Below, in pieces: positions 1 through 64,000 of a DNA stretch of 64,000 nt. Source of the DNA: a virus. The notes under the pieces were generated by a model that did no database searches, had not been told where the DNA came from, and saw nothing but the letters and a program-made list of their open reading frames with translations. The stretch lies in IMG/VR virus record IMGVR_UViG_3300038451_000147, positions 41,336 through 105,335 of that record, one strand, 5' to 3'. Positions within the stretch are counted from its first letter, which is position 1. Each line of letters begins with the position of its first letter. The translations under genes were made by a program, and so were the position numbers.

Positions 1-86
1 TCTACAAGACTGCCCTCTTCAAGATTGAAGCGTTTGATGGTATACTTCGTGCCTCTAACTGTTACTTGCTTGGTTTCAGTAGTCAC
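1..86 (-). CDS. Partial ORF running off the window edge, possibly a tail assembly chaperone
   Basis: GTG at 86 lies 22 nt from TATA 109-116; VTTETKQVTVRGTKYTIKRF; near the tail tube gene. Confidence 0.3.
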   Translation of the reverse strand, partial: MTTETKQVTVRGTKYTIKRFNLEEGSLV

Positions 87-118
87 AAGCATTAGAAGGG
101 TAAGAGACTATATAAAGA

Positions 119-439
119 TTACTGGCCGAGTATCCTTCTTTCGTTCTCATCCAGTCGGTGTCTGAGGTCTTGGGCTTGCTCCTGATTCCTGAGATTCATG
201 ACCTCACTAGCGGCAGTTCCATACACGACATTCGGGTAAGGAGCGTCTCTAAGAATCCCTTGGACATCCGCGCCATTGAGGTTAACACCCCAAAGAGCGG
301 CCACAACCCCTGTTAAGAACATCACTCCCATACTATCAGCGAATGCCGATGCCATGTCTAACCCTAGCAGAGAAAGCCCTGCAAACGACCCTATGAGTGC
401 CAGTATCATAAGCCCCAAGATTCCCTTTTGTCCTATCAT
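119..439 (-). CDS. Membrane protein, 2 predicted TM segments
   Basis: Two hydrophobic stretches; own TATA (462-469) 22 nt upstream. Confidence 0.6.
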   Translation of the reverse strand: MIGQKGILGLMILALIGSFAGLSLLGLDMASAFADSMGVMFLTGVVAALWGVNLNGADVQGILRDAPYPNVVYGTAASEVMNLRNQEQAQDLRHRLDENERRILGQ

Positions 440-489
440 ACCTTGTGGATAGTCTGTAACCTTTATAAACCTTTCTGGCTAACCGTCAA

Positions 490-1713
490 CTAGATAGTCT
501 TCACGGCGGCTCCGGTGGCAGTCCAAGGCAGGTCTACGGCAACCCTGTCTGCAATTGGAAGGGTGAGGTCTATCTTGGGTAGCACCGCACCTGTGTAGTC
601 TATTGCGACAGTGTAAGTCGGAGAAGTGGCACTTGGCAGACCTTCTTTCCCAAGGATGATACGAATGGTCTGTTGGGCTAGACCGGACAGAGTGGTATCA
701 AAATCAACAACATACACATCACCACTAGCATCTGGCGCAGGACTGAATGCGGCTGTCGTTATTGAGTGTGCGCCATTTGCTGTGATTGTCTGTTGTAAAC
801 CAGCCGCAGGGCCAGTAATGTAAGTCAGTATACCACCAATCAAAGCACTAGCAACGAAAGTCTGGGTAGTGTCGGCCAGCACTGTTGATGTAGTGCCAGT
901 TGTAGTTGTGCTTTGAAGATTAGGAACGTAGCCCTCATAAGTCACATCAGAAAGGGTGGCAAAGGTGGCCGTCATATCACCATCGGCCTTGCGCGTCAGT
1001 GTAGGCATACTTCTGATGACATCTGTGCCAAACTGAGGCACACGCGACAGGTTGTTGGTGATAGTGCCAGTGAAGGTCAAGGTTTGTGGTGCAACGGTTG
1101 GCGAAGACTGTTGGTTAAATATGACGCTCTCTTGGGAGAAGTAGAACGGGACGTTGCCGGGGTCGCTTGGGAAGGTCACATAGGCAGGAAGCACTCGCAT
1201 GATGTTTTGACACCAGTAGTCTACTCTAACCTCAAGTGCGGCATTCGTCTTGCCACTGATTGTCACAGTGTTGGCAATTGCTCCTGTGACAGTGTAGACA
1301 GCACCAGTGTCGAAGTCCTTGATGATGAAAGCGTGGGAGATACCAGTCACAGGTGGTGAAAGAGACCCGCCAGCCGGAGTTCCGATAGCGTTAATCATGT
1401 CCCACAAGATGCCTTGTGTATGGTCTCCACTTGTCCCACCACCAATGTTCTGTGGCCAGTAGGTTATCGTGAACTCCACGTTTCGTTGGCCTTTCAAAAG
1501 ATAGGCCGGGAAGGAAGTGCTACCGTCCATCCTGTAAACAAAGATGGGTTGCTTGTCTACCGTTCCTCTCATCTGTTGCACCGCGCCAACCCAATTGTAT
1601 GCCTTTGGTGTGTTTATAGTTCCCGCAGGAGCCATACCATAATCTACCTCTGCAAGCCACCCTACGGCGGCTCTCCATCCTGCCGCTACAAGCGGGAATG
1701 TGGTAACGCTCAT
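490..1713 (-). CDS. Major tail tube protein with an inserted beta-rich decoration module
   Basis: N-terminal E-x-x-YG motif (AEVDYG), beta-rich composition, TITNNL motif typical of siphovirus-type tube proteins; ~70 aa insert shared with 39243 and 42406; TATA 1739-1745. Confidence 0.65.
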   Translation of the reverse strand: MSVTTFPLVAAGWRAAVGWLAEVDYGMAPAGTINTPKAYNWVGAVQQMRGTVDKQPIFVYRMDGSTSFPAYLLKGQRNVEFTITYWPQNIGGGTSGDHTQGILWDMINAIGTPAGGSLSPPVTGISHAFIIKDFDTGAVYTVTGAIANTVTISGKTNAALEVRVDYWCQNIMRVLPAYVTFPSDPGNVPFYFSQESVIFNQQSSPTVAPQTLTFTGTITNNLSRVPQFGTDVIRSMPTLTRKADGDMTATFATLSDVTYEGYVPNLQSTTTTGTTSTVLADTTQTFVASALIGGILTYITGPAAGLQQTITANGAHSITTAAFSPAPDASGDVYVVDFDTTLSGLAQQTIRIILGKEGLPSATSPTYTVAIDYTGAVLPKIDLTLPIADRVAVDLPWTATGAAVKTI

Positions 1714-1753
1714 GACAAGGAGATTAATGTGCTAGGAGTATTTAAGGGTGTTG

Positions 1754-2206
1754 TCACAGAACGCAGGACATGAGCCAACCGTCCTCTTCAGGATTCGTGT
1801 AGTATTGAGGTATCTTCATATTGATGAAATAGCCGAGTTTCTCATACATACGGATGGCCGCCTCATTGCTCTTCCGAACCTGAAGACAAGCCATAGGGAT
1901 GTTCCTCTCTCTCATAGCTCTGTGAGCCTCATACATCAGTTTACACCCTATCTCTTGGCCCTTGTGCGCGGGGTCTACTGCGACAGAGATGACCAGACCC
2001 ATACGAATGTAGTTAACTGTTTCCTCTCTACACATGACATAGCCTATCACCTTCCCATCCAATTTGGCCACATAGAACATATCCCCGAACTGGTTAAGAT
2101 GATGCGTCCAGAAGGATGGCACATAGATTTCGGGCATACTGGCCGCATTGAGAGCCATCATAGCAGGAAGGTCTGTCCTAAGAGGGTGCTGGATTATGAG
2201 ACTCAT
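1754..2206 (-). CDS. ard1: N-terminal acetyltransferase, Ard1/RimI GNAT family
   Basis: MPEIY, GKVIGYVMCR, ISVAVDPAHKGQEIG, LQVRKSNEAAIRMYEKLGY, YY..EDG motifs match archaeal Ard1. Confidence 0.9.
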   Translation of the reverse strand: MSLIIQHPLRTDLPAMMALNAASMPEIYVPSFWTHHLNQFGDMFYVAKLDGKVIGYVMCREETVNYIRMGLVISVAVDPAHKGQEIGCKLMYEAHRAMRERNIPMACLQVRKSNEAAIRMYEKLGYFINMKIPQYYTNPEEDGWLMSCVL

Positions 2207-2907
2207 GAAAATAGCACCTGAAATATCTCAGTGGCTTTGGCCTCTCCAATACGTCTTCCAGATTGAAGTTTAAGAGTGGAAAGCATAAAGATAACATCTT
2301 CTTTGGAATATTGTAGTTTCCAATACAGACATATCTCATAGAAGCGTTGTCGAAGTGCTTTACCTGTTTCATGTCCAAAAGCGTCAAGAAGATATTCACG
2401 TTTCTTCTCTACAGACCAATCCCTACGGAAGCCCCTTCGCTCTGGGAACTCCTTCTTCTCCTTCGGCTTGCCCAACTTGAAGTTCTGATGAGTGAGATAG
2501 AGAGCCGTGTCTGCCTTGTCCATAGTGATAACAAGACCAACACCAAAAGCCCGGAACGCTGTAAGAGCCTCATAGAAGGACACCTTTCTCTCTGGATGGG
2601 CCACAAAGTAGTCGTCAAGACGCATCCACTTCTTGATAGTCCAGTCGTAGAATCCTAACCCTTCCAGAATGACGAAAGGCTCGTAAGCGTTCTTGTTGTT
2701 CGAGAGGTCTTTCAGTTGCTCGAAGATGCGGCCATCGTGAACAGATGCAAGAAAGTCCTTCAGTTCCTTCCTCTCATACATCCTGCTCTTCTCCACACCC
2801 TGAATGACGTTATCCGTTCCAATCTCTTCGGCCTTAACTATAACGACATCGGGCGGGAGCAAGCCCTTCAGAGTTTCGGCCTCTTGCTTGTTGATATACC
2901 AGACCAA
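2203..2907 (-). CDS. ERCC4/XPF-type structure-specific endonuclease, no helicase domain
   Basis: ERKxxxDFLASVHDGRIFEQ, VILEG and a C-terminal HhH-like IGEAKA. Confidence 0.85.
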   Translation of the reverse strand: MVWYINKQEAETLKGLLPPDVVIVKAEEIGTDNVIQGVEKSRMYERKELKDFLASVHDGRIFEQLKDLSNNKNAYEPFVILEGLGFYDWTIKKWMRLDDYFVAHPERKVSFYEALTAFRAFGVGLVITMDKADTALYLTHQNFKLGKPKEKKEFPERRGFRRDWSVEKKREYLLDAFGHETGKALRQRFYEICLYWKLQYSKEDVIFMLSTLKLQSGRRIGEAKATEIFQVLFS

Positions 2908-2910
2908 GGA

Positions 2911-3135
2911 CTATCCCTTGCTCCTCTGCCTTAATAAAGATTTTAACTGTTTGAGGGTAGTGTCCTTGTCCCAACTCACGTTCCTTTTGATGGCTTTGTC
3001 ATAACACATCTCACCCATTGGGAACGACATTCCAGTGACGCTCAGTGTGGCCAATTCCTTGCCGTTACAGAAAGCACAGAGTTTGCTGTCGAACTCTGGC
3101 ACATTGCTCAACGGATTAGATGTTCCTTTCGTCAT
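2911..3135 (-). CDS. Small putative Zn-binding protein
   Basis: CAFC..C motif; ATGA overlap with the upstream ORF. Confidence 0.45.
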   Translation of the reverse strand: MTKGTSNPLSNVPEFDSKLCAFCNGKELATLSVTGMSFPMGEMCYDKAIKRNVSWDKDTTLKQLKSLLRQRSKG

Positions 3136-3296
3136 GATGACGCTAACCTTGTCCAAGTAGGATGAAGACACCAAATACACTCCTTGAGAAGTATATAGCG
3201 ATTGGGTTCTCCATACATAGGTCTTACCTTTATCTCTGAACTCTGATGCAGTCCCAGATGGCAGAGATAGTTTATGTGGAGTTGAGCCTTATCCAT
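3132..3296 (-). CDS. Hypothetical protein (MDKAQLHINY...)
   Basis: ATG 22 nt from the palindromic TATA at 3319-3326. Confidence 0.5.
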   Translation of the reverse strand: MDKAQLHINYLCHLGLHQSSEIKVRPMYGEPNRYILLKECIWCLHPTWTRLASS

Positions 3297-3318
3297 GCCA
3301 TACCCCTTGTCCACAACC

Positions 3319-3326
3319 TTTATAAA
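3319..3326. promoter_or_regulatory. Palindromic bidirectional TATA box TTTATAAA
   Basis: Exactly 22 nt from ATG 3296(-) and 22 nt from ATG 3349(+). Confidence 0.7.
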
Positions 3327-3348
3327 CCTTCCTGCCATTGGGTTGACT

Positions 3349-3495
3349 ATGGCCAAAAAGAAGCAGTATACGCTGGCAGACTTCCCAGAACTTCGAGAGT
3401 ATGTCACTGAGCAGATACGGCTTCATGAGGCGGCTCGGAAGGTTTCTCTTCATCCTCAAGAGTCTCAAGGACAGCAATCCAGTCTAGAAATGTGA
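3349..3495 (+). CDS. Small hypothetical protein (MAKKKQYTLADF...)
   Basis: Leaderless spacing from TATA 3319-3326; 3' end overlaps 3404..3637 in antisense. Confidence 0.45.
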   Translation: MAKKKQYTLADFPELREYVTEQIRLHEAARKVSLHPQESQGQQSSLEM

Positions 3496-3637
3496 TGCTT
3501 CCGTCTGCTTCGGTTCGATAGTAGGGCGGTTCACCAAGCGAGAACGGTAAGAAAGTCAGTTCGCCTTTGGCCTCTATCCCTTCCTCTGGGATGTCACAAA
3601 TGAGTCCGTAATAGACCACCTTTACTGCCTTTCCCAT
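3404..3637 (-). CDS. Hypothetical acidic protein
   Basis: TATA 3661-3668, 23 nt upstream. Confidence 0.55.
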   Translation of the reverse strand: MGKAVKVVYYGLICDIPEEGIEAKGELTFLPFSLGEPPYYRTEADGSITFLDWIAVLETLEDEEKPSEPPHEAVSAQ

Positions 3638-3675
3638 GAATGCTTATTAAGCACACAACCTATATAAACATTGCA

Positions 3676-5229
3676 ATGAGTAGTTCCAATGAGCGTCTTC
3701 TGAAGAGTCTGGAACAGGAGTTCGACAAAATTAAGGCGAAGGAACCCAAAGACGTTACTCTAGACCTCAGTGACCCTATGACATTTGTTGAGAACTACGT
3801 CAAACTTCCAGAGAAAGCTCCACCAGAGCAGAAGACTTGGTTCGAGCAACGGCCTTGGCTTTCAGAAATCTACAGAGATGGGAACAAGAGAATTGTTATA
3901 GTGAAGGGCCGACAGATGGAAGTCTCCGAGTATGCCGTGAATATGCTGTTCTATTGGGCCGCAAAATGGCCGGGGAAGTATATCTACGCCTCTTCGTCAG
4001 GTGACAAGGCAGATGTCTTCAGCCATGACCGCTACCAGAAGCAACTCTCTCGAAGCCCTACGCTCCAAGCCCTTGTGCGAGACGAAGCCGTTAGAAGGGT
4101 GCAATATGCGAAGTCCGAAGTCTACTTTATGACAGCCTATGAAGACACCAAGACTCTGAGAAGCATTGACGCTGATGGCATCATCCTTGATGAGTTCCAA
4201 GACTACAGGGCCAACGCCATCCCCATCGCTGAAGAGGGTCTGGCTCACAGTCAACTCAAGAGGCTTTGGGTGATAGGAACTCCCTATCTCACAGGAACCA
4301 ACTTCTCTAGTAAGTGGGACGAAAGCACAAAGAAGGAGTGGAACAAAGAGAAACAGATGTGGGAAGTAACCAACCCTAAGTCAGATGGGATGTGGCAAGG
4401 CTATCACATCAGTCAGGAGATGGCAGTAGGGGTATGGCTTACCCCAGAGGAGTTCGAGTATAGGAGAGCACACAAGCCAGCACAGGAGTTTGCGAATGAG
4501 TGTCTAGGATTATTCTATGCTGGACTCGGAAGACCGACAGACTACGGTTACATGAGTTCACTCTTCAGCCCGTCTTTAATGAAGGGCCAATTCGGAAAGG
4601 GTGAACTTCTGATTTCGGGTATAGATTGGGGTATCTCCAAGTCTAATACGGTCTTCTACTTGATTCGACCAAGACTTCTAGAGTTGCCAGACCTCTATAC
4701 AATAGACACTCTTTATGTTGAAAAGGTAGACAATCCAGATATAACCAAACAGATTGCAAGAATCGCGCAACTCCTCACTACCTTTCCCACTGTAATCAAT
4801 GTGCTAGACTACGGCACTGGTTTCGTGCAAAATCAGGAACTCTACAAACAGTTCGGAAACCGAGTGATACAGATAGAATTAGGCAGTGGAAAACTAGGCA
4901 AGCCCATAACGGTAGAGCAAACCGCCTTTGGCCCGATAGCCAAAGTCAACAGAACGTGGGCTATAGACACGGCTATGGATTACGTCACTAGACCAGACAG
5001 ATTCAGATTTTACAACGAGACAGACAAAGGCACAAAGGACTGGATTATCAGAGACTTTTTGGCTGAATACCCTGAAACGAGCAAAACCACCGAAAAGAAG
5101 ATTTGGATTCACAGTTCCGATGCCACAGACGACTGCCTCATCGCCTTCGTGAATGCTATGATTGGCTTCCAACTTCAGAAGTCGGCTAGTATGCCGGAGC
5201 GCGTGGAAGATATGATTAGTTTCGTGTGA
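3676..5229 (+). CDS. terL: Terminase large subunit
   Basis: Walker A-like KGRQMEVSE, Walker B IILDEFQD, motif III IGTP, nuclease GIDWG and C-terminal DDCLIA; start moved to ATG 3676 (24 nt after TTATTAA). Confidence 0.9.
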   Translation: MSSSNERLLKSLEQEFDKIKAKEPKDVTLDLSDPMTFVENYVKLPEKAPPEQKTWFEQRPWLSEIYRDGNKRIVIVKGRQMEVSEYAVNMLFYWAAKWPGKYIYASSSGDKADVFSHDRYQKQLSRSPTLQALVRDEAVRRVQYAKSEVYFMTAYEDTKTLRSIDADGIILDEFQDYRANAIPIAEEGLAHSQLKRLWVIGTPYLTGTNFSSKWDESTKKEWNKEKQMWEVTNPKSDGMWQGYHISQEMAVGVWLTPEEFEYRRAHKPAQEFANECLGLFYAGLGRPTDYGYMSSLFSPSLMKGQFGKGELLISGIDWGISKSNTVFYLIRPRLLELPDLYTIDTLYVEKVDNPDITKQIARIAQLLTTFPTVINVLDYGTGFVQNQELYKQFGNRVIQIELGSGKLGKPITVEQTAFGPIAKVNRTWAIDTAMDYVTRPDRFRFYNETDKGTKDWIIRDFLAEYPETSKTTEKKIWIHSSDATDDCLIAFVNAMIGFQLQKSASMPERVEDMISFV

Positions 5230-5264
5230 AGGGCTTAAATAGAGGAACTTCCTTATAAACTGTG

Positions 5265-6350
5265 ATGTCAGAAGACCAATGGCTACCAGACCTCTTCAAT
5301 CCGGCTCAAGCCCCAGAGCCAGAGCCAAGTGAGCCATCTGAACCTGCTACACAGCCAACCGTGTCTGCCCCTTATGATACAATAGACGTTGCCTTGGACG
5401 GCTGGACTTACCGCCTTTGGAGACAATGGTTAGGACAGGACGAGCAAGAGCAAAGGAAGAATGTAGACCTACTCACCGATATATTCCAACAGTATGACCC
5501 TTCTGCAACATCGCTTCTGGAAGTGTCGAAGTCGCAACCGGATTCTCCCGACCCCTACTCATGGGTATTCCGCTTCGGTTTGTTTGGAGACCCTGCAAAA
5601 GTAACGGAAGCCATCGAAAACATTGACTCTCAACTCCTTAAGATAGCCGAAAACTTCAAGGTTATAGCAGGAACAGCAAAGGCACTTGTGACAAGAATGG
5701 ATGGGACGCAAGAGGCCGTTGAACTTCCGAAGGATTTGGTGGCCTCAGACATCGCTACTACTATGTATAGACTTCTCGACCTAGTTCAGACTGGCGGTGT
5801 TAAGGAGTCTCCTGAGACCGAATCAAGGGCTTCGGAACTCCGTCAAATCACATCTCCAGCATCCGGTGAGTATTGCACTATACACGGAAAGACAGGCGAA
5901 GAACATACCGATGAAGAAAGAGAGGCAGATATATGGGGAACAAAAGGAGAGGAAGAGAAGGCATGGACTCCCGACTACCAATATATCCCAAAGGCTCTCG
6001 CTGAAGAGGGACGATGGAACGAATGGGCAGATGAAGTAAAAGAGGCCATAAGCGGAATAGATAAAGTGGCTGAAGACGTAAAGATGCTGAGAACTACGAA
6101 AACTAGCACCCCTGAACAGACTATCAACACTCTTAACGCGGTCAAAGAGTTGGTTGAGACCACAAGAAGTTGGTTCTATGAAATCGCCACCCAAGTAGAC
6201 CAAGAGCCTATCGGAGAGGAAGACAAAGCCCTTGCAGGTGAATTGAAACGGGTATTCAAAGACGAGACCATGAAGACGGTTTTCGACAACCTCTCGTCTA
6301 TGATTGAGAAGGTCATCGCTGAGAAGCAGACAATGGTTATACCGAACTAG
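5265..6350 (+). CDS. Acidic hypothetical protein, possibly an internal head protein
   Basis: Long ORF, own TATA 5235-5241, helical C-terminus. Confidence 0.6.
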   Translation: MSEDQWLPDLFNPAQAPEPEPSEPSEPATQPTVSAPYDTIDVALDGWTYRLWRQWLGQDEQEQRKNVDLLTDIFQQYDPSATSLLEVSKSQPDSPDPYSWVFRFGLFGDPAKVTEAIENIDSQLLKIAENFKVIAGTAKALVTRMDGTQEAVELPKDLVASDIATTMYRLLDLVQTGGVKESPETESRASELRQITSPASGEYCTIHGKTGEEHTDEEREADIWGTKGEEEKAWTPDYQYIPKALAEEGRWNEWADEVKEAISGIDKVAEDVKMLRTTKTSTPEQTINTLNAVKELVETTRSWFYEIATQVDQEPIGEEDKALAGELKRVFKDETMKTVFDNLSSMIEKVIAEKQTMVIPN

Positions 6351-6384
6351 AATGCTTAAATACTAAGCCACATCTACTTCACTC

Positions 6385-6723
6385 ATGAGCCAAGAAGAAG
6401 AGTCTATCCCTCATGAAACACAGGTAATGGAAGTCATGCGGAACCTATTCTCCACAGAGTATGGGCTTGACGAAGAGGACAGAGACCTTGCCAACCGATT
6501 GGTTCAATACGGAAGCGACAAAACAGGACTAAGTGAGAAGGAGATAGCCGTCTTCATAAAGATGGGCATAATGGATAACGAGAAAGACCTTCTCGTTCCA
6601 GACCAGTTCTTCTTCAGGGGTCTGGTGCTTCCTTCCTTCTGGATGAAGTGTCTGCTTGCTTATCATGGGATGATGGACTTTTCTAATAAAAGTGAGAACA
6701 ATGAGAAAACTCAGACCAAATGA
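6385..6723 (+). CDS. Hypothetical protein
   Basis: TATA 6356-6362, 22 nt upstream. Confidence 0.6.
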   Translation: MSQEEESIPHETQVMEVMRNLFSTEYGLDEEDRDLANRLVQYGSDKTGLSEKEIAVFIKMGIMDNEKDLLVPDQFFFRGLVLPSFWMKCLLAYHGMMDFSNKSENNEKTQTK

Positions 6724-7060
6724 CATCGTAACAGTCGTAGCAATCGCATCCGAACTTGTAGCAATTTTACTCTTTCTGCTCCAAATATGGCTCTTGGGCG
6801 CAATCTATTGTTTCGCTTCTGTTGTAGCAATAGTCTTCCTAAACCACAATCTGAACGGAATCTACAAAAAGGGAAGCACGATTAGATGGCTCGACTATCT
6901 GAGAATCAGAGACCTAATGGCTCACGGTCACAACTATGAAGCGGTCATTTACACCATGAAGGTAGCCTATGGGATGGATGAAGCGCAAATTCAAGCCCTA
7001 AAGCCAGAAGACCTAAATACTCTCATGGAGAAACTGAAGGTGAATAAAGAAAATGTCTAA
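6701..7060 (+). CDS. Membrane protein, 2 TM
   Basis: Two hydrophobic helices at the N-terminus. Confidence 0.55.
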   Translation: MRKLRPNDIVTVVAIASELVAILLFLLQIWLLGAIYCFASVVAIVFLNHNLNGIYKKGSTIRWLDYLRIRDLMAHGHNYEAVIYTMKVAYGMDEAQIQALKPEDLNTLMEKLKVNKENV

Positions 7061-7334
7061 CTTCTATGACGAACTGAATACCCTAGAATGGGAGAAGTAT
7101 GTCTACGTCAAATGCTTAGTGTGTCACGGAGTCTACAGATACGGCATCTACGGTTTCCAAGAAGGTGGGATAAACTGCGTCCTCTGTGGAGCCGTCACTT
7201 GGAACCCCATCATCGTAGACAAGGAAGAATACCGGAAGTTCCTAGAAAAACAGAAGAACCCCTACGGCCTACAGACTTTCCAGCAAAGGGTCTGGGGAAC
7301 TGCACCCAACGATGAGCCTTATCAAAGACGTTAA
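7053..7334 (+). CDS. Zn-ribbon protein
   Basis: CLVC...CVLCG. Confidence 0.55.
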   Translation: MSNFYDELNTLEWEKYVYVKCLVCHGVYRYGIYGFQEGGINCVLCGAVTWNPIIVDKEEYRKFLEKQKNPYGLQTFQQRVWGTAPNDEPYQRR

Positions 7335-7340
7335 GACTAT

Positions 7341-7547
7341 CTAAGGAGTAGGAGCGACCTGTTCTTGCGTAGTAAGATACGCGACTACTGCCCCTGCAAT
7401 AGCCGCTACGAAAATAACAACCGCGCCCTCTGTAGTCAGGTCAGGGATGTATTTAGGGAGTATTGCCGTAATAAGGGCAGATGCCGCACTTACCACTGCG
7501 ATGATTAGAGCAAGCACTGATTTGCTTACCGTAAGGATTGTGGTCAT
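7341..7547 (-). CDS. Small 2-TM membrane protein (holin-like)
   Basis: 68 aa, two TM helices, polar tail. Confidence 0.5.
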   Translation of the reverse strand: MTTILTVSKSVLALIIAVVSAASALITAILPKYIPDLTTEGAVVIFVAAIAGAVVAYLTTQEQVAPTP

Positions 7548-7954
7548 ACCTTCTTCTTAGACTTCTGCCCCTTATAAGCCTTCTTCTTCGGAAGGTAACT
7601 AGGAATGTTCATCAGTTCCTTTGGAAGCAAGCCTCTCTCAATCATCTCCTCAACGTGGATGATACAAGCGATGTTCCAAGCGGAAGCGGCCAAATGGTCT
7701 TCGTCCCTCAAACCCTCTCTATACTCATTGAGATGGCGTATCGCACTGTCAAGAAATCTTCCAATGGGTATCCCTTTCTCCCAATTGCGGTCTCCATACT
7801 TGACAGCCCCGTTCTCATAGTGTCTAGCCAGTCTACGAAGGAAGATAGGGCTTATGAGGTCGAACCTTCCCTTTCCCTGTTGGATGTCCCGCACCGCACC
7901 TGTCTTGAACTTCTGCCTTGTTCCACTGTCCTTGACTTTCTTGTAGTCCATCAT
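7544..7954 (-). CDS. dATP/dGTP diphosphohydrolase family protein (DUF5664-like)
   Basis: TGAVRD..GKGRFDLI..GAVKYGDRNWEKGIP..DSAIRH..EDHLAASAWN. Confidence 0.85.
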   Translation of the reverse strand: MMDYKKVKDSGTRQKFKTGAVRDIQQGKGRFDLISPIFLRRLARHYENGAVKYGDRNWEKGIPIGRFLDSAIRHLNEYREGLRDEDHLAASAWNIACIIHVEEMIERGLLPKELMNIPSYLPKKKAYKGQKSKKKV

Positions 7955-8448
7955 TTCCTCTTCATCACTTTCGATTGGTTGAAGGAATGGATGAACTCAT
8001 CAACACTGGTGAAGATTGCTGTTGCATGATACACCAACCAAGGATGTCCCATTTTAGTCCTATCTTCTATTATGAGATAGGTCGGATGCTTGACAACGTG
8101 ACTATTGTAGAAGACTTCCATCGGGGTTCCAACAGAAATCTTATCGGTAAAGAAGGCTAACACACCATCTGCCCTTCTTATGATTTTGAGGTCGCGCTCC
8201 ACCACTTCCTTTGGGATATTGGTTGCCAGACCCCATGTTGAAATCCACTTTTGGCGTTCCTCTTTGTCCTTGAACTTCTTGTCCTGAGACAACCTATCGA
8301 ACTTCTTCACATCATGCCTACCTTCTACATCATAAAAGGGATTGACTAGATTCAATCCTGTCTTCCTTTCTATCTTCTTCTCTTCTATACGGAGCCGAAG
8401 TCTGTCTCCAAACGGGTGCGCCATGTAGTAACTAAGCATGGATTTCAC
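7951..8448 (-). CDS. Nucleoside 2-deoxyribosyltransferase / nucleotide N-hydrolase-like protein
   Basis: YYMAHPF, NPF, RDLKIIRRADGVLA, SVGTPME motifs. Confidence 0.75.
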   Translation of the reverse strand: MKSMLSYYMAHPFGDRLRLRIEEKKIERKTGLNLVNPFYDVEGRHDVKKFDRLSQDKKFKDKEERQKWISTWGLATNIPKEVVERDLKIIRRADGVLAFFTDKISVGTPMEVFYNSHVVKHPTYLIIEDRTKMGHPWLVYHATAIFTSVDEFIHSFNQSKVMKRK

Positions 8449-8564
8449 CCCTGATTATCTCAAAGACCTCATCCTGAGAGACCATCGTAATGGGGCCAGC
8501 GTATCCTTGAACCATATATCCAGTCAACTTCCTGATACAGTTAATAAGGATTTCGGCCTCTTCC

Positions 8565-8858
8565 TCAGTCAAAGACTTCACCATTTTCATGGCACTTCAC
8601 GTTCTCATAACGAGCAACCACCTTCCTATAGAACTCCTGTTGAACAGCCGCTAAGATACCCATCATCTCATTTAGAGTCTTATAGTTGCGTGGTAGAAAC
8701 TCTGTCTCCTTGTAGACCTCAAGAAGCACTCGCGTTAGAGCATAGTTGGTCATACCCTCTCTACTTACATCCATAGAGACCAAATTGTTGATTTTATCGG
8801 CCAACATCCGAATGTTGTCATCCAATTCTCTTCGTTGCTTTTGTTTGATGTAAGGCAT
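8565..8858 (-). CDS. Conserved viral hypothetical protein (MPYIK...EFYR...YE...NG family)
   Basis: Motif pattern common in tailed viruses; leads the nucleotide-metabolism operon; TATA 8881-8887. Confidence 0.65.
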   Translation of the reverse strand: MPYIKQKQRRELDDNIRMLADKINNLVSMDVSREGMTNYALTRVLLEVYKETEFLPRNYKTLNEMMGILAAVQQEFYRKVVARYENVKCHENGEVFD

Positions 8859-8946
8859 ACCAACCCCTTGCTCTCAACTCTATTTAAGGATTCTACGATT
8901 TAGACCTTGAAACCTTTATATAGTCCAAGACGCTAGAGTAGTCTTA

Positions 8947-9147
8947 ATGACTACAGAATGGAAGAAACTTCAATCGGTTGGCCACGCCACCACTCGCATT
9001 ACTCACATCAGAGCCGACCTCATCAGAGACCTCTTGCCCAACGCTTCTGCTAAAACCATCATCGGTGGTAAGTGGACGTTTGACAGTGACAAGAAGGTTC
9101 TGGTTCTCGAAATCAAAGAGTTCTCTGAATGGCCGCCAAAAGAGTGA
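8947..9147 (+). CDS. Small protein, possible AbrB-like swapped-hairpin regulator
   Basis: Short beta-alpha-beta pattern; TATA 8915-8922. Confidence 0.4.
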   Translation: MTTEWKKLQSVGHATTRITHIRADLIRDLLPNASAKTIIGGKWTFDSDKKVLVLEIKEFSEWPPKE

Positions 9148-9153
9148 GAGTAG

Positions 9154-9456
9154 ATGTCTGAAGATAAAGAGGAAGAGAATGATGGAAAAGGCCGTCATTA
9201 CAAGCCTCAAGAACGGACTCTCTTCCTTGATATAGAGGGTCTCGACCTCAACACCCCAGAAGGGCAGGATGAGATGCTGAAACGGTTGCAGATTCTCATA
9301 GCCACAACAAACCACAATGCTCTAGACCTGAAAGCCTTTGCCACCCTCAAGGATACCGTCAGGATTAAAACCGACCTCAATGTTCTAAGACTCTTCACCC
9401 AAATGAAGAAGAAAATGGACGAATGGGAGACCGCACAGATAGCCAAGAATCCTTAA
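9154..9456 (+). CDS. Helical hypothetical protein (terminase small subunit candidate)
   Basis: Size and helicity only. Confidence 0.35.
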   Translation: MSEDKEEENDGKGRHYKPQERTLFLDIEGLDLNTPEGQDEMLKRLQILIATTNHNALDLKAFATLKDTVRIKTDLNVLRLFTQMKKKMDEWETAQIAKNP

Positions 9457-9483
9457 ATAGCCTAGAAACGTAGGTGGTTGACT

Positions 9484-9591
9484 ATGGGAGAAAAAGAAGG
9501 AAAGCGGTACTACTTTTGGAGAACGGTGACAGGAACGATTTCTGCTGTAGGCACAATAATCATCCTGCTAAAGGTCTTTAATCTGATTTAG
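9484..9591 (+). CDS. 35 aa single-TM peptide
   Basis: MGEKEGKRYYFWRTVTGTISAVGTIIILLKVFNLI; TATA 9453-9459, 24 nt upstream. Confidence 0.55.
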   Translation: MGEKEGKRYYFWRTVTGTISAVGTIIILLKVFNLI

Positions 9592-10091
9592 GCTTCGTTG
9601 AGGAAAGGAACTCCCATCTCATCCTTATCCTTGTCTTCGTCTGAAGGCTCAAGTTCATATTCCTCTGAGGTCTCGTCTGCCGGATTGCCTTTGTGCTTCT
9701 CGGACTCGTAGGTGTCTCCTAATTCGGCTTGAGTCTCTGGTTCTCGCACCATCTTCTCTCCCTCTTCGGTTGCGACATAGCCGCCATACTCGGTCTCGAC
9801 TATCAGTCCTTGGTCTACCAGACTCTTGAGGGCTGGCTTGACCTTCGTTGTTCCTTCCTTCACCGCGTCCATAATGGCATCATGCAGTTCAGAATCCTTC
9901 TCCTGAATCTCAAAGGCGATGTCAGCCATACTTGCTGGCCCACCATATTCCTCTTTGTAATGGGCTACCTGAAAGAGAACTTCGGCCTCTATATCTAACT
10001 CTCCACTGTCCAAAGCCGTTTCTGGGGCCGTCTCAGGCTCTTCTACTGGCTCTGGATTCGGCTCAGTCTCAGAGTCGGTTGCTATAGCCAT
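9588..10091 (-). CDS. Acidic protein with a central winged-helix domain
   Basis: ALKSLVDQGLI....GGYVATEEG wing motif. Confidence 0.6.
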   Translation of the reverse strand: MAIATDSETEPNPEPVEEPETAPETALDSGELDIEAEVLFQVAHYKEEYGGPASMADIAFEIQEKDSELHDAIMDAVKEGTTKVKPALKSLVDQGLIVETEYGGYVATEEGEKMVREPETQAELGDTYESEKHKGNPADETSEEYELEPSDEDKDKDEMGVPFLNEA

Positions 10092-10149
10092 AGGATAGGA
10101 AAGGGGCTAGGAGTATTTAAATATAGCGACTTGCTCTATCTACTATAGT

Positions 10150-10629
10150 ATGAGCATCGTTCCACCTGCGATAGTCCAATACTGCAATACACAGGACATC
10201 GTGAGACTACTCAATCTGCAACAGTCCAGCACAGACCCCAACAAGTATCTCGTCTGGCAGATTCCGACCTCAGTAGACATCATAAACACCTTTGTCCGGT
10301 ATGGGAACGAACAGACTACTGCTACATGGGGAGACCTCACCCAAAGTTCATTATTGCCTCTCGCAAGGCAGTATGCCGTCTTCACAGCCGCCCTAAATAT
10401 GATAGAGACGATGACAGTAAATTGGGTGATTTCCGGTCTACCAGTGACCATCGGTGATGTCAGCATCAACAGACTCCAAGCCATGCAAGCGGCAACAGTT
10501 GAAGTCAAAGAGAGGTTCAAAGAGGAGATAGGCATACTCTACGTCAAGTTGTCAGAAATCTCGTTCCCCAACAACTATCAGAGTCCAAGTCCATACGTTG
10601 ACTTCGGTGGGAGTCCGTATTGGAGTTAG
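10150..10629 (+). CDS. Head-tail adaptor (gp6/gp15-like)
   Basis: N-terminal YCNTQDI, helical core, TIGDVSI hairpin; first gene of the neck operon. Confidence 0.65.
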   Translation: MSIVPPAIVQYCNTQDIVRLLNLQQSSTDPNKYLVWQIPTSVDIINTFVRYGNEQTTATWGDLTQSSLLPLARQYAVFTAALNMIETMTVNWVISGLPVTIGDVSINRLQAMQAATVEVKERFKEEIGILYVKLSEISFPNNYQSPSPYVDFGGSPYWS

Positions 10630-10639
10630 GTGATTAAAA

Positions 10640-12703
10640 ATGGCTCCGCCTTTCACACCTGTAACTGTAACAGATTCTACAACAGGAGTAGATACCATCG
10701 GCCCTTTACAACGAAATTTGATAGCGACTTGGACAACGCCTCAAACAACCACAAGCGGAACTACCACAGACCTCTGCAATCAGCCAAAGACATTCGTTGG
10801 CAACGATGGCTACTACTACGCCTTCTATGCAGACGACATGGACGAGATAAGTTACTCCTACACCACCGATGGAACCATTTGGACAGAGGTTCAAAATATA
10901 TTCGGTAGCAAGGACACATCAGATGCCGCAGATTTCGTGGTCTGGTATGACGATGCAAGTGACAAAGTGGCAATCGCACGAATCTCGGAAGGTGACTTCA
11001 CAGCCTTCTATTGGAGCATTGGCACACCATACCAAGGAGCCATAACTTGGGACTATTTTGATGAGACGAAGATGGTGCTTTACCAATCCTACATAGAGTT
11101 TCCTAGCGTCTACATAGGCTCCAACCACGATTCCACTGGCACATATCTCTGGGTATCTGTGACAACTGAAGACAATTCCAACAACTACTACAATGAGGTC
11201 TGGCGATACACCTACAGCGACATTTCACCTAGTTGGACTGAGATTCTGGTTACCCCAACCGACTTTTCCAGCCACGCCCTTACAGTAATCGTGGGAACTC
11301 CAACAAGCCATGATTTGGTTTTGTTCAGAGGCGGATTCACTGCATGGAGCGATGTAGTGACATTCTACTCCTCAATAAACGATGGAACATCATTTACTGC
11401 TGGCTCTCCAACATCCGGCACTTACACTCTTGAATGGAGTGGATACACGGTCTATGACGACACAGTGTATATCTCAGCAGTAGGCCCGACTGGAGAAGGC
11501 GGTGGTAGCCTATCCTTGGTAGCATATAACGCGAATACAGATTCGGTAACTGAAAACAATCTCATACCTACCTTCCCCATACTTTGGAGCATGGTATTCG
11601 ATGGCGGAGCAACCATCTCAGTAAATCTGTATGGTTTCACCATCCTATGTGCAGGCTCAGATGAGACCATTTCAATCACCCAAAGTCAGCCTTGGTATGA
11701 GTTCAATCCTGCCCTAATGACATGGATGGCCCCAACAACACTGTGGACAGGAAGCGAAGTCGCGCCCCAATATCCTCAGATATACTACAAGGAAGTGCCG
11801 GGTAGCCCACTATCAGCAGTAGCAGAATGGACGACCTTCGCTCCCACAAACACATGGGCCACTATCCTGTATCCGTCAATGCTCATAGGTGGAGTCATTG
11901 GTATATTAGATACTACAAGTGATATGGAATTTATTAGTCACTACAACGCTTCCTTCTATGTATCTGATAGCGCGATTGCGATTGAGTCTCTCGGCCATCT
12001 CATTCATGAAGGAGATGCGGCTCTTGCATTAGAGTATCTCGGCTTGCTAACCAAACGTGGTATACTAGATAGCACAACAGACATTGAATCTATCATTGTA
12101 AACATTAGCACTCTCCACAAGACCATACAGGATTACGCTTACGCAGTTGATTGGGCAGTAGGTGGAAATCTTGTAGGTCTTTTCGACATGGCCTACGCAG
12201 AAGACAAGATTTCGGTGCAAAAGTTCTGCACATACAGTCCCATCTCTGGAGCCATCCCTCTAACAGCTATGGACACCGATTACATAGCCCTTACCTACCG
12301 CCAGATGATAGACATGACTGGAATCCCCATCACCTACAGGACTCAGCATATAGTTGGCCACGATGCCTATGAGCACCCCATAATCAAATACACCGATTCC
12401 ATACTCACCGCCTTCATCACCATCTTCACCAACGTAGAATACGAGTATGTTGAAGAGGGCTTCCTGCCTAACCACTACGCCAGTATGTGGATATACTGTG
12501 TAGCCCCACAGGTAGGAGACCATGTAGTGTGGCAAAGCATAGAGTGGGAAGTAAGGAACTCCATACCGAAGGTCATCGGCAACAAGACCGTCTACTATCA
12601 GACCATCCTCAGAAGGGTGCTTGCGAATGTACCGCCAGCCGCACCTGACCCGAATACACTTAATAGTGGCGGAGTAGCAAGTCTCCCCACAGGCGACCCG
12701 TAG
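10640..12703 (+). CDS. Propeller-like + stalk repeats + C-terminal head-closure domain fusion
   Basis: BNR-like YTTDGTIW and SINDGTSF motifs; D-x-A-x-A-x-D/E repeats; last ~130 aa resemble a stopper protein (G.PITYR, EEGFL, PQVGDHV, WEV); lies between adaptor and terminator. Confidence 0.55.
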   Translation: MAPPFTPVTVTDSTTGVDTIGPLQRNLIATWTTPQTTTSGTTTDLCNQPKTFVGNDGYYYAFYADDMDEISYSYTTDGTIWTEVQNIFGSKDTSDAADFVVWYDDASDKVAIARISEGDFTAFYWSIGTPYQGAITWDYFDETKMVLYQSYIEFPSVYIGSNHDSTGTYLWVSVTTEDNSNNYYNEVWRYTYSDISPSWTEILVTPTDFSSHALTVIVGTPTSHDLVLFRGGFTAWSDVVTFYSSINDGTSFTAGSPTSGTYTLEWSGYTVYDDTVYISAVGPTGEGGGSLSLVAYNANTDSVTENNLIPTFPILWSMVFDGGATISVNLYGFTILCAGSDETISITQSQPWYEFNPALMTWMAPTTLWTGSEVAPQYPQIYYKEVPGSPLSAVAEWTTFAPTNTWATILYPSMLIGGVIGILDTTSDMEFISHYNASFYVSDSAIAIESLGHLIHEGDAALALEYLGLLTKRGILDSTTDIESIIVNISTLHKTIQDYAYAVDWAVGGNLVGLFDMAYAEDKISVQKFCTYSPISGAIPLTAMDTDYIALTYRQMIDMTGIPITYRTQHIVGHDAYEHPIIKYTDSILTAFITIFTNVEYEYVEEGFLPNHYASMWIYCVAPQVGDHVVWQSIEWEVRNSIPKVIGNKTVYYQTILRRVLANVPPAAPDPNTLNSGGVASLPTGDP

Positions 12704-13171
12704 ATGGTAATCATAAGTCAACCGCCAAACGGGGTAGACCCCATCCTTTTCCTACAGGGCTTGCTAGTAGGTCAAATCAGAGACGACTCAGGAACTATCG
12801 TGCGAATAACGGTAGTCTATCCGAAAGAGATACAAGGGATAACCATGCCTCTGATAATAATCAACCAGAAGCCAGAAGAGATGAGATTCATCAGCATCCC
12901 CGCCTTGAGACGCAGATGGACTACGCCTTTCACCCTTGAGATTTGGGCCAAAAGCGTGGAGCAGAGATACGCCATAAAAGAGAGCCTGATGGCTAGACTG
13001 GATGCCATCACTGGCCCTGCAAACCAACTCGCAGATAACTATGTGTATATGTGGTTCAAGGTCAACGAGCCGAAAGACCAACAGAAGAAGTTCGGACAGC
13101 CCATATTCACAATCGGATTCCAAGTCACACTGGTCTACGACACCCTCACAGCACAAGTGCCACCGTTATGA
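12704..13171 (+). CDS. Tail terminator protein
   Basis: MPLIII, FTLEIWAKS..QR pattern, ~155 aa, synteny. Confidence 0.65.
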   Translation: MVIISQPPNGVDPILFLQGLLVGQIRDDSGTIVRITVVYPKEIQGITMPLIIINQKPEEMRFISIPALRRRWTTPFTLEIWAKSVEQRYAIKESLMARLDAITGPANQLADNYVYMWFKVNEPKDQQKKFGQPIFTIGFQVTLVYDTLTAQVPPL

Positions 13172-13244
13172 TAACAAGAGAGAACTTAGGTAGCAGAAGT
13201 AACGAACAGGTCGTCAATGTCGGTGCTCTGTTCTATCCAGCCTT

Positions 13245-13562
13245 CTAGCCTTTTAGTAGATTGACATCCTCTACTGAAAGCAGTGCTTCAGAAAGTTTAT
13301 CGAAGAAGGGACTTTGCACCAGTTCACCCATCAGACTATACTTGTCGGCCAGTTCAGCAACAAGGGTCAGAACGTCTTGGTCTTCCACAATCTCTGCCCC
13401 ACAGTAGATGGCGATGGGAGCCTTGGTCTCCTTACAGAAGATGAAGGTGTAGTCTAAGACACGCGCAACGTGCTTGGTGTGTTTGCAGTTGGTAGAAGTG
13501 TGGTCGCCCTCAAAGAGTAGAACATATTTCCCGTCACTAGCCTTGGCCCCTGTTAGAAGCAT
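13245..13562 (-). CDS. Hypothetical protein
   Basis: ATG 13562, 24 nt from TATA 13587-13594. Confidence 0.55.
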   Translation of the reverse strand: MLLTGAKASDGKYVLLFEGDHTSTNCKHTKHVARVLDYTFIFCKETKAPIAIYCGAEIVEDQDVLTLVAELADKYSLMGELVQSPFFDKLSEALLSVEDVNLLKG

Positions 13563-13643
13563 CTTAATCCTTATAAGGAAGAAGCCTTTATTAAGCATTG
13601 CGACCAACACGCTTAAATAAGCCGAGTTAGATAGGGTGGAGCA

Positions 13644-13958
13644 ATGGTGTATTCCAAGAAAATGGACGAAATCTACGGGGAGACGATGTATCCAAAGTCA
13701 CTGCCAACAGTCGCCTTTTCAATCACACCCACCCTCAAGGAAGTCGTTACGAGCAGAGGAATTGTAACGGAAGGGGTAAAGAGGATGGGCATCAAAATCA
13801 AAGGCACTCACTTCAAGTTGGACACCCCTATCGGGAAACTAGGAATCAAGGAGATTTCAGTTATCCATGCGAGAGACGATGGTGACTTCACCAACATCTA
13901 CACGCATAGGTATTCCGTCCTAGCCATTCCCCTTCCCAAACAGCCCCGTAAGAAGTAA
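13644..13958 (+). CDS. Hypothetical protein
   Basis: TATA 13613-13619. Confidence 0.55.
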   Translation: MVYSKKMDEIYGETMYPKSLPTVAFSITPTLKEVVTSRGIVTEGVKRMGIKIKGTHFKLDTPIGKLGIKEISVIHARDDGDFTNIYTHRYSVLAIPLPKQPRKK

Positions 13959-14002
13959 CTAGGGACAACCTTAAATAGTCCCTTCCCCTTTATTAATTCA
14001 GT

Positions 14003-14761
14003 ATGCCATTCGCAGACTACAAGGACTTTACCGACTGTGTGTCTAAGAACAAGTCAAAAGACGACCCGTCAGCCTACTGTGGCTATATAAAACACCAAGT
14101 TGAGGGTGGCAAGAAGAAAGAAGAAATCATGGATTTCCCAGAGCACCAACTCTTCCATCTCGAAGAGGCAGAGAGGTCGCTTAACACAGGGCCAAGCGGA
14201 AAGAAACTTCCCTATCCCTGTCAGTATTGCACACAACAGTATCCAAGTTATTACGCTCTCTCCGAACACATGGGTATAGACCATCCAGACAAGTTCCAAC
14301 ATCAAGAAGAGTCTCATGGTGGAGACCGCCAGACCAGACTACCAAAAGGAGTTCAACACACTATAAAGAGGATGGGTGGGCCTGAATCGTGGAATCCAGA
14401 AGGAATAGAGAAGGAGACTGAGAATATCAAAGAGGCTACTGCTTTCCTCAACACACTGAAGGCAACGATTGATGAGGTCACGCTCATAGCAAAGGATACT
14501 GGTTACATGGGTGTCTCTAATAAGGTAAGTCCTACAGCACCCACCTACAGTTTCCCCGTCTCAGGAGACCTTGTAGATACCGTAGTCCATGAGGTAAAGG
14601 GCTTTGACGTTCAGACCAACTTCTACAACCAGACTATGGCTGAACTCAAAGACATCGTAAAGGATGCCGACAAGTTCTTCATAGACGCTGGCTGGAACTC
14701 CAAGGAAACCGTCAAGGAGTATGCGAAGCACATAAAGAAGAACGGAAAGGATTTCGATTAG
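14003..14761 (+). CDS. Modular protein with N-terminal PF..Y.DF.DC...P.AYC motif and a C2H2 finger
   Basis: CQYC..HMGIDH; the N-terminal motif is one I associate with viral head-region proteins; TATA 13971-13977. Confidence 0.6.
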   Translation: MPFADYKDFTDCVSKNKSKDDPSAYCGYIKHQVEGGKKKEEIMDFPEHQLFHLEEAERSLNTGPSGKKLPYPCQYCTQQYPSYYALSEHMGIDHPDKFQHQEESHGGDRQTRLPKGVQHTIKRMGGPESWNPEGIEKETENIKEATAFLNTLKATIDEVTLIAKDTGYMGVSNKVSPTAPTYSFPVSGDLVDTVVHEVKGFDVQTNFYNQTMAELKDIVKDADKFFIDAGWNSKETVKEYAKHIKKNGKDFD

Positions 14762-14802
14762 AAGTCAGCCTTATATAGCCCCACTACTCTAATTACTACA
14801 GT

Positions 14803-16818
14803 ATGGCCAAACCAGAGGCTTACGGTAAGACATCGCCCGTCTCCACCTGCCCCATTTGTCATGACTTCATGCTACCCGAAGAGTATGACAAGCACGTTAT
14901 GACCGAGCATACCAAAGACCAACGAGAGCGACACGGAGTCAAAGTTGAGGAGAAACCGGGGCCAAAAGGCCACTTCTACGGAGATGTCTGGTCTAAATAT
15001 GACGAGCAACAGCCCTACCAATTCACTCAAACCGAGTTTGATGCCATCACTAAAGATGCGTGGGAAGCAGATTGTGAGCAATGTCGAAGCATAATCGAGA
15101 ACACAGAGATGGACGGCTCTGAATATGCCATCCATCCGACCTCAGAACAGAAGGCGCACATGACCGACCTCTTTGGCTATTCGGCAGAACGCGCTCAAAA
15201 GCCAACGGGCTATCTAGACCCTGAAGACCCACAATGGCAAAAGTCCGTTGAGCACATTCAAGAGAGACAAAAGAAGCCGGGTAACATAGGAACCTTCGGG
15301 CCACAATCCGGTATGCGGAGAGGAGAGCCGACTAGAGACGAGTGGCAAATCGCCAGTTATCTAGACTCGATTGGACTGGAATACATTCACAAGATGAAAC
15401 TCGGAGAGATAGACCCTACAGTTGGGAAGCCAAAGGTAGAATATGACTTCTTCATTCCATCGCTTCTGATAGCCATCGAGACCAGTCCGAGCTGGCATGA
15501 AGGTGGGCCTAGTGAACTCGCAAGGGTAGCCGAGAACGACAAGTTCAAAAGGAAGTTCGCCAAAGAGAACGGGATAGAACTCTTCGTCTACGACCCCGAT
15601 GAGAAGTTCGGCAGTGCGGAGTTCATAAACACGGTCTTGGCTCCTGAACTGAGGACGCATGGTGTGGATGCCCCAGATGTGCCAGCAGGAGAAATTCCGG
15701 CTCCATCTGAGAAAGATGAAGACCTTTCGATAGAAGGGCGAACCTATGGCGACCCACGCTTCAACGAGTGGGACACCCCGTTCATCTACAGAGAAGAAGA
15801 GGAAGATAAGAGACCAGAAAGTTGGGGAAGAGTCAAGCACAGCACTTGTGTTTGTCATGACCCACCGAATAACAAGACTTCTTTTTGTGATGAATGTGAT
15901 ATGCACCATCATGATAACGATTGGATGGAAGACCATCTAGAGATACAAAGTATGCGAGAGGTTGAAGCGGATTTTGGTAAAAGAGATGAACAGAAGGGAG
16001 TAGGTTACGATTGGAACTACAACACCAAGTATCGAGAGAAACCCATTCTTGAAGAAGAAGGTGAGCCAGTCGGAGACAGTTGGAAAGTCAAAGGAAAGCA
16101 CAACATATGTAAGAAGTGCGGCAAAGAAACGGAACTATGTGACATCTGCAACTATCATCACCATTTGGACAACTTTGCAGGTGAGCATGAGAAGTTCCAG
16201 ATGATTGTCAACTCTGGTGGTTTTGACTGGAACAAACTGCCGCCCCAACTGCAAACCTTTGAGAGCAAGTATGGAACCGCCTTCCCTTGCCCTATGGACA
16301 TAGACCCTGAAGACATGGGAACCTTCCAAAAGGAAGAGCAAACTGATGTTCCAAAAGGCGTGGTTCCACCTGAAGGATATGCAAGACAGACTACAGAAGA
16401 AGCGGCTTTGGGCGTGCTAGACCATCTGATAAAGGGTGGAGTGGAGAGTTTCGATTCGTGGGACGAAGTGATAGAGCACCTTCAGTTCTTGGTGGATACT
16501 GGTTACATCGCCAACTTCCAACCGCCCAACATCTCTGAAGAGGAGTTTGAGGTATGGAAGCCTCTCATACAAGGTATGATGAGACAGCAGACAAGATGGC
16601 CCGACCTCAAAGAGCAATCTGGGATACCCCAAAACATCCCCACTGGCGCATATACCCGACTGGAACCCTTGACCCAAGACCAGTCTCAGAACTTTCCTAG
16701 ATTCCCAGAGCGTGGGAAGGTCAACACCATAGAACAGCAGAGTGGTGGAGAAGAGTTAGAGGCCCAGAACATCCTCAAACTAGAGGAAGAGATTAAGAAA
16801 CTGGAATCCCAAGTTTAG
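14803..16818 (+). CDS. Multi-module protein: C2H2 finger, Vsr/DUF559-like nuclease domain, Cys/His modules
   Basis: CPIC..H..H; YDFFIPSLLIAIETSPSWH..NDKFKRKFAKENGIELF; repeated C..C..C..C.HHH modules. Confidence 0.65.
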   Translation: MAKPEAYGKTSPVSTCPICHDFMLPEEYDKHVMTEHTKDQRERHGVKVEEKPGPKGHFYGDVWSKYDEQQPYQFTQTEFDAITKDAWEADCEQCRSIIENTEMDGSEYAIHPTSEQKAHMTDLFGYSAERAQKPTGYLDPEDPQWQKSVEHIQERQKKPGNIGTFGPQSGMRRGEPTRDEWQIASYLDSIGLEYIHKMKLGEIDPTVGKPKVEYDFFIPSLLIAIETSPSWHEGGPSELARVAENDKFKRKFAKENGIELFVYDPDEKFGSAEFINTVLAPELRTHGVDAPDVPAGEIPAPSEKDEDLSIEGRTYGDPRFNEWDTPFIYREEEEDKRPESWGRVKHSTCVCHDPPNNKTSFCDECDMHHHDNDWMEDHLEIQSMREVEADFGKRDEQKGVGYDWNYNTKYREKPILEEEGEPVGDSWKVKGKHNICKKCGKETELCDICNYHHHLDNFAGEHEKFQMIVNSGGFDWNKLPPQLQTFESKYGTAFPCPMDIDPEDMGTFQKEEQTDVPKGVVPPEGYARQTTEEAALGVLDHLIKGGVESFDSWDEVIEHLQFLVDTGYIANFQPPNISEEEFEVWKPLIQGMMRQQTRWPDLKEQSGIPQNIPTGAYTRLEPLTQDQSQNFPRFPERGKVNTIEQQSGGEELEAQNILKLEEEIKKLESQV

Positions 16819-16861
16819 CCTTGAGAGCCGTCATGTGCCAACATTTTTGGTTATTGAACCA

Positions 16862-17332
16862 TTATTTCCATTTGATAACAAAGGGCAATGGCCCAAACTT
16901 CAACTCAAGATAATGCCTAGCATTACAAGGTCTGCAAGTTACTTCCAAATCTTCTATTGACCTCTCGCCAGAGAGGATTTTTTTGTAAAAGGTCGTAGTT
17001 TTACTGCTACCATTATGCTTGTGTTTGTAATCAGTCTTATTTCCGCCACCCTTCTTATGATTAACCTCAAGCAATCGAATATCATCGCATCCACAATAGA
17101 CACATTTTGGAACTTCAAAACCAGATACCTTCTGAAAGACCTTCAGACGATGCTCAAGATACCACTTATGAAGACGTTCAGCATATCCTGTTTTTTCTCG
17201 CCAACTTTTGTTCTTTCTGTTCATCTCATCTCTATGCACTTCACGATAGTTTCTGTCATACTTACATTGGCAATCTTTACATCGGCTTTGTCTTGGAGCG
17301 TCTATCTCTTTTCCACAAGAACAATGAGGCAT
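16862..17332 (-). CDS. HNH-type endonuclease
   Basis: CVYCG..LEVNHKKGGG..TCRPCN; AT-rich. Confidence 0.7.
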   Translation of the reverse strand: MPHCSCGKEIDAPRQSRCKDCQCKYDRNYREVHRDEMNRKNKSWREKTGYAERLHKWYLEHRLKVFQKVSGFEVPKCVYCGCDDIRLLEVNHKKGGGNKTDYKHKHNGSSKTTTFYKKILSGERSIEDLEVTCRPCNARHYLELKFGPLPFVIKWK

Positions 17333-17358
17333 ACTTCCTTATTAGAGGATTGTGGTAT

Positions 17359-17589
17359 TTAACTCTTGTGACTGCTAACATCATTCACATACGCAAGAAG
17401 AAGAGTCATATGACGACAATGCCTATGAACCCAAAAACCCAGACAGTCGCACGACCCCACATTCGCTTCTCTACTGTAGAAGAGGTTGTGTGGTAGGTCT
17501 TCGGGATGAGACTTGGATTTGACTGTAGCGAACACTAAACCACCTTCATCTTGCAATATAGTTACTTCAGACATTTCTCTTTCTCCCAT
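17359..17589 (-). CDS. SWIM Zn-finger protein
   Basis: CDC..F....CRH. Confidence 0.75.
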   Translation of the reverse strand: MGEREMSEVTILQDEGGLVFATVKSKSHPEDLPHNLFYSREANVGSCDCLGFWVHRHCRHMTLLLAYVNDVSSHKS

Positions 17590-18097
17590 AATATTCTTGA
17601 AGCAAAGGTTCTACAATGCTTCTAATGTTACTCCAACGCCTACCCACTTTAACTTCATAAGCGACTTGGCAATTCATACAACAGGTTTCCAAATCGTCTG
17701 TCTTCCTCTTTCCAGATACTATCATTCTATAAAGGTCGTTGCCTTCTAGTTTTAGAGCCTTTCTTTCAGAATTGCCGCCCCCGTTCTTATGGTTGATAGA
17801 TAAAATCAAAGGATTTGCTTCACCACAATACACACACTTTGTCCCAACAATTCTCAACGCCTTGCTTTTTACTCTCCAATTATAATTGCCAGCATATTCG
17901 GGATGCTCTCGAAGATAATGTCTATGATAGCCTTCGTAAGACAAACCCTTTATCTGTCGCTTTCTTGCTGTCTCAATTGAGCATTTTTTACATTGTGTGC
18001 GATACCAAAATTTGCCAGTCTTTGTGTTCCTATTAACATAGAACTCAGAAAGAGGTCGCTCTACTCCACATTTAGTGCAAACCTTAGAAGTTATCAC
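17567..18097 (-). CDS. HNH-type endonuclease with N-terminal Zn finger
   Basis: KVCTKCG..FY..CKKC; CVYCG..INHKNGGG..CMNCQ; AT-rich. Confidence 0.7.
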   Translation of the reverse strand: MITSKVCTKCGVERPLSEFYVNRNTKTGKFWYRTQCKKCSIETARKRQIKGLSYEGYHRHYLREHPEYAGNYNWRVKSKALRIVGTKCVYCGEANPLILSINHKNGGGNSERKALKLEGNDLYRMIVSGKRKTDDLETCCMNCQVAYEVKVGRRWSNIRSIVEPLLQEYYGRKRNV

Positions 18098-18159
18098 AGT
18101 AGCATTATAGCATTTCTACTATAAAAACATTTTGGTAGAAATCCTGTAGAACCTCTACC

Positions 18160-18420
18160 TCATTTGGACTTTGGTTGCTCTGGATAGCCAAGTTGCTTCC
18201 GCCTCTTCTCCCTCTCTTCCTTCGTGTCGTAAGGAAGTATTGTTCCCGACTCGAAGCCTATCTCATTCTGCATTATGGCGGGAGCGTTGGTGACTGGCTC
18301 GATGCTTCCCAAGCCGCTTCCTGTTGAGTAGATGACGCATTCTGGTCTCATATGTGCCAAATCGTCCTCTTCAGTCAGGATAGTGACATGATGAGTTGTG
18401 CAGACTCTTTCTATTCCCAT
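18160..18420 (-). CDS. Hypothetical protein
   Basis: Member of the 21318-18160 minus-strand operon. Confidence 0.5.
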   Translation of the reverse strand: MGIERVCTTHHVTILTEEDDLAHMRPECVIYSTGSGLGSIEPVTNAPAIMQNEIGFESGTILPYDTKEEREKRRKQLGYPEQPKSK

Positions 18421-18428
18421 GCTACCAC

Positions 18429-18704
18429 TTACTGGCTCTCTGCCCTATATAAAGATTCGTTGAAACCTTTGACCAATGCTTCAAGTCTTCTCTTGCCTAC
18501 CCTCTGATAATCAGTCTCTAAATCTTCAAGTGCTCTCGTCACTTCAAGAATGGTGTAGTTTATAGCTTTGTGCGCCCAAAACTCGCACTCGGATTCAGGA
18601 ACGGGTTTGCTTAGATTGTCTGTCTCTGTCATCCCATTGATTGAATCCAAGTAATCCATATAGGCTTGATTGCTTGCATCAAGACACTTCTGGCAGAAGT
18701 TCAT
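18429..18704 (-). CDS. Hypothetical protein (MNFCQKC...)
   Basis: ATGA overlap with the upstream ORF. Confidence 0.5.
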   Translation of the reverse strand: MNFCQKCLDASNQAYMDYLDSINGMTETDNLSKPVPESECEFWAHKAINYTILEVTRALEDLETDYQRVGKRRLEALVKGFNESLYRAESQ

Positions 18705-18937
18705 TGCTTCATCCCTCTGAATACTGCTACAATCCACCAGACGGCGGCTTGAAGCATCAACGTGGCTGTAGTTATGAGGAGTCCTTCTTCGTAGAAACAT
18801 GGAACCATGAACGTGAGCAAGGCCGAACACGGAATCGAAGTCTTTCGTGGAACTTGGGCGTTCTTATTCCATGCAGTAGGCATCGTAGTAAGTGCTAATC
18901 CGAATGACGCTATTGCTATCAGTAAATCCCATATCAA
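18701..18937 (-). CDS. Small 3-TM membrane protein
   Basis: TTGA overlap start; three hydrophobic segments. Confidence 0.5.
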   Translation of the reverse strand: MIWDLLIAIASFGLALTTMPTAWNKNAQVPRKTSIPCSALLTFMVPCFYEEGLLITTATLMLQAAVWWIVAVFRGMKQ

Positions 18938-19191
18938 AGAGACCCCACCCTCTCGATACCGCCAAAGTCTTGCATTAGAAGGTAAGTGCCTTCTGGTGTA
19001 AGTGGCCACGCCTTTGATTCGTAGACAAGTTTGTATGAGTCTTGGTCTGGGTCGTAGACAACACCAACAAGTTTCGCGTCAGAAGGGAGATGGGACTTAA
19101 TCCTGTAAACCCCATTCAACTTGAACATCTCTTGCATTCCTTCCCTAGTCACCAAAAGGAACTTCTTGCCAGTCATGGGTTGAGGCATCAT
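18934..19191 (-). CDS. Hypothetical protein
   Basis: Coupled to the uS2 stop codon. Confidence 0.55.
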   Translation of the reverse strand: MMPQPMTGKKFLLVTREGMQEMFKLNGVYRIKSHLPSDAKLVGVVYDPDQDSYKLVYESKAWPLTPEGTYLLMQDFGGIERVGSL

Positions 19192-19898
19192 TCTTCCTCA
19201 CCCTCTTCCTCTTTCTCTGGCATCTTGGTCTCGAAGTCTTCGATGGTAAGAGGCTCCTTTGTCTCATACTTGCAGATGTCTTCCATCTTCATCTCCTCTA
19301 GCCAGCCACTATGGAGTAGGATAGACCGGGCCAGAAGGTAGTAAACGGTGGCGATGGCCTTGGCTCCCACGTTGTTAGCCGGAATAGCGATATCCACATC
19401 CTCAAAGGTGGCGTTGGTGTTGCAGATGGCTATGACAGGGATGCCTATGCTAGAGGCTTCATACATGGCTCGTCTGTCTCCTCTCATGGCTTCCCCTATC
19501 TTCTGTGGGACTCCATTAGTAGGGTCTGAGACCACCAGACAGTCAGCATCCACATAACTCTTGATTTGAGAGTTGGTGAGGCTTCCCGCAACGAGACGGT
19601 GCATAACTATTGGGATGAGGGTAGCGGCATTGAAAGACTTGAGGGCATTGTCGAATCTGGGGTCTGTAGCATAGAACAAGGGTCTCATTGCAGGGTCTTG
19701 TCCATGTCGGCTTATGTGTTTGCCCACCACATCCAGTTTGTTCAGAATGGCGTTGATGTCCATCAATGGATTGCCAGCCGGAGAAACCTCAGAGACATAG
19801 ATGGCCATGTCTTTGGTGACACCGCCCTTTACCCCGATGTGGATGCCAGTGGCTCTGAGAGCGTCCTCTGTCAGCATCTTGGGAAGGATGAGACTCAT
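19188..19898 (-). CDS. rps2: Archaeal-type 30S ribosomal protein uS2, divergent
   Basis: GIHIG..TKDM..Y, R...GSLTN, VVSDP, EAS.IGIPVIAICNT, VDIAIPANN.G.KA..YYLLAR, IEDFETK, acidic tail. Confidence 0.92.
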   Translation of the reverse strand: MSLILPKMLTEDALRATGIHIGVKGGVTKDMAIYVSEVSPAGNPLMDINAILNKLDVVGKHISRHGQDPAMRPLFYATDPRFDNALKSFNAATLIPIVMHRLVAGSLTNSQIKSYVDADCLVVSDPTNGVPQKIGEAMRGDRRAMYEASSIGIPVIAICNTNATFEDVDIAIPANNVGAKAIATVYYLLARSILLHSGWLEEMKMEDICKYETKEPLTIEDFETKMPEKEEEGEEE

Positions 19899-21100
19899 GC
19901 AAAACTCTCCTCTACCGCCCTCACCAACTCGTCCAGAACGGCTTCTGGATTGTTGATGTGGGCCTTGGCAGACCCCGCTTCTCTCAAACCGCCACCTTCC
20001 ATGATGGTTGGATTGGCCGTTCTGAAGACCTTTCCGATGTGAATCGGACTATCCGCTTGGCCGTTCCTTCCTGAGACATGGATACCATACTTAGGAATGG
20101 TGTTGATGACGAACCAAGGCTTCTTGTTCTGGCCACCCAACTTGTTCGCCATTGCCGAGCCGATGTTCCATTCGTGGCTGATGACGGAGACTCCGTAGTT
20201 TCCAGTGACCATCGGGAACTCCAACTTCACGTTATTCTTCCAGTCCTCTGAGACCTTCTTGAACTCCGGCTTATACTTGATGTGGTTCATGGCCATCATC
20301 TGAGTATTGGGATTCTTCCCATCTGTAAAGAGAGGAGATGCCAAACTCCCCTTGGTTATCAGAGTATAGAGTTCCAACCAGTTGGGTATCTGCTCCAACT
20401 CCTTCATGGCCTCATAACAGAAAGGTGGTGCGGCATTGAAGACCATCCTACGTTGGACATGGAGCAACTGAGCATAGAAGTCTATGAGACCCCAATCATA
20501 GCCTAAATTCGCTTGTGTCGCTAAAAGCCCCTTGAGGCCAGCGTGTCTTGAAAGGATGTCCTGATAGATTGGGCCACCCTCTTGGCTGTCGCTTGCTACA
20601 TCGCCTCTGAGTCCGAGCAAGGCCCACTTCTCCATGTTGGCGATTGGCCATTCCAATCTCTTGGCCCACTTGTAGACGATTCCAGTGGTGCAGTTCTCAG
20701 TAGTTGATTCATAGACAAAGGTGGTGTTACCAACAGGTTCGGTCTTGTAACTAGACAAAAGTGCTTTGTATGTTGCGTAGTCTTCTGGGGTCTCCACTTC
20801 TGAGTCGGGCGGATGGTTGTCCCAAAGCACTACATTGATACCAGACTGCATAAGACTCATGGCCTTTGAGAGCATATCTAGGCCGCTTCCCAAGTCTAGA
20901 AGGTAAGCGGTTTCTGGCTTCAGAGCCTTGATTGCCGCTACATTCGCATCCGTCACCCCAAAAGTATCCCAATCTTGCCAGATGATGGTGTGCTTCGAGT
21001 TGGGCTTCGTTTGGGTGAGTGCATTGTGGACTATCCTAGTGGCGCACATCCCATCGGTATCTTCATCGGTCATAATGACCGTATCCTTGTTCTCGCTCAC
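19895..21100 (-). CDS. DHH-family phosphoesterase (RecJ/GAN/Cdc45-like)
   Basis: DEDTDG, LLDLG, DNH (in place of DHH), GLRGD, SGR, GGG...AG. Confidence 0.8.
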   Translation of the reverse strand: MSENKDTVIMTDEDTDGMCATRIVHNALTQTKPNSKHTIIWQDWDTFGVTDANVAAIKALKPETAYLLDLGSGLDMLSKAMSLMQSGINVVLWDNHPPDSEVETPEDYATYKALLSSYKTEPVGNTTFVYESTTENCTTGIVYKWAKRLEWPIANMEKWALLGLRGDVASDSQEGGPIYQDILSRHAGLKGLLATQANLGYDWGLIDFYAQLLHVQRRMVFNAAPPFCYEAMKELEQIPNWLELYTLITKGSLASPLFTDGKNPNTQMMAMNHIKYKPEFKKVSEDWKNNVKLEFPMVTGNYGVSVISHEWNIGSAMANKLGGQNKKPWFVINTIPKYGIHVSGRNGQADSPIHIGKVFRTANPTIMEGGGLREAGSAKAHINNPEAVLDELVRAVEESFA

Positions 21101-21318
21101 GCCTTTTCACCCGCTACAGCCCCGACCCCAATCTTGAGACCGAAACCGTTTTCGAGTTTGAACATGACAGCATGGTTCACTGTCATCTCTTCTGGCATCT
21201 CAACAGTCTTCGAGAACTTCTCTCTGGTGCGCTCGTCTGTCACAGTTAGCGCAAGAGTTCCATCTTTGCTTATCTTGTAGGGGCCGAAATCTCCTTCCCA
21301 CAATGTTTCTGTTTTCAT
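21097..21318 (-). CDS. Hypothetical protein, first gene of the operon
   Basis: TATA 21341-21347. Confidence 0.55.
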   Translation of the reverse strand: MKTETLWEGDFGPYKISKDGTLALTVTDERTREKFSKTVEMPEEMTVNHAVMFKLENGFGLKIGVGAVAGEKA

Positions 21319-21352
21319 GGCCTACCCATTCGTTTGAAGGTATTTAAGGATT

Positions 21353-22009
21353 CTAGACAGACTTCCTTACCCCTTTCATGAAGGTCTCTAGTTTCTTGTG
21401 GACTTCCTCTAGAACGATGACATCCTGCTTGTTGTGTTGAACGATGTATCGCATCGAGTTTGGATTGACCATCGCCGTCTTCCAGATTGTGGGTTCTAGG
21501 GGTGTCTTCTCTTCCACATGGAGCAAAGAGGCAACAGAAGCCAGTCTGTTGGAGTGCAATTGGAGTTTGGCCTTGACCAGATAGTAGAGGTCAACGTGCT
21601 GAACCTCACCATAGGCCGGGAAGTCTAGACCCCAATCCAAGGCGCGAGTCCTTATCATGGGAAGGTCGAAGCCAGTCCCATAGTAGGTGTAGAGAACGTC
21701 ATATTGTCTCATCGCGTCTATACACGCTTGGACTGTCCTCTTGTCAAAAGTCTCGGCAAGCGGCTCATCTGGGACTCTCATGCAGTCCCAAACCATCTCC
21801 CTACTGTCTCTAGTCTTGATGGCCCAACTGTAGATAATGTTGAAGTCTCCCTGAAGACCGTTGGCTTCAATATCTAGATAGCCAACCTTCATGTCCTTAT
21901 TCATATAGTCATCAAGGAACTTCTTCCAACAGTTCGGGTGTCCTACGCCAGTGTGCGCGTGTTCGCACTTCCACAGCGCGGGACTGATTAGTGGTTTCTT
22001 ACCTTTCAT
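21353..22009 (-). CDS. DEDD 3'-5' exonuclease (RNase_H_2 / PolB-exonuclease-like, stand-alone)
   Basis: YLDIE, YYGTGFDLP, HVDLY, HNKQDV. Confidence 0.85.
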   Translation of the reverse strand: MKGKKPLISPALWKCEHAHTGVGHPNCWKKFLDDYMNKDMKVGYLDIEANGLQGDFNIIYSWAIKTRDSREMVWDCMRVPDEPLAETFDKRTVQACIDAMRQYDVLYTYYGTGFDLPMIRTRALDWGLDFPAYGEVQHVDLYYLVKAKLQLHSNRLASVASLLHVEEKTPLEPTIWKTAMVNPNSMRYIVQHNKQDVIVLEEVHKKLETFMKGVRKSV

Positions 22010-22114
22010 AGCATACCCACCATCGCAATGGTATTTAAGGATTCGCTCATTTTCGCGTCTACTAGATGTGTATACGCGAACAGTCTACTTAAGCGTTGTC
22101 GTTGATAAAGTTGT

Positions 22115-22756
22115 TTATAATGTTCCAACAGTCACATACCCCTTTGCCGCTTCCAGACCGTCAGGAGTCCCACAATCGAAGAACTTGCTCTTCGTCTTGA
22201 TGACATCGAACTTCGTTCCCTTCTGAATCATCTGAAAGAGGACTTGGTTCATGTTCCCATATCGCAACTGGCCATTCTCCAAAAGTCTCTTGGTAGTCGT
22301 CTTCATCAGGTCGGTGAAGATGTCATCCGCGATGTAGGTATCCGCCGTAACATAGGCGTGCTCCTTAGAGATGAACTCATCCATGAAGTTGTAGTTATCG
22401 AAGTAGGAGTCAATCGCACCAAAGACGACCTCTTTGAACTTGGTGTTGACGGTCATAGCCGGGATGCCGCTAGTCATCCAAAGAGAGGGGTTGTTAACCT
22501 GTCCCTTGCTTCCATTGGTGTCCAGAAAGAGTGTGATGGTCTTATCACTAAAGGTGCTGTGAGCATTGTCATTATACCACTTGTTCCACCAACCCTGATT
22601 GATTCGGTTGTGGACTATCCAAACCGTATCGGCTGGAACAGCACTGATTGTCCTCTCAAAGAGGCGGTTGCCGTTACTGTCTAACAGAAGGTGCTTCTGG
22701 ATTTGGTCTGCCGTGTATCCGCCAGCCATCAGAACTAGAACACGCCCACTACTCAT
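22115..22756 (-). CDS. Degenerate sugar-phosphate nucleotidyltransferase-like protein
   Basis: VLMAGG, K.LL, C-terminal FFDCGTPDGL; lacks the G.GTR signature. Confidence 0.6.
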   Translation of the reverse strand: MSSGRVLVLMAGGYTADQIQKHLLLDSNGNRLFERTISAVPADTVWIVHNRINQGWWNKWYNDNAHSTFSDKTITLFLDTNGSKGQVNNPSLWMTSGIPAMTVNTKFKEVVFGAIDSYFDNYNFMDEFISKEHAYVTADTYIADDIFTDLMKTTTKRLLENGQLRYGNMNQVLFQMIQKGTKFDVIKTKSKFFDCGTPDGLEAAKGYVTVGTL

Positions 22757-22803
22757 GAATACCCCTAGTATAATAGCCTATTTAAAGATTCTCGGTTGCT
22801 ATA

Positions 22804-23859
22804 CTATACGAAGGTAAGGCCACCAAGAGATGAGAGAACTAGGGCTATGTGGTTCCCTATGGTAGTAGTGCCACCGCCAGCGAACAGTAGAGCCACTGCT
22901 TTCTGGTCGCTCTGCCTCATGATTAAAGAGCCAGAGTCTCCGCCAGCACTGAACGGAGTGGTCATATCCTGAACGATGACCTGTTCTATGAAGGTTGCTA
23001 CATTGGAACCGCCATAGCCAACAGTGATGGTTCCAGCCGTATCTATCACAAGACCAGTGGTGACTCCTGTAGTGCGCCCGGATTTGGTCACAACATCTCC
23101 GTCTACAGCCTCACTTACCCCTATCGGAGAGAACAAACCGTTCTCCTGTGGCAGATAGTTGGTCTGGTCGTTGAGAGTGGCCCACGCACAATCAACTTGG
23201 TTCTGTGCTATTTGCTTGACTGTCCCATGAAGCCTTGTCTTCCTATGAAGACCCTTTGCCAAGCCATTGTATGCGCCAGAAATCATAGCGGCATTGGGAC
23301 AGTTGCTAGGCTGTGTGCCATCATACACAATCGGAACGAAATAGGCGAGTTTGGCTATCTGGTCATTGAGTAGAGTGCCACCATCGTAGGCTCCCGGCTG
23401 AAGGATGGGGTCTCCCATACTCGCATTGTTCTCATTGGCCAGAACGTGGTTGTTACTCAGAATGCCGATAGTGCCAGTCGGGTCTTTCACAAAGTAGTCT
23501 ATAGTGCCAGCCGTAATCTCATAGTGGCCTACGCTGATTCCGCCTATAAGGGGTCTGAACTTTTTTGTCGGGTCTTGAAAGGGTGGGGCCGACCTAGCCT
23601 TCTGATGACCAATCTCGATAACATCAACAGCGATTGTATTCCCATTCTCATCCTCTATGTTGTCTGGAAGTATCTCCTCTGCTTTCAACTCAGAGAGAGC
23701 CTTCTTCTTCTCAACGTAGACTCTTACGGCCATATTCCCTGTTCTCTTCCCGCCCTTGAGTTCGTCCTTCAACTCGGCACTGTAACCGTTGACATTCGGA
23801 AAGTTCTCATGGAAATATGCGAGAGCCGCAACTAGATTAGGATGTAGTCTTTTACCCAT
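22804..23859 (-). CDS. Trypsin-like serine protease (Nal1-like)
   Basis: SNNHVLA (His), VDCA (Asp), GDSGS (Ser), QPG..DGG, KSGRTTG. Confidence 0.9.
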   Translation of the reverse strand: MGKRLHPNLVAALAYFHENFPNVNGYSAELKDELKGGKRTGNMAVRVYVEKKKALSELKAEEILPDNIEDENGNTIAVDVIEIGHQKARSAPPFQDPTKKFRPLIGGISVGHYEITAGTIDYFVKDPTGTIGILSNNHVLANENNASMGDPILQPGAYDGGTLLNDQIAKLAYFVPIVYDGTQPSNCPNAAMISGAYNGLAKGLHRKTRLHGTVKQIAQNQVDCAWATLNDQTNYLPQENGLFSPIGVSEAVDGDVVTKSGRTTGVTTGLVIDTAGTITVGYGGSNVATFIEQVIVQDMTTPFSAGGDSGSLIMRQSDQKAVALLFAGGGTTTIGNHIALVLSSLGGLTFV

Positions 23860-23900
23860 ACCCTATCACTGGTCGGGAAAGCATTTAAAGGTTTGCCTTA

Positions 23901-24203
23901 CTATAGTTTGATTTCCTTGGGCGTGTATGTGAGAACAGTCCGGCCCTCATTCTCATGTTCGATGGTGAAGACCATAGCCAGCAGAACTAGACTCTGATAC
24001 TCGCTCTTGACCGTTTTGAAGAGTTGGGTGGCAAAGGACTCAGGACTGGTCTTGCTTTCCTCTGAGATGTGAGACATGATAACCTGAAGGTCTCTCCGGG
24101 CTTGCCAGATGATTTTAGGTGGGAGAACCTCTCCCTTCAGTTTGGGGATGTCCACTATGAGAGAGACTTGAGGCTGTCCCGCGTAGGCAAAAGTCACTTG
24201 CAT
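23901..24203 (-). CDS. Hypothetical protein
   Basis: ATG 24203; one of a divergent promoter pair at 24208-24233. Confidence 0.5.
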   Translation of the reverse strand: MQVTFAYAGQPQVSLIVDIPKLKGEVLPPKIIWQARRDLQVIMSHISEESKTSPESFATQLFKTVKSEYQSLVLLAMVFTIEHENEGRTVLTYTPKEIKL

Positions 24204-24237
24204 AGCGTTTAAATAGAACAGAGGGATTATAAAGATT

Positions 24238-24696
24238 ATGCTCCGTAACTCACAAGGGAAGCCAGCCTTCTGGCGCATCAGCACTACCAACGACCCTAAT
24301 GACAAGACTATCCAGATACAAACCGACTATCCCTTCGTCTTCGTCTATACCTCAAATACAGGTGCGCCTCTGGGCGTGTCTCAGGCTCCAACTGGCGTAT
24401 GGAGTCCCTTGATTGCAACATGGACATTCCCACAAATACCTTACCCGACTAGCATAAACGTAGAGATTCTAGACGGCGGAAGCCATCAATCCTATGGCTC
24501 TGAAGTGCTTTCGGTCTTCGGTGGCGATGTCTTTAGAATGAGGATAACCTATCCAAGCACCGAGAGCAACAATCCGGCTGGACACGGATACATTGACGCT
24601 ATGGTAGATGGTCAAAGGATGACCATCTACGGAGAGAACTACTTACAACAGGAGTTCTATCACGATGATGTCTGGACGAGAGGTTCCGGCAACTAA
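24238..24696 (+). CDS. Hypothetical beta-rich protein
   Basis: TATA 24208-24215. Confidence 0.55.
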   Translation: MLRNSQGKPAFWRISTTNDPNDKTIQIQTDYPFVFVYTSNTGAPLGVSQAPTGVWSPLIATWTFPQIPYPTSINVEILDGGSHQSYGSEVLSVFGGDVFRMRITYPSTESNNPAGHGYIDAMVDGQRMTIYGENYLQQEFYHDDVWTRGSGN

Positions 24697-24715
24697 TCGT
24701 TCCTATTCATGGAGA

Positions 24716-24958
24716 CTACCCAAACATCGGAACTGCCGCTATACCTTTCGGTTGCTCTTCTTTCTCGAAGGCATCGTCCAAAACCTTATGGAAGATAGTC
24801 CTCATAAGCATGAGTTTGGACTCGACCAAAAGGTGGTCTCTCTGAAGTGAATCGAACAGAGCAACAACTTCTTTCTCGCTCATATCATGTCGTAGGCTGT
24901 TTGCGAACTCAAGGAGTTCTTTTTCTACATCTCTTGTTGTTTCCATGCCACAACCCAT
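24716..24958 (-). CDS. Hypothetical helical protein
   Basis: TATA at ~24970; the true start may be the second ATG. Confidence 0.5.
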   Translation of the reverse strand: MGCGMETTRDVEKELLEFANSLRHDMSEKEVVALFDSLQRDHLLVESKLMLMRTIFHKVLDDAFEKEEQPKGIAAVPMFG

Positions 24959-24979
24959 TATCCTGTGGCTATTTAAGGA

Positions 24980-25324
24980 TTACAGTTGAAGGTTGGGCAA
25001 GTTAGCCCTCAGTCCTTGATTCCTCTTAATCCACTGACAATTCCAGCACAAAACCTGATAGCCGCCCGGATAGTGGTGCTTCTTGAGCCAGCAGTAGAAC
25101 CTGTATCCATGTCCCTCTTCTGCCCTTCTCTCGGCTCCATCATCATCAATGTGGTCAATAGTCAGCGCATCCAAATTAGTGTAGGGTAACTGGTGTTCTC
25201 CAAAAGGATTGGCGCATTGTGGCGGGTCGTGCTGAGAGTAAAAGCACATCACTTCCATCTTTAAATAGTATCGCTTTTTGAACTGTGCTTCCTTGTAACG
25301 CATCTCTGCGTCTGAACTTTCCAT
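24980..25324 (-). CDS. HNH-type endonuclease
   Basis: CANPFGEH..LTIDHI..GA..YQVLCWNCQ. Confidence 0.7.
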   Translation of the reverse strand: MESSDAEMRYKEAQFKKRYYLKMEVMCFYSQHDPPQCANPFGEHQLPYTNLDALTIDHIDDDGAERRAEEGHGYRFYCWLKKHHYPGGYQVLCWNCQWIKRNQGLRANLPNLQL

Positions 25325-25539
25325 CCCGGCATGGCAGAACCTCTGCCCCTTATAAGGATTTCACGATTTTAGGAATCCCTATATGGTAGAAGAGAACCAG
25401 AAGAGTTCAATTAGAGTTCGTGTGTGATTCTGAGGAACCATCTCCTTCTAGTTCCTCATAAATCTCAAATAGAAGGAGAATAACAATCATAACACAACTA
25501 ACAGAATGCTTATAAAGGGTGGGATTGCAAGGGTGGGGT

Positions 25540-26615
25540 ATGAGCAAGAAATCAGAACGGTGGCCGTTACCTAAGTTCAAACTACATCTAAAGTCAGAAG
25601 GGTGGCTTGAGGTCACTCTTCCTTTGAAGAACGTTTCAGCATCACAAATCCAAGTGCGAGTCTCCTATTATGAGAGAAGCAGTGATGGGAAGATGATTGG
25701 ACAGAAGCAGACGCTTGACACGACCAAGGGAGACCTCATCGCTGAGATAGAGATGTGGGAACAATGACTAAAGACTGTCTTCCTGTTTCAGTTGGTTGGC
25801 GGTTAACAGGGTTGTCTTCTACATGGAAGGACTGTGATAGTTTCGCTAGAGAAAATGGATGGGTTGAATTTCACTTTCTAGATGGCCGTAGAATGTTCTA
25901 TCCCTCTGATGTCATAACGTGGATAGAGGTTGCTGGCGAAAGGAAATGAGCCAGTATTCTGATGACTATTGGTTCAGATACTTCATGATGGAAGACACCG
26001 CACGACAGGATTGGAAGAGTAGACAAGAATGGCGTAAAGCAAGAGGATTGCCACCACTTCCCTCATTTGAGGAAGCCCTTGTCGCAAGTCGGGGTCAAGA
26101 ATGGGTGAATGCTTATAAAGAGGCAAAACAGAGGCTAGTGTCATGAGCGAGAAAGTAGTAAGCGAAGTCATCACAGCCCAGACGAGAGCCGCTTTCGAGC
26201 AGAAGGTCAAGGATAAACTCAAGGCGTGCTATTCTCAAGGTTCTGAGGTCAATGTGAACGAGTTCTCTCAGAAGTATGGGGTTCGGACTAGCAACGTGAG
26301 AAAGGCTGTAGAGGCACTTGAGAAAGAAGGATACGTTCTGAAGTTGCCAACGGCGGTTCCAAGACCGAAGCCAAGTGAGCAAAGATGAAAGGCACACCCG
26401 TCAAGATGACTAAGGAGCAGATACAGGAGATGATTGCGACAACGGCTAAAAGATACAGGGGTGAGCCGCCTCAGTGGAGATACGGCTATCTTTGCGCCCT
26501 TCACCAGATAGGAGAGGACGATGGAAAGGACGACTGCAACCATTATGACACAGAAGGGTCGCTTGAGGCGTTCTTCAAACTGATAGGCAAGGACTATAAA
26601 CAGGTGTATGCGTAA
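25540..26615 (+). CDS. Operon of five small ORFs (25540-25767, 25764-25949, 25946-26146, 26143-26388 winged HTH, 26385-26615)
   Basis: Consecutive ATGA overlaps; 26143 has VRKAVEALEKEGYV wHTH. Confidence 0.55.
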
Positions 26616-26953
26616 TGAGTTCATCAACTCCACCCGCATCTGAGACAAGTGCCGGAACTCCTACCCCAGAGCAACCTCTGAAGTTCCCGGCCTTTGAGGA
26701 CTCGGACATCAAAGTGCTGAAAGGCATCACACTCTCCAAGAACGGTGGTTGGTGGAGTGCCATCTTGCTTGTCGAGACCTACCACAAGATACAGGTGAAG
26801 TGGTATCTCTGGCAAGAGAAGGAGAATAAGGACACCCATCAGAAGGAGTGGAAGAGGAAACAACACTACACTATCAACCCATTCAATTGGGAAGAGTGCA
26901 AGAAGATAACAGACCAACTTCTCCTAGAGAGAAAGGGGATAAAGCCATCATGA
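26615..26953 (+). CDS. Possible PC4/Whirly-like nucleic-acid-binding protein
   Basis: Aromatic beta-strands (WWSAILLV, WYLWQ, WKRKQ) followed by a helix. Confidence 0.4.
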   Translation: MSSSTPPASETSAGTPTPEQPLKFPAFEDSDIKVLKGITLSKNGGWWSAILLVETYHKIQVKWYLWQEKENKDTHQKEWKRKQHYTINPFNWEECKKITDQLLLERKGIKPS

Positions 26954-27357
26954 GTTTCTCCACTTGCACTCGTTGTAACAGACCATTTAATGAACATCCA
27001 ACGAAGTTTGAAGATGCACCTGCTCCATTCATGGTTGCAAGACGCTACCAAGTCAATGAGAGATGCACTCTCTCATCTGAATCAGAACTCAAGGTAGGAG
27101 ACAAATACAACGGCCACAAGATGTCTCCTCTCACCCTCTCTGTCAAAGAGATTGTGGACGAATACAAGAAAGCCACCCAGAACTTCGGAGCGTTCCACAA
27201 CGCACATGAGGGTTATGCAGTCATTCTAGAAGAGTTGGACGAACTGAAGGATGAGGTCTTCAAACAGCATCCTCAAAGGACTAAGGAGAGGTTGAGAGCA
27301 GAGGCCAGACAGGTGGCGGCAATGGCTCTCAGATTCATGGTGGATGTTACATCATGA
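26950..27357 (+). CDS. Protein with C-terminal MazG-like NTP pyrophosphatase domain
   Basis: HEGYAVILEELDEL..EV...EARQVAAMALRF. Confidence 0.7.
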   Translation: MSFSTCTRCNRPFNEHPTKFEDAPAPFMVARRYQVNERCTLSSESELKVGDKYNGHKMSPLTLSVKEIVDEYKKATQNFGAFHNAHEGYAVILEELDELKDEVFKQHPQRTKERLRAEARQVAAMALRFMVDVTS

Positions 27358-27575
27358 GCGATAGCGAAGACCTCAAGACAATGAAGCAGAGGGTGGCCAA
27401 AGCCTTTCTCGCCTTTATGCACGCCAACGACACTGGCCTAACTCAAGACCAGATAAGGGCCATTCAAATCATCTGTTCAAACTACGAGTTTGGAGATGCG
27501 GTAAGAGCTTATTTGAACACTATATATCCTGTTCAGTCTGTGAAGCCAACTTCTTCCGATACTCCACAAATCTGA
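27354..27575 (+). CDS. Hypothetical protein
   Basis: ATGA coupling. Confidence 0.5.
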   Translation: MSDSEDLKTMKQRVAKAFLAFMHANDTGLTQDQIRAIQIICSNYEFGDAVRAYLNTIYPVQSVKPTSSDTPQI

Positions 27576-27737
27576 GCCAGTAGTTCCTGTAGGTGAATGA
27601 GGCTTGGTGTCTACCGTAACCATGCTCCATGAGGGTGGTCACAATCTCATCCCTAGATTTGGGTGGAGAGGCTATGAAACAGGTATACATCCATTGGGCG
27701 ATTGATGGGTATCCTAAGAAGGGCTTGGGGTGCATCT

Positions 27738-28100
27738 CTAAGGCACTGGATGACGGGCTATGACGTTGATGCTGAAGGTCTCCGTGTCCTCTAGGTAGGT
27801 GTAAGCAGGAGCGAATCCAGTAGTCATCTCAATCTCTGCATCAAAGGTTCCTGTGATAGAGAAGTCGCCCTGTAGCACTATGTAGGTGGCTATACACCTG
27901 ATGCCAGTTATGGGGTCTACTGAAGTAGTGCAAGTCCCGCTAAACGAAACAGTAGGGTCTTCCTCTTGCGTAAACACCCATAGAGTGGGCGTTTCACCAG
28001 TTAGGTCTCTAGGCGTTCCATCAGCATTGAGTATGGTGAAGGTAAGGGCAAACCCGAAGTTGTCCACTTTAACGACCAATCCTGATGGCATTTCTTTCAC
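27738..28100 (-). CDS. BppU-N-like baseplate/fibre attachment protein
   Basis: LTFTI...DGTP.DLTG, Y....GDF...G.F.AEIE. Confidence 0.6.
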   Translation of the reverse strand: MKEMPSGLVVKVDNFGFALTFTILNADGTPRDLTGETPTLWVFTQEEDPTVSFSGTCTTSVDPITGIRCIATYIVLQGDFSITGTFDAEIEMTTGFAPAYTYLEDTETFSINVIARHPVP

Positions 28101-28130
28101 ACTGGATAGGGACTTCCGACTATTTAAAGT

Positions 28131-28838
28131 CTAAGTCGGGTTGCTGTCCATAACGAACTTGACCTCTTTCTTTGGGGTTTTAGCCTTGAATGAGTGGTCT
28201 CTCATCTTGACGGTCAACTCACGCACTTCTGGCACTGTGATAGGATTTATGGTTATTGAGGTCGCTCCCCAATAACCCACAGCCACAGCTACAACTACAA
28301 ATGAGCCAGTGTTGTGAATAGTGAAGTCAAAAGGAACAGGAGTCGGAGGCAAATTTGGGCTTTCGTAATGCTGTGCAAATACCGTAGGTGCTACAAATGC
28401 GCTGTCTGTTCTCCTCACACCAACACCGCCTATTAATAGGTCGGTATCGCCAGTGAAAGTCTCCGTATAAGCAGAATCGTGGCCAACTGTAGCCCCGCCA
28501 CTACGTTCTGAATCGGCATCTATGTTGGCTGGCGGTAATGTAGTAGAACCGATTTGGCTGTTGCCACTGCAATAGGCATAGATGTAATAGTCATCTATGG
28601 GAGTGTAGCCACCACCCCATAGTGTGAGCGTATCAGTAAACATACTCGTCTCAAGAGCATAACCAACATCCGTTGTATAGGTTCCGCTAGGGAACTCATA
28701 GGCGGCAAAAGCAAAGTTAGTCCAACTCCAACTAGGTGTCACAAGAACCTCATAATCTCCGACAGTGGCAGATGGAATCACAAACATCCACACTGTCTCG
28801 TAGTCATCTGGCCCTGTCTGGTTTATTACGATTGACAC
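28131..28838 (-). CDS. Beta-rich virion protein
   Basis: Composition and position in the fibre cluster. Confidence 0.5.
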   Translation of the reverse strand: MSIVINQTGPDDYETVWMFVIPSATVGDYEVLVTPSWSWTNFAFAAYEFPSGTYTTDVGYALETSMFTDTLTLWGGGYTPIDDYYIYAYCSGNSQIGSTTLPPANIDADSERSGGATVGHDSAYTETFTGDTDLLIGGVGVRRTDSAFVAPTVFAQHYESPNLPPTPVPFDFTIHNTGSFVVVAVAVGYWGATSITINPITVPEVRELTVKMRDHSFKAKTPKKEVKFVMDSNPT

Positions 28839-28856
28839 AATTTATACTAGGCTACT

Positions 28857-31800
28857 CTAAGTATTTACGTCTTCCTCTTCTTCTGGCACTACTCTCAGCC
28901 TCAGAGCCTTCTTGAAGGTCTTGAGAGTCGTGTTCTTGACCTCAGAGAGTATCTTAAGTTTGAGAAACTCCTTCCATTCAAACCTCATCTGGCCAACAAT
29001 CCCCTCACCCATGTATCCGAATATTAGAATTAGAGTCGTAACGAGATTACCTGTCTCCTTAGTGCCTATTTCTCCCTTGACTACTTGGTGTGTGACAGCA
29101 AACTTGCTAGTTGTTTCATCACCCATACTTCCTGAGACCTTTTGATGGGTTATCGTCTTCTCCGTCACACCGACTCCTATCGCTCCGCTTACAACATCAT
29201 GCAAGGCCGCAGTCACACCAAGCAGTCGAGTCCCGATAGAGCCTTTCGTAGTCTGATGAGTTACGGTGAACGTCTCGCTAGAAGAGGTTCCTATATGTCC
29301 AGAGACTACCTGCCCTGTCTCTACAATTAGATGGATGGCCGCGCCAATGGCCCCGCTTATTATGTCGAAGGTCTTTTCCTTTGCCGTTGTAGAAGTCCCA
29401 AGTTGACCAGAGACCTCTTGGTGAGGAATGGTCATCGCACCTGTCTCTGTTAAACCTATAGTCCCTGCGACCTTTTGGCGTGTGATACCCTTGCCCGAAA
29501 GTGAAGTGCCAATTGCTCCGCTTACAAGGTCGTGTATTATCTCGACAACCGATGCTCTGGCCCCAACTGAGCCATACACAACTTGAGAGGCTACAAGAGT
29601 TTGGCCCGTCTCGGTCACACCTATCGTTCCCTTGACTTTCTGTCGCGTTATGATTTGGCCAAGAATCGAGTCTCCAATCGCTCCGTTTACGCGCTGACTT
29701 ATCACACTAAGCACACCCAACGCATTGGTTCCGATAGAACCTGTGGTCTTCTGATGGGTTATCGCGGTCTGGCCAGACTCAGCCGTTCCTAAGGCTCCTG
29801 AAGTCGTTTGATGGGTGATGGTGATTTCACCAGACTCCTCTGAACCAATCTGTCCAAAAGTCTTTTGGTTGGTGGCACTCCGACCTGAAATCGAGCCGTT
29901 GATGGCCCCGCTTACAAATTGGCTCAATATCTTGATTGCTCCTAACAGATTGGTTCCAAGAGAGCCGCTTACCTCTTGGTGGGTTATAAGAACTGCACCC
30001 GTTTCTGCCGCACCCATAGTTCCCGAAACCACTTCATTGGTTGCGACAGTTCCTGAAATCTCATTCCCAATATCTCCATGCACAACTTGGGATATGACGA
30101 TGCCCAAAGACATTGCGGTTCCCATCACTCCTTGGAGTCCCTTATTCACAATACTCCATACTTGGCTCCCAATGCTTCCAGAGGTCTCTTGGTGGGTGAC
30201 AGCCAGTGTGCCAGTGGCATCCTCACCCATAGTGCCGCTTACCACTTGGTTAGTGACTGAGGTTTCTGTCGCTTCCACACCTAACTCTCCAGAGACCACA
30301 TCTCTAGTTACAACTGCGCCAATCCCTTCTGCCCCAATGTTGACTCCGATTACATCATGAGTCACACTCTGCCCAAAGCCACTGAGTCCAGTGCTACCGC
30401 TAACCTCTTGATGTGTTATATCGGTGACTCCTGAAGCCTCATTGCCCAACGCCCCACTTATTACATCACCAGTGACTACTTCCTCTGTGGCAGACGTTCC
30501 CAAGAGGCCACTCATGGCTTGGTATATCACATTCGCTATACCAGAGAGGTCGTCTCCTAATGAGCCAGAGACTTCCTGATGAGTCATCTCTATCGCCTCA
30601 GATGAGGCTTCGCCTATCGAACCAGATGCGGTTTGAGAGGTTATTTCGAGTGCTCCACTGGCCTCTTCTCCAATGGTTCCTTCCACCACATCGTTTGTTA
30701 TCAATGCTCCGAGTATGGCACTCCCGATGTATCCGAACATCTGTATTGCAGAGGTAACTATTGCGATTCCAGAGATGGCACTTCCTATCGAACCCATTAT
30801 ATTTTGTAAAGTGACAACAAACGTCCCGCTTGCATCAGTTCCTACTAACCCACTTACTTCTTGATGAGTGACAAACAACTCACCAGAAGCCGTATTGCCT
30901 ATCGAGCCACTTACTGCATCACTAATGATTAGTGTCTCAGTTGCTTCGGTTCCTAATATACCAGACACAAGTTGCGACAGTATCGCAAATGTCCCTGCTA
31001 AAGAATTGCCCAAAGAGCCAGAGGTTTCCTGATGGGTTACAGCCAAAGCACCAGAAGCGATGTCTCCCATTGCGCCACTGGTTTCCTGATGAGTGATAGC
31101 CAAAGTCCCAGAAACATCGTCTCCTATCAAGCCACTTATCTCTTGATGAGTCATCTCTATAACACCAGAGACCGAATCTCCTATAGAGCCAGAGACTACA
31201 TCATTGGTGATGATTGCTCCGCTTGCACTGTCTCCAATTGCACCTGCGGCAGTCTGATATATCATCTCAATTGCACCAGATATAGCATCTCCTATACTTC
31301 CTGCAACTACCTGTTCTGTCTCTACAATCTCTGAGATAGCCGCACCTATGGCTCCACTTATTGTCTGATATGTCATAACCAACGCTCCACTAAGACTGCT
31401 TCCTATCAATCCAGAGACCGTTTGATGCGTTATTTCGGTTGTACCACTGATGGCATCGCCTATAGAACCAACTACCTCTTGATGAGTTATCTCAATCGCT
31501 TCTGTCGCACTCTCACCTAAAACACCTGATACAATCTGTTGAGAAATGCCTGTTAGAGTAGACAGAGCACTTCCTATAGCTCCGTATACATATGTAACAA
31601 GGGCAGTGACAGCCACTCCGACAAGACTGGTTCCAATAGAGCCACCGATGGTCTGATGGGTTATAGCAATCGCTCCACTACCCGCGTTACCCATCGAACC
31701 TACTACAGTTTGATATGTCATTTTAACTGAGTCAGCAATAGCGTTTCCAACAGAACCCGTTGCAGTCTGATGGGTTAGATTGAAGGCTGTCTTAGATGCC

Positions 31801-32567
31801 GCACCACCGATAGCTCCTGCTGAAGTCTGATGAGATATTGTAAATGCTTTAGAAGCGGCATTTCCAACAAAGCCAGTTGATGTTTGATGTGTCATCTTTA
31901 TGGCCTCTGAGATTCCTGAACCTATACTCCCACTGATGGCTTGTGCGCCTCTGAGTTCGGCCATACAACCGCCCCAATAGGCGGTATTTGTCCACGAACA
32001 AGCGATAGTCGTAGAACCCGGCGTGGCTCGGGTATTATCAATCATTATACTACTCATGCCCGTTGTGGTTCGAGCATCTCTTTGGTTGCCCGTTGTTGCA
32101 GAGGCTAGGTATGCGTTGTCAATATCGAAGCCACCAACAACCCAATTATTAGGGTCTTTTGTAGTGTCCGAGTTTGAGGCTGTATTCTGTCGTACAGCAG
32201 GGTCTTGCGCTTCGTGAAGATTGCCAAGTTTGATGACTCCTGTGTAAGATGATGTGCTACCAAGGAATCGTCCATTGGCCGCCATTGTAATCTTGATTAC
32301 GTTGGAAGCATTCGCATTGACCGCACCTTTGCACGCCCAAAGTTCGCCCGATGAGAGGTCTTGAGAATCACTGTAAGAATCAACATAAACGTAAGTATTC
32401 AAGGCTGTGTCGGTTATGGTTGAGACTCCGATAGCACCTGCGATGAGTGCGGTGACGTAGACAAAAACCCAATCTCCAACCAATGTGGCGATGGCTGGAA
32501 GGTTGAGTGTTTTGACTAAGGCTGAACTCTGGGTGGCTCCGGTATCGTTCTTCTGAGCAATAGTCAT
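28857..32567 (-). CDS. Long fibre protein: N-terminal globular domain plus ~45 tandem 21-22 aa repeats
   Basis: Repeat unit THQ-x-x-SG-x-IG-x-x-x-SG-x-x-x-I. Confidence 0.75.
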   Translation of the reverse strand: MTIAQKNDTGATQSSALVKTLNLPAIATLVGDWVFVYVTALIAGAIGVSTITDTALNTYVYVDSYSDSQDLSSGELWACKGAVNANASNVIKITMAANGRFLGSTSSYTGVIKLGNLHEAQDPAVRQNTASNSDTTKDPNNWVVGGFDIDNAYLASATTGNQRDARTTTGMSSIMIDNTRATPGSTTIACSWTNTAYWGGCMAELRGAQAISGSIGSGISEAIKMTHQTSTGFVGNAASKAFTISHQTSAGAIGGAASKTAFNLTHQTATGSVGNAIADSVKMTYQTVVGSMGNAGSGAIAITHQTIGGSIGTSLVGVAVTALVTYVYGAIGSALSTLTGISQQIVSGVLGESATEAIEITHQEVVGSIGDAISGTTEITHQTVSGLIGSSLSGALVMTYQTISGAIGAAISEIVETEQVVAGSIGDAISGAIEMIYQTAAGAIGDSASGAIITNDVVSGSIGDSVSGVIEMTHQEISGLIGDDVSGTLAITHQETSGAMGDIASGALAVTHQETSGSLGNSLAGTFAILSQLVSGILGTEATETLIISDAVSGSIGNTASGELFVTHQEVSGLVGTDASGTFVVTLQNIMGSIGSAISGIAIVTSAIQMFGYIGSAILGALITNDVVEGTIGEEASGALEITSQTASGSIGEASSEAIEMTHQEVSGSLGDDLSGIANVIYQAMSGLLGTSATEEVVTGDVISGALGNEASGVTDITHQEVSGSTGLSGFGQSVTHDVIGVNIGAEGIGAVVTRDVVSGELGVEATETSVTNQVVSGTMGEDATGTLAVTHQETSGSIGSQVWSIVNKGLQGVMGTAMSLGIVISQVVHGDIGNEISGTVATNEVVSGTMGAAETGAVLITHQEVSGSLGTNLLGAIKILSQFVSGAINGSISGRSATNQKTFGQIGSEESGEITITHQTTSGALGTAESGQTAITHQKTTGSIGTNALGVLSVISQRVNGAIGDSILGQIITRQKVKGTIGVTETGQTLVASQVVYGSVGARASVVEIIHDLVSGAIGTSLSGKGITRQKVAGTIGLTETGAMTIPHQEVSGQLGTSTTAKEKTFDIISGAIGAAIHLIVETGQVVSGHIGTSSSETFTVTHQTTKGSIGTRLLGVTAALHDVVSGAIGVGVTEKTITHQKVSGSMGDETTSKFAVTHQVVKGEIGTKETGNLVTTLILIFGYMGEGIVGQMRFEWKEFLKLKILSEVKNTTLKTFKKALRLRVVPEEEEDVNT

Positions 32568-32657
32568 CCTATAACCACCCTATTCCAGCCCGATTCAGAG
32601 GACATACTAGAGAGTATAGTCCTTCTGAGTTATATAAGGTTGACCCACTTAGACCGT

Positions 32658-33338
32658 CTAAGTGCAGGTTATCGTATAGGTCACAGCCACCGTTCCGCTT
32701 GCGCTTACAACGTATCCTGTTGCGCCATTGGTCTGGTCGTGGGCAAGCAGGTAAATGTTGCTATCGAAAGTCCCGTAAATTCCGATGTTGCCCCAAGTCT
32801 CGTTGCCAGCAGTGCTGTTCGTCATAGTTCCTACAATCAGGAATGTAGTCGTGCTCGATGAAGTCGAATTGATGGTTCCATCAGCAGTCGCGGTTCCAAT
32901 GTGCGTTGGAGTCACAGCCCCATCTGCTCCTGCAAGTTGGGTTTCGATTGCTCGGTCTGTCCCGGCGTTTGGCGCGGTCACACCACTTCCAGCGACTATC
33001 TGAATAGCACTACCAACTTTATCTGCCGCCATCGTGTGAGTCGCGTTGGATGTATCGTAAACCATAGCCGTGACGATTGCTGTGTGAAGCATAGCCGACA
33101 TAATGATAGCACAGAAGTTCTTGGTGGACAGGTCGTGCTCCTGATAGGAGTGGTTTGACATCACTTTGGGACAGTCACACTGAGGGACTATCCTTCGTCT
33201 CTCGATGTGGAAGAAAGGCCAACGGGCTTGTTTCACAACTAGAGTCTTAGTCTGAGTCTTATCTGGAGTCTGGTGAATCGGGCAAGGCTCGAAAACCTTG
33301 ATGTCCAGACCAATGTGCATACCACCTATTCCTGACAT
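32658..33338 (-). CDS. Virion structural protein (fibre/baseplate-associated)
   Basis: Thr/Ala/Gly-rich, GSG.TAP...D..IET, terminal VTYTI strand. Confidence 0.55.
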   Translation of the reverse strand: MSGIGGMHIGLDIKVFEPCPIHQTPDKTQTKTLVVKQARWPFFHIERRRIVPQCDCPKVMSNHSYQEHDLSTKNFCAIIMSAMLHTAIVTAMVYDTSNATHTMAADKVGSAIQIVAGSGVTAPNAGTDRAIETQLAGADGAVTPTHIGTATADGTINSTSSSTTTFLIVGTMTNSTAGNETWGNIGIYGTFDSNIYLLAHDQTNGATGYVVSASGTVAVTYTITCT

Positions 33339-33391
33339 ATCTAAGTATTAGTAGGATTCGGGAGTATTTAAGGCTTGCTGACTAAGGTTGT

Positions 33392-34054
33392 CTAGTATTG
33401 CGTAATGTTCAGCGTTAGTATCCAGAGTTGGCCAGCACCCTTCAGTCCTTCATCCTGCACATATCTGTCCATGAGAAGGATGTTCACGTTATCATAACTG
33501 GTGACAACAGAACCGGGGCCATCAGCCGCATCGTTGTCAACTCCGAAGGTTGTCCACTCCCATTCAGCAATACCAGTCGGGAAGGACGCTTCCCATGTGA
33601 TTGTGTCTCCTATAGTCGCGTTGGTAGTAATCTGTGGATAGGTTGGGTCTATGGTTTGCATATAGAGATTCGTGGCTCCGCCAATAGGATTCAGGACAGT
33701 TACGCTTGTGTCGAAAGGAGAAGATGGGTCGTCTGAGACTCCAAGCCTTGAATTGGTGTTATTGAAGTAGAGACCACCACTACCAATTACAAAGCCCCAT
33801 CCAAGCGGCTTGTAGTCGTCGAGCAGACTGTTTGGCCCAATCACGGTCTTTTTGATTAGTTTGTGATGGAACTTTGTCATGGCTTCTCCAACAGAATGCC
33901 CCTCTTTCTTCCAGTTGTAAATTGCGTTATCTGGGTCTTTGAAACGGGCGATTGTGAATGTGGCCCTTCTAGGATTGGAAAGCATCAATTCTCTTGCTAT
34001 CTGTGGAGTCATTACTATCGGCCTTTTAACTACTTCTGGAACTGCGGTGGCCAT
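33392..34054 (-). CDS. Virion structural protein
   Basis: LGV, TYPQI, ASF..G.A.WEW..FGV.N, G.K...W.L pattern seen in tailed-virus structural proteins. Confidence 0.55.
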   Translation of the reverse strand: MATAVPEVVKRPIVMTPQIARELMLSNPRRATFTIARFKDPDNAIYNWKKEGHSVGEAMTKFHHKLIKKTVIGPNSLLDDYKPLGWGFVIGSGGLYFNNTNSRLGVSDDPSSPFDTSVTVLNPIGGATNLYMQTIDPTYPQITTNATIGDTITWEASFPTGIAEWEWTTFGVDNDAADGPGSVVTSYDNVNILLMDRYVQDEGLKGAGQLWILTLNITQY

Positions 34055-34087
34055 TCTAATGTATAGATGGTAGCAGTAGTATTTAAG

Positions 34088-34150
34088 CCCTTCGGCTGAA
34101 GGGATTTAAAAACGTGGGAAGGGGTAGCCCACTAAAGGCGGCTACGCCCT
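34088..34150 (-). terminator. GC hairpin plus T-tract after the MCP gene
   Basis: Minus strand GGGCGTAGCC...GGCTACCCC then GTTTTT; second hairpin CCCTTC/GAAGGG. Confidence 0.45.
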
Positions 34151-34208
34151 GCTTTCAGTTAACTCTCCGAAGGGAGTGTGTTGTATGGTTGGCTTCTAGT
34201 GAAAGACT

Positions 34209-35144
34209 CTACGAAGACCGCAAGTCGGTCATCTTCACAATACTTTCTGGGTATGTGATGACGGGCGCGTATCTTGCAGTAATCACAGTGTCTATCGAGT
34301 CGAAAGTCGGTTGCGGCCAAACATCTACGCTGATGGGTCTCTTAGTCGCAAAGTAGCCCAACGGGGCGTATGCGGCTGAGTAGTTGCTACCTGAAGCGGC
34401 AAGGATGTAAGCCCTACCACTGTTGGCAGTTCCATCAGTCAGAGGGATGTTCGGGGTGACTATCCGCTTAAGTCCATACAGCGCAGGGGCGGAAACGACT
34501 GTTCCCTGTCCCTGTTGGTATACGGGCTGTCCGAAGAAGAGTAGTGCGGCAAACTGCGGAATCCTAGCCAAGTCCTGATTCGCCATTGGATTCATCGCAA
34601 TGGTGTCAGGTTCCAGCATGAAGTTCTGGATGACTTGGATGCCGTTTGTTATGTCGTTAACTCCTATCGTGTTAGCGAATGTTCCGGGCGTTCCATCCAT
34701 GAACACTGAAGTTCCAGTGACACCGTAGGTGGTTTGAGCACCTGCGTTGAGAGCCTTCTCAACGTCTTGGTCAATCGTCATGACCACTCGTCTCGCGGCT
34801 CTTTTCAACTGGTCTTCTACTATGTTCACTATCTGGTCTTCAATCAACTCTCTGGTAACTCGGACTCTCATACCCACCTTGTAAGGTGTAACGGTAATCG
34901 AGTCGTAAGGTGTGAAGTCGGCCATTATCTCGGCCCCTTCCGCAGTCTTTCCTATAACTGCGTTGGCGCGAGCACCCTTTTGTTTCGGAATGGTGGCTGT
35001 TGAACCAACCTTGATGAAGAAGTCCTGAAGTAGAGGCTTCAATGCCAGATTGGGCATCGTAAGTTCTACTATCCTCTTCGCCAGTGCTGGATAGAACAGA
35101 GCACCAGTGTTAACTATCGGGAACTGCTCTCTTGTCATTGCCAT
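34209..35144 (-). CDS. Major capsid protein, HK97 fold
   Basis: AEGAEI, TPYKVG..V.VTRELIED, IDQD, PDTIAMNP, LYGL; follows protease-scaffold-cement. Confidence 0.9.
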   Translation of the reverse strand: MAMTREQFPIVNTGALFYPALAKRIVELTMPNLALKPLLQDFFIKVGSTATIPKQKGARANAVIGKTAEGAEIMADFTPYDSITVTPYKVGMRVRVTRELIEDQIVNIVEDQLKRAARRVVMTIDQDVEKALNAGAQTTYGVTGTSVFMDGTPGTFANTIGVNDITNGIQVIQNFMLEPDTIAMNPMANQDLARIPQFAALLFFGQPVYQQGQGTVVSAPALYGLKRIVTPNIPLTDGTANSGRAYILAASGSNYSAAYAPLGYFATKRPISVDVWPQPTFDSIDTVITARYAPVITYPESIVKMTDLRSS

Positions 35145-35163
35145 TCTAACTCACTTGTAGTGT

Positions 35164-35628
35164 CTAGAACAGAAGGGCAACAATGGATTGAGGAGTGCTT
35201 GTCACAGTGCATCCCTGAAGGGCGATGAGCCTTGCGTTTAGTTGGCCAGTTGCCGTATCCGCAACCGCAACCATCCCATCGTGTCCAGTGGTGTCTGATG
35301 TGTCAAGGAATTGCCCCGGCGTAACTGTGGTATCGCATATCACAGTCACTTCACCACGACAAATGACATCAATTGCACTCTGAAGTTGCCCAGATGTCTG
35401 AGCGACTCCAAGAATGAACTTGAGTTCTGCGCCTTCCCCTGCTACGGGAACGACACAGGTAAAGTCATTGTCGGTTGCCAGAGTAACTATTGCTCCTACA
35501 TATACATTCGTGCCGCTTGCATTCGCCTCACTATTGAAGGTGAGAAGGAACGAGTCGTTGTGGAAGGGTGCGCCTTCAAGCAGTCCGGGGATTGAACTTC
35601 CGTGTAGATAAGGTGGCCCGAAAGCCAT
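35164..35628 (-). CDS. Capsid cement/decoration protein
   Basis: ILGVAQ, IDVICRGEV, VTPGQFL; between scaffold and MCP. Confidence 0.7.
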   Translation of the reverse strand: MAFGPPYLHGSSIPGLLEGAPFHNDSFLLTFNSEANASGTNVYVGAIVTLATDNDFTCVVPVAGEGAELKFILGVAQTSGQLQSAIDVICRGEVTVICDTTVTPGQFLDTSDTTGHDGMVAVADTATGQLNARLIALQGCTVTSTPQSIVALLF

Positions 35629-35638
35629 TGTCTATTAC

Positions 35639-36163
35639 CTACCCTGAGAGTAGTCCCAGACTCTTGAACTTATCGGAAGCACTCATGAGTTCCTTGAACT
35701 CAGGTGGGATTTCGGTAGAGATACCCATAGCGGCAAGAGCACTGTTCTCTTCTTTTACCTCACCGACATTGCCCTTTCCATTGGCAGTGTTGGCAGGTGC
35801 AGAAGCAGTGGCCTCTTTCCGTTTCTTGGCCTCTTCCTCAACCTTAGACCGGACTTCCTGAAGCCTAGACTTCAGTTCTTCCAGTTTCTTCCGCTTTGTG
35901 GCTTCCTCTTCCTCTTTCTTGCGCTTCGCCTCTTCGTCCTCTTCAACCTTGCGGTTAGATGCCCGTCTCAGAGCAATCCTCTGGCTCAGTAGGGCTTGCC
36001 TCTTGCGAAGCGAGTCTTGCTGTTCCAGTTTCACATTGACCTCTTTGATTATGGACATCAGACCATCAAGTTTGGATTCGAGAGCACCGAATTGCTTCAC
36101 AACTTGGTCATAAGACAAAGTTTTGCCTTCGCTTATTTCACCAGAAGGTGCGACAGTAGCCAT
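35639..36163 (-). CDS. Scaffolding protein
   Basis: Charged coiled coil, linker, C-terminal amphipathic helix; synteny. Confidence 0.75.
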   Translation of the reverse strand: MATVAPSGEISEGKTLSYDQVVKQFGALESKLDGLMSIIKEVNVKLEQQDSLRKRQALLSQRIALRRASNRKVEEDEEAKRKKEEEEATKRKKLEELKSRLQEVRSKVEEEAKKRKEATASAPANTANGKGNVGEVKEENSALAAMGISTEIPPEFKELMSASDKFKSLGLLSG

Positions 36164-36249
36164 TTAGTTTCTTGATTTCTGGGGTGACGTTACATTTACC
36201 AATCGGCCAACTACACACCCATATAGAGTAGAAGGTGTCATAAGTGGAG

Positions 36250-36275
36250 TATATATGGTATACCCCTTATTTAAA
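36250..36275 (-). promoter_or_regulatory. Capsid-operon promoter with GGTATACC palindrome between TATA and predicted TSS
   Basis: TATA 36268-36275; ATATATGGTATACCC (36251-36265) repeated exactly at 50764-50778. Confidence 0.55.
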
Positions 36276-36284
36276 GCCTTCGCC

Positions 36285-37820
36285 TCAGTTCCCGAACATA
36301 TCGGGTGTTTCATCGCGTCCAATGACATCGAGATAGGTTTCCTCATCAACCATCTGTCCACAGCCACAGGGACACTTATACTGCTCCTTGGGTTCAGCCT
36401 CTTCTTGTCGTCCCTCTTTCGGAACCTCACCAGAACCACCACAGGTTTCACAATCGGCACCACTGATAGGGAACCGTCCTATTCCTGTGCAATCGGGACA
36501 CCAATCCATCCCCTCATGTGGTTTTATCCTCAACTTCTGCAAAACTCCTTCCTCTTTCCCTGCCTCTTCATAAACCAAGCAAGGGCAATCTGCCGCGCCC
36601 GGAAAATAGGACGTAGGCGCATGACAACCATCTTCTTGATGATACCCTCTCACATGACTGCATACACACTTGCCCTCTTCCTTCTTATCTTTCTCTCCAC
36701 CTTTCTCCACCAGTGGGAAGTCCTCTAGTGAGCCGCCTTTGGCCTCTTCAGTCTTTGCTCCACACATTTCGCAATCACCACAACGACAAGAAGAAGGACA
36801 ATTGCATCCGAAATTTTGACAACTTACACCACCCCATGTCTCATCTTCCTCTTCCTTTGGTTCATCCACTGGTTGCCCTAGAGATTTCATAAAGGCTTCT
36901 TCTTCGGGAGAAAAGCCATACTCCTCTATAGGCTTGTCTAAATCCAAGTCTCTCGCCTTTTGGCTGTATCTAATCTCAACTCGGTCTTCTGGATAGCCTT
37001 CCAAGGCCATTTTTGCCATCCTAAGTTGCATCTCAACCACTTCAGCAGTGACCATTCTGACTGCATTCATGGCCTCAAAGAGCATGGGTGTGAAGTTTGG
37101 AAGCACGATTTTAGCCGCCTTTGGCACTGGTTTGACCGTTGGCGGTGCTACTTTAGGCTCATAACGCGCCCTTAGAGCATAGTCAAGACTGGCTTTGAAT
37201 CCAAATGGAGTGATGTCAGCGTGTTCATAGGCAGGTATAGCTATGATAGACTGCTCCAAAGCCGCAGGTCGGCGTATCAACATATTCAAACTGCCGCATC
37301 TTGGGCAGGGAAGGTCAAGGTCTTCGATAGCGGCTTCCTGTTCGGACTTGCCTTGAGCGGTCATACAGTCATCACAATAGGCATTCGGGACAGCAATCTG
37401 GATGCTATTGTGCTTGATATAACCCAAAAGTATCTTCTGAATGATGTTTTCGTCACAAGTTTCACCCTTCCAGAAGACTTTTCCAGCCGTTGGGTCGTTC
37501 TTGTCTGGCTCTACCCATGCCTCTTCGACCTTCCCGATGATAGAATCAACGTGGTCTATGTCGTGGTCTTTCATCAGAGGGAGTCCCTTAAGTTGGTCAG
37601 CGATGGCTTGAAGGTCTTCTAGAGGCACTCTCCACTTGTTCCGGTTCCGAGAAGTGTCAATGGCCATACCACCAAGACCCAGAATGTGTGGAAAAGCACT
37701 TGGCCCTTCCTTCTTGTAGTTGTCAATGAGTTCAGCGTATCGCTTGGTCGTAACTAGGGGTGCGAGACCAGAACTATACTTGAAAGTCAGCCCCTTTCGG
37801 TCTGAAGGTATCGGAACCAT
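36285..37820 (-). CDS. Prohead protease with long Cys-rich C-terminal extension
   Basis: NRN, PLMKDH, IIGKV, NSI, EQSIIAIPAY. Confidence 0.8.
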   Translation of the reverse strand: MVPIPSDRKGLTFKYSSGLAPLVTTKRYAELIDNYKKEGPSAFPHILGLGGMAIDTSRNRNKWRVPLEDLQAIADQLKGLPLMKDHDIDHVDSIIGKVEEAWVEPDKNDPTAGKVFWKGETCDENIIQKILLGYIKHNSIQIAVPNAYCDDCMTAQGKSEQEAAIEDLDLPCPRCGSLNMLIRRPAALEQSIIAIPAYEHADITPFGFKASLDYALRARYEPKVAPPTVKPVPKAAKIVLPNFTPMLFEAMNAVRMVTAEVVEMQLRMAKMALEGYPEDRVEIRYSQKARDLDLDKPIEEYGFSPEEEAFMKSLGQPVDEPKEEEDETWGGVSCQNFGCNCPSSCRCGDCEMCGAKTEEAKGGSLEDFPLVEKGGEKDKKEEGKCVCSHVRGYHQEDGCHAPTSYFPGAADCPCLVYEEAGKEEGVLQKLRIKPHEGMDWCPDCTGIGRFPISGADCETCGGSGEVPKEGRQEEAEPKEQYKCPCGCGQMVDEETYLDVIGRDETPDMFGN

Positions 37821-37848
37821 CTCGTATTTATAGTGGGAGAACCTCTAT

Positions 37849-38178
37849 TTAAGGCTGTCCTTGAATGGGCCTCTCCTTAGTAGAGAACACTACGATAGCC
37901 ACCTTCGTTCCATAGGTTATCTTGGAGATAGCGGCCTCTCGTTTCCACATATAGGCTTTGGCGAACTCGGTTGGCAAGACTACTTTCACCTTTCCATCCA
38001 CAGAAACCACCTTGGCCTCAAACTTCTTATGTGAAGCGAACTCCAAAGCCTTGTGCTTCTCTTGAGTTATGTAGAACTCGTCCTCACTAGGGGCGTAGAT
38101 GAAGGCTTTGTCACCCCATTCCTTGGCGGTAACTAGGTCTCCTAAAGGCAGGTCTATGGTTTCAGTCGTGGTGGCCAT
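37849..38178 (-). CDS. Hypothetical protein
   Basis: In operon with SSB. Confidence 0.5.
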   Translation of the reverse strand: MATTTETIDLPLGDLVTAKEWGDKAFIYAPSEDEFYITQEKHKALEFASHKKFEAKVVSVDGKVKVVLPTEFAKAYMWKREAAISKITYGTKVAIVVFSTKERPIQGQP

Positions 38179-38371
38179 TGTTTCTCACCTTCCGAGATAG
38201 CGGCTTCGTGCTTATAGGGATTATCTCTCGTATGACTATCCACCACACTCCACAGTCGAGACAGTCATAACGAAGAGGGCCACCCCACCCTTCTGGATGA
38301 AGGTCGGGACGGTAGGGTTGCTCAGTCGGTCTCTTTGAAATGTTTAGACTCCCACACGCTTCGCACTTCAA
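38162..38371 (-). CDS. Zn-ribbon protein
   Basis: CEACGS...CLDCG. Confidence 0.55.
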   Translation of the reverse strand: MKCEACGSLNISKRPTEQPYRPDLHPEGWGGPLRYDCLDCGVWWIVIREIIPISTKPLSRKVRNNGHHD

Positions 38372-38661
38372 CTGCCATCTACTGTGAGTTTCCCATACTT
38401 CCCTACGTTGAGGCGGATGACCTTCTGGAACTCTGAGACGAACCCATTGGTGATGGCCACAAGAGAATCTTTCTTGACCCTTTTGATGTCATCGTTCCAA
38501 AGCGACAGAGTGATGCTTCCTGTTGCATCCTGAATCTTCGCATCTGCCACCTGTGCTGTCCCACCTGCTCTCAGGTTGACAGTCTTAGGGTCACTAAGTT
38601 CTTTCACAACCCCAGAGGCATCTACCTTCCTCATTCCGTTCTTTAGGTCGCGTATATCCAT
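38368..38661 (-). CDS. ssb: Single OB-fold ssDNA-binding protein (TACK-type SSB)
   Basis: VADA.I.D.TGSI.LSLWNDDI, I.NG.V..F....LNVGKYG. Confidence 0.9.
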   Translation of the reverse strand: MDIRDLKNGMRKVDASGVVKELSDPKTVNLRAGGTAQVADAKIQDATGSITLSLWNDDIKRVKKDSLVAITNGFVSEFQKVIRLNVGKYGKLTVDGS

Positions 38662-38682
38662 AGGCATAGGATGGTTTCTAGC

Positions 38683-39198
38683 CTATATAAAGGTTTGGGC
38701 TTCTTGCTCCAACTTAGTCACTTCGTTCTCAACTCCTTCGACTTCTTTATCAAACTCGTCTTGTGGTATTGACAAAGCAGTTGGCGGTAAGTCTTCCGCA
38801 ATATCCGCTACGTTCTCTGGACTATACTCGCCATAGTTTATGAGGATTTCTTCTCCCACTTCAATGGGTCTAAGAGTAACCAAGTCTCCTGTGCCAGCCT
38901 CAAAGTCGAAGTTCACAAACCTTGCATTGGGTTGGTCGCTGTGGTCTAGAAAGTTGCTCCATACTCCTTCACCCGATTCAGGTTCAGACCAATAGAGGTC
39001 TCCAACACGAAGGACAGCCCAATTACGGGAAGGGTCTATCTCCTTTACAAAAGGAGCCTGAAAACTGGAAATCGTCTCTCCCTCTTTAAAGGGTCGAGTG
39101 GCAAAGACACCATTGCCATGTGGACAACCCGAAACAGCCACACCCGGCCCTGTTATGGGTTCCGTTGGAGTTGGATAGCGTCTTGGATGTTCGGACAC
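38683..39198 (-). CDS. SET-domain lysine methyltransferase
   Basis: HGNGVFATRPF..GE, FLDHSDQPN, RPIEVGEEILINYG. Confidence 0.9.
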   Translation of the reverse strand: MSEHPRRYPTPTEPITGPGVAVSGCPHGNGVFATRPFKEGETISSFQAPFVKEIDPSRNWAVLRVGDLYWSEPESGEGVWSNFLDHSDQPNARFVNFDFEAGTGDLVTLRPIEVGEEILINYGEYSPENVADIAEDLPPTALSIPQDEFDKEVEGVENEVTKLEQEAQTFI

Positions 39199-39242
39199 AG
39201 TAGACTTTAGGAAGTCGAACTATTTAAAGCCTAGTTCAACGT

Positions 39243-40013
39243 CTACGACCAGATTACCCAGAGTGGCTGATTGTCGTTGGAGTAGACGATGGTTCCTGTC
39301 CTCTGTTCGCCTATAGCGTAGGGCGGGACGTTTGTGTAGTAGAGTCGTGGGTCTCCAACGATTATGAATGTGTCTCCACCTGCGGCTGTCGGTGCTACTC
39401 CGAATGTGCCAGTGCAGGTTATTATTGTTGCTGTATTCGATGCAATGATTAGTTGCAGTCCAATCGCGGGGCCAGTAAGGAACTTGATGTAGGCATTCGC
39501 CAAATAGTTCACTGGTAGTTTCAAAGGAGAAACAGTTACCGTTGCGTTTCCTGCGTTTGTTGAGGCTGAAGATACTCCTACCAGATTACCCATATCAGGA
39601 GTGTAAACTATCTCGACTCCACCCAATTGGATTGTCTGCTTTGGAACTTCTGTGCTCCAGAAGGCTGAACCACCCGGGCCGAGTTGCGACATTCCGCCAG
39701 CCGCAAGGCTCTCCACTGTTCCTATTGGAGTTACAATGAACGACTTTGATGCAGTAGCCGCGCTACTGTCTATCGCAGTGACAGTCTTAGTGCCATACCC
39801 TAAAGTGGCCATCGGAACTACGAAGGTTCCAGTCCAAGTGCCAGCATTGGCAATCGTTATCGTACTTGGCAGAACAGTTGCAAAGACATCCACACCACCA
39901 ATGGTGACTGCTGTTATTGTGGCCGCACCGCCACCTGTGTATCCTGCTCCTGTCATGGTGACAGTAAGACTACCCGCACCAGATGTTGGACTTAGCGTTA
40001 ATGTGGCTGTCAT
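39243..40013 (-). CDS. Ig-like virion decoration protein
   Basis: N-terminal TLSPTSG Ig-like domain; shares two modules with 42406. Confidence 0.65.
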   Translation of the reverse strand: MTATLTLSPTSGAGSLTVTMTGAGYTGGGAATITAVTIGGVDVFATVLPSTITIANAGTWTGTFVVPMATLGYGTKTVTAIDSSAATASKSFIVTPIGTVESLAAGGMSQLGPGGSAFWSTEVPKQTIQLGGVEIVYTPDMGNLVGVSSASTNAGNATVTVSPLKLPVNYLANAYIKFLTGPAIGLQLIIASNTATIITCTGTFGVAPTAAGGDTFIIVGDPRLYYTNVPPYAIGEQRTGTIVYSNDNQPLWVIWS

Positions 40014-40257
40014 TCTATCTCTTCTATGGTTTCGGTAGTATTTAAACCTGCTGTCCTCTAGCCAGTCGGCATACTCTTCATCAGTTCAAAAGACGCTTTG
40101 TCTTCGCTCGTCCATCCGCAATTGGAACAGAGTTGCTCCGGCCCATGCACTCCCTCATACGTCTCTAGTTCGGTGTCTGGGTCTTTACACTTCGGACACT
40201 TTGTCATAGCCTAGACTAGAAAGAAATGCTTAATAAAGGTTCTGTGCAAGGGATGGT

Positions 40258-40722
40258 GTGATAGTAGGTATAGTGGGAGCCGGGGCAGACAAGTTCACCT
40301 TAGAGACCGAGATGAAGGCGAGAGCAATAATTCAGAGCGTTCTCATATCCTATCCCAATGCCACCATCACTTCAGGTCACTCCATAAAGGGCGGGGTTGA
40401 CATCTTCACAGAAGGGGGCTTCTATTCGCATCCGACCACTGGCGGATTGTGGATTCGTGCTCCAGTCATTCAAGCATGGCCCAAGACCGGAAAGGGATAC
40501 GGTTACATGGCTCGAAACTTGGACATCGCCAATGCTGACCTAATTGTGGTCATTGTGGTAAAGAACTACCCACCAGAATACAAGTTCGAGTCTTGGGAAT
40601 CAAAGACCCCATACTGCTATCACTGCAAAGAATTGAGGGAACCTCATGTGAAGAGTGGCGGTTGTTACACCGGAATGAAAGCCTTAGAGTTTGGTCACGA
40701 AGCGATTTGGTATATTCTCTAA
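40258..40722 (+). CDS. SLOG-superfamily (DprA/YspA-like) protein
   Basis: VGIVG, ITSG...GGVD, ARN..IA.AD. Confidence 0.6.
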   Translation: MIVGIVGAGADKFTLETEMKARAIIQSVLISYPNATITSGHSIKGGVDIFTEGGFYSHPTTGGLWIRAPVIQAWPKTGKGYGYMARNLDIANADLIVVIVVKNYPPEYKFESWESKTPYCYHCKELREPHVKSGGCYTGMKALEFGHEAIWYIL

Positions 40723-40757
40723 GAATCTTTATAAACCACCATTCCCATTCTCTTAGT

Positions 40758-40946
40758 ATGCTATCCCTTTACTGTCCAAATGGTGAAGTTCACTCCTTCG
40801 ACCTCAAGTCTTCAGGAAAGCCAAAGCAGGGATACGGGTATCCCACTTACGACAAGATTCCTTTGGTCGAAGAGAAGGTGGCGACCTGTTTGAAATGTGG
40901 CTATACCGTTTTCCTCACAATAACGACTACAGCCAAAACAATGTAA
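40758..40946 (+). CDS. Small Zn-ribbon protein
   Basis: TATA 40728-40735; CP...H...CLKCG. Confidence 0.5.
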   Translation: MLSLYCPNGEVHSFDLKSSGKPKQGYGYPTYDKIPLVEEKVATCLKCGYTVFLTITTTAKTM

Positions 40947-41002
40947 AATGACAATTATGGAATCCCTTAAATAGTCGTATGTCTATAAGGTAATGACTTA
41001 AC

Positions 41003-41443
41003 ATGAGCAGTCAATGGACTATCTATCATGGAGACGGGACGCAAACAACCTGTCGTTCATGCGGAAAGAAAATATCATCGAAACCAACAGAATCATGTAA
41101 AGAGCCTAGACATATGGCTTGCTATGAAAGAAATGTAACTCAAATCAATAAGAATCGCAAAGAGGCTCAACTAGAGGCTTTGATTCATTACTCCGGCACA
41201 GACCCGCCTCAGTGTGCCAACCCCTTCGGAGAGCATAAAGAACCATACACCACTATTCTTGCTCTACAGTTAGACCACATCAAAGGTAATGGAGCAAAAT
41301 TTAGACGCAGACATCCATTCCAAGTCGGAAAGTCTTTAGCACTGTGGCTTAGAAAGCGTCATTGGCCAAAAGGGTATCGCGTGCTTTGTGCAAATTGTCA
41401 ATGTATAGCGAGAGAGCGTTTAGGTAATGATGGAAGAAAGTAG
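41003..41443 (+). CDS. HNH-type endonuclease, paralogue of 24980..25324
   Basis: PPQCANPFGEH..LQLDHIKGNGA..YRVLCANCQ. Confidence 0.7.
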   Translation: MSSQWTIYHGDGTQTTCRSCGKKISSKPTESCKEPRHMACYERNVTQINKNRKEAQLEALIHYSGTDPPQCANPFGEHKEPYTTILALQLDHIKGNGAKFRRRHPFQVGKSLALWLRKRHWPKGYRVLCANCQCIARERLGNDGRK

Positions 41444-41501
41444 AGTGCTGGACAGGACTTAAAGCCATAGAACTCGGCCATCAAGCCATCTGGTATCTGC
41501 T

Positions 41502-41810
41502 CTAAGTCTCTACGAAAGCGACTTCGACATTAAATTCTAGTATTCCATCAGTGTATTCTACAACCAGATGACCAGACCTTGCGTTCCCGATTTCTGGCCA
41601 CATGACCGCATCTTGTGTGAGTTTGGCGTAGAGGTCTACAATCTGTCCCAATGTAGGGACTGTTCCGGCCCATTCCCACTGATTAATATCGAAGAGAATC
41701 TTCGCTTGCTTTGAAGCCTCTAGAATAGCGTCCTGAACGTAGGGTGGAAGCACCACAACTTTGAGGGACATGACTGCTCCATACACAGGAGATGGTATCG
41801 TTGTTGCCAT
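41502..41810 (-). CDS. Hypothetical protein
   Basis: TATA 41834-41840. Confidence 0.55.
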   Translation of the reverse strand: MATTIPSPVYGAVMSLKVVVLPPYVQDAILEASKQAKILFDINQWEWAGTVPTLGQIVDLYAKLTQDAVMWPEIGNARSGHLVVEYTDGILEFNVEVAFVET

Positions 41811-41957
41811 AGGCAGGAGTCAGGTAGTGAGGGTATTTAAGCATTCTTCCTAGAGTTGCGCTTCTCCAATTCGTCCCACTTACATTCCGCCTTCAGCAAC
41901 TTACAGGTCGGACACATCCTCTGGACTTTCTTGGTCTTGAACGTCTCACCGCACCAA

Positions 41958-42317
41958 CTACACCTGAGTTCGAGCAAGTTGTATCTCACCTTCGACTATA
42001 GCCGCCATATGCTCCATGAAGAACTTCCAGTTGTTCTTGTTCACATGAATGACGCGCCAGCCCATCGAGACCAGTTCAGCGTCCCGAACCTTGTCCTTAA
42101 TCCGTCCCTCTTTCGTGAAGTGCTGTTGGCCGTCATACTCAATCGCAATCTTCCTCTCAACGATTCCAATGTCAACCCACCGACTCTTCCGCATTCCTAC
42201 AATCCTAACACGGTGATTTCTTAGGGCTGTTGGATAGAGGAACCGGACATAATGCAGAAGTTTGTTCTGTTGAGGAGAAGAGGGCGGGAACCATCTGCGT
42301 CTGAACCTTCGTGGCAT
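41958..42317 (-). CDS. Vsr/DUF559-like endonuclease
   Basis: VDI.....IAIEYDG.QH....D..RD..L...GWRVI. Confidence 0.8.
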   Translation of the reverse strand: MPRRFRRRWFPPSSPQQNKLLHYVRFLYPTALRNHRVRIVGMRKSRWVDIGIVERKIAIEYDGQQHFTKEGRIKDKVRDAELVSMGWRVIHVNKNNWKFFMEHMAAIVEGEIQLARTQV

Positions 42318-42405
42318 GAGGAGATTAAGAACAGCCAGTTATATAAAGTGTGGTCGAACTTCTGAGAACAGGTTTAAATAGTGGGCCGTCCTACAATAAG
42401 ATAGA

Positions 42406-43884
42406 ATGGTAGCAACAATTACTCTTACTCCAGCCACTGGCCCTGTTGGAATGCAGAAGGTTGTTGTGAACGGAGCAGGGTGGACGAGTGGAAACACAAT
42501 CGTAATCTTCACATTCGGTGGAGCAACACCACCTACAAACACCGTTATTGGCCAAGTAGTTTCTACTGCTGGCACATGGTCTGGCTCATTTACAGTTCCC
42601 TATTCAAGTGCGGCTGGCCATACTTGCACTGCGACAGACAATAACGGCGCACCTGTCTCTGCCAATGCGACTTTCACCACTACGACTTCAGCCCTTAAAG
42701 ATGCGTCTGGTGCGGCTCATGGAGCCGCGAGTGCGGCAACTTCTGTAGCGGCAACTCTTTCAACTACGTCCAGTCCAGACCTTCTTGTTGCTGTGGTCGT
42801 ATGGGAAGACGAAACTGCGCCACCCGCGTCTGTGACTCTTTCTGATGCAACAGGTGGTGCGGGTCTTACTTGGACTCCAAGAGGTCAGCCAATATCGTAT
42901 GTCACAGGAGCCAGTGGAAGCATAACATCTGCATTCTTCATTCAGGAGTTCACTGCCTATGCGCCAGCCACAATAACGACTAAGGCTGTAACCGCAACCT
43001 TCTCAGCCGCAACAAGTGGACGTTCAGCTATCTCGGTATGCGGCTTCACTGATATAGCCTCTCCAATGTTCGCTGATAGCAACCTTGGTCTGCCATCACC
43101 CATCACAGGGTCGGCCACAGCCGCAACATTCACAGGAAAGGCTTCTACTCACTATGCGCCAACCCTTCTGTTCGGAGCACTATTACTCGCTCCATCAGCC
43201 GCAATAACGGTTGGAACAGGATTCACCCAAGTAGACGCTTACAACGTCACAGACTTCTACATTGAGACCGAGTGCAAGGTTGTCGTAGAGCCACAAGTTG
43301 ACGCTCTAGTAACATGGACTGCGGCTTCAGCCGCATACATAATACTAGGGTTTGTTGATGCCTTCCTTCAGAGTGGTGCTACAAACGCGCCTTGGACGAC
43401 TACAGACATAGGCGCAGAGGTTCAAGGAGTCAGCATCCGAGCCGCAGTCAATAGTGGCCTTCCAGTGATTAACAGCACAGAAACAGGTGTTGCCAAGTGG
43501 GAGATGCCAACAGTCATAGCAAACTATCCTCACCAGACTGTCATGAATAACAGGACTGACGGTCTGACAGGGACGACAACGACTGGAACATCGTCAACAG
43601 TCTTACATGAGACAGCCGTAACGCTAGTTGTGAATGCTCTAGTTGGCTATACTCTGTTCTACACCAGTGGAACGGCCCAAGGCCAAAGCAGAGTAGTCAC
43701 AGCGAATGCCGCAGGAACGATAACCGTTGGAGTTGCATTCTCGCCAGCACCAAGCGACTTGGGAGAAACCTTCCTTGTGGTTCCTTCACTGGTAGAAAGC
43801 CACACAACCAATGTTCAGTCTGTCATAGGAGTGGGCGGAGAGACGGCTGATTGGGAAGGAAGCCAGACTACGGTAGCACCGTAG
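42406..43884 (+). CDS. Ig-like multi-domain virion protein
   Basis: Thr/Ala-rich; Ig-like N-terminus; C-terminal module shared with tail tube. Confidence 0.65.
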   Translation: MVATITLTPATGPVGMQKVVVNGAGWTSGNTIVIFTFGGATPPTNTVIGQVVSTAGTWSGSFTVPYSSAAGHTCTATDNNGAPVSANATFTTTTSALKDASGAAHGAASAATSVAATLSTTSSPDLLVAVVVWEDETAPPASVTLSDATGGAGLTWTPRGQPISYVTGASGSITSAFFIQEFTAYAPATITTKAVTATFSAATSGRSAISVCGFTDIASPMFADSNLGLPSPITGSATAATFTGKASTHYAPTLLFGALLLAPSAAITVGTGFTQVDAYNVTDFYIETECKVVVEPQVDALVTWTAASAAYIILGFVDAFLQSGATNAPWTTTDIGAEVQGVSIRAAVNSGLPVINSTETGVAKWEMPTVIANYPHQTVMNNRTDGLTGTTTTGTSSTVLHETAVTLVVNALVGYTLFYTSGTAQGQSRVVTANAAGTITVGVAFSPAPSDLGETFLVVPSLVESHTTNVQSVIGVGGETADWEGSQTTVAP

Positions 43885-43890
43885 AAGTAG

Positions 43891-44112
43891 TTACTTTACT
43901 GTATCTGTAGGATTCAGTTTCTTTGCTATCATCTTTGCTATTGTAGCAGGGTTATCTGAATACATTTCCTCTGGTGTGAAGGCGGCAATGGCCCTTCCCT
44001 TATGCACGATATGAGCGATTCCCTTCGTAATGGTTATCATAGACCCCTCTTCAGACTCCCAATGGCCTAAAATACCGCTTCCTTTGACCTCTTTTACCTC
44101 TTTCCAAGGCAT
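43891..44112 (-). CDS. Hypothetical protein
   Basis: Coupled to 44114..44332. Confidence 0.5.
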   Translation of the reverse strand: MPWKEVKEVKGSGILGHWESEEGSMITITKGIAHIVHKGRAIAAFTPEEMYSDNPATIAKMIAKKLNPTDTVK

Positions 44113-44113
44113 T

Positions 44114-44332
44114 TTAACTCGCCTTTGTTACTGGTTTTGCCTCTTTTTCCAGTGCTGTATACTTCTTCAAAAGTTCGTCATACGCTATCTGAAGTTCTGC
44201 AACACCATCACTAAACTCCTGTAGAGAGTTGGAAAAGGCTGTTAGAGAGGCGTTTACAGTGGCAAACCTACGAACAAGTTTGGCCTTTCTCTGGTCGTCT
44301 GGCGAAATCGGTTCGATTGACATATTTGACAT
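44114..44332 (-). CDS. Coiled-coil protein, possible fibre chaperone
   Basis: Heptad pattern; downstream of the spike gene. Confidence 0.45.
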   Translation of the reverse strand: MSNMSIEPISPDDQRKAKLVRRFATVNASLTAFSNSLQEFSDGVAELQIAYDELLKKYTALEKEAKPVTKAS

Positions 44333-44374
44333 ACAAGAAGTAGATTGGTATCTAGGCTATATAAAGATTTGTGA

Positions 44375-45388
44375 TTAGGACTCGTAGAGTGGGATGTAGT
44401 AGTCCTGTCCCGGCGCACGAACCTTTATCCTACCAATGATACCACCAGTAAGAGTGGTCAAGGGTTGGAGCCATGTTCCAGCACTTCCATCGTCCAAGTC
44501 AAACAGATAGGTGGCTTTGACTGATGCAATCTCGAATACCGAGTCAATCACTGCTGTCGCATTGCTTGCCAGTAGCACCAGACTGAATCCACCCGCAGTC
44601 ACTCCTGATGTGTAGGCTGTGAAGTCGTTCTGTATCCAAAGGCCATGCATCCTTCCACCAGTGATTAATGTTGGATTGGTGTTGCCCACCTGTCCGTAAA
44701 GTGCCGCCGTCCAAGTAGAGTCACCTAGAGTCCCTGCGATGTCAATCCTTCCTTGGATACCAACGATGTAAGAGGTTCCGCTAGAAGTTGAACCTGCACC
44801 CAAGGTTGCCTTTCCTCTTATTCCAAAGACACTAGCCGCCATACTTGCGGCTGTCGTTGTAGCCTCAACCCAGAATGCCCTGTAACTTCCAGTGGCTCCC
44901 GGCGTTGTGACTATACATTGCAGAACGTAATCAATAGAAGCGGAATTGGAGAAACTCTGTCTGGCTGACCATACTTGTTCTGTTCCAATTGCGGCAAGGG
45001 TGTCGCTGGACGTTATTGGGAGAGCAAGAGTATTGCTACCACTGCCAGTAAGTCCAGAATTGAGAGTTGTGCTACCCGAACTTGTTCCTTTCAGAAGGAA
45101 GTCGGTCTTGGTAAACGATTGTGCGGCAGTCCAAGTCTGCGCGAAGCCTAGAAGAGCAAACGTGCCAGCGTTATTGGGAAAGGTGAAGGTCTTGGCAGTC
45201 GTGACACCCGAAGCATCCAGAGTTGCGTTCTCTATCGAGAACGTAGGGCCAGACGAACCACCACCAGAATCGGAAACTGTTCCAGTTACAACAAGATTCC
45301 CACCAAGATGATATGCTACACTATGACTAGGACTGTCATAACCAACCTCAAAACCATCTTCAACTTCCTTGATACCAGAGTCGGTCAA
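44375..45388 (-). CDS. Tail spike/fibre protein
   Basis: T.TFP...GT.AL...QTW repeats, beta-helix-like middle, C-terminal YYIPLY. Confidence 0.65.
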   Translation of the reverse strand: MTDSGIKEVEDGFEVGYDSPSHSVAYHLGGNLVVTGTVSDSGGGSSGPTFSIENATLDASGVTTAKTFTFPNNAGTFALLGFAQTWTAAQSFTKTDFLLKGTSSGSTTLNSGLTGSGSNTLALPITSSDTLAAIGTEQVWSARQSFSNSASIDYVLQCIVTTPGATGSYRAFWVEATTTAASMAASVFGIRGKATLGAGSTSSGTSYIVGIQGRIDIAGTLGDSTWTAALYGQVGNTNPTLITGGRMHGLWIQNDFTAYTSGVTAGGFSLVLLASNATAVIDSVFEIASVKATYLFDLDDGSAGTWLQPLTTLTGGIIGRIKVRAPGQDYYIPLYES

Positions 45389-45416
45389 TGCAATACTAAT
45401 AGAGAAGCAGAAGTAT

Positions 45417-45821
45417 TTAAGGTTGTCTATATTCAGATAGTTCGCCAGCCTTCCTACCAGAAGGAACGCGAGAAGCGGCTAGAGGCGCAAGAGTGGTGGC
45501 CAATTCGTTTACTGCGACTCCGACTTCCTGAAGTTTGGTCATAAGAGCCGTGTCCTTCTTGACGTTTGCCATCGTTATAAGCATGGCTATGGCCGTCTGA
45601 AGAGCCTTGGTATTGTTGATGGCAAGGTCTATCTTCTTTTCCTCTATCATCATCTTTATCTGCTCAATCCTCTTTTTGAAAACCTCTATAGGGTCTTCTG
45701 GTGTGAAGTTCATAGGTTGTATCGTTGTTGGATGATATGTTGGAACAGGATTTATCCCTTCCTCTTCTATGAGGACGACTGTTCCCCGCCCTTGCTCGTC
45801 ATGAAATACCTCTTGTGCCAT
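45417..45821 (-). CDS. Hypothetical helical protein
   Basis: TATA ~45844-45850. Confidence 0.5.
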   Translation of the reverse strand: MAQEVFHDEQGRGTVVLIEEEGINPVPTYHPTTIQPMNFTPEDPIEVFKKRIEQIKMMIEEKKIDLAINNTKALQTAIAMLITMANVKKDTALMTKLQEVGVAVNELATTLAPLAASRVPSGRKAGELSEYRQP

Positions 45822-45859
45822 ATCCAGACCTATACTGTTGTAGTTTATAAGGATTTAGA

Positions 45860-45973
45860 TTAGCCGCATCGTCCATAGCCGCAACTATAACAGGTGACGC
45901 ACCCGTTATAGTGGACAAGAGTGAGTTCATGACACTCGGGACATTCTTCTCCTTGTTCAACAAAGAAAGTCAT
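45860..45973 (-). CDS. 37 aa Zn ribbon resembling the C-terminal ribbon of class II ribonucleotide reductases
   Basis: MTFFVEQGEECPECHELTLVHYNGCVTCYSCGYGRCG; TATA ~46002. Confidence 0.6.
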   Translation of the reverse strand: MTFFVEQGEECPECHELTLVHYNGCVTCYSCGYGRCG

Positions 45974-46188
45974 TGAAGGAGTAGTCTAAGGGAAGTAGGC
46001 GTTATAAGTGTTCCTATTGATAAAGGTCTGTCAGCCGAAAATTATCAGAGCGATTCCGAAAATCACCCGAAGTGCTCTCCCTACTTGCCAGTAGTTGTTG
46101 TCTGCAACTCCGCCACCATACAGATACCAATAGATTAGGTTGGCTCCGCCCTCTAGTGCAAAGAAAGAACCTATTCCCTTGACCCAAA

Positions 46189-47100
46189 TCAAATCCTACA
46201 CCGTGTTATAGCCTCTGGATAGGTGATGATAGGAGCGTATTTTGCTGTGATGACAATATCGAGTGAGTCGAACACTGGTGAGGGCCAGACATCTATGCTG
46301 ATTGGACGCTTGGTGACGAAGTAACCAATAGGAGTGTAGCAGTTGTCGAAACCCGTCTGAACTACATAAGCCGTCTTCGGTGAAATCTCCGAACTTCTCA
46401 GAATGTGGAAGTCTTTCAACTCTAAGAAACCATAATACGGATTCACTCTATCGTTCATGAGGATGGCATATCCTGAGGCTTTGGATTTGGGTATACTTGT
46501 AGTAACATCGAAAAGGTCAGGATACCTGAAGGGCCAGAAGGAGAATCTCTTTTTGGTGGTCATATCGAAAAGAGATGCAACATCTGAATCTATTGTCTTT
46601 GCGGTTCTTTGTGCGGCTCTTCTGAATGCACTTTCTACAATGGTGATGAGACCATCTTCAAACACTTCTCTGCCGATTCGGACTCTCATACCCACCCTAT
46701 AGGGTGTTACAGTGACAGTTCCATATGGTGCGAAGTCCCTATTGATTGCATTTCCGCTTGCTGTTCTACCTACTGTAGCAGTAGTCGGCTCTCCTTTCTG
46801 TTTAGGAAAAGTGGCTGATGCACCAATATGAATCTTGAAATCTGTAAGGATTCGCTGTATCTCTAGTTTCGGCATTATGAGTTCTACGAAGCGTTTCGTC
46901 AGTTCAGGATAGAACAGGGCAGGAGAGCCGGGAGTCGGAGACGATGCTGGCACATCTGGCTTACCACAAAGATACCCAGACTTTTGGAATCTGCTCATAG
47001 CCCACATCAGTTCGCCCCAATAGGCTGGAAAGGCTGGCTCCTCTTCTTTGTGCGGGTATCCCTCTGCTGGATGTGGTTCTGCTACCATAAGAAACACCAA
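46189..47100 (-). CDS. Second capsid protein, paralogue of MCP 34209..35144
   Basis: ALFYP.L.KR.VEL.MP.L, PKQKG, VTPY.VGMRVR and GYF.TKRPIS.DVWP.P.FDS.D.VITA.YAP.ITYPE shared with MCP. Confidence 0.9.
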   Translation of the reverse strand: MVFLMVAEPHPAEGYPHKEEEPAFPAYWGELMWAMSRFQKSGYLCGKPDVPASSPTPGSPALFYPELTKRFVELIMPKLEIQRILTDFKIHIGASATFPKQKGEPTTATVGRTASGNAINRDFAPYGTVTVTPYRVGMRVRIGREVFEDGLITIVESAFRRAAQRTAKTIDSDVASLFDMTTKKRFSFWPFRYPDLFDVTTSIPKSKASGYAILMNDRVNPYYGFLELKDFHILRSSEISPKTAYVVQTGFDNCYTPIGYFVTKRPISIDVWPSPVFDSLDIVITAKYAPIITYPEAITRCRI

Positions 47101-47327
47101 ACAATGTTAGGGTCAATGTAGTTAGGGTCAATGTAGAAAGGCGGGTAGTAAGGCTGTGGCGGATAGTAGGGTTCTGGCCAGTAAGGATGCTCATCAGGAA
47201 CTAGGATGTATCCGACTCCATTACAAGCGTGACAGGTCTTTTCATAAGGTGCGGTTGTCGAACCTTCACTTAAGTCGTTTGGAATCTTTCCTTTCCCTTT
47301 GCAAACAGGACACAGTTCGGAGTGCAT
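47082..47327 (-). CDS. DnaJ-type Zn finger plus Pro/Tyr-rich small protein
   Basis: CPVCKGKG...CHACNGVG; TATA ~47350-47357. Confidence 0.6.
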   Translation of the reverse strand: MHSELCPVCKGKGKIPNDLSEGSTTAPYEKTCHACNGVGYILVPDEHPYWPEPYYPPQPYYPPFYIDPNYIDPNIVWCFLW

Positions 47328-47389
47328 ATCTTCTTGATGGAGAGGAACCTATATAAACATTCTTAAGGAAGGAGAATCATCTACAGAAT

Positions 47390-47518
47390 ATGAAATGGTA
47401 TTCCTTGTCTTTGGGCATCTTCGCTTTGGGACTTCTCATGGGTTGTTTTCCCTTCCTCTGGCTTATTGCTGATGCTCTAGGTTGGGGTCTCTTTGTTAGA
47501 TATTTGGGAATACCTTAG
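47390..47518 (+). CDS. 42 aa hydrophobic peptide
   Basis: MKWYSLSLGIFALGLLMG... Confidence 0.4.
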   Translation: MKWYSLSLGIFALGLLMGCFPFLWLIADALGWGLFVRYLGIP

Positions 47519-47605
47519 TGGTAAGGGTCGGGACAGGTTACAGCCCTACTCGGTCACACGCCTAATCCTGTCGGTTGAAGGCAGACCTATGAACCACTAA
47601 GGTAT
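47510..47605. repeat. 13 bp perfect inverted repeat enclosing nested stems
   Basis: ATACCTTAGTGGT 47510-47522 / ACCACTAAGGTAT 47593-47605; inner GGTC/GACC and GACAGG/CCTGTC. Confidence 0.7.
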
Positions 47606-47616
47606 AAAACTGTTCG

Positions 47617-47685
47617 TGCCAGATAAGGGCCGGATAGCCCTTTTGTCATTCGGTCATTAGCCGTCATCTAGACGGCGACTGGCAT
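47617..47685 (-). ncRNA. Candidate structured small RNA (three-way junction)
   Basis: TATA 47706-47712 but only a 5-6 codon ORF; stems TGCCAG/CTGGCA, GCCGTC/GACGGC, AAGGGC/GCCCTT. Confidence 0.45.
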
Positions 47686-47897
47686 CATACCTATGAACAA
47701 GAGGCTATTTAAGCGTTACTGCACTGGTTTGGATACTTTGGATACATCAGTCAGAGCCGTGTTTGTAGAGAGGGCAGGTGAGGCAATAGAAGGCTTGCTT
47801 AAAGTGGCACGCCGAAAAGTCCCTGTAGAGCACAGCCAAATAAAGGTGATGAAGACAATCCTCTAGGTCTTCCCTCAACATCTGTTGCATAGGGTTC

Positions 47898-48362
47898 TTA
47901 CGCATCCTTCTTTTCACCATGAATCGGGCAGTTCGAGTCGAGTTCGTCCTTGTCTATAGAGATGGGTTTGCAAGTGCAACGCGAAGCCCTCTCCATTGCC
48001 TTCTTTACGGCTTTCTCGATTGCGGTCTTGAGTTCTGGGTCTGCCTTGCCATGTATCTTGAGTTCGATAGGCGGGACGTTCTCTCTCATAGAGTCAATGG
48101 GTATCACACAGTCTGCATCGAGAAGCAAGTCCTTTGCGCCTACTCCCATACCACTACATATCGTTCCATGAAGAGGGCATTTAGGATTCACCTTAAGTCC
48201 GTGTCCGTCAAACTTGCAGGTGCAGGTCTCCATCTTCGGCTCCTTCATAGACTCTTCTATCAGTTCTCTCGAAACATGAATCCTTTGGTGACAGTAACCT
48301 TTAGACGAAGAGTCAACTGTCACATACTTGGTCTCGTCCTCTTCTTGGCTCACGCACTGCAT
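47898..48362 (-). CDS. Protein with two CTC-x(n)-CP.HG Zn motifs
   Basis: CTCK..KCPLHG and CTCK..NCPIHG. Confidence 0.55.
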   Translation of the reverse strand: MQCVSQEEDETKYVTVDSSSKGYCHQRIHVSRELIEESMKEPKMETCTCKFDGHGLKVNPKCPLHGTICSGMGVGAKDLLLDADCVIPIDSMRENVPPIELKIHGKADPELKTAIEKAVKKAMERASRCTCKPISIDKDELDSNCPIHGEKKDA

Positions 48363-48538
48363 AAAGTTGCAACGCTATTTAAGGATTCTAGCCTTATGAA
48401 ATGGGCGTGGCCCTCTTTCTCCTGCTCCGAGTCATTGAGAGAACCCCATTCGTATAGAGCAATTCTAGGTGAGGCACTCCACGCCGTCCATACCCTTGTT
48501 CGCTAGGCCATATAAAGGTTCGCTCTTTGCGAACTAGG

Positions 48539-48949
48539 CTAGTCGTATTGGTTGATGTAAGAGAAACTCGCTGTCGTGTGGTGTATCGGGCATTCTATGG
48601 TCGGACTGTGGTAGGCATCGTCAGTCCACAATTGGATATTGAGGCTGTTTAGAAGTTTCTTCAACTTCTCGAAGCACCAACATGGCTCATTGATTTCTAG
48701 AGTAGTCGGCTTCGCACTGCACCGAGCGCAGTAATACTGCTCCGTCTTCAGAATGCCGACCTTGCCATAACTGCTCGTCCTCTTGCCGCACTTGGCACAG
48801 ATAGGCTCGACCCAATGGTGGGTCTTCAACCACTCCTGTTCCTTCTTTCGTTGGTAGGCTTGGTAGGCTTCTTCTGAAGGAAATCCAAAGACATGGAGCA
48901 TAATCTCCTTGGAGAGAACCGGATAGACCATCTCTGGCTTCGTCATCAT
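48539..48949 (-). CDS. Zn-finger protein
   Basis: CAKCG..CARC, CWC..CPIH. Confidence 0.55.
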   Translation of the reverse strand: MMTKPEMVYPVLSKEIMLHVFGFPSEEAYQAYQRKKEQEWLKTHHWVEPICAKCGKRTSSYGKVGILKTEQYYCARCSAKPTTLEINEPCWCFEKLKKLLNSLNIQLWTDDAYHSPTIECPIHHTTASFSYINQYD

Positions 48950-49106
48950 TTGTCCTCACTTACACAGTTCGGAACTAGGGCCAAAAGGAGATGGGCTTGT
49001 TGGTCGGTGATTTCCCCTACCAACTTCGCATCAGAGGGTGTGTGGTTCAGTTCGGTGATGTAGTAACCGCCCTCATCAGGGTTGCTCCAATACCAGAGAT
49101 TCTTTG

Positions 49107-49373
49107 TCATTTCTTTCTCACAACCTTTTTGTAGGTCACATATTTGTCGTTTACGTCATCTGGATTCCGGGCCACTCTGTTGTCACAGCCTATTCCCCAC
49201 AACATCCCCAACTCTCTCATCACTTCACAAGAGTCTGGCAGACCATGTTCGCGGGATAGATGGTTGTGAATCTTCATTAGAACTTCGTAGTCAATCCCAA
49301 GGTCGAACTCGAAGCAAGTGCCATGCATCCAGACTTGTGTGACTGTGCGCTTCACCATGTTTAGGTCATCCAA
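49107..49373 (-). CDS. Hypothetical protein
   Basis: TTG start in AGACTTG context. Confidence 0.45.
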   Translation of the reverse strand: MDDLNMVKRTVTQVWMHGTCFEFDLGIDYEVLMKIHNHLSREHGLPDSCEVMRELGMLWGIGCDNRVARNPDDVNDKYVTYKKVVRKK

Positions 49374-49563
49374 GTCTTTGCGATTTCCGTGTATTTGGTG
49401 AAACAGAAAACGGTGTCGAAGAAGGCCGTGACTCGTCTTCCTGCCTTATTCACCGTAAATTCCAGATGGTCTGTCTCCTTTACCGGATTTAGGCACATCG
49501 CGCAAACTGTATTGTTGCTCATAACACTACCCTTGTCTTGAGGGTTTATAAAGATTCTCTGCT

Positions 49564-49641
49564 CTACCTATGTCGTCTACGGTAGCGGTGAACTCCGCCA
49601 CCTGTAGGTCTCGAACCGCGTCCTTTCCATTTGTATCCCAT
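49564..49641 (-). CDS. 25 aa highly basic peptide
   Basis: MGYKWKGRGSRPTGGGVHRYRRRHR; TATA 49664-49671, 22 nt upstream. Confidence 0.55.
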   Translation of the reverse strand: MGYKWKGRGSRPTGGGVHRYRRRHR

Positions 49642-49671
49642 GCCCACCCTGTAGTCTCTAACCTTTATAAA

Positions 49672-50794
49672 CATTCTTACCGAAATCTCCATGTGCAGGA
49701 CTTGGGCTAGGACGCGACCATCCGAACCTGTCCGACCCCATCCGAACCCAAGGGACTCCTACCCCTACCTAGTAGGACTATCCCTACCAATAGTTACTAC
49801 TGCCCCTACTGAACAGTCCTTTATATATGACCTGCAACTCGACTGAACGCCTCTTTATAAGTAGTCTGTCAAAACTTCAGATGTGCAGAATTAGGAGTAG
49901 GAAACCACTACTCAAAAGTAAGGCCAGTCAAAAGTCTTGGATTCTTGCCTACTCTTACCCCTATTAGATGCTCATACCCCTATTAGTGTTCGGTGAGGGG
50001 TATACCCTATCCTATACCCATCCGGCCCACTTCCACAACTCGACAGGATGCTGGATGCCGAGCCGCCAGAGATACTCCATCAAGTCCCAATCCATTCTAC
50101 TTCTTCTAGGGTCTTTACCCATCCCACTACCATTAGGGGCTGTGCCATTATAAAGGTTGTGTGTGGCTGTGCTATCCTAGCCGGAAGGCTGGAGTGGAAG
50201 AGGGGGTGTCCCTATTAAGAATGCTTACTGGCCGTTTTCAGTGGAAACACTGGCCGCCCTAATAAGGGGTGCGAAGGGTATATATGGGGGTATACCCTCT
50301 TGGCCATGATGGGCAACATGGCTCGACTGGAAACAGGGGTCGGCTTTATAAGGGTTGGGGCGCGGTTCCAGTGGAAGCGTAGGTCTTTATAAGGAACCAC
50401 CAGTGCTTCCAGTGCAAACGAACCCATTAGGGGTTTTCATTCTTGGCTCTAGATGGGGCGGCCTCTCATGCCATCCTTATAGTGACAGGTGCAAACGAGT
50501 GGAACCTAAGTGATAGATTCTATGTAGGACTATACCCAGAAGTGGTAATCCTTACAGGATATACCCTATACCCCTGTCAGGATTTACCAAGTTAGAAGAG
50601 GACGTTATGAGGAAGGCGTTTGCATCCCACCGTCAATTCTGCAACCCCACTGCAACCCCAAGTTCCATCGGTCTGCATCGGAAATGGCCCTGCTCTATAT
50701 AAAGTTCTGAGTAGGGTGAGGGGAGTGCGGGGAGAGGGGAACTAGGGGAAAGGACAGGAAGGGATATATGGTATACCCACCTACCCTAGTGGCA
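49672..50794. other. Repeat-rich non-coding region: candidate origin, genome terminus or packaging region
   Basis: No credible ORF for 1.1 kb; TATACCC/GGGTATACCC, CCCTATTA, CCATCCGAACC x2, TGCAACCCCA x2; transcription diverges from it. Confidence 0.6.
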
Positions 50795-53700
50795 ATGATG
50801 AAACAAACCCCAAGGGTAGAACCGGAAGCCACACAGATGAAGGGCGACATTGTTTCAGCCCTATATCTGGATGGCAAGGAATCGGAAGGGGTCTACGTTA
50901 CAGGACGGGACTCCAATAACTGCCGACCTACAGCGTGGGTCAACCTACTTTCATTCGACAGCCACACAATGCCCAGACTCGAAACACTCGGCTGGCACCT
51001 AATCACAGCCGGAGCCGTCAAGCGCAAGGTTCGCCTAGTCCTCTCTTACGAAGGGGTGGCTCAACAGTGACCGCGCCCCACTTCCTAATCGCAGTCCGTG
51101 AGTTGGGCATCCGAATCGGTGGGCCGACTTCGGTTAGAAGGGAAGGCATCGCAGACATCGCAAGGGCCAAGAACTTCCAAGAGGCAGAGAGCAAGGCACT
51201 GGCAAGGTTCGCCAAGAAGTGGAAGACAAACGTGGTTTGTCTCCAAGTCACTGAGGCACGACTGGCAGTAAGGCCAGAGCCAGAAGTCCTATACGACTCA
51301 GCCAAGGCCGATAAGGTAAACGCGGCCTATTCGCTGGCATTCGCAAGACTGCACATCCCCACGACTTACGCATTCGACGCGACCGCGCCAACCTTTAGGA
51401 GTCTAGCCTAGACTTGTTAGCCGCATATTACAAGGCTAAGAAGGACTTGAAGGCCACAGTGGGCCAACCCCTAAGATACGGCGAAACCTCAATGTTCGGG
51501 GCTGAGTTCAAGGCAGACGGCCAATTCTGCGTAGTGGGGCCAAGCGAACATCAGCGTAAGTGGTATGCCACCGTGTCCATGAAAAACGGACTCATCGAGA
51601 AGGTCTCCTAGACTTGGCACTTCACTTCGACAGACGCGGAATGTATAAGGGAACCAACCCACTGGCATCAGCCTTCCCGATAATCACAGACCCAAGCCAA
51701 TCAGCCACCGAGACCCAGACCTTCCAAGCCTTGAGGGAGAACGTGAACGCCTACAGAGGAATCAAGGTCTGGAAGCGTGAGCGCAAAGCCCGAAGAGACA
51801 AGGGAATCAAGCGAGTCACCACAACCTACACGCCTAAGTCAGTGAAGACCACGACACCCAAGATTGAACGCAAGGCAGAGCCAGTCACCCTTTACCCCAA
51901 GGACGGGGAGCCAATTACTTACCTTCCCACTGAGCCATCAAGTTATGCAGACATCGCCCAAGCACTGGCGCAAGCCATCAAGGAATCGGGGATAGCCTAG
52001 ACTTGACTCCAAAGTTTTGTCTCGTAGACGGTCTTCAATTACGCCAAGACAAAATGCTTTCGCAACCAACGCCTTCAGCGCGTCATTATAAATTGAGTTG
52101 TCCAAAAGGCCACGTTTACACATTATCAATCGAGAGCGAAGACGACCTTGATTATCTCACTTACATATTTGAACTTGAGTGGTGGGAACGCCCATCAGAC
52201 TGGAAGGGAAATATGAGAAACATTCGCGCACCAATAAGAGCATTCAAAGAGACAGGGAGCGACTAGACTTGTTCAAGATAACAAGGTGGGTCACAACGAA
52301 GAAAGAGGCAGACGACTTGAGCCAGTGGATTCACGATATAGACGGCATCTGGCCGGAAGTCACAAAAGAGGCAGACTAGACTTGGTTAGCAAGACCTTCC
52401 GTAAGAAGAGCATGAAGACCAAGAACGGCACGACCATAACCTTCGAGTATGAGGACGGATTCATAAACCGCGCCCTAATCATAATGACCTTCCCTTGTGG
52501 GAATCAGCAATACTTCAGACTCGTTCCAGACGGAAAAGAGAACTGGTAGACTTGGCAAAAGACAATAAGCCACTGGAAAAGGCAATAGAGGCCCAAGTTT
52601 GGGAGCGAGAGTTAGATAATCTGGCTCAACTTGTGAGAGACTTGGCAGACGGAATCAGCACAGAGAATGCAACAGAAAAGCGAGACCCTTCTAATCCTAC
52701 ACAAGGAGAGACCTAGACATGGAAATTCGCATCCCCGAAATAGACCTTCAAAAATTCGAGTGGCTTATGGGCGAAACAACAGAGTTCAATGTAGGAGTGA
52801 ACGTAGACAAACACAAGACCCACATCATGCGAGACAACCGAACCATTAGCCTAAGTGTTTGCCTCTTCCCTTACCACCCAATAGAGCAATGCAGACAATA
52901 CCGAAGAATCGGGAAGGGACTCAACCCAAGGCAGAAGACACGCGCCCTCAATGCCGTGTGTTTCCACGGTCACAAGGCATTCATGCAAGCACTCTTCCAG
53001 AACATTCCCAAGGCCAGAATCAGGTCACTCATGACAGACAGAGTTAGGACTAAGTGGATGGACGCAGAGAACTTCAAACAGGTCGCGCAAGACATCGAAT
53101 CTGTGAACGTGGGGTCACTAATGGAGTCTACAGTCTACAGCGAAACGTGTGAATGTGGGAGAGTCTAGACTTGGCAAACGAACTTTCAGACAGATATCTC
53201 ACTTTCCTAAAGGCAGAGCGCGAGAGACTAAAAGCAAAATTGGAATCCCTTGAGAGAGGAATCAAAATCGTAGAGACCGACGACTTATGCACTTGCCAAC
53301 TTGACGGAAAAGGTGAGGCGTGTCCAGTTCATGGAGACATTAGACTTGTCTAACAATCTTAGACTCACCTTACTCAGAGCCAGCCTTTACGCCTTGACTC
53401 ACAGCGCACTGAAGCGTGGGTGGCTTCGGGCTTCGGCCTACCTATTCCGAGAGGCATTCGGGGATTAGACTTGGGCCAAAAGGAAATACTTGAGGAAGCA
53501 TTGCGACTCAAAGCAGAAGGTCTTTACAAGACAATAGAAGAGAGAGCCAACGAGTCAGGTTATCAAGTGGTTAGAACAGCCACCACAACCTACTTAGTAA
53601 AGAGGAAGACCAAGGCCAAGAAAACTGAAACCTTCTGGCACTTCCAGCCAGCCGAGCAACTAGGGAGACACATGGGCCTAATCGAAGTCTACGGAGACAT

Positions 53701-55077
53701 GAGAAGGTCGGATGGCATTGCGACAACTCTCACCCTTATCTCGCCAGACGGTTACATTCCTCACACAACTCTAGACGAGTATTTCAAACAGGGTTGGATT
53801 ATCTCATTCGTTGGTACAGCCAAGTGTGGAGAAGACGGATTGCTTCCCTTCGTTCATCTTATGCTTGAAGAGGAATGTAAATAGACTTGGCCTTAAGATT
53901 TATGTCGTGTGAGTCTGCCCTAATCCTAGTCGGCCAAACAGAAGACGATAAGCCAATCTATGAGTGTGCATTCCATCATGAGATTTACGAACTGAGAGAC
54001 AGAGAATATCAGGAGATAACCCAGACTTGGCAATTCGACTAGTCGAACTTCACTTAGCACTAGACGTTTTCCAGACGGACTTCATGCGCAAGAATATCGA
54101 AGTCAAAATCTCCCTCAAAGAGAAGACCCTAGACATCACAACAGACAAGATTCTAGTGACTCCCACCGAAATCAGACAACTCTTGAAGAGGCCCACGCCT
54201 TGACTCGAAACGAGAACATTGCGGCAATCGTTGTGACTGGAATCTTCCTAGTCCTTGCAGTCTTCGCCATCCTAACCACATGGGGAGTCTTGCCTTGAGA
54301 AACGGAAGAGACCCCAGACAGAAGCGTATAGCAGTATTCGGAGAATGCCCTCAGACCTTCGGGTTTGAAGTCGTGACCCACACCTTGGCAACTCCCACCG
54401 ACTTAGCAATGACCAACTACCAGACGAATGAAGTTCGGGTCAATGCCTTACGAATCGCCCAACTTGGGGCCACTGCACACAAGAGATTCGGGTTTCCGAT
54501 TGAAGAGACCATCATTGACTTGCTCAGTGGAATTTCAGTCCATGAACTGATTCATCAACTTGAGAGGATAGACCACACAAGGAAGGATAAATGGAGCGTG
54601 GCAGACTTCTCTTCGGTGATGGAAGCAATGGGCCATCCATATGAGAAGCGCATCCGGTTCTATTACCGCAAACCCAAGCGTAAGGTTCATGAAATTGTGT
54701 GTGTGGACTTGGAAGGAATTAGCATGAATAGCGCAACGACAAACCGACAGCAATATATACACACGCGGAGAGACTAGCGGGCAATGAGAGTTCCGAAACA
54801 CGCGCTAATAGACAACTACAGTGGAAAAGACCTACAGGTTAGTGTGCATCGCTTCAAGGGGAGCGATGTTATCGTGGTTACAATCCACGACACTGAGATA
54901 GGCCAAGTCGGTGGACACACAACCGTAAAGGACGCGATAAAAAGCGGAGAGCGTTACGTCTCAATACCCTTTGAGACTTATGAGAAGGATTAGCATGACT
55001 CCACCCTTAGAGAGCCTAGACGAATTGAGAGAATTTGAGTATCACATCATGCTTCAGGATAAGGAGCCAAGTCCAGA
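50795..55077 (+). CDS. Array of ~18 small coupled ORFs, putative early/host-takeover genes (starts at 50795, 51067, 51414, 51614, 52003, 52269, 52382, 52552, 52719, 53171, 53346, 53471, 53887, 54027, 54200, 54295, 54784, 54996)
   Basis: Near gap-free tiling on one strand, mostly TTG starts after TAGAC; 54295..54777 has HELIH (HExxH). Confidence 0.65.
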
Positions 55078-56274
55078 TTGACGCTAACCTTAGACGATTA
55101 TTGTACCAATACCAACAATGACCCCACGCCAGAACCCATAACTCCATCAAAGCCTAGACTTGGGAAGTGGACGGTTGACCCAGACCAACGGACTAAGAAG
55201 GATTGGACTCCCTACTTGAGCGAGAAACTTGTGGTCTCACTTGAGTTGGAATACAACTTCAAGAATGGCGTGGAAACCGTAGTTACAAACGAGTTAGGAA
55301 GGGAAGTAGACAGACATAACACATTCGACCCTGTTTCAGAGACAGAAGTAGGAGTCCATGAAGGTGAGCATTCACGTTGTCCAGTATGCGGCTCTTCAGG
55401 ATGCTGGAAATGCGACCTACCGAAGACCATTCGCATTGTGAAACCCGATTGCACTATTCACGGAAGAGAGTTTATCGTTATCGGAAGTTCAATTCCAAGC
55501 GAAGAGTTTGTGAAGCGTCTTCCCATTGAGAACATCAAAAAGTATTTCGAGTCAGACAAAGAAGACTCGATGCACAGCCACATTCTGATTCCGGGCAACA
55601 GCGAAGAGATTCCAGTCTCAATAGGTCAGAATACTTGGCAACTCTTCCGAGCCTACTACCCCGCTTGGGCCTATATCTTCGGCAACTTCAAGGGTCACAT
55701 TCTAAGAGGGTATTGGGCCGTATGGAACGACTACCATTATGACGCGACAGACTTCGATTATTGGTGGAACGGAGACGACGACAGTGGCTCATCACATGAC
55801 ATCATTGTCAACACACCGAGACCAATAGCCAGACGGTACAAACATGGCCTAACCTTCGCTTCATGCCATGTAAACGGGTTTAACGAGAAGGTCTTCACGC
55901 ATTTTGACGTTGAAATACGGCAGACAGACGCAAGCCAAGACTTAGAGCAAATTGTGAGCGCGAGAGCCTTGAGCAAGGCTTTAGTCTTGAAAGGCGCACA
56001 ACTGGCGAATCATGGAGTCATTGACATTCCCGAAGACAGATGGGAGACCATCAAACCTGTAATAGAAGACATCAATCGCTCTCAAGGCGTGCGCTCCAGC
56101 ATTGATTCTACACTTGAGAGACGGCAAGGTAAGACAATGAGAGCAATGGCTAAAGACTTCTACAGAGAGATGGCTGACCTTCTCACGCCTTACGAACAGC
56201 ATTGTGTGAGGCATTGCATTGAGAGTCCGGTTCGGAAGAGACATCCTAACGTGAAGAGGGATTATTCAAATTGA
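55078..56274 (+). CDS. Putative amidoligase (COOH-NH2 ligase) 1 with Zn-ribbon insert
   Basis: SLELEY, CPVCGS..CW, DCTI.GREF, SMHSH, VEIR..D. Confidence 0.7.
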   Translation: MTLTLDDYCTNTNNDPTPEPITPSKPRLGKWTVDPDQRTKKDWTPYLSEKLVVSLELEYNFKNGVETVVTNELGREVDRHNTFDPVSETEVGVHEGEHSRCPVCGSSGCWKCDLPKTIRIVKPDCTIHGREFIVIGSSIPSEEFVKRLPIENIKKYFESDKEDSMHSHILIPGNSEEIPVSIGQNTWQLFRAYYPAWAYIFGNFKGHILRGYWAVWNDYHYDATDFDYWWNGDDDSGSSHDIIVNTPRPIARRYKHGLTFASCHVNGFNEKVFTHFDVEIRQTDASQDLEQIVSARALSKALVLKGAQLANHGVIDIPEDRWETIKPVIEDINRSQGVRSSIDSTLERRQGKTMRAMAKDFYREMADLLTPYEQHCVRHCIESPVRKRHPNVKRDYSN

Positions 56275-56716
56275 CCGAACCCATCAAGATTCCGAGCAAC
56301 TTCAGTGAAGTCTTAATGGCTGTGATTCTCCCCTACCACACGCCAGAGCCAGAGGAACTTCTGGAACTAATAAGCGAAACTGGCGTGGACGCTCCACAAG
56401 ACATAATAGTTGTGGAAGACGGCCAACTCAGTTATATCCCCTCTAAGGTGGTAGAGACTATATGACTAAACCAAAGGCCAAGACGAATGCAAAGTTACAA
56501 ACCGAAGCGATGCCCTTGAAACTCCCGAATGAAGGTAAGGAGTTCGTAGTCACGATTGCAGTGAGCCGGAAGCGACTTATCGAGTTCATCAGAACAGACA
56601 CAGTTTCACAGGGCGTTCTCGGAGTCCGAAGGATTGAAGAGCGAGACAGGGATGCCCTTGAGGTTAGCCAAAATGAAGACAGCCAAGACGACGACCGCGC
56701 CACTTGGAGCGAATAG
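56271..56716 (+). CDS. Two small ORFs (56271-56465, 56462-56716)
   Basis: Overlap-coupled between the two ligases. Confidence 0.5.
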
Positions 56717-56718
56717 AC

Positions 56719-58299
56719 ATGACTCTTCTCAATGAGACGGCTCCAATAGAGGAAGACCCCATTACCTACTCCGAACTTTTGACACATTCGACAAACGTAA
56801 TTGCGTGTCCCTATTGTGGTGAATCGGTTGAGATGCACTTTACAGGAGAAGACCCCGAGCATCACATTCACACGCCCAGAGACGACTTTCCAATCTGCCG
56901 AAGACTTTACGATTGCCCCGCACCTCATGCCGGACTCTTCTACGCCTATAAGAGCCTAATTGACGGGACGGTTTGGAAGACAGTGACCGTGAGACAGGGA
57001 GCCACCGAGAAAGTAGACGACATGGAAGAGATGATAGTCGGAATCGGTCACAAGAAAGCCTCATTGAAACCCGCATGGCGTTTCAGGACTAAGGACGCAA
57101 CGAAGGAAGACTTCACAGCCTACCTTAACAGGAATCTCGTTCTGGGCCTTGAGTTAGAATACGACTTCAAGAATCAGACACGCCCACCTTCAGAGCGTGA
57201 GATAACGGACTACTACGGATTAGCCCCAACTCCCTACCATCGCTTGCCCGAATGCCCGACTTGTGGGAGTATGGAATGCTGGAATCACCTACCAGAGAAT
57301 CTCATCCGAAGCATTGAGAAGGATGCCTCAATTACAGGGTGGGAGTTCGTTCTCTACGGAAGCAATCTTCCAAGTGAGGACTTCGTGAAACGCTTTCCAA
57401 TGGCGAAACTCAAGCGATACTTTATGCCAACAGAGTCAAACAGTCTTCACGTTCATGCGATGTTAGTCCACAACATAATCAAACTCCCGAATGTTATCGC
57501 CAAGAATATGTGGCAACTCTTTAGGTTCTATTACCCCGCTTGGGTGAATCTCTTCGGCAATTACAAAGCGAGTCAGGGATTCCTTCGGGTCTCACACGGT
57601 TCAATACATAACTTCGCTCACTTTCCCTATTACAAACGCTCTCCGTTCTCTCCGGCGTGGGCTGACGGACTCAACGAGCATAACAATAACACAGCAAGAG
57701 CCGGACTTTACTTCGTTGAAACGCCAGTTGGAAGACCATTGATGGACACATTCGACATTGAGTTTCGGACACCGGACTCGACTTTCGACATGGAACAGAT
57801 TGTTTCAGCGAGAGCCTTGATTAAGGCACTGATTCTAAGGGGCGCACAACTGGCGAACTTCGGACTTATCAGTGTCGAGACCGATAAGGAGACATGGGAG
57901 AAGGTGAAGAGCGTAATAGAGAAACTTGAGAAGCGGGCCGGAATCACCTTAGAAGATGAGGCATTCATGAGAGAGCATTCAATCCGGCTCTTGAAGGAAC
58001 TGGCCCCGTTCCTCTCAGAATTTGAGAGGGAATGCGTGAAGCATCTGATTGAGAATCCAGTAAGACAACGAGAGCCAGCACAACAGACCACCGAGAGGCT
58101 AGTCACCGAGACTTCACCTGTTGCGAAACAACTTCACAGAATCATTGCACTGGCTGAGATTGAATCTGCAAGTGAAGCGGATTGGGTCTCGAAGGTTGCG
58201 GCCCTCTTAGGAATCAACAATGAGCGAGTCATAAAAGCCTTGGCCGAACTGAAGGTATACTACGATGCCAACGCGCACAATATGGTTATAAACGGGTAG
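56719..58299 (+). CDS. Putative amidoligase (COOH-NH2 ligase) 2, paralogue of ligase 1
   Basis: GLELEY, DASITGWEF, SLHVH, IEFR.PDST; EQIVSARAL.KAL.L.GAQLAN shared with ligase 1. Confidence 0.75.
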   Translation: MTLLNETAPIEEDPITYSELLTHSTNVIACPYCGESVEMHFTGEDPEHHIHTPRDDFPICRRLYDCPAPHAGLFYAYKSLIDGTVWKTVTVRQGATEKVDDMEEMIVGIGHKKASLKPAWRFRTKDATKEDFTAYLNRNLVLGLELEYDFKNQTRPPSEREITDYYGLAPTPYHRLPECPTCGSMECWNHLPENLIRSIEKDASITGWEFVLYGSNLPSEDFVKRFPMAKLKRYFMPTESNSLHVHAMLVHNIIKLPNVIAKNMWQLFRFYYPAWVNLFGNYKASQGFLRVSHGSIHNFAHFPYYKRSPFSPAWADGLNEHNNNTARAGLYFVETPVGRPLMDTFDIEFRTPDSTFDMEQIVSARALIKALILRGAQLANFGLISVETDKETWEKVKSVIEKLEKRAGITLEDEAFMREHSIRLLKELAPFLSEFERECVKHLIENPVRQREPAQQTTERLVTETSPVAKQLHRIIALAEIESASEADWVSKVAALLGINNERVIKALAELKVYYDANAHNMVING

Positions 58300-58314
58300 G
58301 AGAAGGGGTAGACC

Positions 58315-59946
58315 ATGTGTAGAATGGCATTAGTAATTGGGAAGGACAAGGCTCTTCAGAGTTTCGAGTTGGCTTTCAAGTCAGCATGGGCTGACATGAA
58401 TAACGATGGCGTAGGTTGCTTCTGGCGAGACTACCCGATTTACAAGACAGGTGAAGAGAAGCACTTGGCTCGATTCGTAGAGAGCAAAGACATGGCCCGA
58501 CTTGAGCGAACTTATGACCGGATGCTCATTCACTTCCGCAAAGCCACAAAGGGCGTAGGGACTCATCCGTTCATCTGCCGAGACAGACAGGACTTGAAAA
58601 GCGGAGACTGGCTTCTGGTTCACAATGGATGCGTTCAGGATGCACACGCAAGAGAGGTCTTGAAACCGAAACACATTCTCACAACTGAGATTGACAGCGA
58701 AGTTTTCATTCACATCTGGGCTGAGATTGACGAATCGAATCTAGAGAAGAGAGCTAAGAAGTTTGGCGAAGCGGCAGAGAAATTGAACATCACAGGATGG
58801 GCTAATCTCATCTTCTATAACTTCATTACAGACGAATGGGTTGCGCTGGCTGAATCTTCGCTTGGAATCTCGAAGACAAAGGACGGGAATATTGTCGTGG
58901 TCTCTTCAGACAGAGCGTGGTTAGACGATTCGCAAGCCAAGAAACTAGGAATCAAATACGAAGAGTTGCCTTACAGAGCAATCGCCTACGGCAAAGGAAC
59001 GTCTTACAAAACCAAGGAGAGGGTTTGGGGAGTAAAGGGCCAGACCATGATAACATCCTACTACCGACCTGATGGCAACGGAACCTACCGTAAGGTCTTC
59101 CCAGACGAAGACGACTGGACAGGGTACCCAGAGTCATGGGAGCCACAACAGGGCGTGATGCCATCTGAATTTGGGAAGGGCAAAGGGTTCTCAACTAAGA
59201 ACTTCAACAAGGCAATCATAAACGGGGCGCGTTGGGATGTAAAAATGAGGGCAATGGTAGACAAGAAGGGCCGACCCTTAGACTTTGAGACCTACAGCGA
59301 CCCTTCAGACCATGAGTTCGTTCCGTCTGGCTCGAAAGACGAATCAGGATTAGCCGTTTGCGATGTGTGCATGAATAGCCTACCCTACCACAACATTCTG
59401 AAGGAACTAACACGGAGCCAAGCCATTAATCGAGCCATTGAAGAGAGGGGAGACCCAGACAAGTGGGATAGGAGACACCCTTACACAAGAGACCTAGATT
59501 CTCCTACCTTGAAGTGTATGTGTGGACTTACATCAAGTTACAGCGTTATCCACATGGCCCACATATTCAAGGCTCTAGGTGGGAGCGACTACTGCATGGA
59601 TTGTGGACAAAACAGGGCAGTCGGCAATCACAAAGAGGAAGTTCCAGAGGGCCACTTCTACCGAGAGATGAAAGTGGAAGATGAACTGAAAAACGGGCAA
59701 AGGAAATTCGTGAACACAGGACATTGCATCCGATGTGGACTCGCAGAAGAGAAGCATCTGATGAACGACTTGGCCCACAAGAACCGTGAAGTGGTAGTCG
59801 TAAAACAGAGGCCGATGGGTTGCGATTGCAGACCCCAAGCCAGAATGATATGCTCGGTTCATCACAAGCAAGGTTTCAGAAGTTTCGACCAGAACGGAAT
59901 GCTAGTAAAAGAACAGGTCATTGAGTTCTCAATGGGAAATAACTAA
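58315..59946 (+). CDS. Class II (Ntn) glutamine amidotransferase with C-terminal Cys/His repeats
   Basis: N-terminal MC, DG.G, HFRKAT, THPF, HNG, DSE. Confidence 0.85.
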   Translation: MCRMALVIGKDKALQSFELAFKSAWADMNNDGVGCFWRDYPIYKTGEEKHLARFVESKDMARLERTYDRMLIHFRKATKGVGTHPFICRDRQDLKSGDWLLVHNGCVQDAHAREVLKPKHILTTEIDSEVFIHIWAEIDESNLEKRAKKFGEAAEKLNITGWANLIFYNFITDEWVALAESSLGISKTKDGNIVVVSSDRAWLDDSQAKKLGIKYEELPYRAIAYGKGTSYKTKERVWGVKGQTMITSYYRPDGNGTYRKVFPDEDDWTGYPESWEPQQGVMPSEFGKGKGFSTKNFNKAIINGARWDVKMRAMVDKKGRPLDFETYSDPSDHEFVPSGSKDESGLAVCDVCMNSLPYHNILKELTRSQAINRAIEERGDPDKWDRRHPYTRDLDSPTLKCMCGLTSSYSVIHMAHIFKALGGSDYCMDCGQNRAVGNHKEEVPEGHFYREMKVEDELKNGQRKFVNTGHCIRCGLAEEKHLMNDLAHKNREVVVVKQRPMGCDCRPQARMICSVHHKQGFRSFDQNGMLVKEQVIEFSMGNN

Positions 59947-59947
59947 C

Positions 59948-60595
59948 TTGTCTTACTCTACAGACCACATCCCAATTAAGAAGACGGGCCAAGACGAGAG
60001 CAAGATTGCGAAGGGCATCAAGATAAAGGAGAACGACACGAAGATTCGGATTAGTGGAGCAGTCATTCGAGTCGAAGTTGCGCCTAGAAAATCGGGTTAC
60101 GGCAACGACTATAAGTTGAAGGTCTGGCTTCCGAACTTCACAGAGTTTGAACTGAACGAGAAGTCCGGCAATTATGTGACCTTCACCCAATTCATGAACG
60201 CCCTAGTGGAAGCATCTACAGGTCAACTCCCTTCTAAGGGAGCAATGGAAATGGAAATCCACATTGAGAACGGATTTCCAATGAAGATTTTCAAGGGCGA
60301 AGTTGAGGCAAAGGAGAAGGTAGAAGTGAAGAATGCTAAAGACCCGAAGACTGAGCCAATCATTGCATTCGTGGAACCCAAGAAGGAAGAGACACCGAAA
60401 GAGGAAATAACTGAATGGAATCCAATCACACAGAAATACGAGCAGAAGACCACGACTAAGGCACTGGTTCTGAAGGGCAAGAACAAGGAAGACGAAGCGG
60501 ATGAGGACAGGACGGTTCTCATTGACTTGCGAGACCCGAACAGCACAGACCTTTCAGAGATTGAAAAACAATGGCACGAAAGGGGCTATTACTAG
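59948..60595 (+). CDS. Hypothetical protein
   Basis: TTG start directly after TAA-C. Confidence 0.6.
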   Translation: MSYSTDHIPIKKTGQDESKIAKGIKIKENDTKIRISGAVIRVEVAPRKSGYGNDYKLKVWLPNFTEFELNEKSGNYVTFTQFMNALVEASTGQLPSKGAMEMEIHIENGFPMKIFKGEVEAKEKVEVKNAKDPKTEPIIAFVEPKKEETPKEEITEWNPITQKYEQKTTTKALVLKGKNKEDEADEDRTVLIDLRDPNSTDLSEIEKQWHERGYY

Positions 60596-60596
60596 A

Positions 60597-61373
60597 ATGA
60601 TAGTCGTCTTTGTTGATTGTGGGGTCTCGAAGAGCCAGACACCGGAACGGATTGTCCAGAGGCTTGAAGAGGACGGGCTGAAGGTCGTGAGGAATCCACG
60701 AAGTCCACCGAGCGAAGACTACGTTGTGATTCGTTGGGGTTCAACTAGATTCCCAGAGTTAGATGAGGGAGCCAAAGCAATCTTGAATCGGGCCGAAGCA
60801 ATCCAAGGCAATCTCCACAAGGACAAGGCACACGCCAAGTTCCTAGAGGCCGGAGTAAGCGCACCCCTATTCTGGACAACATGGGAAGAGGCTAGAGTCA
60901 AGGCCAAGGAATTAGAATGTGACATCCTTCGGAGACGCAAGCACCACATTCAAGGGAAGGACATTCTCAAAGTCTCGCCAGACGAAGACCTACCAAGGGC
61001 TAGGAGAAGCGGATACTACGTCCAGTATCTTGAGAAGGACAGGGAGTTTAGACTTCACATCTTCCAAGACAGATGTATCGGACTAGCCGAGAAAAAGCCA
61101 GCAGAGAATCCGAACAAGGTTATCTGGAACTTCGAGAACGGATGGGAGTTGGTCTACTACGCGAAAGAGGAAAGGGAAGAGGCCGTTGCGAATTACAGAG
61201 AGATGGTGGCCGAATCGGTCAAGGCTTGCAAGGCTCTAGGTCTGGACTTCGGAGCCGTAGACCTAATCATGGTGAAGGACAAAGCCTACATTCTAGAGGC
61301 TAACACCGCACCCAAACTCAAGGACACCAATCGGTACGCCAAGAACTTCGAGAGATGGGTTGAGAACGCATGA
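60597..61373 (+). CDS. ATP-grasp ligase (RimK-like)
   Basis: IRWG, KDK, VQYL...REFRLH, WN...G, LGLDFGAVD, ILEANTAP. Confidence 0.9.
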   Translation: MIVVFVDCGVSKSQTPERIVQRLEEDGLKVVRNPRSPPSEDYVVIRWGSTRFPELDEGAKAILNRAEAIQGNLHKDKAHAKFLEAGVSAPLFWTTWEEARVKAKELECDILRRRKHHIQGKDILKVSPDEDLPRARRSGYYVQYLEKDREFRLHIFQDRCIGLAEKKPAENPNKVIWNFENGWELVYYAKEEREEAVANYREMVAESVKACKALGLDFGAVDLIMVKDKAYILEANTAPKLKDTNRYAKNFERWVENA

Positions 61374-61846
61374 GAATCCATCAAGCAACTAGAGCCATCA
61401 CAACTTACAAGAAGATGAAGGTGAAGACGACTTCATTGCCTTGCAGAGTCATTGAGGCGCAACGGCTCATTAATGTAGTAAGAGACGGGACAATGGTTCA
61501 GCAGTCTTCAGTAAGGAAGATGATTGAGAAGTCGAAGTTGCTTGAGGTTATCTGCAAGTGTCAGGATGATGATTGCCCGTTCCTAGAGTTAGACAGTGAC
61601 AGAACTAGGTATTGCACTTGCGTAGATTGGGAATCAACTTCAAGTTGGGGAGCCTTACAATGCAAAGACCTAGAAGTGGTAGGGCATCAGAGCAATCGTG
61701 TCTTCAAGATAGGCGAAGGATTCCTACCCACTGAGAGCCATGAGCCAGACCCAAGACATCAAGGAACAGAGTTTGACTCTGATGCCTTTGAGGACTACCT
61801 AACCGATTGGCAATCAACGAATGACACAAGGGAGACAGGGAGATAG
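61370..61846 (+). CDS. Cys-rich hypothetical protein
   Basis: ATGA coupling; C.C....C...C.C cluster shared with the next ORF. Confidence 0.55.
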   Translation: MRIHQATRAITTYKKMKVKTTSLPCRVIEAQRLINVVRDGTMVQQSSVRKMIEKSKLLEVICKCQDDDCPFLELDSDRTRYCTCVDWESTSSWGALQCKDLEVVGHQSNRVFKIGEGFLPTESHEPDPRHQGTEFDSDAFEDYLTDWQSTNDTRETGR

Positions 61847-61849
61847 ACC

Positions 61850-62893
61850 ATGCCACTTAGACTAGACATTCCGATTCACTGCGCCGTGAAGGAAATCGAA
61901 CTCCTTCATGAAACCCTAGTGAAAGGGCTGGCAAGCAGAGACACCACAACTAACGAGAGATTGGTAAAACAACTGTATGAGACAGTATGCAACCTGAATC
62001 TCCAAGTCCGTTGTGTATGCTACGAACCAACGTGCCGCTATTGGGTGCATAACAATTGTCGGTGCAGTGGAGACCAACGATGCCTTGGTCTTGGTTATCT
62101 GACTCGACCCACAAGAGAACGTGAGAACGATGCACTAGAGGCTGAGATGAGGATGGCCGAAAGCGCATTAACAGAGAGCGACAAGGCCCGAAAGCCAGAC
62201 GAGCCGTTCATTGTCTGGAAGGTCAGAATCGCTTACAGGGTTAACCGCATGGCGAACCAGATTCACAACGCCCCAGAGAAGGGAGCCACACAATGGCATT
62301 ACGATAGTTGGAGAACCGAGAGTCCCATCACAAGGACTCACAACTTCAACGCATTCATCGTCAGAATCAGAGCGTTGCCACTGGAAGAGAGACCAACAGG
62401 GATGGACGTAACTCAAGTCGTGGGTTGCTCAGTCTGCAATTATGTTTACGTTGACATGGAATCCTTAGAGACCCATGTAGACAGACTGAGGTTCAACGGG
62501 CATTCGCTTCACAGCAATGCAGAGGCGATAACAGACACCACACATGAGCGCGTGAGAGAGACTTCGCCAGACTACAGACCACCGATTCCCACGTTTGAAC
62601 CTGACCCATATGGGATACCTATTCCACCGGAGCCAGAGGAAGGGCCAGAGTCTTCAGACGGCCATGAGGGATTGCTTGACCGTCTTTACAGAGAGGACGA
62701 AGAAGATGACGACCAATATAGAGAACGGCTCAGTGACTACATCAGAAACTACCACAATTCCAGCCACCTTTACGATGTGGTGGGTTGCTCCCACTGTGGA
62801 AGAATCTTTAGGAACGGGTTCGACTACTACGGACACGCGAGTTCTAACCATAACATGACTGCCCAAAGAGCGAGAGATAACTTAGTGCAGTGA
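61850..62893 (+). CDS. Protein with two C2H2-like fingers
   Basis: VVGCSVC..H..H and VVGCSHC..H..H. Confidence 0.6.
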   Translation: MPLRLDIPIHCAVKEIELLHETLVKGLASRDTTTNERLVKQLYETVCNLNLQVRCVCYEPTCRYWVHNNCRCSGDQRCLGLGYLTRPTRERENDALEAEMRMAESALTESDKARKPDEPFIVWKVRIAYRVNRMANQIHNAPEKGATQWHYDSWRTESPITRTHNFNAFIVRIRALPLEERPTGMDVTQVVGCSVCNYVYVDMESLETHVDRLRFNGHSLHSNAEAITDTTHERVRETSPDYRPPIPTFEPDPYGIPIPPEPEEGPESSDGHEGLLDRLYREDEEDDDQYRERLSDYIRNYHNSSHLYDVVGCSHCGRIFRNGFDYYGHASSNHNMTAQRARDNLVQ

Positions 62894-63233
62894 CTTGGAA
62901 TATGGCAACAAACTTTAAGAAAGGGCGCGAGAGAGGGGTGGAATCATGACCGAGACACTAGAAGGGAAGGTCGTGTTGAAAGACAAAATCACAGATGAAA
63001 CCTCAGATGGCGATGCCATCTACTCTGATGTCTACTACATTGGAGACCGAGAATTGGAAGACTTTATCTCGGACTTTGAGGGCAAGAGGGTCAGACTCAC
63101 AGTGGAGCCGATAGACTAATGGGAGTTCATCAGGACTACAGATGCGACATTTGCCAAGCCTTGGTCTCATCTAGCGAAGACCCTAGACACTTGGTAGGTT
63201 GTCCATACAAGAAGAGTTCGGTCTTAATTCAAC

Positions 63234-63632
63234 ATGACCTTAGACATCACGACACTTGGAATCCCGAATGGGACAGAATATAGCATGAGACTCAAGGTCG
63301 CAACATACTTGGGAGACGGGGTTCCTAACATGGGCGTTAAGAACAGAGGTAAGAAGATTGCTTACTTCTTTCCGTCCTCACATTGGCATTCCTACCTTGG
63401 CCATGCAACCGTCCAGATTATGACGAACTACATCAGCCACGAAAAGGCCCACCAACTCCTAGAGGAAATGGGAATGCACAAGGCAAACGACTGTATAGAC
63501 AACTTCACTTCGGTTCACTTCTTCCATCAAAAGTGTCACGCGAAAGATAGAATGAGACAGTTGGAGATTGCCGAGCCATCGGGACTTGAGAACCTCATAC
63601 TAGCTGTTGAGTCTAGGAGACGACACAGATGA
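63234..63632 (+). CDS. Putative zincin metallopeptidase-like protein
   Basis: ISHEKAHQLL (HExxH). Confidence 0.45.
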   Translation: MTLDITTLGIPNGTEYSMRLKVATYLGDGVPNMGVKNRGKKIAYFFPSSHWHSYLGHATVQIMTNYISHEKAHQLLEEMGMHKANDCIDNFTSVHFFHQKCHAKDRMRQLEIAEPSGLENLILAVESRRRHR

Positions 63633-63922
63633 GTCTAAAGACGATACCTACCGACACACGCAAGCCTTGGCAGATTCCTATCCCTTGTCCTCATTGTGGT
63701 TCTTGGCGCACCTACTGGCATGGCACATTGAAGTGTGCCAAATGCGGAAGCGACTTCAAGATAGACCGAAGTGCCGCTTATCCTAACACCTGCACAAAAT
63801 GTTGGCACACAAAGCATGGTGACAAGCCATGTGAAAAGTGCAATGAGAGTCTACGTTGGTGGAGAGACCAACTACTTCATGAGCGCATGAAATCAATCGG
63901 ATGCTCGGTGAAACTACCATGA
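63629..63922 (+). CDS. Zn-finger protein
   Basis: CPHCG..CAKCG..CTKC.H..CEKC. Confidence 0.55.
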   Translation: MSLKTIPTDTRKPWQIPIPCPHCGSWRTYWHGTLKCAKCGSDFKIDRSAAYPNTCTKCWHTKHGDKPCEKCNESLRWWRDQLLHERMKSIGCSVKLP

Positions 63923-64000
63923 CATCTGACCTGACAAGACGATGCAAGTCCTTCGCGCACATAAAGATGAGGACTCAGAATTGGTGGTTCGTAAGTTGGT

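Follow-up and report, generated by a model that had tools for sequence, protein, structure and literature searches.

Why would a virus carry its own copy of a universal small-subunit ribosomal protein, and what could such a protein do in the infected cell? The question is raised by an open reading frame of 236 amino acids at positions 19188..19898 (minus strand) of the window, i.e., of the 64,000 nt of viral DNA analysed here, which correspond to bases 41336-105335 of the 105,335-bp IMG/VR record IMGVR_UViG_3300038451_000147 (G000 as a whole genome). A preliminary description of this DNA had proposed that the frame encodes a full-length but remodelled archaeal uS2 lying outside any ribosomal operon, and that this protein may replace or compete with host uS2 and bias initiation towards leaderless viral mRNAs.

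A uS2 gene in a viral operon

The frame matches the Pfam family PF00318 (Ribosomal_S2) with 49.5 bits, above the cut-off of 26.1, but the alignment with this bacterial-biased model covers only residues 141-193. The NCBIfam model for the eukaryotic and archaeal protein, TIGR01012 (uS2_euk_arch), is matched with 119 bits over positions 6-183 of 196, short of its equivalog cut-off of 211.5. Judged by these profiles the protein is a uS2 homologue, whose functional equivalence the TIGR01012 score does not certify. A phmmer search of the PDB sequences returned uS2 chains only, archaeal ones first, with a 12-residue gap in the targets after VVSDP. The AlphaFold2 model (alignment A1) has a pLDDT of 89.4 and a pTM of 0.87, with values above 90 in the inserted loop. 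It adopts the uS2 alpha/beta fold: the top Foldseek matches are all uS2, led by the archaeal chains 1vi5, 9fhl_B, 9qf4 and 9znf_BB, and archaeal uS2 chains superpose with target-normalised TM scores of 0.83-0.92 and an rmsd of 2.1-2.6 Å. The window thus encodes a genuine viral homologue of archaeal/eukaryotic-type uS2, and the initial identification holds on the PF00318 match, TIGR01012 coverage, fold and gene context alike.

The uS2 gene is the third cistron of a four-gene operon on the minus strand. The first cistron (73 aa, 21097..21318) overlaps the start of the second by 4 bases and is preceded by a putative operon promoter, the TATA-like box CCTTAAATA at 21341..21349 (minus strand), which lies 31 to 23 nt upstream of its ATG; judged from this spacing, the first cistron appears to be leaderless. 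The second cistron encodes a RecJ/DHH-like protein of 401 aa (19895..21100) with an invariant DNH in place of DHH in motif III and GGGL in place of GGGH. The stop of this gene and the start of uS2 share an ATGA, and the uS2 stop overlaps in the same manner the start of a poorly conserved 85-aa frame (18934..19191), so that the translational coupling noticed at first sight is present on both sides. The RecJ-like, uS2 and 85-aa frames each combine an SD-like motif with the 4-base overlap. None of 17 neighbouring ORFs, which reach 7.0 kb on one side of uS2 and 4.8 kb on the other, matches a ribosomal protein family, again as first described; uS2 rather sits in the part of the genome devoted to replication and nucleic-acid metabolism.

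The two flanks of the gene are conserved to different degrees. The 18 proteins of the RecJ-like family occur on no contigs but those of about 100 kb that also carry viral uS2, in every case with translational coupling between the two genes; L002, L003 and L004 keep them side by side, in a common gene order that comprises g22115, an RNaseH-like exonuclease, the RecJ-like protein and uS2. A complex prediction for the RecJ-like protein with viral uS2 scored 0.00 and counts neither way. On the other side, the 85-aa frame finds only a 35% match in L002, and window positions 18458-19188, which hold this frame and one of 133 aa, cannot be aligned at the DNA level with L088 or L090, relatives of 79% identity. 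As far as these alignments tell, the stretch just downstream of uS2 is a variable spot beside a conserved gene.

The genome itself has direct terminal repeats and a CheckV completeness of 100%. The window contains the genes for an HK97-type major capsid protein (34209-35144) and for the large terminase TerL (3640-5229); 160 ORFs were called in the whole genome and no tRNA genes were found in it. Other annotated genes include a Nal1-like serine protease domain, a class-II glutamine amidotransferase-like protein and two C2H2 zinc-finger proteins, at four loci, 22804-23859 (minus strand), 58315-59946, 14003-14761 and 61850-62893 (all plus strand). This is a complete tailed virus of archaea, whose host is probably a member of the Nitrososphaerota of the ammonia-oxidiser type.

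Following the suggestion to look for the gene on related viral contigs, uS2 orthologues of 53-79% identity were found in four other IMG/VR records: a fragment of 37.5 kb, a record of 105.7 kb that has terminal repeats, and two more of 91.4 kb and 106.9 kb. The gene order recurs in these records and in several metagenome contigs. All four records of at least 91 kb, the genome of the window included, carry uS2. The capsid protein is 86% identical in the two full-length sister genomes where it was found, as compared with 53-66% for uS2; five fragments with the same capsid protein were also tested, and these are too short to show presence or absence of uS2. Within the viral clade described below, proteins with the insertion are never encoded on contigs larger than about 108 kb, and P0020, the nearest relative that lacks it, is encoded on a contig of 288 kb. 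One of the records, G004 (IMGVR_UViG_3300021476_000423, 106,907 bp), is classed by IMG/VR as a provirus excised from a contig of 110,754 bp. This label was given no weight, since a search for a tyrosine integrase drew a blank in G000, G002, G003 and G004.

Origin, selection and remodelling

Among 185,579 species genomes, the best matches to viral uS2 are Nitrososphaerota MAGs with 35-37% identity, and identity to the nearest cellular proteins overall amounts to 35-39%. A profile search of 1.84 billion representative sequences yielded about seven clusters at 50% identity that score above 200 bits. In a maximum-likelihood tree of uS2, from which two mis-extracted rows (L029 and L056) had been left out, the 17 proteins of the viruses group together in a single clade (SH-aLRT 98). 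This clade joins the Nitrososphaerota side, with all non-Nitrososphaerota archaea behind a split of support 100, in line with the attachment that the preliminary description had suggested looking for. Such a topology agrees with a single capture, long ago, from a Nitrososphaerota-like host that may have been followed by vertical inheritance, and the tree position is the best host evidence for this virus.

Selection was estimated from pairs with unsaturated dS; at less than about 70% identity saturation sets in, and such pairs were left out. Pairwise dN/dS values range overall from 0.055 to 0.17, the mark of purifying selection: 0.055 for the window protein against L087, 0.14-0.16 against L088, L089 and L091, and 0.135 for L093 against L094. 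The neutral evolution of orthologues about which the preliminary description had cautioned is not what these values indicate. In a single contig of 1.4 kb the orthologue (L095:552-1216) is frameshifted, either by an assembly error or as a rare pseudogene.

These data also bear on the most prosaic explanation, according to which the gene is a piece of cellular DNA mis-assembled or mis-binned into a viral contig, or else a decaying passenger. The sequence is, after all, a metagenome assembly, and a short relative, L095, does carry a frameshift. But L086, a contig assembled from a different sample, matches window positions 18197-20197 with 99.1% identity and spans both uS2 junctions, and the RecJ-uS2 junction is spanned as well by L087-L092 and L002-L004; since the same junctions were assembled independently, the chimeric join against which we had been warned is very unlikely. 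Moreover, the context of a cellular uS2 gene is quite different: L103, a cellular relative that comes from the same series of samples, shows RpoD, L18e, L13, S9, RpoN, enolase, uS2, Memo and mevalonate kinase, and viral uS2 is not in the cellular cluster RpoN, enolase, uS2, Memo, mevalonate kinase but in a viral operon. Together with a dN/dS far below 1, this leads us to reject contamination or a chimera, and an artefact of any such kind appears exceedingly improbable. Terminal repeats, capsid protein, TerL, shared gene order and independently assembled junctions place uS2 in a bona fide virus genome.

The viral protein is distinguished from its cellular counterparts by a clade-specific insertion, TNGVPQKIGEAMR, which occupies residues ~127-139 (19482..19520, minus strand) between the strand LVVSDP and the helix DRRAMYEA. 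A loop of 12-14 aa after VSDP is present in all 17 proteins of the viral clade and absent from cellular uS2. Its consensus in the 17 members reads TNG(V/I)PxK(I)G....G, with N128, G129 and P131 invariant. The insertion of about 12 aa after VVSDP reported from first inspection, like the altered motifs RLVAGSLTN and CNTN, is indeed in the sequence and agrees with the 12-residue gap relative to solved archaeal uS2 structures. The change in RFxPG is less general than had been supposed: the P-to-A replacement is present here, but it is a trait of some viral subclades and not of the whole clade.

Remodelling is not confined to the loop. Of the 59 columns that are conserved to at least 80% in 49 cellular archaeal uS2 proteins, 33 retain the cellular residue in 80% or more of the viral clade. 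In 18 the viral consensus differs, the changes including L43N, R79D, Y81R, P85A, Q143R, D160N, N163A and W187Y. Three basic residues that archaea conserve, R39, R79 and R179, have disappeared or shifted, and basic residues in the core are fewer by about four, changes that could weaken rRNA binding. In addition, 28 clade-specific residues are at least 90% conserved in the viruses and differ from the cellular consensus. Throughout the clade, by contrast with these positions, the motifs universal to uS2 (GxLTN, DP, IPxxA, PxNN and the C-terminal DFE) do not vary. Each viral protein matches 59-71% of the 59 columns (median 64%); the window protein, in which R39, R79 and R179 are lost, matches 63%, the same value as P0033, a eukaryotic uS2 that serves in ribosomes and the one such sequence compared. 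Changes of this extent are therefore compatible with binding to the ribosome, but their pattern, i.e., a new loop and moved charges, points to an altered surface of uS2.

Loops at this position are found elsewhere too. Seven distant uS2-like proteins from metagenomes (P0035-P0039, P0043 and P0044) have insertions of ~8-30 aa in the same loop after (S/T)DP. They are encoded on short contigs and may represent further lineages of uS2 on mobile elements. Scans of viral contigs with P0020, P0035 and P0037 as queries gave no match.

Initiation signals across the viral genome

In 47 of the 160 ORFs a TATA-like motif, (C/T)TT(A/T)4, lies with its 5' end 34-30 nt ahead of the start codon, a sharp peak against a background of about 1% per 10-nt window, and 41 of these 47 ORFs have an upstream spacer of more than 25 nt. 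Examples lie at window positions 14769-14777, 21341-21349 and 36000-37860. The spacing corresponds to the geometry expected of archaeal TATA boxes driving leaderless mRNAs, implying that most promoter-proximal genes would be leaderless. Five-mers complementary to the anti-SD precede 17 of 66 tightly coupled ORFs as compared with 7 of 88 promoter-proximal ones (background 5.8%).

The preliminary description had divided the genome into an SD-led, putatively early block and leaderless structural genes. Two styles of initiation do coexist, leaderless for promoter-proximal genes and SD-led for internal ones, but which style a gene uses depends on its place in the operon as much as on any division into early and structural genes: uS2 is SD-led, and the gene for the capsid protein is itself an internal cistron. 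In the block from 50.9 to 64 kb of the window, none of the 23 ORFs has a promoter at leaderless distance. Here, between 51408 and 53173 (plus strand), short tandem ORFs are joined by CTAGAC(T/A)TG, a junction formed by a TAG stop, two bases and a TTG or ATG start, which occurs 7 times in 1.8 kb; the whole window contains 9 matches against 1.8 expected. From the sequence, the tandem ORFs and the want of leaderless-distance promoters suggest termination-reinitiation on a long polycistronic mRNA, with the use of TTG starts.

Possible roles on the ribosome and known systems

In the reading that we prefer, the ancestor of a lineage of tailed archaeal viruses of ~91-107 kb would have acquired uS2 once, long ago, from a Nitrososphaerota-like host. 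Purifying selection has kept the gene intact, and the protein has been remodelled through the structured loop, the loss or relocation of R39, R79 and R179, and residues that are conserved among the viruses but different from those of cells. The viral protein would then occupy the uS2 site of host 30S subunits, and initiation or mRNA handling on the ribosomes modified by the virus would favour viral messages. The parts of this proposal do not carry the same weight. We consider it slightly the better bet that viral uS2 enters host ribosomes. That it biases leaderless versus SD-led initiation, in either direction, is possible but doubtful, and we hold the full proposal just as tentatively: that a Nitrososphaerota virus lineage of ~100 kb re-fits the host small subunit such that leaderless translation, relative to the SD-led or re-initiating kind, is rebalanced to the benefit of viral messages.

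The preliminary description leaned on a precedent from E. coli. In this bacterium, bS1 is the protein through which the loss of S2 acts on leaderless translation; archaea are not known to possess bS1, so the analogy is weak, and any bias could go either way. The preference for leaderless mRNAs has indeed been reported, but for E. coli ribosomes that lack both bS1 and uS2 (Schmitt et al. 2020, PMC7531240). In archaea, uS2 is situated where the mRNA exit chamber ends (PMC7531240).

A simpler role can be imagined if host gene expression is shut off or if host uS2 is limiting. Viral uS2 might then be equal in function to the host protein and sustain the assembly or repair of ribosomes, leaving translation choice unchanged. 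Binding of uS2 late in small-subunit assembly would suit such a replacement, as would purifying selection and the retention of the fold, the invariant core and the C-terminal motifs. Viral ribosomal proteins are, moreover, generally of the exchangeable kind: they are enriched for exchangeable, solvent-exposed proteins, and for two of them, bS21 and bL12, entry into ribosomes has been demonstrated (Mizuno et al. 2019, PMC6375957). Nevertheless, a plain replacement is not expected to have a conserved new loop and 28 clade-specific residues, nor to have diverged to 35-39% identity from the nearest cellular uS2, and we regard this role as unlikely.

The same late binding could serve a hostile purpose. 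By filling its site on the 30S subunit or its precursor, viral uS2 could block host translation or the late maturation of the small subunit; in eukaryotes the 18S 3' end does not mature without uS2, and the surface of the viral protein is remodelled with a new loop. Yet the virus itself needs active ribosomes for its ~160 ORFs, and no sequence feature points to an inhibitory mode, which makes a dominant-negative action very unlikely. Somewhat less improbable, but still quite unlikely in our judgement, is that the fold has left the ribosome altogether and now binds something else, for example a host factor or defence by which uS2 is sensed or targeted, or a viral nucleic-acid enzyme such as the RecJ-like protein. 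The score below the TIGR01012 equivalog cut-off, the loss of conserved basic residues, the strictly conserved coupling to the RecJ-like gene with both families on the same contigs, and the position among genes of replication and not of translation would all agree with such a repurposing or decoy function. Against it, the viral proteins have moved no further from the archaeal consensus than has a eukaryotic uS2 that works in ribosomes, and GxLTN, DP, IPxxA, PxNN and DFE have remained invariant in the clade.

Entry of viral uS2 into ribosomes would provide a handle on the choice between leaderless and SD-led initiation in archaea and on the question whether viruses build specialised ribosomes. 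If the host small subunit is re-fitted in the way tentatively proposed above, no earlier case would be known, either in archaea or for any universal protein of the ribosomal core. Should the protein stay outside ribosomes, the virus would have turned a ribosomal fold to a new function. The gene is also a host marker for the virus lineage.

No report of a viral uS2 was found in the published literature searched, no uS2-like viral structure in BFVD at E 0.001 or better, and neither viral uS2 nor the capsid protein of this virus by tblastn in 50,697 GenBank phage records. uS2 was among the 106 profiles used in a survey of viral ribosomal proteins and is absent from its detections as far as the accessible parts of the text and supplements list them (Mizuno et al. 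2019, PMC6375957).

The closest known protein is of course cellular archaeal uS2 (S2P; nearest in Nitrososphaerota; structures 1vi5/1vi6, 9fhl_B, 9qf4 and 9znf_BB), which is of the same length class, has the same alpha/beta fold and has in common with the viral protein the motifs GxLTN, DP, IPV(I/V)A, IPxNN and the C-terminal DFE. The viral protein differs by CNTNAT in place of CDTD, by NNxGAKA in place of NN(K/R)G(R)K, by the lost R39, R79 and R179 and by the loop gained after SDP, and its gene belongs to an operon of replication genes instead of the RpoN-enolase-uS2-Memo cluster. On archaeal mobile elements, Borgs of Methanoperedens sometimes carry rpS2, which forms a group of its own next to the host copy according to the legend of Extended Data Fig. 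9B (Al-Shayeb et al. 2022, PMC9605863). This likeness is one of description, and Borgs are giant linear extrachromosomal elements of a euryarchaeal host and not capsid-forming viruses. Tailed archaeal viruses are already known to encode a ribosomal protein, the eL21 of the haloarchaeal Hafunaviridae, the first of archaeal viruses according to its authors (Liu et al. 2021, PMC8651126); it belongs to the large subunit, to a different protein family and to viruses of another host phylum.

The bacteriophage cases (bS21, bL12, bL9, bL31, bL33 and others; PMC6375957) resemble viral uS2 in several respects: a single gene in a tailed virus, purifying selection and recurrence in related viruses, together with the notion of a peripheral, exchangeable protein taking the place of the host copy. 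Nearly all known virus-encoded ribosomal proteins are small, bacterial and located at the ribosome periphery; those of bacteriophages are mostly small and bacterial (PMC6375957), unlike the 236-aa universal protein of archaeal type described here, which extends the phenomenon to an ecologically weighty group of archaea, the relatives of the ammonia oxidisers. Virus-encoded ribosomal proteins are thus a known class, to which the remodelled uS2 of an archaeal virus adds a universal protein of the small subunit.

Follow-up and report, generated by a model that had tools for sequence, protein, structure and literature searches.

The window that we analyzed is a 64,000-nucleotide stretch of DNA from an uncultivated tailed virus, comprising bases 41336–105335 of a 105,335-bp IMG/VR record that has direct terminal repeats and is rated complete. 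It codes for the large subunit of terminase (positions 3640–5229 of the window) and for uS2, a ribosomal protein of the archaeal/eukaryotic type (TIGR01012, E = 1.7e-34, below the cut-off), and it contains a capsid operon on the minus strand in the order protease-like protein, scaffold, cement-like protein, major capsid protein (MCP). Judging by this gene content (the terminase, the archaeal/eukaryotic-type uS2 and the minus-strand capsid operon), the host of the virus is probably an archaeon. A profile scan of reference genome contigs with our alignment A1 found no relatives and gave no clue to the host.

The features of the window described below are all on the minus strand. The first gene of the capsid operon (36285–37820) encodes a 511-aa protein with a Cys-rich tail that resembles prohead proteases by a weak family match; in L025, the protease-like protein is fused to the scaffold. 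The scaffold gene (35639–36163) encodes 174 aa, with a coiled-coil, Glu/Lys-rich body and a C-terminal helix-and-hook peptide, PPEFKELMSASDKFKSLGLLSG (35642–35707), which we call the tag. It is followed by a gene for a cement or minor capsid protein (35164–35628; a weak XM1 gp53-like match, below the Pfam cut-off) and by the gene for the MCP itself (34209–35144), a 311-aa protein of the HK97 family that scores above the cut-offs of both PF25209 (39.3) and PF05065 (32.8) and has no N-terminal extension.

A second capsid protein gene, coding for a 299-aa paralogue of the MCP (P0001) with an HK97 fold and a shortened A-domain, is located at 46189–47088, with its stop codon at 46189–46191. Upstream of it is a gene (47082–47327) for an 81-aa protein in which a DnaJ-type zinc-finger motif, CxxCxGxG, occurs twice; the stop of this gene overlaps the ATG of the paralogue. 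A 53-aa hydrophobic, two-TM-like ORF (46031–46192) that is conserved in L035 and L038 overlaps the paralogue's stop codon, and a 134-aa helical protein (45417–45821) is a conserved downstream neighbor of the paralogue in all the relatives seen; an Atlas search with this helical protein yielded no usable match. We obtained no structural clue from these operon partners (the zinc finger, the small membrane-like protein and the helical protein).

The reading frame as listed begins with a TTG at 47100, and there is another alternative start, GTG, at 47097, but the ATG at 47088 is likely to be the real one. It shares bases with the TAG stop codon of the preceding gene (ATGGTAG), the sequence GGTG occurs 8 nt upstream of it, and four relatives have a GTG at this position with a stop codon two codons before it. 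This context, together with the upstream stops in the relatives, puts the N-terminal extension inside the ORF; the ATG precedes the tag, so a true start downstream of the motif, which would have removed the motif from the protein, is not what we find.

By BLASTP the paralogue has 37% amino acid sequence identity to the operon MCP across 298 columns (E = 3e-63), including 52 gap columns that fall in the middle. The initial annotation had described the gene as a clear MCP paralogue 11 kb from the capsid operon, with near-identical terminal blocks and a shortened, divergent middle. The paralogy and the distance (11,045 bases as measured) hold, and so does the description of the middle: residues 179–245 (46354–46554), which form a remodelled A-domain, are identical to the MCP at 9 of 59 positions in alignment A1 (15%), and this part is 47 residues shorter than in the MCP (67 residues versus 114). 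The terminal blocks are well conserved but not near-identical, with 63 of 122 positions identical in residues 57–178 (52%) and 33 of 54 in residues 246–299 (61%). In the N-arm helix, 12 of 17 residues are the same in the two proteins.

No family model recognized the paralogue above its cut-off: PF25209 gave 17.4 bits where its cut-off is 27, and there were no PHROG or NCBIfam hits, so its membership of the HK97 group rests on its paralogy to the MCP and on its fold. The AF2 model (pLDDT 83, pTM 0.78) has a compact HK97 fold, and its best matches in the PDB are HK97 gp5, small phage MCPs and encapsulins, with a Foldseek probability of 1.00 and E-values of 1e-9 to 1e-8 for HK97 gp5, phage NF5 and encapsulins. 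Compared with the model of the MCP, it lacks a beta-hairpin insert (MCP residues 138–155, after the spine helix) and a group of helices with a loop (MCP residues 186–222), which leaves a minimal A-domain. Profiles of the scaffold and of the paralogue found no sequence match in the PDB, that is, no solved structure that matches either family by sequence. We conclude that the gene is a duplicate of the MCP gene of this virus and that its product has the HK97 fold.

A terminal peptide shared by three proteins

The N-terminal extension of the paralogue carries a version of the tag at residues 21–42, PAYWGELMWAMSRFQKSGYLCG (46963–47028), with a predicted helix (residues 22–36) followed by a G-Y-L hook. 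The helix has a pLDDT of about 80–92 in the AF2 model, and the linker after it, a Pro/Ser-rich segment that joins the tag to the N-arm (residues 43–56; 46921–46962), is modelled with low confidence. As the initial annotation had pointed out, the tag aligns without gaps to the last 22 residues of the scaffold (9 of 22 identical, BLOSUM62 score 38), and the match stops exactly at the scaffold's C-terminus.

Taken by itself, a match of 9 in 22 residues could be due to chance or composition, particularly if many pairs were scanned. In shuffling tests its score was reached by 3–9 of 5000 single-sequence shuffles, a modest result. To this we can add profile searches in which foreign sequences do the work. 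A profile made from nine scaffold C-termini from other viruses, with the window's own scaffold left out, was run on the 1486 six-frame ORFs of the window and singled out the scaffold (E = 8e-9) and the N-terminus of the paralogue (E = 2.7e-6), the next hit having an E-value of 3.1. Reciprocal searches with core-only profiles on the whole 105-kb genome (2433 ORFs) gave the same answer from both sides: the profile built from scaffolds alone picks up the paralogue at E = 3.7e-5, and a paralogue-only profile composed of six foreign tags finds the scaffold at E = 5e-5, with the background of both searches beginning at E = 1.9–4.4. In these independent two-way searches of 2433 ORFs, the same three proteins (the third is described below) stand clear of the background by four to five orders of magnitude. 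The scaffold genes of ten relatives end in P.Y(W/F).E(I/L)..AS..F(K/Q)..GLL(S/T)G, and the scaffolds of some other viruses match the paralogue's tag better than the window's own scaffold does (L020, 11 of 22 residues, counted by eye). A search with the last 40 residues of the scaffold found scaffolds only. From the profiles, we regard a coincidental or compositional similarity as so improbable that it is practically excluded, and the reciprocal searches bear out the proposal that a second capsid protein carries the scaffold's C-terminal motif at its own N-terminus.

Two further ideas about the pair of segments did not hold up. A KEE motif had been noticed upstream of both of them, which is correct for this genome, but the motif is not kept in the relatives P0005, P0009 and P0010; as the paralogue family does not retain it, we set aside the idea that KEE is a protease site. 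Nor do we claim concerted evolution of the tag and the scaffold tail within a genome, since the identity seen between genomes (10 of 22) is as high as that within the genome (9 of 22). Both segments contain ELM in the virus studied here and both contain EI.GA in G003, and these are the only two informative genome pairs.

The third carrier was found by running a combined tag profile on the whole genome. It is a 97-aa Zn-ribbon protein encoded outside the window (G000:5539–5832, equivalent to L040:1540–1833), which ends with the same tail. Fifteen of its last 19 residues are identical to those of the scaffold, but the two tails share only 37 of 66 bases, and from this likeness in residues and not in bases we conclude that selection has maintained the peptide and that it was not copied recently. 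Homologs of the Zn-ribbon protein (P0118 and P0119, 44–45% identity) keep the tail. The hook is at a free C-terminus in the scaffold and in the Zn-ribbon protein, and internal in the paralogue, so the mode of binding may differ.

Because the tail occurs on the scaffold, on an unrelated Zn-ribbon protein and on the paralogue, three proteins whose bodies are unrelated, the peptide behaves as a portable module, and any recombination event could have delivered it. The initial annotation had proposed that a scaffold–cement–MCP segment was duplicated and then lost its cement gene. Our analysis does not support this origin: no nucleotide trace of it was found, the tag and the scaffold tail being identical at 31 of 66 nucleotides, and the same tail is found on the Zn-ribbon protein. 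The distribution of the peptide suggests that it may serve as a portable address tag for the interior of the capsid.

Structure prediction bears on what the tag might bind. The predicted complex of the MCP with residues 1–48 of the paralogue scored 0.44, compared with 0.01 for the best of three controls, in a benchmark where 58 of 80 solved complexes and 2 of 110 mismatched pairs passed the mark, and where scores of 0.60 or less that passed the mark came from only 7 of the 80 solved complexes and from both of the mismatches that passed. The prediction runs agreed with each other in at least 74% of contacts, the pLDDT of the partner was at least 57, and the output included no interface. These models weakly suggest that the tag binds the MCP.

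Selection and loss of the paralogue

By database searches we found seven full-length relatives of the paralogue (P0002–P0006, P0009 and P0010), with 39–64% identity to it. The tag is near the N-terminus in all of them except P0006, whose record starts inside the tag; P0009 and P0010 were not found among the viral contigs searched. Alignment A5 contains eight paralogues (P0001–P0005, P0009, P0010, and a near-identical copy from L014), and residues P21, E26, F34 and G38 are invariant in all eight. The linker varies from none to about 45 aa among the relatives, always by in-frame indels, and in P0010 it is almost missing, so that the tag adjoins the protein's own N-arm.

The initial annotation had suggested examining dN/dS in related genomes. 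The ratio is 0.19–0.33 for the whole gene, 0.27–0.48 for the tag and 0.9–1.4 for the linker, which indicates purifying selection on the gene and on the tag, and values of about 1 in the segment between the tag and the N-arm. Judging by these substitution ratios, the N-terminal extension is part of the translated protein and is subject to purifying selection. The paralogues also have conserved motifs of their own that the MCPs do not have (KK..W.P.RYP, CY.P.GY and YPEAI.R.R).

In a phylogenetic tree the paralogues form one clade with a support of 100, nested within the clade of the closest MCPs. Their stem branch has a length of 0.65, and their tips are 5–10 times longer than the MCP tips. The nested position together with the long branches points to a duplication of this virus lineage's own MCP gene, as had been supposed, after which one copy changed fast.

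Some relatives have lost part or all of the gene. In metagenome contigs from three samples, the 5' part of the paralogue and the upstream zinc-finger gene have been replaced: the L035 copy lacks residues 1–108, the 81-aa zinc-finger gene being lost along with its 5' end, and the L038/L039 copies lack residues 1–135, the remnants being nearly identical to each other. Among the database relatives, P0011 has an in-frame internal deletion that keeps the first half of the tag, and P0013 is a C-terminal form of 121 aa. We found no copy in G004, a 94-kb genome that is 68% complete and whose MCP is 66% identical. The initial annotation had named absence or decay of the paralogue in close relatives as an observation that would speak against its proposal, and such cases do occur in part, yet the gene is intact and constrained in at least seven lineages.

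These truncations raise the question of whether the paralogue could simply be a decaying duplicate, a redundant copy of the MCP heading for loss, with the tag a relic that has no present function. Several truncated copies are independent of one another, G004 has none, the otherwise invariant residue N212 is changed in the L035 and L038 remnants, and the branches of the paralogues are long, all of which would fit. A gene in decay would hardly be expected to show what the other copies show: intact ORFs of 268–307 aa in at least seven lineages, diverging to 39% identity and retaining 56 invariant columns; a dN/dS well below that of the linker, both over the gene and in the tag; linker indels that all preserve the frame; and conserved motifs of its own. 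We therefore see decay as an improbable account of the family. The pattern of sequence conservation instead indicates that the paralogue is selected in many lineages, yet can be lost.

Proposed role in the capsid

We tentatively propose, with a confidence that stops somewhat short of even, that the paralogue serves as a minor subunit of the shell, probably forming a penton-type capsomer, and that it is recruited through its built-in scaffold tag. Duplication of the lineage's own HK97-fold MCP gave rise to what we take to be an accessory second shell protein. In this copy the floor of the fold was retained (the N-arm helix, the base of the E-loop, the spine helix and the P-domain strands), which makes the contacts with neighboring capsomers. 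The A-domain, the part that packs around the capsomer axis, became smaller and diverged, and an amphipathic helix with a G-L-L hook was added at the N-terminus, the end that points inward in proteins of the HK97 type. The tag may dock on the inner face of either an MCP or the paralogue itself, next to the conserved N-arm helix, in the fashion of the 80alpha scaffold; the N-arm helices of the two proteins are alike enough that each could offer the docking site. The paralogue would thus enter the growing procapsid with a scaffold contact of its own and would form a special capsomer with small A-domains; most probably this is the penton, the position taken by T4 gp24 and SaPIbov5 Ccm. We infer the binding site, the incorporation into the shell and the position at pentons from the analysis as a whole.

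A minor subunit of this kind would be helpful and not essential, because the MCP presumably fills its place when the gene is lost. In phage T4, gp24 can be bypassed by mutations in gp23, and it is missing in some T4-like phages, which would parallel the losses of the paralogue seen here.

The variation of the paralogue among close relatives is harder to reconcile with a penton. Compared with the window, genomes G001, G002 and G006 have scaffolds that are 100% identical and MCPs that are 99% identical, but their paralogues are only 64% identical. The divergence is mosaic within the gene: between G000 and G006, in which the scaffold and cement genes have 100% base identity, the first 250 bases of the paralogue are 83–95% identical and its middle is 35–70% identical, the part that codes for the tag and N-arm having 89% base identity. 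Evolution that is both fast and mosaic is commoner in conflict genes than in shell proteins, and in the tree the paralogue changes 5–10 times faster than the MCP. Being fast and mosaic, truncated in several relatives and missing from one, the paralogue is accessory.

The same data could be read as the mark of an assembly competitor or modifier, in which the tag and the MCP-like floor compete with the scaffold for the MCP, either changing the size or shape of the capsid or poisoning co-infecting related viruses. The scaffold and the paralogue share the tag, and SaPI1 CpmB competes with the 80alpha scaffold in this way; SaPIbov5 Ccm is a capsid-protein homolog that redirects capsid shape; and a competitor would plausibly be a fast-evolving, mosaic and repeatedly lost gene whose tag and N-arm are held similar, next to identical scaffolds, while the middle diverges, as between G000 and G006. 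However, the gene occupies a conserved position in the genome of the virus itself and not in a satellite, a competitor would also act on the virus's own near-identical MCP, and the dN/dS of the gene reflects purifying and not diversifying selection. We consider this role rather unlikely, though the fast, mosaic evolution and the repeated losses speak for it.

It is also conceivable that the paralogue is a packaged cargo or internal protein, which the tag merely labels for the interior of the procapsid and which stays outside the shell lattice. The Zn-ribbon protein is small and can hardly be a shell protein, so the tag would be loading non-shell proteins too, and the reading frames of the truncated forms remain open even though the N-arm and E-loop are gone. 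Yet mere cargo would not need the parts of the paralogue that are best conserved, namely the lattice-forming N-arm, the P-domain and the C-terminal strands, and the truncated forms L035, L038/L039 and P0013 have no tag at all and P0011 has half of one, so these could not be loaded by means of it. A pure cargo function accordingly has a low probability in our estimation, and a minor subunit of the shell remains the reading that we prefer.

Comparison with known systems

In T4, gp24 forms the pentons beside the MCP gp23 (PMC13185644). The paralogue resembles gp24 in being a second HK97-fold gene in the same virus genome and in being shorter than the MCP, and the genome does have what a penton paralogue calls for, a second HK97 capsid gene homologous to the MCP of the operon. 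The division of labor between hexons and pentons is known for gp24, whereas the penton position of the paralogue is our proposal, and no PHROG or Pfam hit links the two proteins. Unlike the paralogue, gp24 does not have a copy of a scaffold tail; the paralogue also evolves much faster than its own MCP.

The nearest precedent for the shared tail is in phage 80alpha and its satellite, where the 80alpha scaffold and the otherwise unrelated CpmB protein of SaPI1 have a common C-terminal helix-and-hook, with which both occupy one site on the capsid protein, next to its N-arm helix (PMC5644958). Here too, a scaffold and other proteins share a terminal amphipathic helix and hook, as the reciprocal HMM hits among the 2433 ORFs and the 15 of 19 residues of the Zn-ribbon tail show. 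The hooks themselves differ, RIIK in 80alpha and G-L-L-S-G here: the scaffold of this virus has neither the RIIK motif nor sequence homology to the 80alpha scaffold protein, its tail being ..F(K/Q)..GLL(S/T)G and its sequence finding no match in the PDB. In the 80alpha/SaPI1 system the second carrier is in a satellite, whereas here all three carriers are in one virus genome, and unlike CpmB, one of them is a paralogue of the capsid protein, with the tag at its N-terminus and then a linker.

A satellite also provides the closest parallel to the whole protein. SaPIbov5 Ccm is a capsid-protein homolog that co-assembles with hexamers of the helper's capsid protein, fills the pentamers and sets the shape of the capsid (PMC8569155). 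Like the paralogue, it is an HK97 capsid homolog with a scaffold-like part at the N-terminus. Ccm is encoded by the satellite and its delta domain, of about 87 residues, is cleaved off, whereas the paralogue is encoded by the virus, has a 22-aa tag and a linker, and has a separate scaffold gene in the genome. The delta domain of HK97 gp5 is a similar case of scaffold function on the inward-pointing N-terminus of an HK97-fold protein, but it has about 100 residues and replaces the scaffold gene, whereas only the coat-binding tail is present here. The paralogue is thus not of the delta-domain type: its extension is 20–56 aa plus the linker, and the separate scaffold gene codes for 174 aa.

The cargo-loading peptides of encapsulins are a further parallel, as are the archaeal encapsulins with cargo joined to the N-terminus of the shell protein: here a brief terminal sequence directs various proteins to the inner face of a shell with the HK97 fold. 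We found no sequence similarity of the tag to encapsulin peptides, and the two settings differ in that the context here is viral, with terminase, protease, scaffold and cement genes, and in that the tagged protein is itself shell-like. In the literature that we searched, there was no capsid-protein paralogue bearing the coat-binding tail of a scaffold in cis, either in archaeal or in other tailed viruses. The ingredients therefore have precedents, but their combination, a virus-encoded, tagged MCP paralogue with a third tagged protein, was not found in that literature.

In a family of archaeal tailed viruses, the tag offers a short, conserved and testable candidate motif for the contact between scaffold and coat, P.(Y/F)(W/F).E(L/I)..A...F...G(L/Y/F)L, and it could serve as a tool for loading proteins into such capsids. 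The intact, truncated and absent alleles of the paralogue, which occur beside near-identical MCPs and scaffolds, amount to a natural experiment on how capsomers specialize after duplication and on how reversible this is. A wider reading would have a single tag addressing the scaffold, the Zn-ribbon protein as cargo and the shell paralogue, with the paralogue a self-scaffolding penton or curvature subunit whose presence, allele or loss tunes the geometry of the capsid. As a whole this seems doubtful to us, but if true it would be a virus-internal counterpart of cargo loading in encapsulins and of size redirection by satellites. The paralogue in any case links two known principles, second capsid proteins such as T4 gp24 and Ccm, and scaffold tails shared with another protein as in the 80alpha scaffold and CpmB.

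Genes surrounding the capsid paralogue

The capsid paralogue (46189-47088, minus strand) is flanked by small genes on the same strand. An 81-aa protein (47082-47327, minus) that is translationally coupled to it contains two CxxCxGxG (DnaJ-type) zinc-finger motifs, and also PYYPP-type repeats. Motifs of the CxxCxGxG type recur near the C-terminal end of the protease-like protein of the capsid operon (36285-37820, minus), as CPDCTGIG and CETCGGSG. At the other end, the paralogue's stop codon is overlapped by a hydrophobic ORF of 53 aa (46031-46192, minus), which is kept in the metagenome contigs L035 and L038 despite the truncation of the paralogue there, and which has no counterpart at the corresponding place in the relative G003. 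Downstream of the paralogue is a helical protein of 134-151 aa (45417-45821, and L026:13286-13741 in a relative's contig, both minus), for which we found no family match. It follows the paralogue in all the relatives seen; the G003 version overlaps the end of the paralogue and has a Zn-ribbon tail. A Gly/Ser/Thr-rich fibre-like protein of 337 aa (44375-45388, minus) is conserved among relatives over its first 80-140 residues (38-79% identity) and is not alignable over the remainder, a pattern that resembles receptor-binding fibres.

Reduction and probable exchange of capsid genes

When this genome (33187-36276) is compared with its relative G006 (L027:16904-20000), base identity reaches 100% in the scaffold and cement genes and 96.8% in the MCP gene, as against 65-85% identity for the genes flanking the cassette, which points to a recent exchange of the capsid cassette. 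Seven IMG/VR contigs of 2.1-2.3 kb (L018-L024) each contain exactly scaffold-cement-MCP, and may represent late capsid-operon transcripts that were assembled into contigs. An MCP-like database protein of the same family, P0016 (178 aa), retains the N-arm, E-loop, spine helix and P-domain strands and wholly lacks the A-domain; it is one more reduced derivative of the capsid protein.

Scaffold sequences in other proteins

Outside the window, a 97-aa Zn-ribbon protein (G000:C1:5539-5832 = L040:1540-1833, plus strand; motif CSSCG..CEYCG) has a C-terminal end, FAELIRASNKFKSLGLLSG, that matches the scaffold tail at 15 of 19 residues but at only 37 of 66 bases. The tail is retained in the homologs P0118 and P0119, and the protein is possibly one that is loaded into the capsid. 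In the 94-kb relative G004, a single open frame of 496 codons (L025:8042-9529) comprises the protease-like domain and the scaffold, including its tail, and is a protease-scaffold fusion. Such fusions occur in herpesviruses and in lambda (C/Nu3), to which we liken the G004 arrangement.

Follow-up and report, generated by a model that had tools for sequence, protein, structure and literature searches.

A recurring stop–TTG octamer between unrelated small genes of an uncultured tailed virus: a candidate joint for translational coupling and cassette exchange

In integrons, promoterless, unrelated small genes lie in the same orientation behind one promoter and enter, leave, or change order as whole units at a 7-bp boundary core, with attC hairpins at the cassette ends and a tyrosine integrase (IntI). 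PeSL cassettes of T4-type phages instead place a sigma-70 early promoter and a stem-loop before small early genes. Viruses of Sulfolobus carry short control sequences, BRE/TATA promoters from which each gene is transcribed separately, before small, fast-evolving, and unrelated early genes; these sequences are highly alike despite the strong divergence of the genes, and early or anti-defence genes can be predicted from them (Bhoobalan-Chitty et al. 2024, PMC11065993). On the translational side, termination-reinitiation (TeRe) couples co-directional genes of one transcript whose stop and start lie a few nt apart, with a Shine-Dalgarno (SD)-like run in the upstream gene; it works at stop–start distances of −8 to ∼+10 nt (Huber et al. 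2019, 2023; PMC6728339, PMC10666635), and commonly the two genes overlap as ATGA or TGATG with an ATG start, the form varying between gene pairs. The SAS/ESAS of Cluster K mycobacteriophages (Pope et al. 2011, PMC3203893) are short, asymmetric, and of single orientation beside the starts of non-structural genes; SAS is a 13-mer, GGGATAGGAGCCC, that includes the SD and lies 3–7 bp before a mostly ATG start, its sites are scattered over half the genome, and half of them have 17-bp inverted repeats.

Here we describe an array of small genes joined by a fixed octamer, TAGAC(T/A)TG, made up of a TAG stop, AC, and a TTG start. It was found in a 64,000-nt stretch (the window) of the 105-kb genome of an uncultured tailed virus, probably one that infects an archaeon (Table 1). 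On both strands of the window TAGACWTG occurs 17 times as compared to 5.10±2.35 times in shuffled sequences, and 0 of 100 shuffles reached 17 copies. Thirteen copies lie on the + strand between 51409 and 56721, and 11 of these are packed into 2,481 nt (51409–53889), where ∼0.1 would be expected at the shuffle rate (Poisson P of order 10−19 by our own arithmetic). All copies and variants reported in an earlier note on this DNA, including those at 54022, 58309, and 61844 and the cluster of 11 within 2.5 kb, are present where it placed them, and the copy at 55155, which it took for background, is indeed intragenic. Of the 13 + strand copies, 12 directly precede an ORF, and in 11 the TAG ends an upstream ORF of 64–173 codons while the TTG or ATG opens the next one, in agreement with that note. 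Because the octamer is also seen in independent assemblies of other samples, it is not an assembly artefact.

Table 1. Positions in the window of the octamers, their variants, and the genes around them.
Feature	Position	Strand	Remark
TATA-like box, final one ahead of operon	50695..50703	+	TATA-box scan
ORF0, first gene of operon	50768..51070	+	start 50768 or 50795
Gene F, 114 aa	51067..51411	+	conserved; heads variable array in all relatives
Cassettes A to M, unrelated, small, 13 genes (12 with coordinates below)	51414..54203	+	ORF list
Cassettes, first six	51414–51611, 51614–52000, 52003–52266, 52269–52379, 52382–52549, 52552–52716	+	
Cassettes, last six	52719–53168, 53171–53353, 53346–53468, 53471–53884, 53887–54042, 54027–54203	+	
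Octamer, F/A junction	51409..51416	+	
Octamer, A/B junction	51609..51616	+	
Octamer, B/C junction	51998..52005	+	left edge, C-D vs X swap
Octamer, C/D junction	52264..52271	+	
Octamer, D/E junction	52377..52384	+	right edge, C-D vs X swap
Octamer, E/G junction	52547..52554	+	
Octamer, ATG form, G/H junction	52714..52721	+	
Octamer, H/I junction	53166..53173	+	
Octamer ahead of gene J	53341..53348	+	upstream stop 5 nt beyond, at 53353
Octamer, J/K junction	53466..53473	+	
Octamer, K/L junction	53882..53889	+	
Variant CAGACTTG ahead of gene M	54022..54029	+	upstream stop at 54042
Octamer copy, intragenic, out of frame	55155..55162	+	background or relic
Octamer, ATG form, ahead of 526-aa amidoligase-like gene	56714..56721	+	L019 orthologous junction TAGATG
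Variant TAGACCATG ahead of GATase-like gene	58309..58317	+	orthologues TAGATG (G001), TAAATG (L020)
Variant TAGACCATG ahead of 347-aa gene	61844..61852	+	kept in L019

The anatomy of the junctions is simple. The intergenic space at octamer junctions is 2 nt, and a G-rich, SD-like run, which the earlier note had placed a few nt upstream of most copies, precedes the T of the TAG by 7–10 nt at 11–13 of 21 non-redundant sites. Besides this run and the octamer, nothing else was conserved at the 21 junctions from −30 to +27, and the positions from −30 to −11 held no information content. The octamer has an unpaired probability of 0.445 (0.483 in controls), and folding of the junctions revealed no common stem, no conserved hairpin, and no attC-like inverted-repeat hairpin at the cassette ends; hairpins of the attC or PeSL type were thus rejected. 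AGAC is enriched 3.5–4-fold on the sense strand of the array. In four cases (54022, 53341, L021:7082, and L031:∼6322) AGACTTG is retained despite a displaced stop, which sustains the claim that AGAC is more than part of a stop codon and hints that it is recognised beyond the stop/restart geometry.

Every cassette starts with TTG except the one at 52719 (ATG). The cassette proteins showed no paralogy in a protein similarity comparison, so tandem duplication of a gene with its junction was discarded as an origin; none matched Pfam, and the sole cassette matching a PHROG was A (37117). Homology extends from residue 1 onward in A, B, E, H, and X, the A protein aligns from residue 1 with its homologue in an Acidobacteria phage (Tunturiibacter phage) with TTG opposite ATG, and H starts with ATG in G000 and, after TAA-A, with TTG in L020; TTG is supported as the start of the cassettes. 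One cassette is ∼70% identical to an Acidobacteria-phage protein, and the cassette pool thus appears to cross host-domain boundaries. We also considered whether the TAG codons are read through or bypassed. Stop-codon recoding with a suppressor tRNA was rejected because the genome has no tRNA gene and TAG ends 66 of its 165 predicted genes, as was a programmed −1 frameshift fusing cassettes, since slippery sites are absent and the frames stay open upstream of the starts for no longer than expected by chance.

Archaeal-type TATA boxes are the most over-represented words genome-wide, and a TATA box lies 28–33 nt ahead of the start in 38 genes outside the operon; judged from this spacing, the majority of its non-operon genes seem to have leaderless transcripts. 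Between 50695 and 64000 on the + strand, in contrast, scanning found no further TATA-like box of the same kind as that ahead of the operon, and internal promoters were rejected because the junctions have neither a TATA-like box nor a conserved upstream signal. We infer that the operon carrying the octamer array is early in timing, and its small cassette genes are likely to be host-takeover or anti-defence genes. The ORF0 stop overlaps the start of gene F as GTGA, the equivalent junction in L021 being TAGACATG. The F family comprises 15 clusters among 1.84 billion proteins, and the best fold matches of its predicted model are to the RNA-binding ribosomal protein eL20/LX (Z 8.7–7.2), a similarity in the grey zone (Z 7–9, Foldseek E at least 0.04) that serves as a lead only. 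The virus also encodes an archaeal-type uS2. Blastn of the region against known phages gave no match, an IMG/VR search with the protein that had been annotated as MCP gave no locus, alignment of the capsid against GTDB genomes gave no match, the tRNA-Lys of G001 had no exact match in GTDB, and searches with A5 and A6 gave no new loci.

The octamer is confined to the array. Elsewhere in the genome (the array spans 92.7–98.1 kb), tight junctions are mainly ATGA or TAATG and have 45 ATG, 8 TTG, and 2 GTG starts, and the ten non-array octamers are at chance level with none at a junction. Enrichment at starts, which the earlier note had proposed to examine across the genome, was seen in the array only, and a general start context of virus or host was rejected. 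All five reverse-strand octamers fall within coding regions, which argues against an antisense partner RNA. A purine-rich tract at 19.7–20.0 kb of the genome, with four TAGAC in 190 nt, was considered as a decoy for a TAGAC-binding factor and dismissed because its density is matched by several other windows. The weaker TAGA-N-ATG sites of the earlier note at 40013 (minus strand), 42406, and 60597 all exist, but those at 40013 and 42406 differ in kind: their genes have a TATA box ∼33 nt upstream, as expected of leaderless transcripts.

Gene order between the motifs, which the earlier note had suggested comparing among related viruses, revealed exchange of whole cassettes. About six related lineages have a variable array in the equivalent slot downstream of conserved F, and the genes in this slot are mostly different in G001, L020, L021, L022/L028, and L031. 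Four lineages join unrelated genes with the identical octamer, while one uses other tight stop–TTG forms; the latter, L020, carries F, mostly lacks the octamer, and is related to G000 as closely as G001 is; the operon can therefore work without the exact octamer. In close relatives, both edges of the whole-cassette indels Z, B, and Y lie ∼3 nt or less from an octamer, as do (within ∼3 nt) both edges of the swap of C-D for X, and the shared repeats at these edges are 7–11 nt long. The earlier proposal of a micro-homology joint for cassette shuffling is thus borne out as to where whole cassettes are gained, lost, and swapped, and the octamer may cause the crossovers rather than merely survive them. 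In L026 and L029 a stretch of 810 nt between 10-nt repeats of the array has been deleted naturally, which shows microhomology recombination at work there. Three breakpoints are intragenic (in the 3′ end of E, in that of P, and in an X-Q fusion), and random recombination with selection for intact genes would also leave breakpoints at gene boundaries.

Junction type goes with the array rather than with the gene, as the A junction is ATGA in the bacterial phage, the X′ junction is TTGA in G001, and the R junction is TTGA in G000 but an octamer in G001. Orthologous junctions in the conserved block of the operon drift (e.g., TAGACATG versus TAGATG), and there AC is lost while the gene is kept, so AC is not needed for expression. 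The octamer is identical in lineages with core proteins only 41–50% identical (G001, L031) and with differing cassettes, and four junctions shared by G000 and L028 are unchanged although their flanks differ by ∼16%. The invariance of AC in the variable block points to homogenisation through exchange.

We lean, if only modestly, towards the octamer being a portable joint for translational coupling that, by being uniform, is also where crossovers occur in cassette exchange. As a junction module within a long, promoter-poor early operon, it would combine an SD-like G-run near the end of one gene with the TAG, the AC spacer, and a weak TTG, allowing a restart beside the previous stop. Without a promoter of its own, each small gene would then rely for translation on termination-reinitiation or on SD-assisted initiation that is tightly coupled. 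Since each cassette has the same 7–11 nt at both ends, the joint would also be the place of recombination, at which whole genes could be added, removed, or swapped with the expression of their neighbours unbroken, and this exchange may in turn keep the joints identical. We infer coupling from junction anatomy, and the SD-to-start spacing of ∼11 nt, above the usual optimum, counts against it. The Kozak-like re-initiation element of the earlier note survives in its anatomy (co-directional promoterless genes, +2 gap, SD-like run, TTG start) but not as a general context, since the octamer is not in use elsewhere in the virus and conserved-block orthologous junctions work without AC.

A different role in translation would be that of an operator, with AGACUUG as its core, through which a trans-acting factor turns translation of all the small early genes on or off together. 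The motif is invariant, keeps to one strand, and is limited to one functional gene class, as are T4 RegA targets and Cluster K SAS, and both the persistence of AGACTTG at displaced stops and the sense-strand bias of AGAC would fit. Candidates for this factor are an RNA-binding protein of virus or host, such as an LX-like F acting on UAGACUUG-containing RNA, or ribosomes with viral uS2; F heads every array, the best fold matches of its model are to an RNA-binding ribosomal protein, and the uS2 gene is at hand. However, that fold match lies in the grey zone, L020 has F yet mostly does without the octamer, and orthologous junctions have lost AC with their genes retained, and we regard an operator as unlikely. 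Cleavage of the early polycistron at or near UAG/AC by an endoribonuclease would release monocistronic mRNAs with short leaders, and because most other viral genes appear leaderless, such near-leaderless products would suit a host preferring leaderless messages. T4 RegB, which cuts early messages at GGAG, provides a precedent. Leaderless initiation normally requires AUG, though, and the octamer sites have UUG; moreover, no nuclease gene or domain was recognised beside the array and the junctions lack a conserved structure, which leaves RNA processing a very unlikely role.

Two further readings, each highly improbable in our judgment, concern the DNA itself. If the octamer were the core site of a dedicated, integron-like site-specific recombination, with its stop and start content secondary, one would expect what is seen of the cassettes, namely a single promoter, one orientation, a boundary core of 7–8 bp, and cassette-exact gain and loss. 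Yet attC-like inverted repeats and spare intergenic DNA are both missing, the neighbours that were scanned yielded no integrase, the motif keeps a fixed register relative to the reading frames, and unrelated 10-nt repeats also give deletions. The octamer could alternatively be a historical by-product with no present function, copied by tandem duplication or gene conversion and awaiting decay, as the dispensable AC spacer at orthologous junctions and the L020 operon without the octamer might suggest. Against this, duplication of gene plus junction is excluded because the cassettes are unrelated, and the octamer has stayed identical in lineages as divergent as G001 and L031 and at the G000/L028 junctions with their changed flanks.

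If the joint works as we propose, the array is a compact natural test bed for archaeal re-initiation, in which a fixed 8-nt signal and a weak TTG restart are repeated naturally more than 10 times with differing neighbours. It suggests a promoterless way for a virus to express fast-turning small early genes in which the genes become interchangeable through the very signal that couples them. For small genes missed by gene callers, the octamer shows where they begin with TTG and where their boundaries lie, and it points to a hypervariable early module in viruses of a group without a cultured member. A bolder, rather doubtful extension is that this clade has an “integrase-free integron”, in which an 8-nt restart signal also serves as the recombination joint for a pool of early cassettes without promoters, some drawn from phages, and is perhaps read by virus-modified ribosomes or by an LX-like F/viral uS2 mimic, placing translation of the block under viral control.

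Among the systems described above, integrons resemble the array in having promoterless cassettes of one orientation that are gained and lost at a short core. The array differs in lacking attC hairpins and intergenic DNA and in that its boundary is a translation signal; no tyrosine integrase was found among ∼40 proteins scanned, covering part of the relatives' ORFs, and exchange presumably occurs by homologous or microhomology recombination. As in the Sulfolobus viruses, a shared short sequence stands before small, fast-evolving, unrelated early genes, but the TATA box 26–30 nt before the transcript start that marks an archaeal promoter is absent at the junctions. Unlike T4-type PeSL, the array has neither promoter nor stem-loop between its genes, and the shared element would act, if at all, at translation. 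With TeRe it shares co-directional genes on one transcript (a predicted one here), an SD-like run in the upstream gene, the lack of TATA-like boxes and other upstream signals between genes, and short stop–start distances: set against the range of about −8 to +10 nt, 11 junctions have a gap of +2 nt and two have −8 or −16 nt. In Haloferax and E. coli, coupling is effective over distances that include +2 (PMC10666635, PMC6728339). The fixed spacer, fixed TAG, and TTG restart, identical at 11–13 consecutive junctions, set it apart from the TeRe norm within a virus whose other genes use ATGA. SAS resemble the octamer in being asymmetric, single-orientation motifs at the starts of unrelated non-structural families, conserved across subclusters as the octamer is across lineages, absent from the host-like background, often inclusive of the upstream stop, and, like the octamer, without an assigned function. 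In contrast to SAS, which belong to phages of a mycobacterium rather than of a probable archaeon, the octamer follows the SD, whose conservation is weak, has a conserved core of 8 nt rather than 13 that contains the TTG start, lacks inverted repeats, and occurs in one array tied to cassette turnover.

The octamer TAGACWTG, made up of a TAG stop, an AC spacer and a TTG or ATG start, occurs 17 times in the window as compared to 5.1 ± 2.4 times in shuffled sequences. Thirteen copies lie on the + strand at 51409-56721, and 11 of them fall inside 2,481 nt, where ~0.1 would be expected; the run of TAGAC-TTG motifs before small genes described in the earlier note is thus real. In 11 of the 13, the TAG closes an ORF 64-173 codons long and the next ORF opens two bases on, with TTG except in two cases of ATG. 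The upstream stop lies a few bases farther downstream for the copy at 53341 and for the variant CAGACTTG (54022), and the copy at 55155 is within a gene and out of frame. When 21 non-redundant sites from this virus (G000) and its relatives were aligned, all eight positions were invariant, a G-rich Shine-Dalgarno (SD)-like run occupied positions -10 to -7 relative to the T of TAG (∼11 nt upstream of the start), a weak GCA preference followed TTG, and no other position around the octamer was conserved.

Elsewhere in the whole genome the octamer is found ten times, equal to the chance expectation, and never at a gene junction (0 of 10). The array spans genome 92.7-98.1 kb; outside it, tight same-strand junctions (starts taken from a simple in-house gene caller) use 45 ATG, 8 TTG and 2 GTG starts. 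Nearly all of these are overlaps of the ATGA or TAATG/TGATG form, and some are TTGA overlaps. By our own start assignments, TTG opens 16 of 27 operon genes vs 2 of 38 promoter-led genes. The earlier note had held that the same context at similar frequency in internal cistrons of the host would count against its motif; within this virus the octamer is specific to the array. Because the same ribosomes translate the array genes and all others, and the genome's other junctions use different forms, we rejected the octamer as a general start context of the host.

No TATA-like box was found on the + strand from 50695 to the window end, so the array belongs to one long operon (see table). Its thirteen cassette proteins, A to M (36-149 aa), showed no similarity to one another and no Pfam match, and only A matched a protein family (phrog_37117, E 7e-21). 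No signs of recoding were found in the array. In every cassette with a homologue (A, B, E, X, P and Q) the similarity starts at the TTG-encoded residue, and the start of H, ATG in G000, is TTG at the matching position in L020; by these alignments, the TTG of the octamer is a real start codon. Cassette A is ∼70% identical, along all 65 residues, to gp86 of Tunturi_1, a phage of Tunturiibacter (Acidobacteria); the ATG of gp86 aligns with the cassette's TTG. Because gp86 is preceded by an ordinary ATGA junction and a GGAGG site, junction type is a property of the array and not of the gene. In the Tunturiibacter phages, which come from Finnish soil, the protein is a hypothetical one, and A has further homologues in Rhodobacter and Pseudomonas phages (phrog_37117), which suggests that genes pass between bacteriophages and this virus with its probably archaeal host.

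Coordinates and gene orders of the operon and related features (window positions for G000 unless marked genome, where genome = window + 41,335)
Feature	Record	Position or size	Identity	Order or content
Promoter	G000	~50695		
ORF0	G000			between promoter and F
Gene F	G000	51067-51411		
Cassettes	G000	51414..54203 (+)		F-A-B-C-D-E-G-H-I-J-K-L-M
Cassette A	G000	51414-51611		
R (165-aa gene)	G000	54280/54295-54777		
Conserved block after array	G000			two amidoligase-like paralogues, GATase-like gene, ATP-grasp gene
GATase-like gene, start	G000	58315-58326		
GATase-like gene, ATC for ATG	L019	3515-3530		
Array, close relatives	L022, L028		72-87% nt	F-A-B-X-E-Y-P'-Q
Array, close relative	L021		72-87% nt	F-Z-A-X-E-P-Q
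Array, close relative	L029		72-87% nt	F-Z-A-B-X/Q
Array, close relative	L026		72-87% nt	F-A-B-X/Q
Close relative	L019		72-87% nt	
Array	G001/L032	107-111 kb records	41-47% aa	G001: F-a-b-c-X'-d-e-R'
Array	L020/L030	91-kb contig	50-56% aa	L020: F-H'-(B/R chimera)-..-M'-..-Q'
Array	L031	36-kb contig	F 42% aa	
X to Q, undeleted	L028	1483-2345		
X-Q deletion	L026	6935-7010		
X-Q deletion	L029	1734-1800		
B/R chimera	L020	5824-6375		183 aa
AGACTTG with shifted stop	L021	7082-7091		
tRNA-Lys(CTT)	L009	3926-4003 (G001:10215-10292), minus		
Box-G-run-TAG promoters (examples)	G000	58286-58317; genome 5000-5028, 18907-18940 (minus), 90857-90890 (minus)		
Purine-rich tract	G000	genome 19740-20013 (minus)		270 nt, non-coding

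Relatives were found by searches with the amidoligase paralogues (set A1) and F (set A3), and form a small set that comes partly from related samples. All lineages have F followed by a variable array that ends before homologues of R or the amidoligases. L021 and L028 carry seven octamers each, and G001 has three exact copies plus TAGACTTTG and TAGACCATG, all within 2 kb; the genes they link are unrelated to the G000 ones. L031 carries TAAGACTTG and TAGACTTG; L020 has a single octamer, its remaining junctions being TAA-A-TTG, TGA-T-TTG and two TTGA overlaps. What the lineages have in common at a deeper level is therefore an SD-like run with a TTG restart tight against the stop, the exact octamer being the form fixed in most of them. 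The GATase-like gene begins Met-Cys in G000, G001 and L020, like class-II amidotransferases; in L019 its ATG is ATC, and an ORF could start only at a later Met, without the Cys.

Homologous cassettes differ in rank: H takes eighth place in G000 and directly follows F in L020. Where whole genes differ (Z, B and Y, and X replaced by C-D), both edges lie ∼3 nt or less from an octamer, with 88-100% identity up to the octamer on one side, unrelated sequence directly past it, and a common direct repeat of 7-11 nt. Other breakpoints lie away from the octamer: the 3' ends of E and P vary among lineages. The natural variants L026 and L029, when compared to L028, share an 810-nt deletion between 10-nt repeats (CAGACCTTCC) within X and Q, with four genes lost and an out-of-frame X-Q fusion left; because of this deletion, the alignments show microhomology recombination to be active in the array. 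Recombination also happens inside genes, as the L020 chimera shows by comparison: residues 1-29 align with cassette B of G000 (69%), and residues 58-181 with gene R (38%).

Gene F is conserved at the front of the array in all relatives, and when 1.84 billion representative proteins were searched with its profile only 15 F clusters came up, so the virus group is small. The predicted model of F has a beta-beta-alpha-beta domain (residues 1-70, high confidence), and the top structural matches were the ribosomal proteins eL20 of eukaryotes and LX of archaea (Z 8.7-7.2, values that can arise from a common arrangement), a family confined to these two domains. The family's conserved C-terminal K-V-R is encoded by the SD-like AAGGTGAGG ahead of the first joint. 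The virus record (105,335 bp, with an 82-bp terminal repeat and the window as its final 64 kb) has the tailed-virus genes for an HK97-type capsid protein, portal and large terminase, and its core proteins are only ∼25% identical to any sequenced phage. Archaeal-kind TATA boxes are the most over-represented words of the genome, beginning 20-38 nt upstream of the start codon in 38 genes, mostly at 28-33 nt, the spacing of leaderless archaeal transcripts. A family-B DNA polymerase gene adjoins a PriX primase-subunit domain (score above the Pfam cut-off), and the encoded ribosomal protein uS2 is of archaeal/eukaryotic type (TIGR01012 E 1.7e-34 vs 7e-12 for the bacterial model), with archaeal closest clusters in the ESM Atlas. 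We therefore treat the host as an archaeon. No tRNA was found in the G000 genome; G001 has a tRNA-Lys(CTT) with encoded CCA in a non-coding hub ∼1 kb upstream of its F gene, and its anticodon-arm-to-T-arm part had no exact match among 185,579 GTDB genomes.

A promoter class seen genome-wide has the form TTTATAAA box, CTCAAGACAAGGGG, TAG, 3-4 nt, ATG. Because the box ∼30 nt before ATG puts the G-run upstream of the transcript start, that G-run would belong to the promoter or to a regulator site and would not be an SD. A TAG lies ≤10 nt upstream of the start in ∼15 of 38 promoter-led genes. The purine-rich tract, ∼21.3 kb before the window and after a 187-aa gene, holds four TAGAC, one TAGAT and three CAGAC, several behind AGGT/GGGC runs, and resembles a start-less row of joints; its TAGAC density is at or below that of some coding windows, and G001 lacks both the tract and its two genes.

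We consider it somewhat probable that the octamer is a portable coupling joint that doubles as a cassette exchange point. The weak TTG would make each gene dependent on the ribosome brought by its upstream neighbor, and the SD-like run could keep the small subunit in place through the 8-nt shift; the +2 stop-start gap falls in the range permitting termination-reinitiation in Haloferax and E. coli (PMC10666635, PMC6728339). The spacer drifts at orthologous junctions of the conserved block: TAGACATG (56714) vs TAGATG in L019, TAGACCATG (58309) vs TAGATG in G001 and TAAATG in L020, and TAACTTG (59946) vs TAAATTG in L019. Because of this drift, other spacers are evidently tolerated by expression, and a ribosome requirement does not account for the strict identity of the joints in the variable array. 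That identity is best explained by exchange that recurs at the joints (concerted evolution), or by a factor that recognizes these genes in particular.

AGACTTG is retained despite a shifted stop at 54022, at 53341, in L021 and in L031, which would fit recognition by a factor; that the octamer is an operator for a translational regulator nevertheless seems unlikely to us. Throughout the early block (window 50000-64000 and genome 1-11400, + strand), AGAC itself reaches 2-4 times the base-composition prediction in the sense direction (10-25 per kb), peaking in the array, and GTCT is not enriched. An RNA-cleavage mark, also raised in the earlier note, is quite improbable; RNA folding revealed no common hairpin at the joints, and the mean unpaired probability of the octamer was 0.445 vs 0.483 ± 0.19 at random positions. 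We regard the core site of a dedicated recombinase as very improbable. Equally little credence is given to a functionless relic.

Our literature searches turned up no archaeal virus for which a fixed stop-spacer-TTG octamer is described. Of the systems described so far, the following come nearest. The octamer is like termination-reinitiation junctions in geometry, but its fixed form is not theirs. The start-associated sequences of Cluster K mycobacteriophages (PMC3203893), whose function is still unknown, are alike in logic but differ in sequence and position, and integron cassette arrays have a similar layout with different machinery. In Sulfolobus viruses (PMC11065993), the conserved promoters that precede small early genes likewise set uniform control sequences against diverse genes, although those act at transcription.
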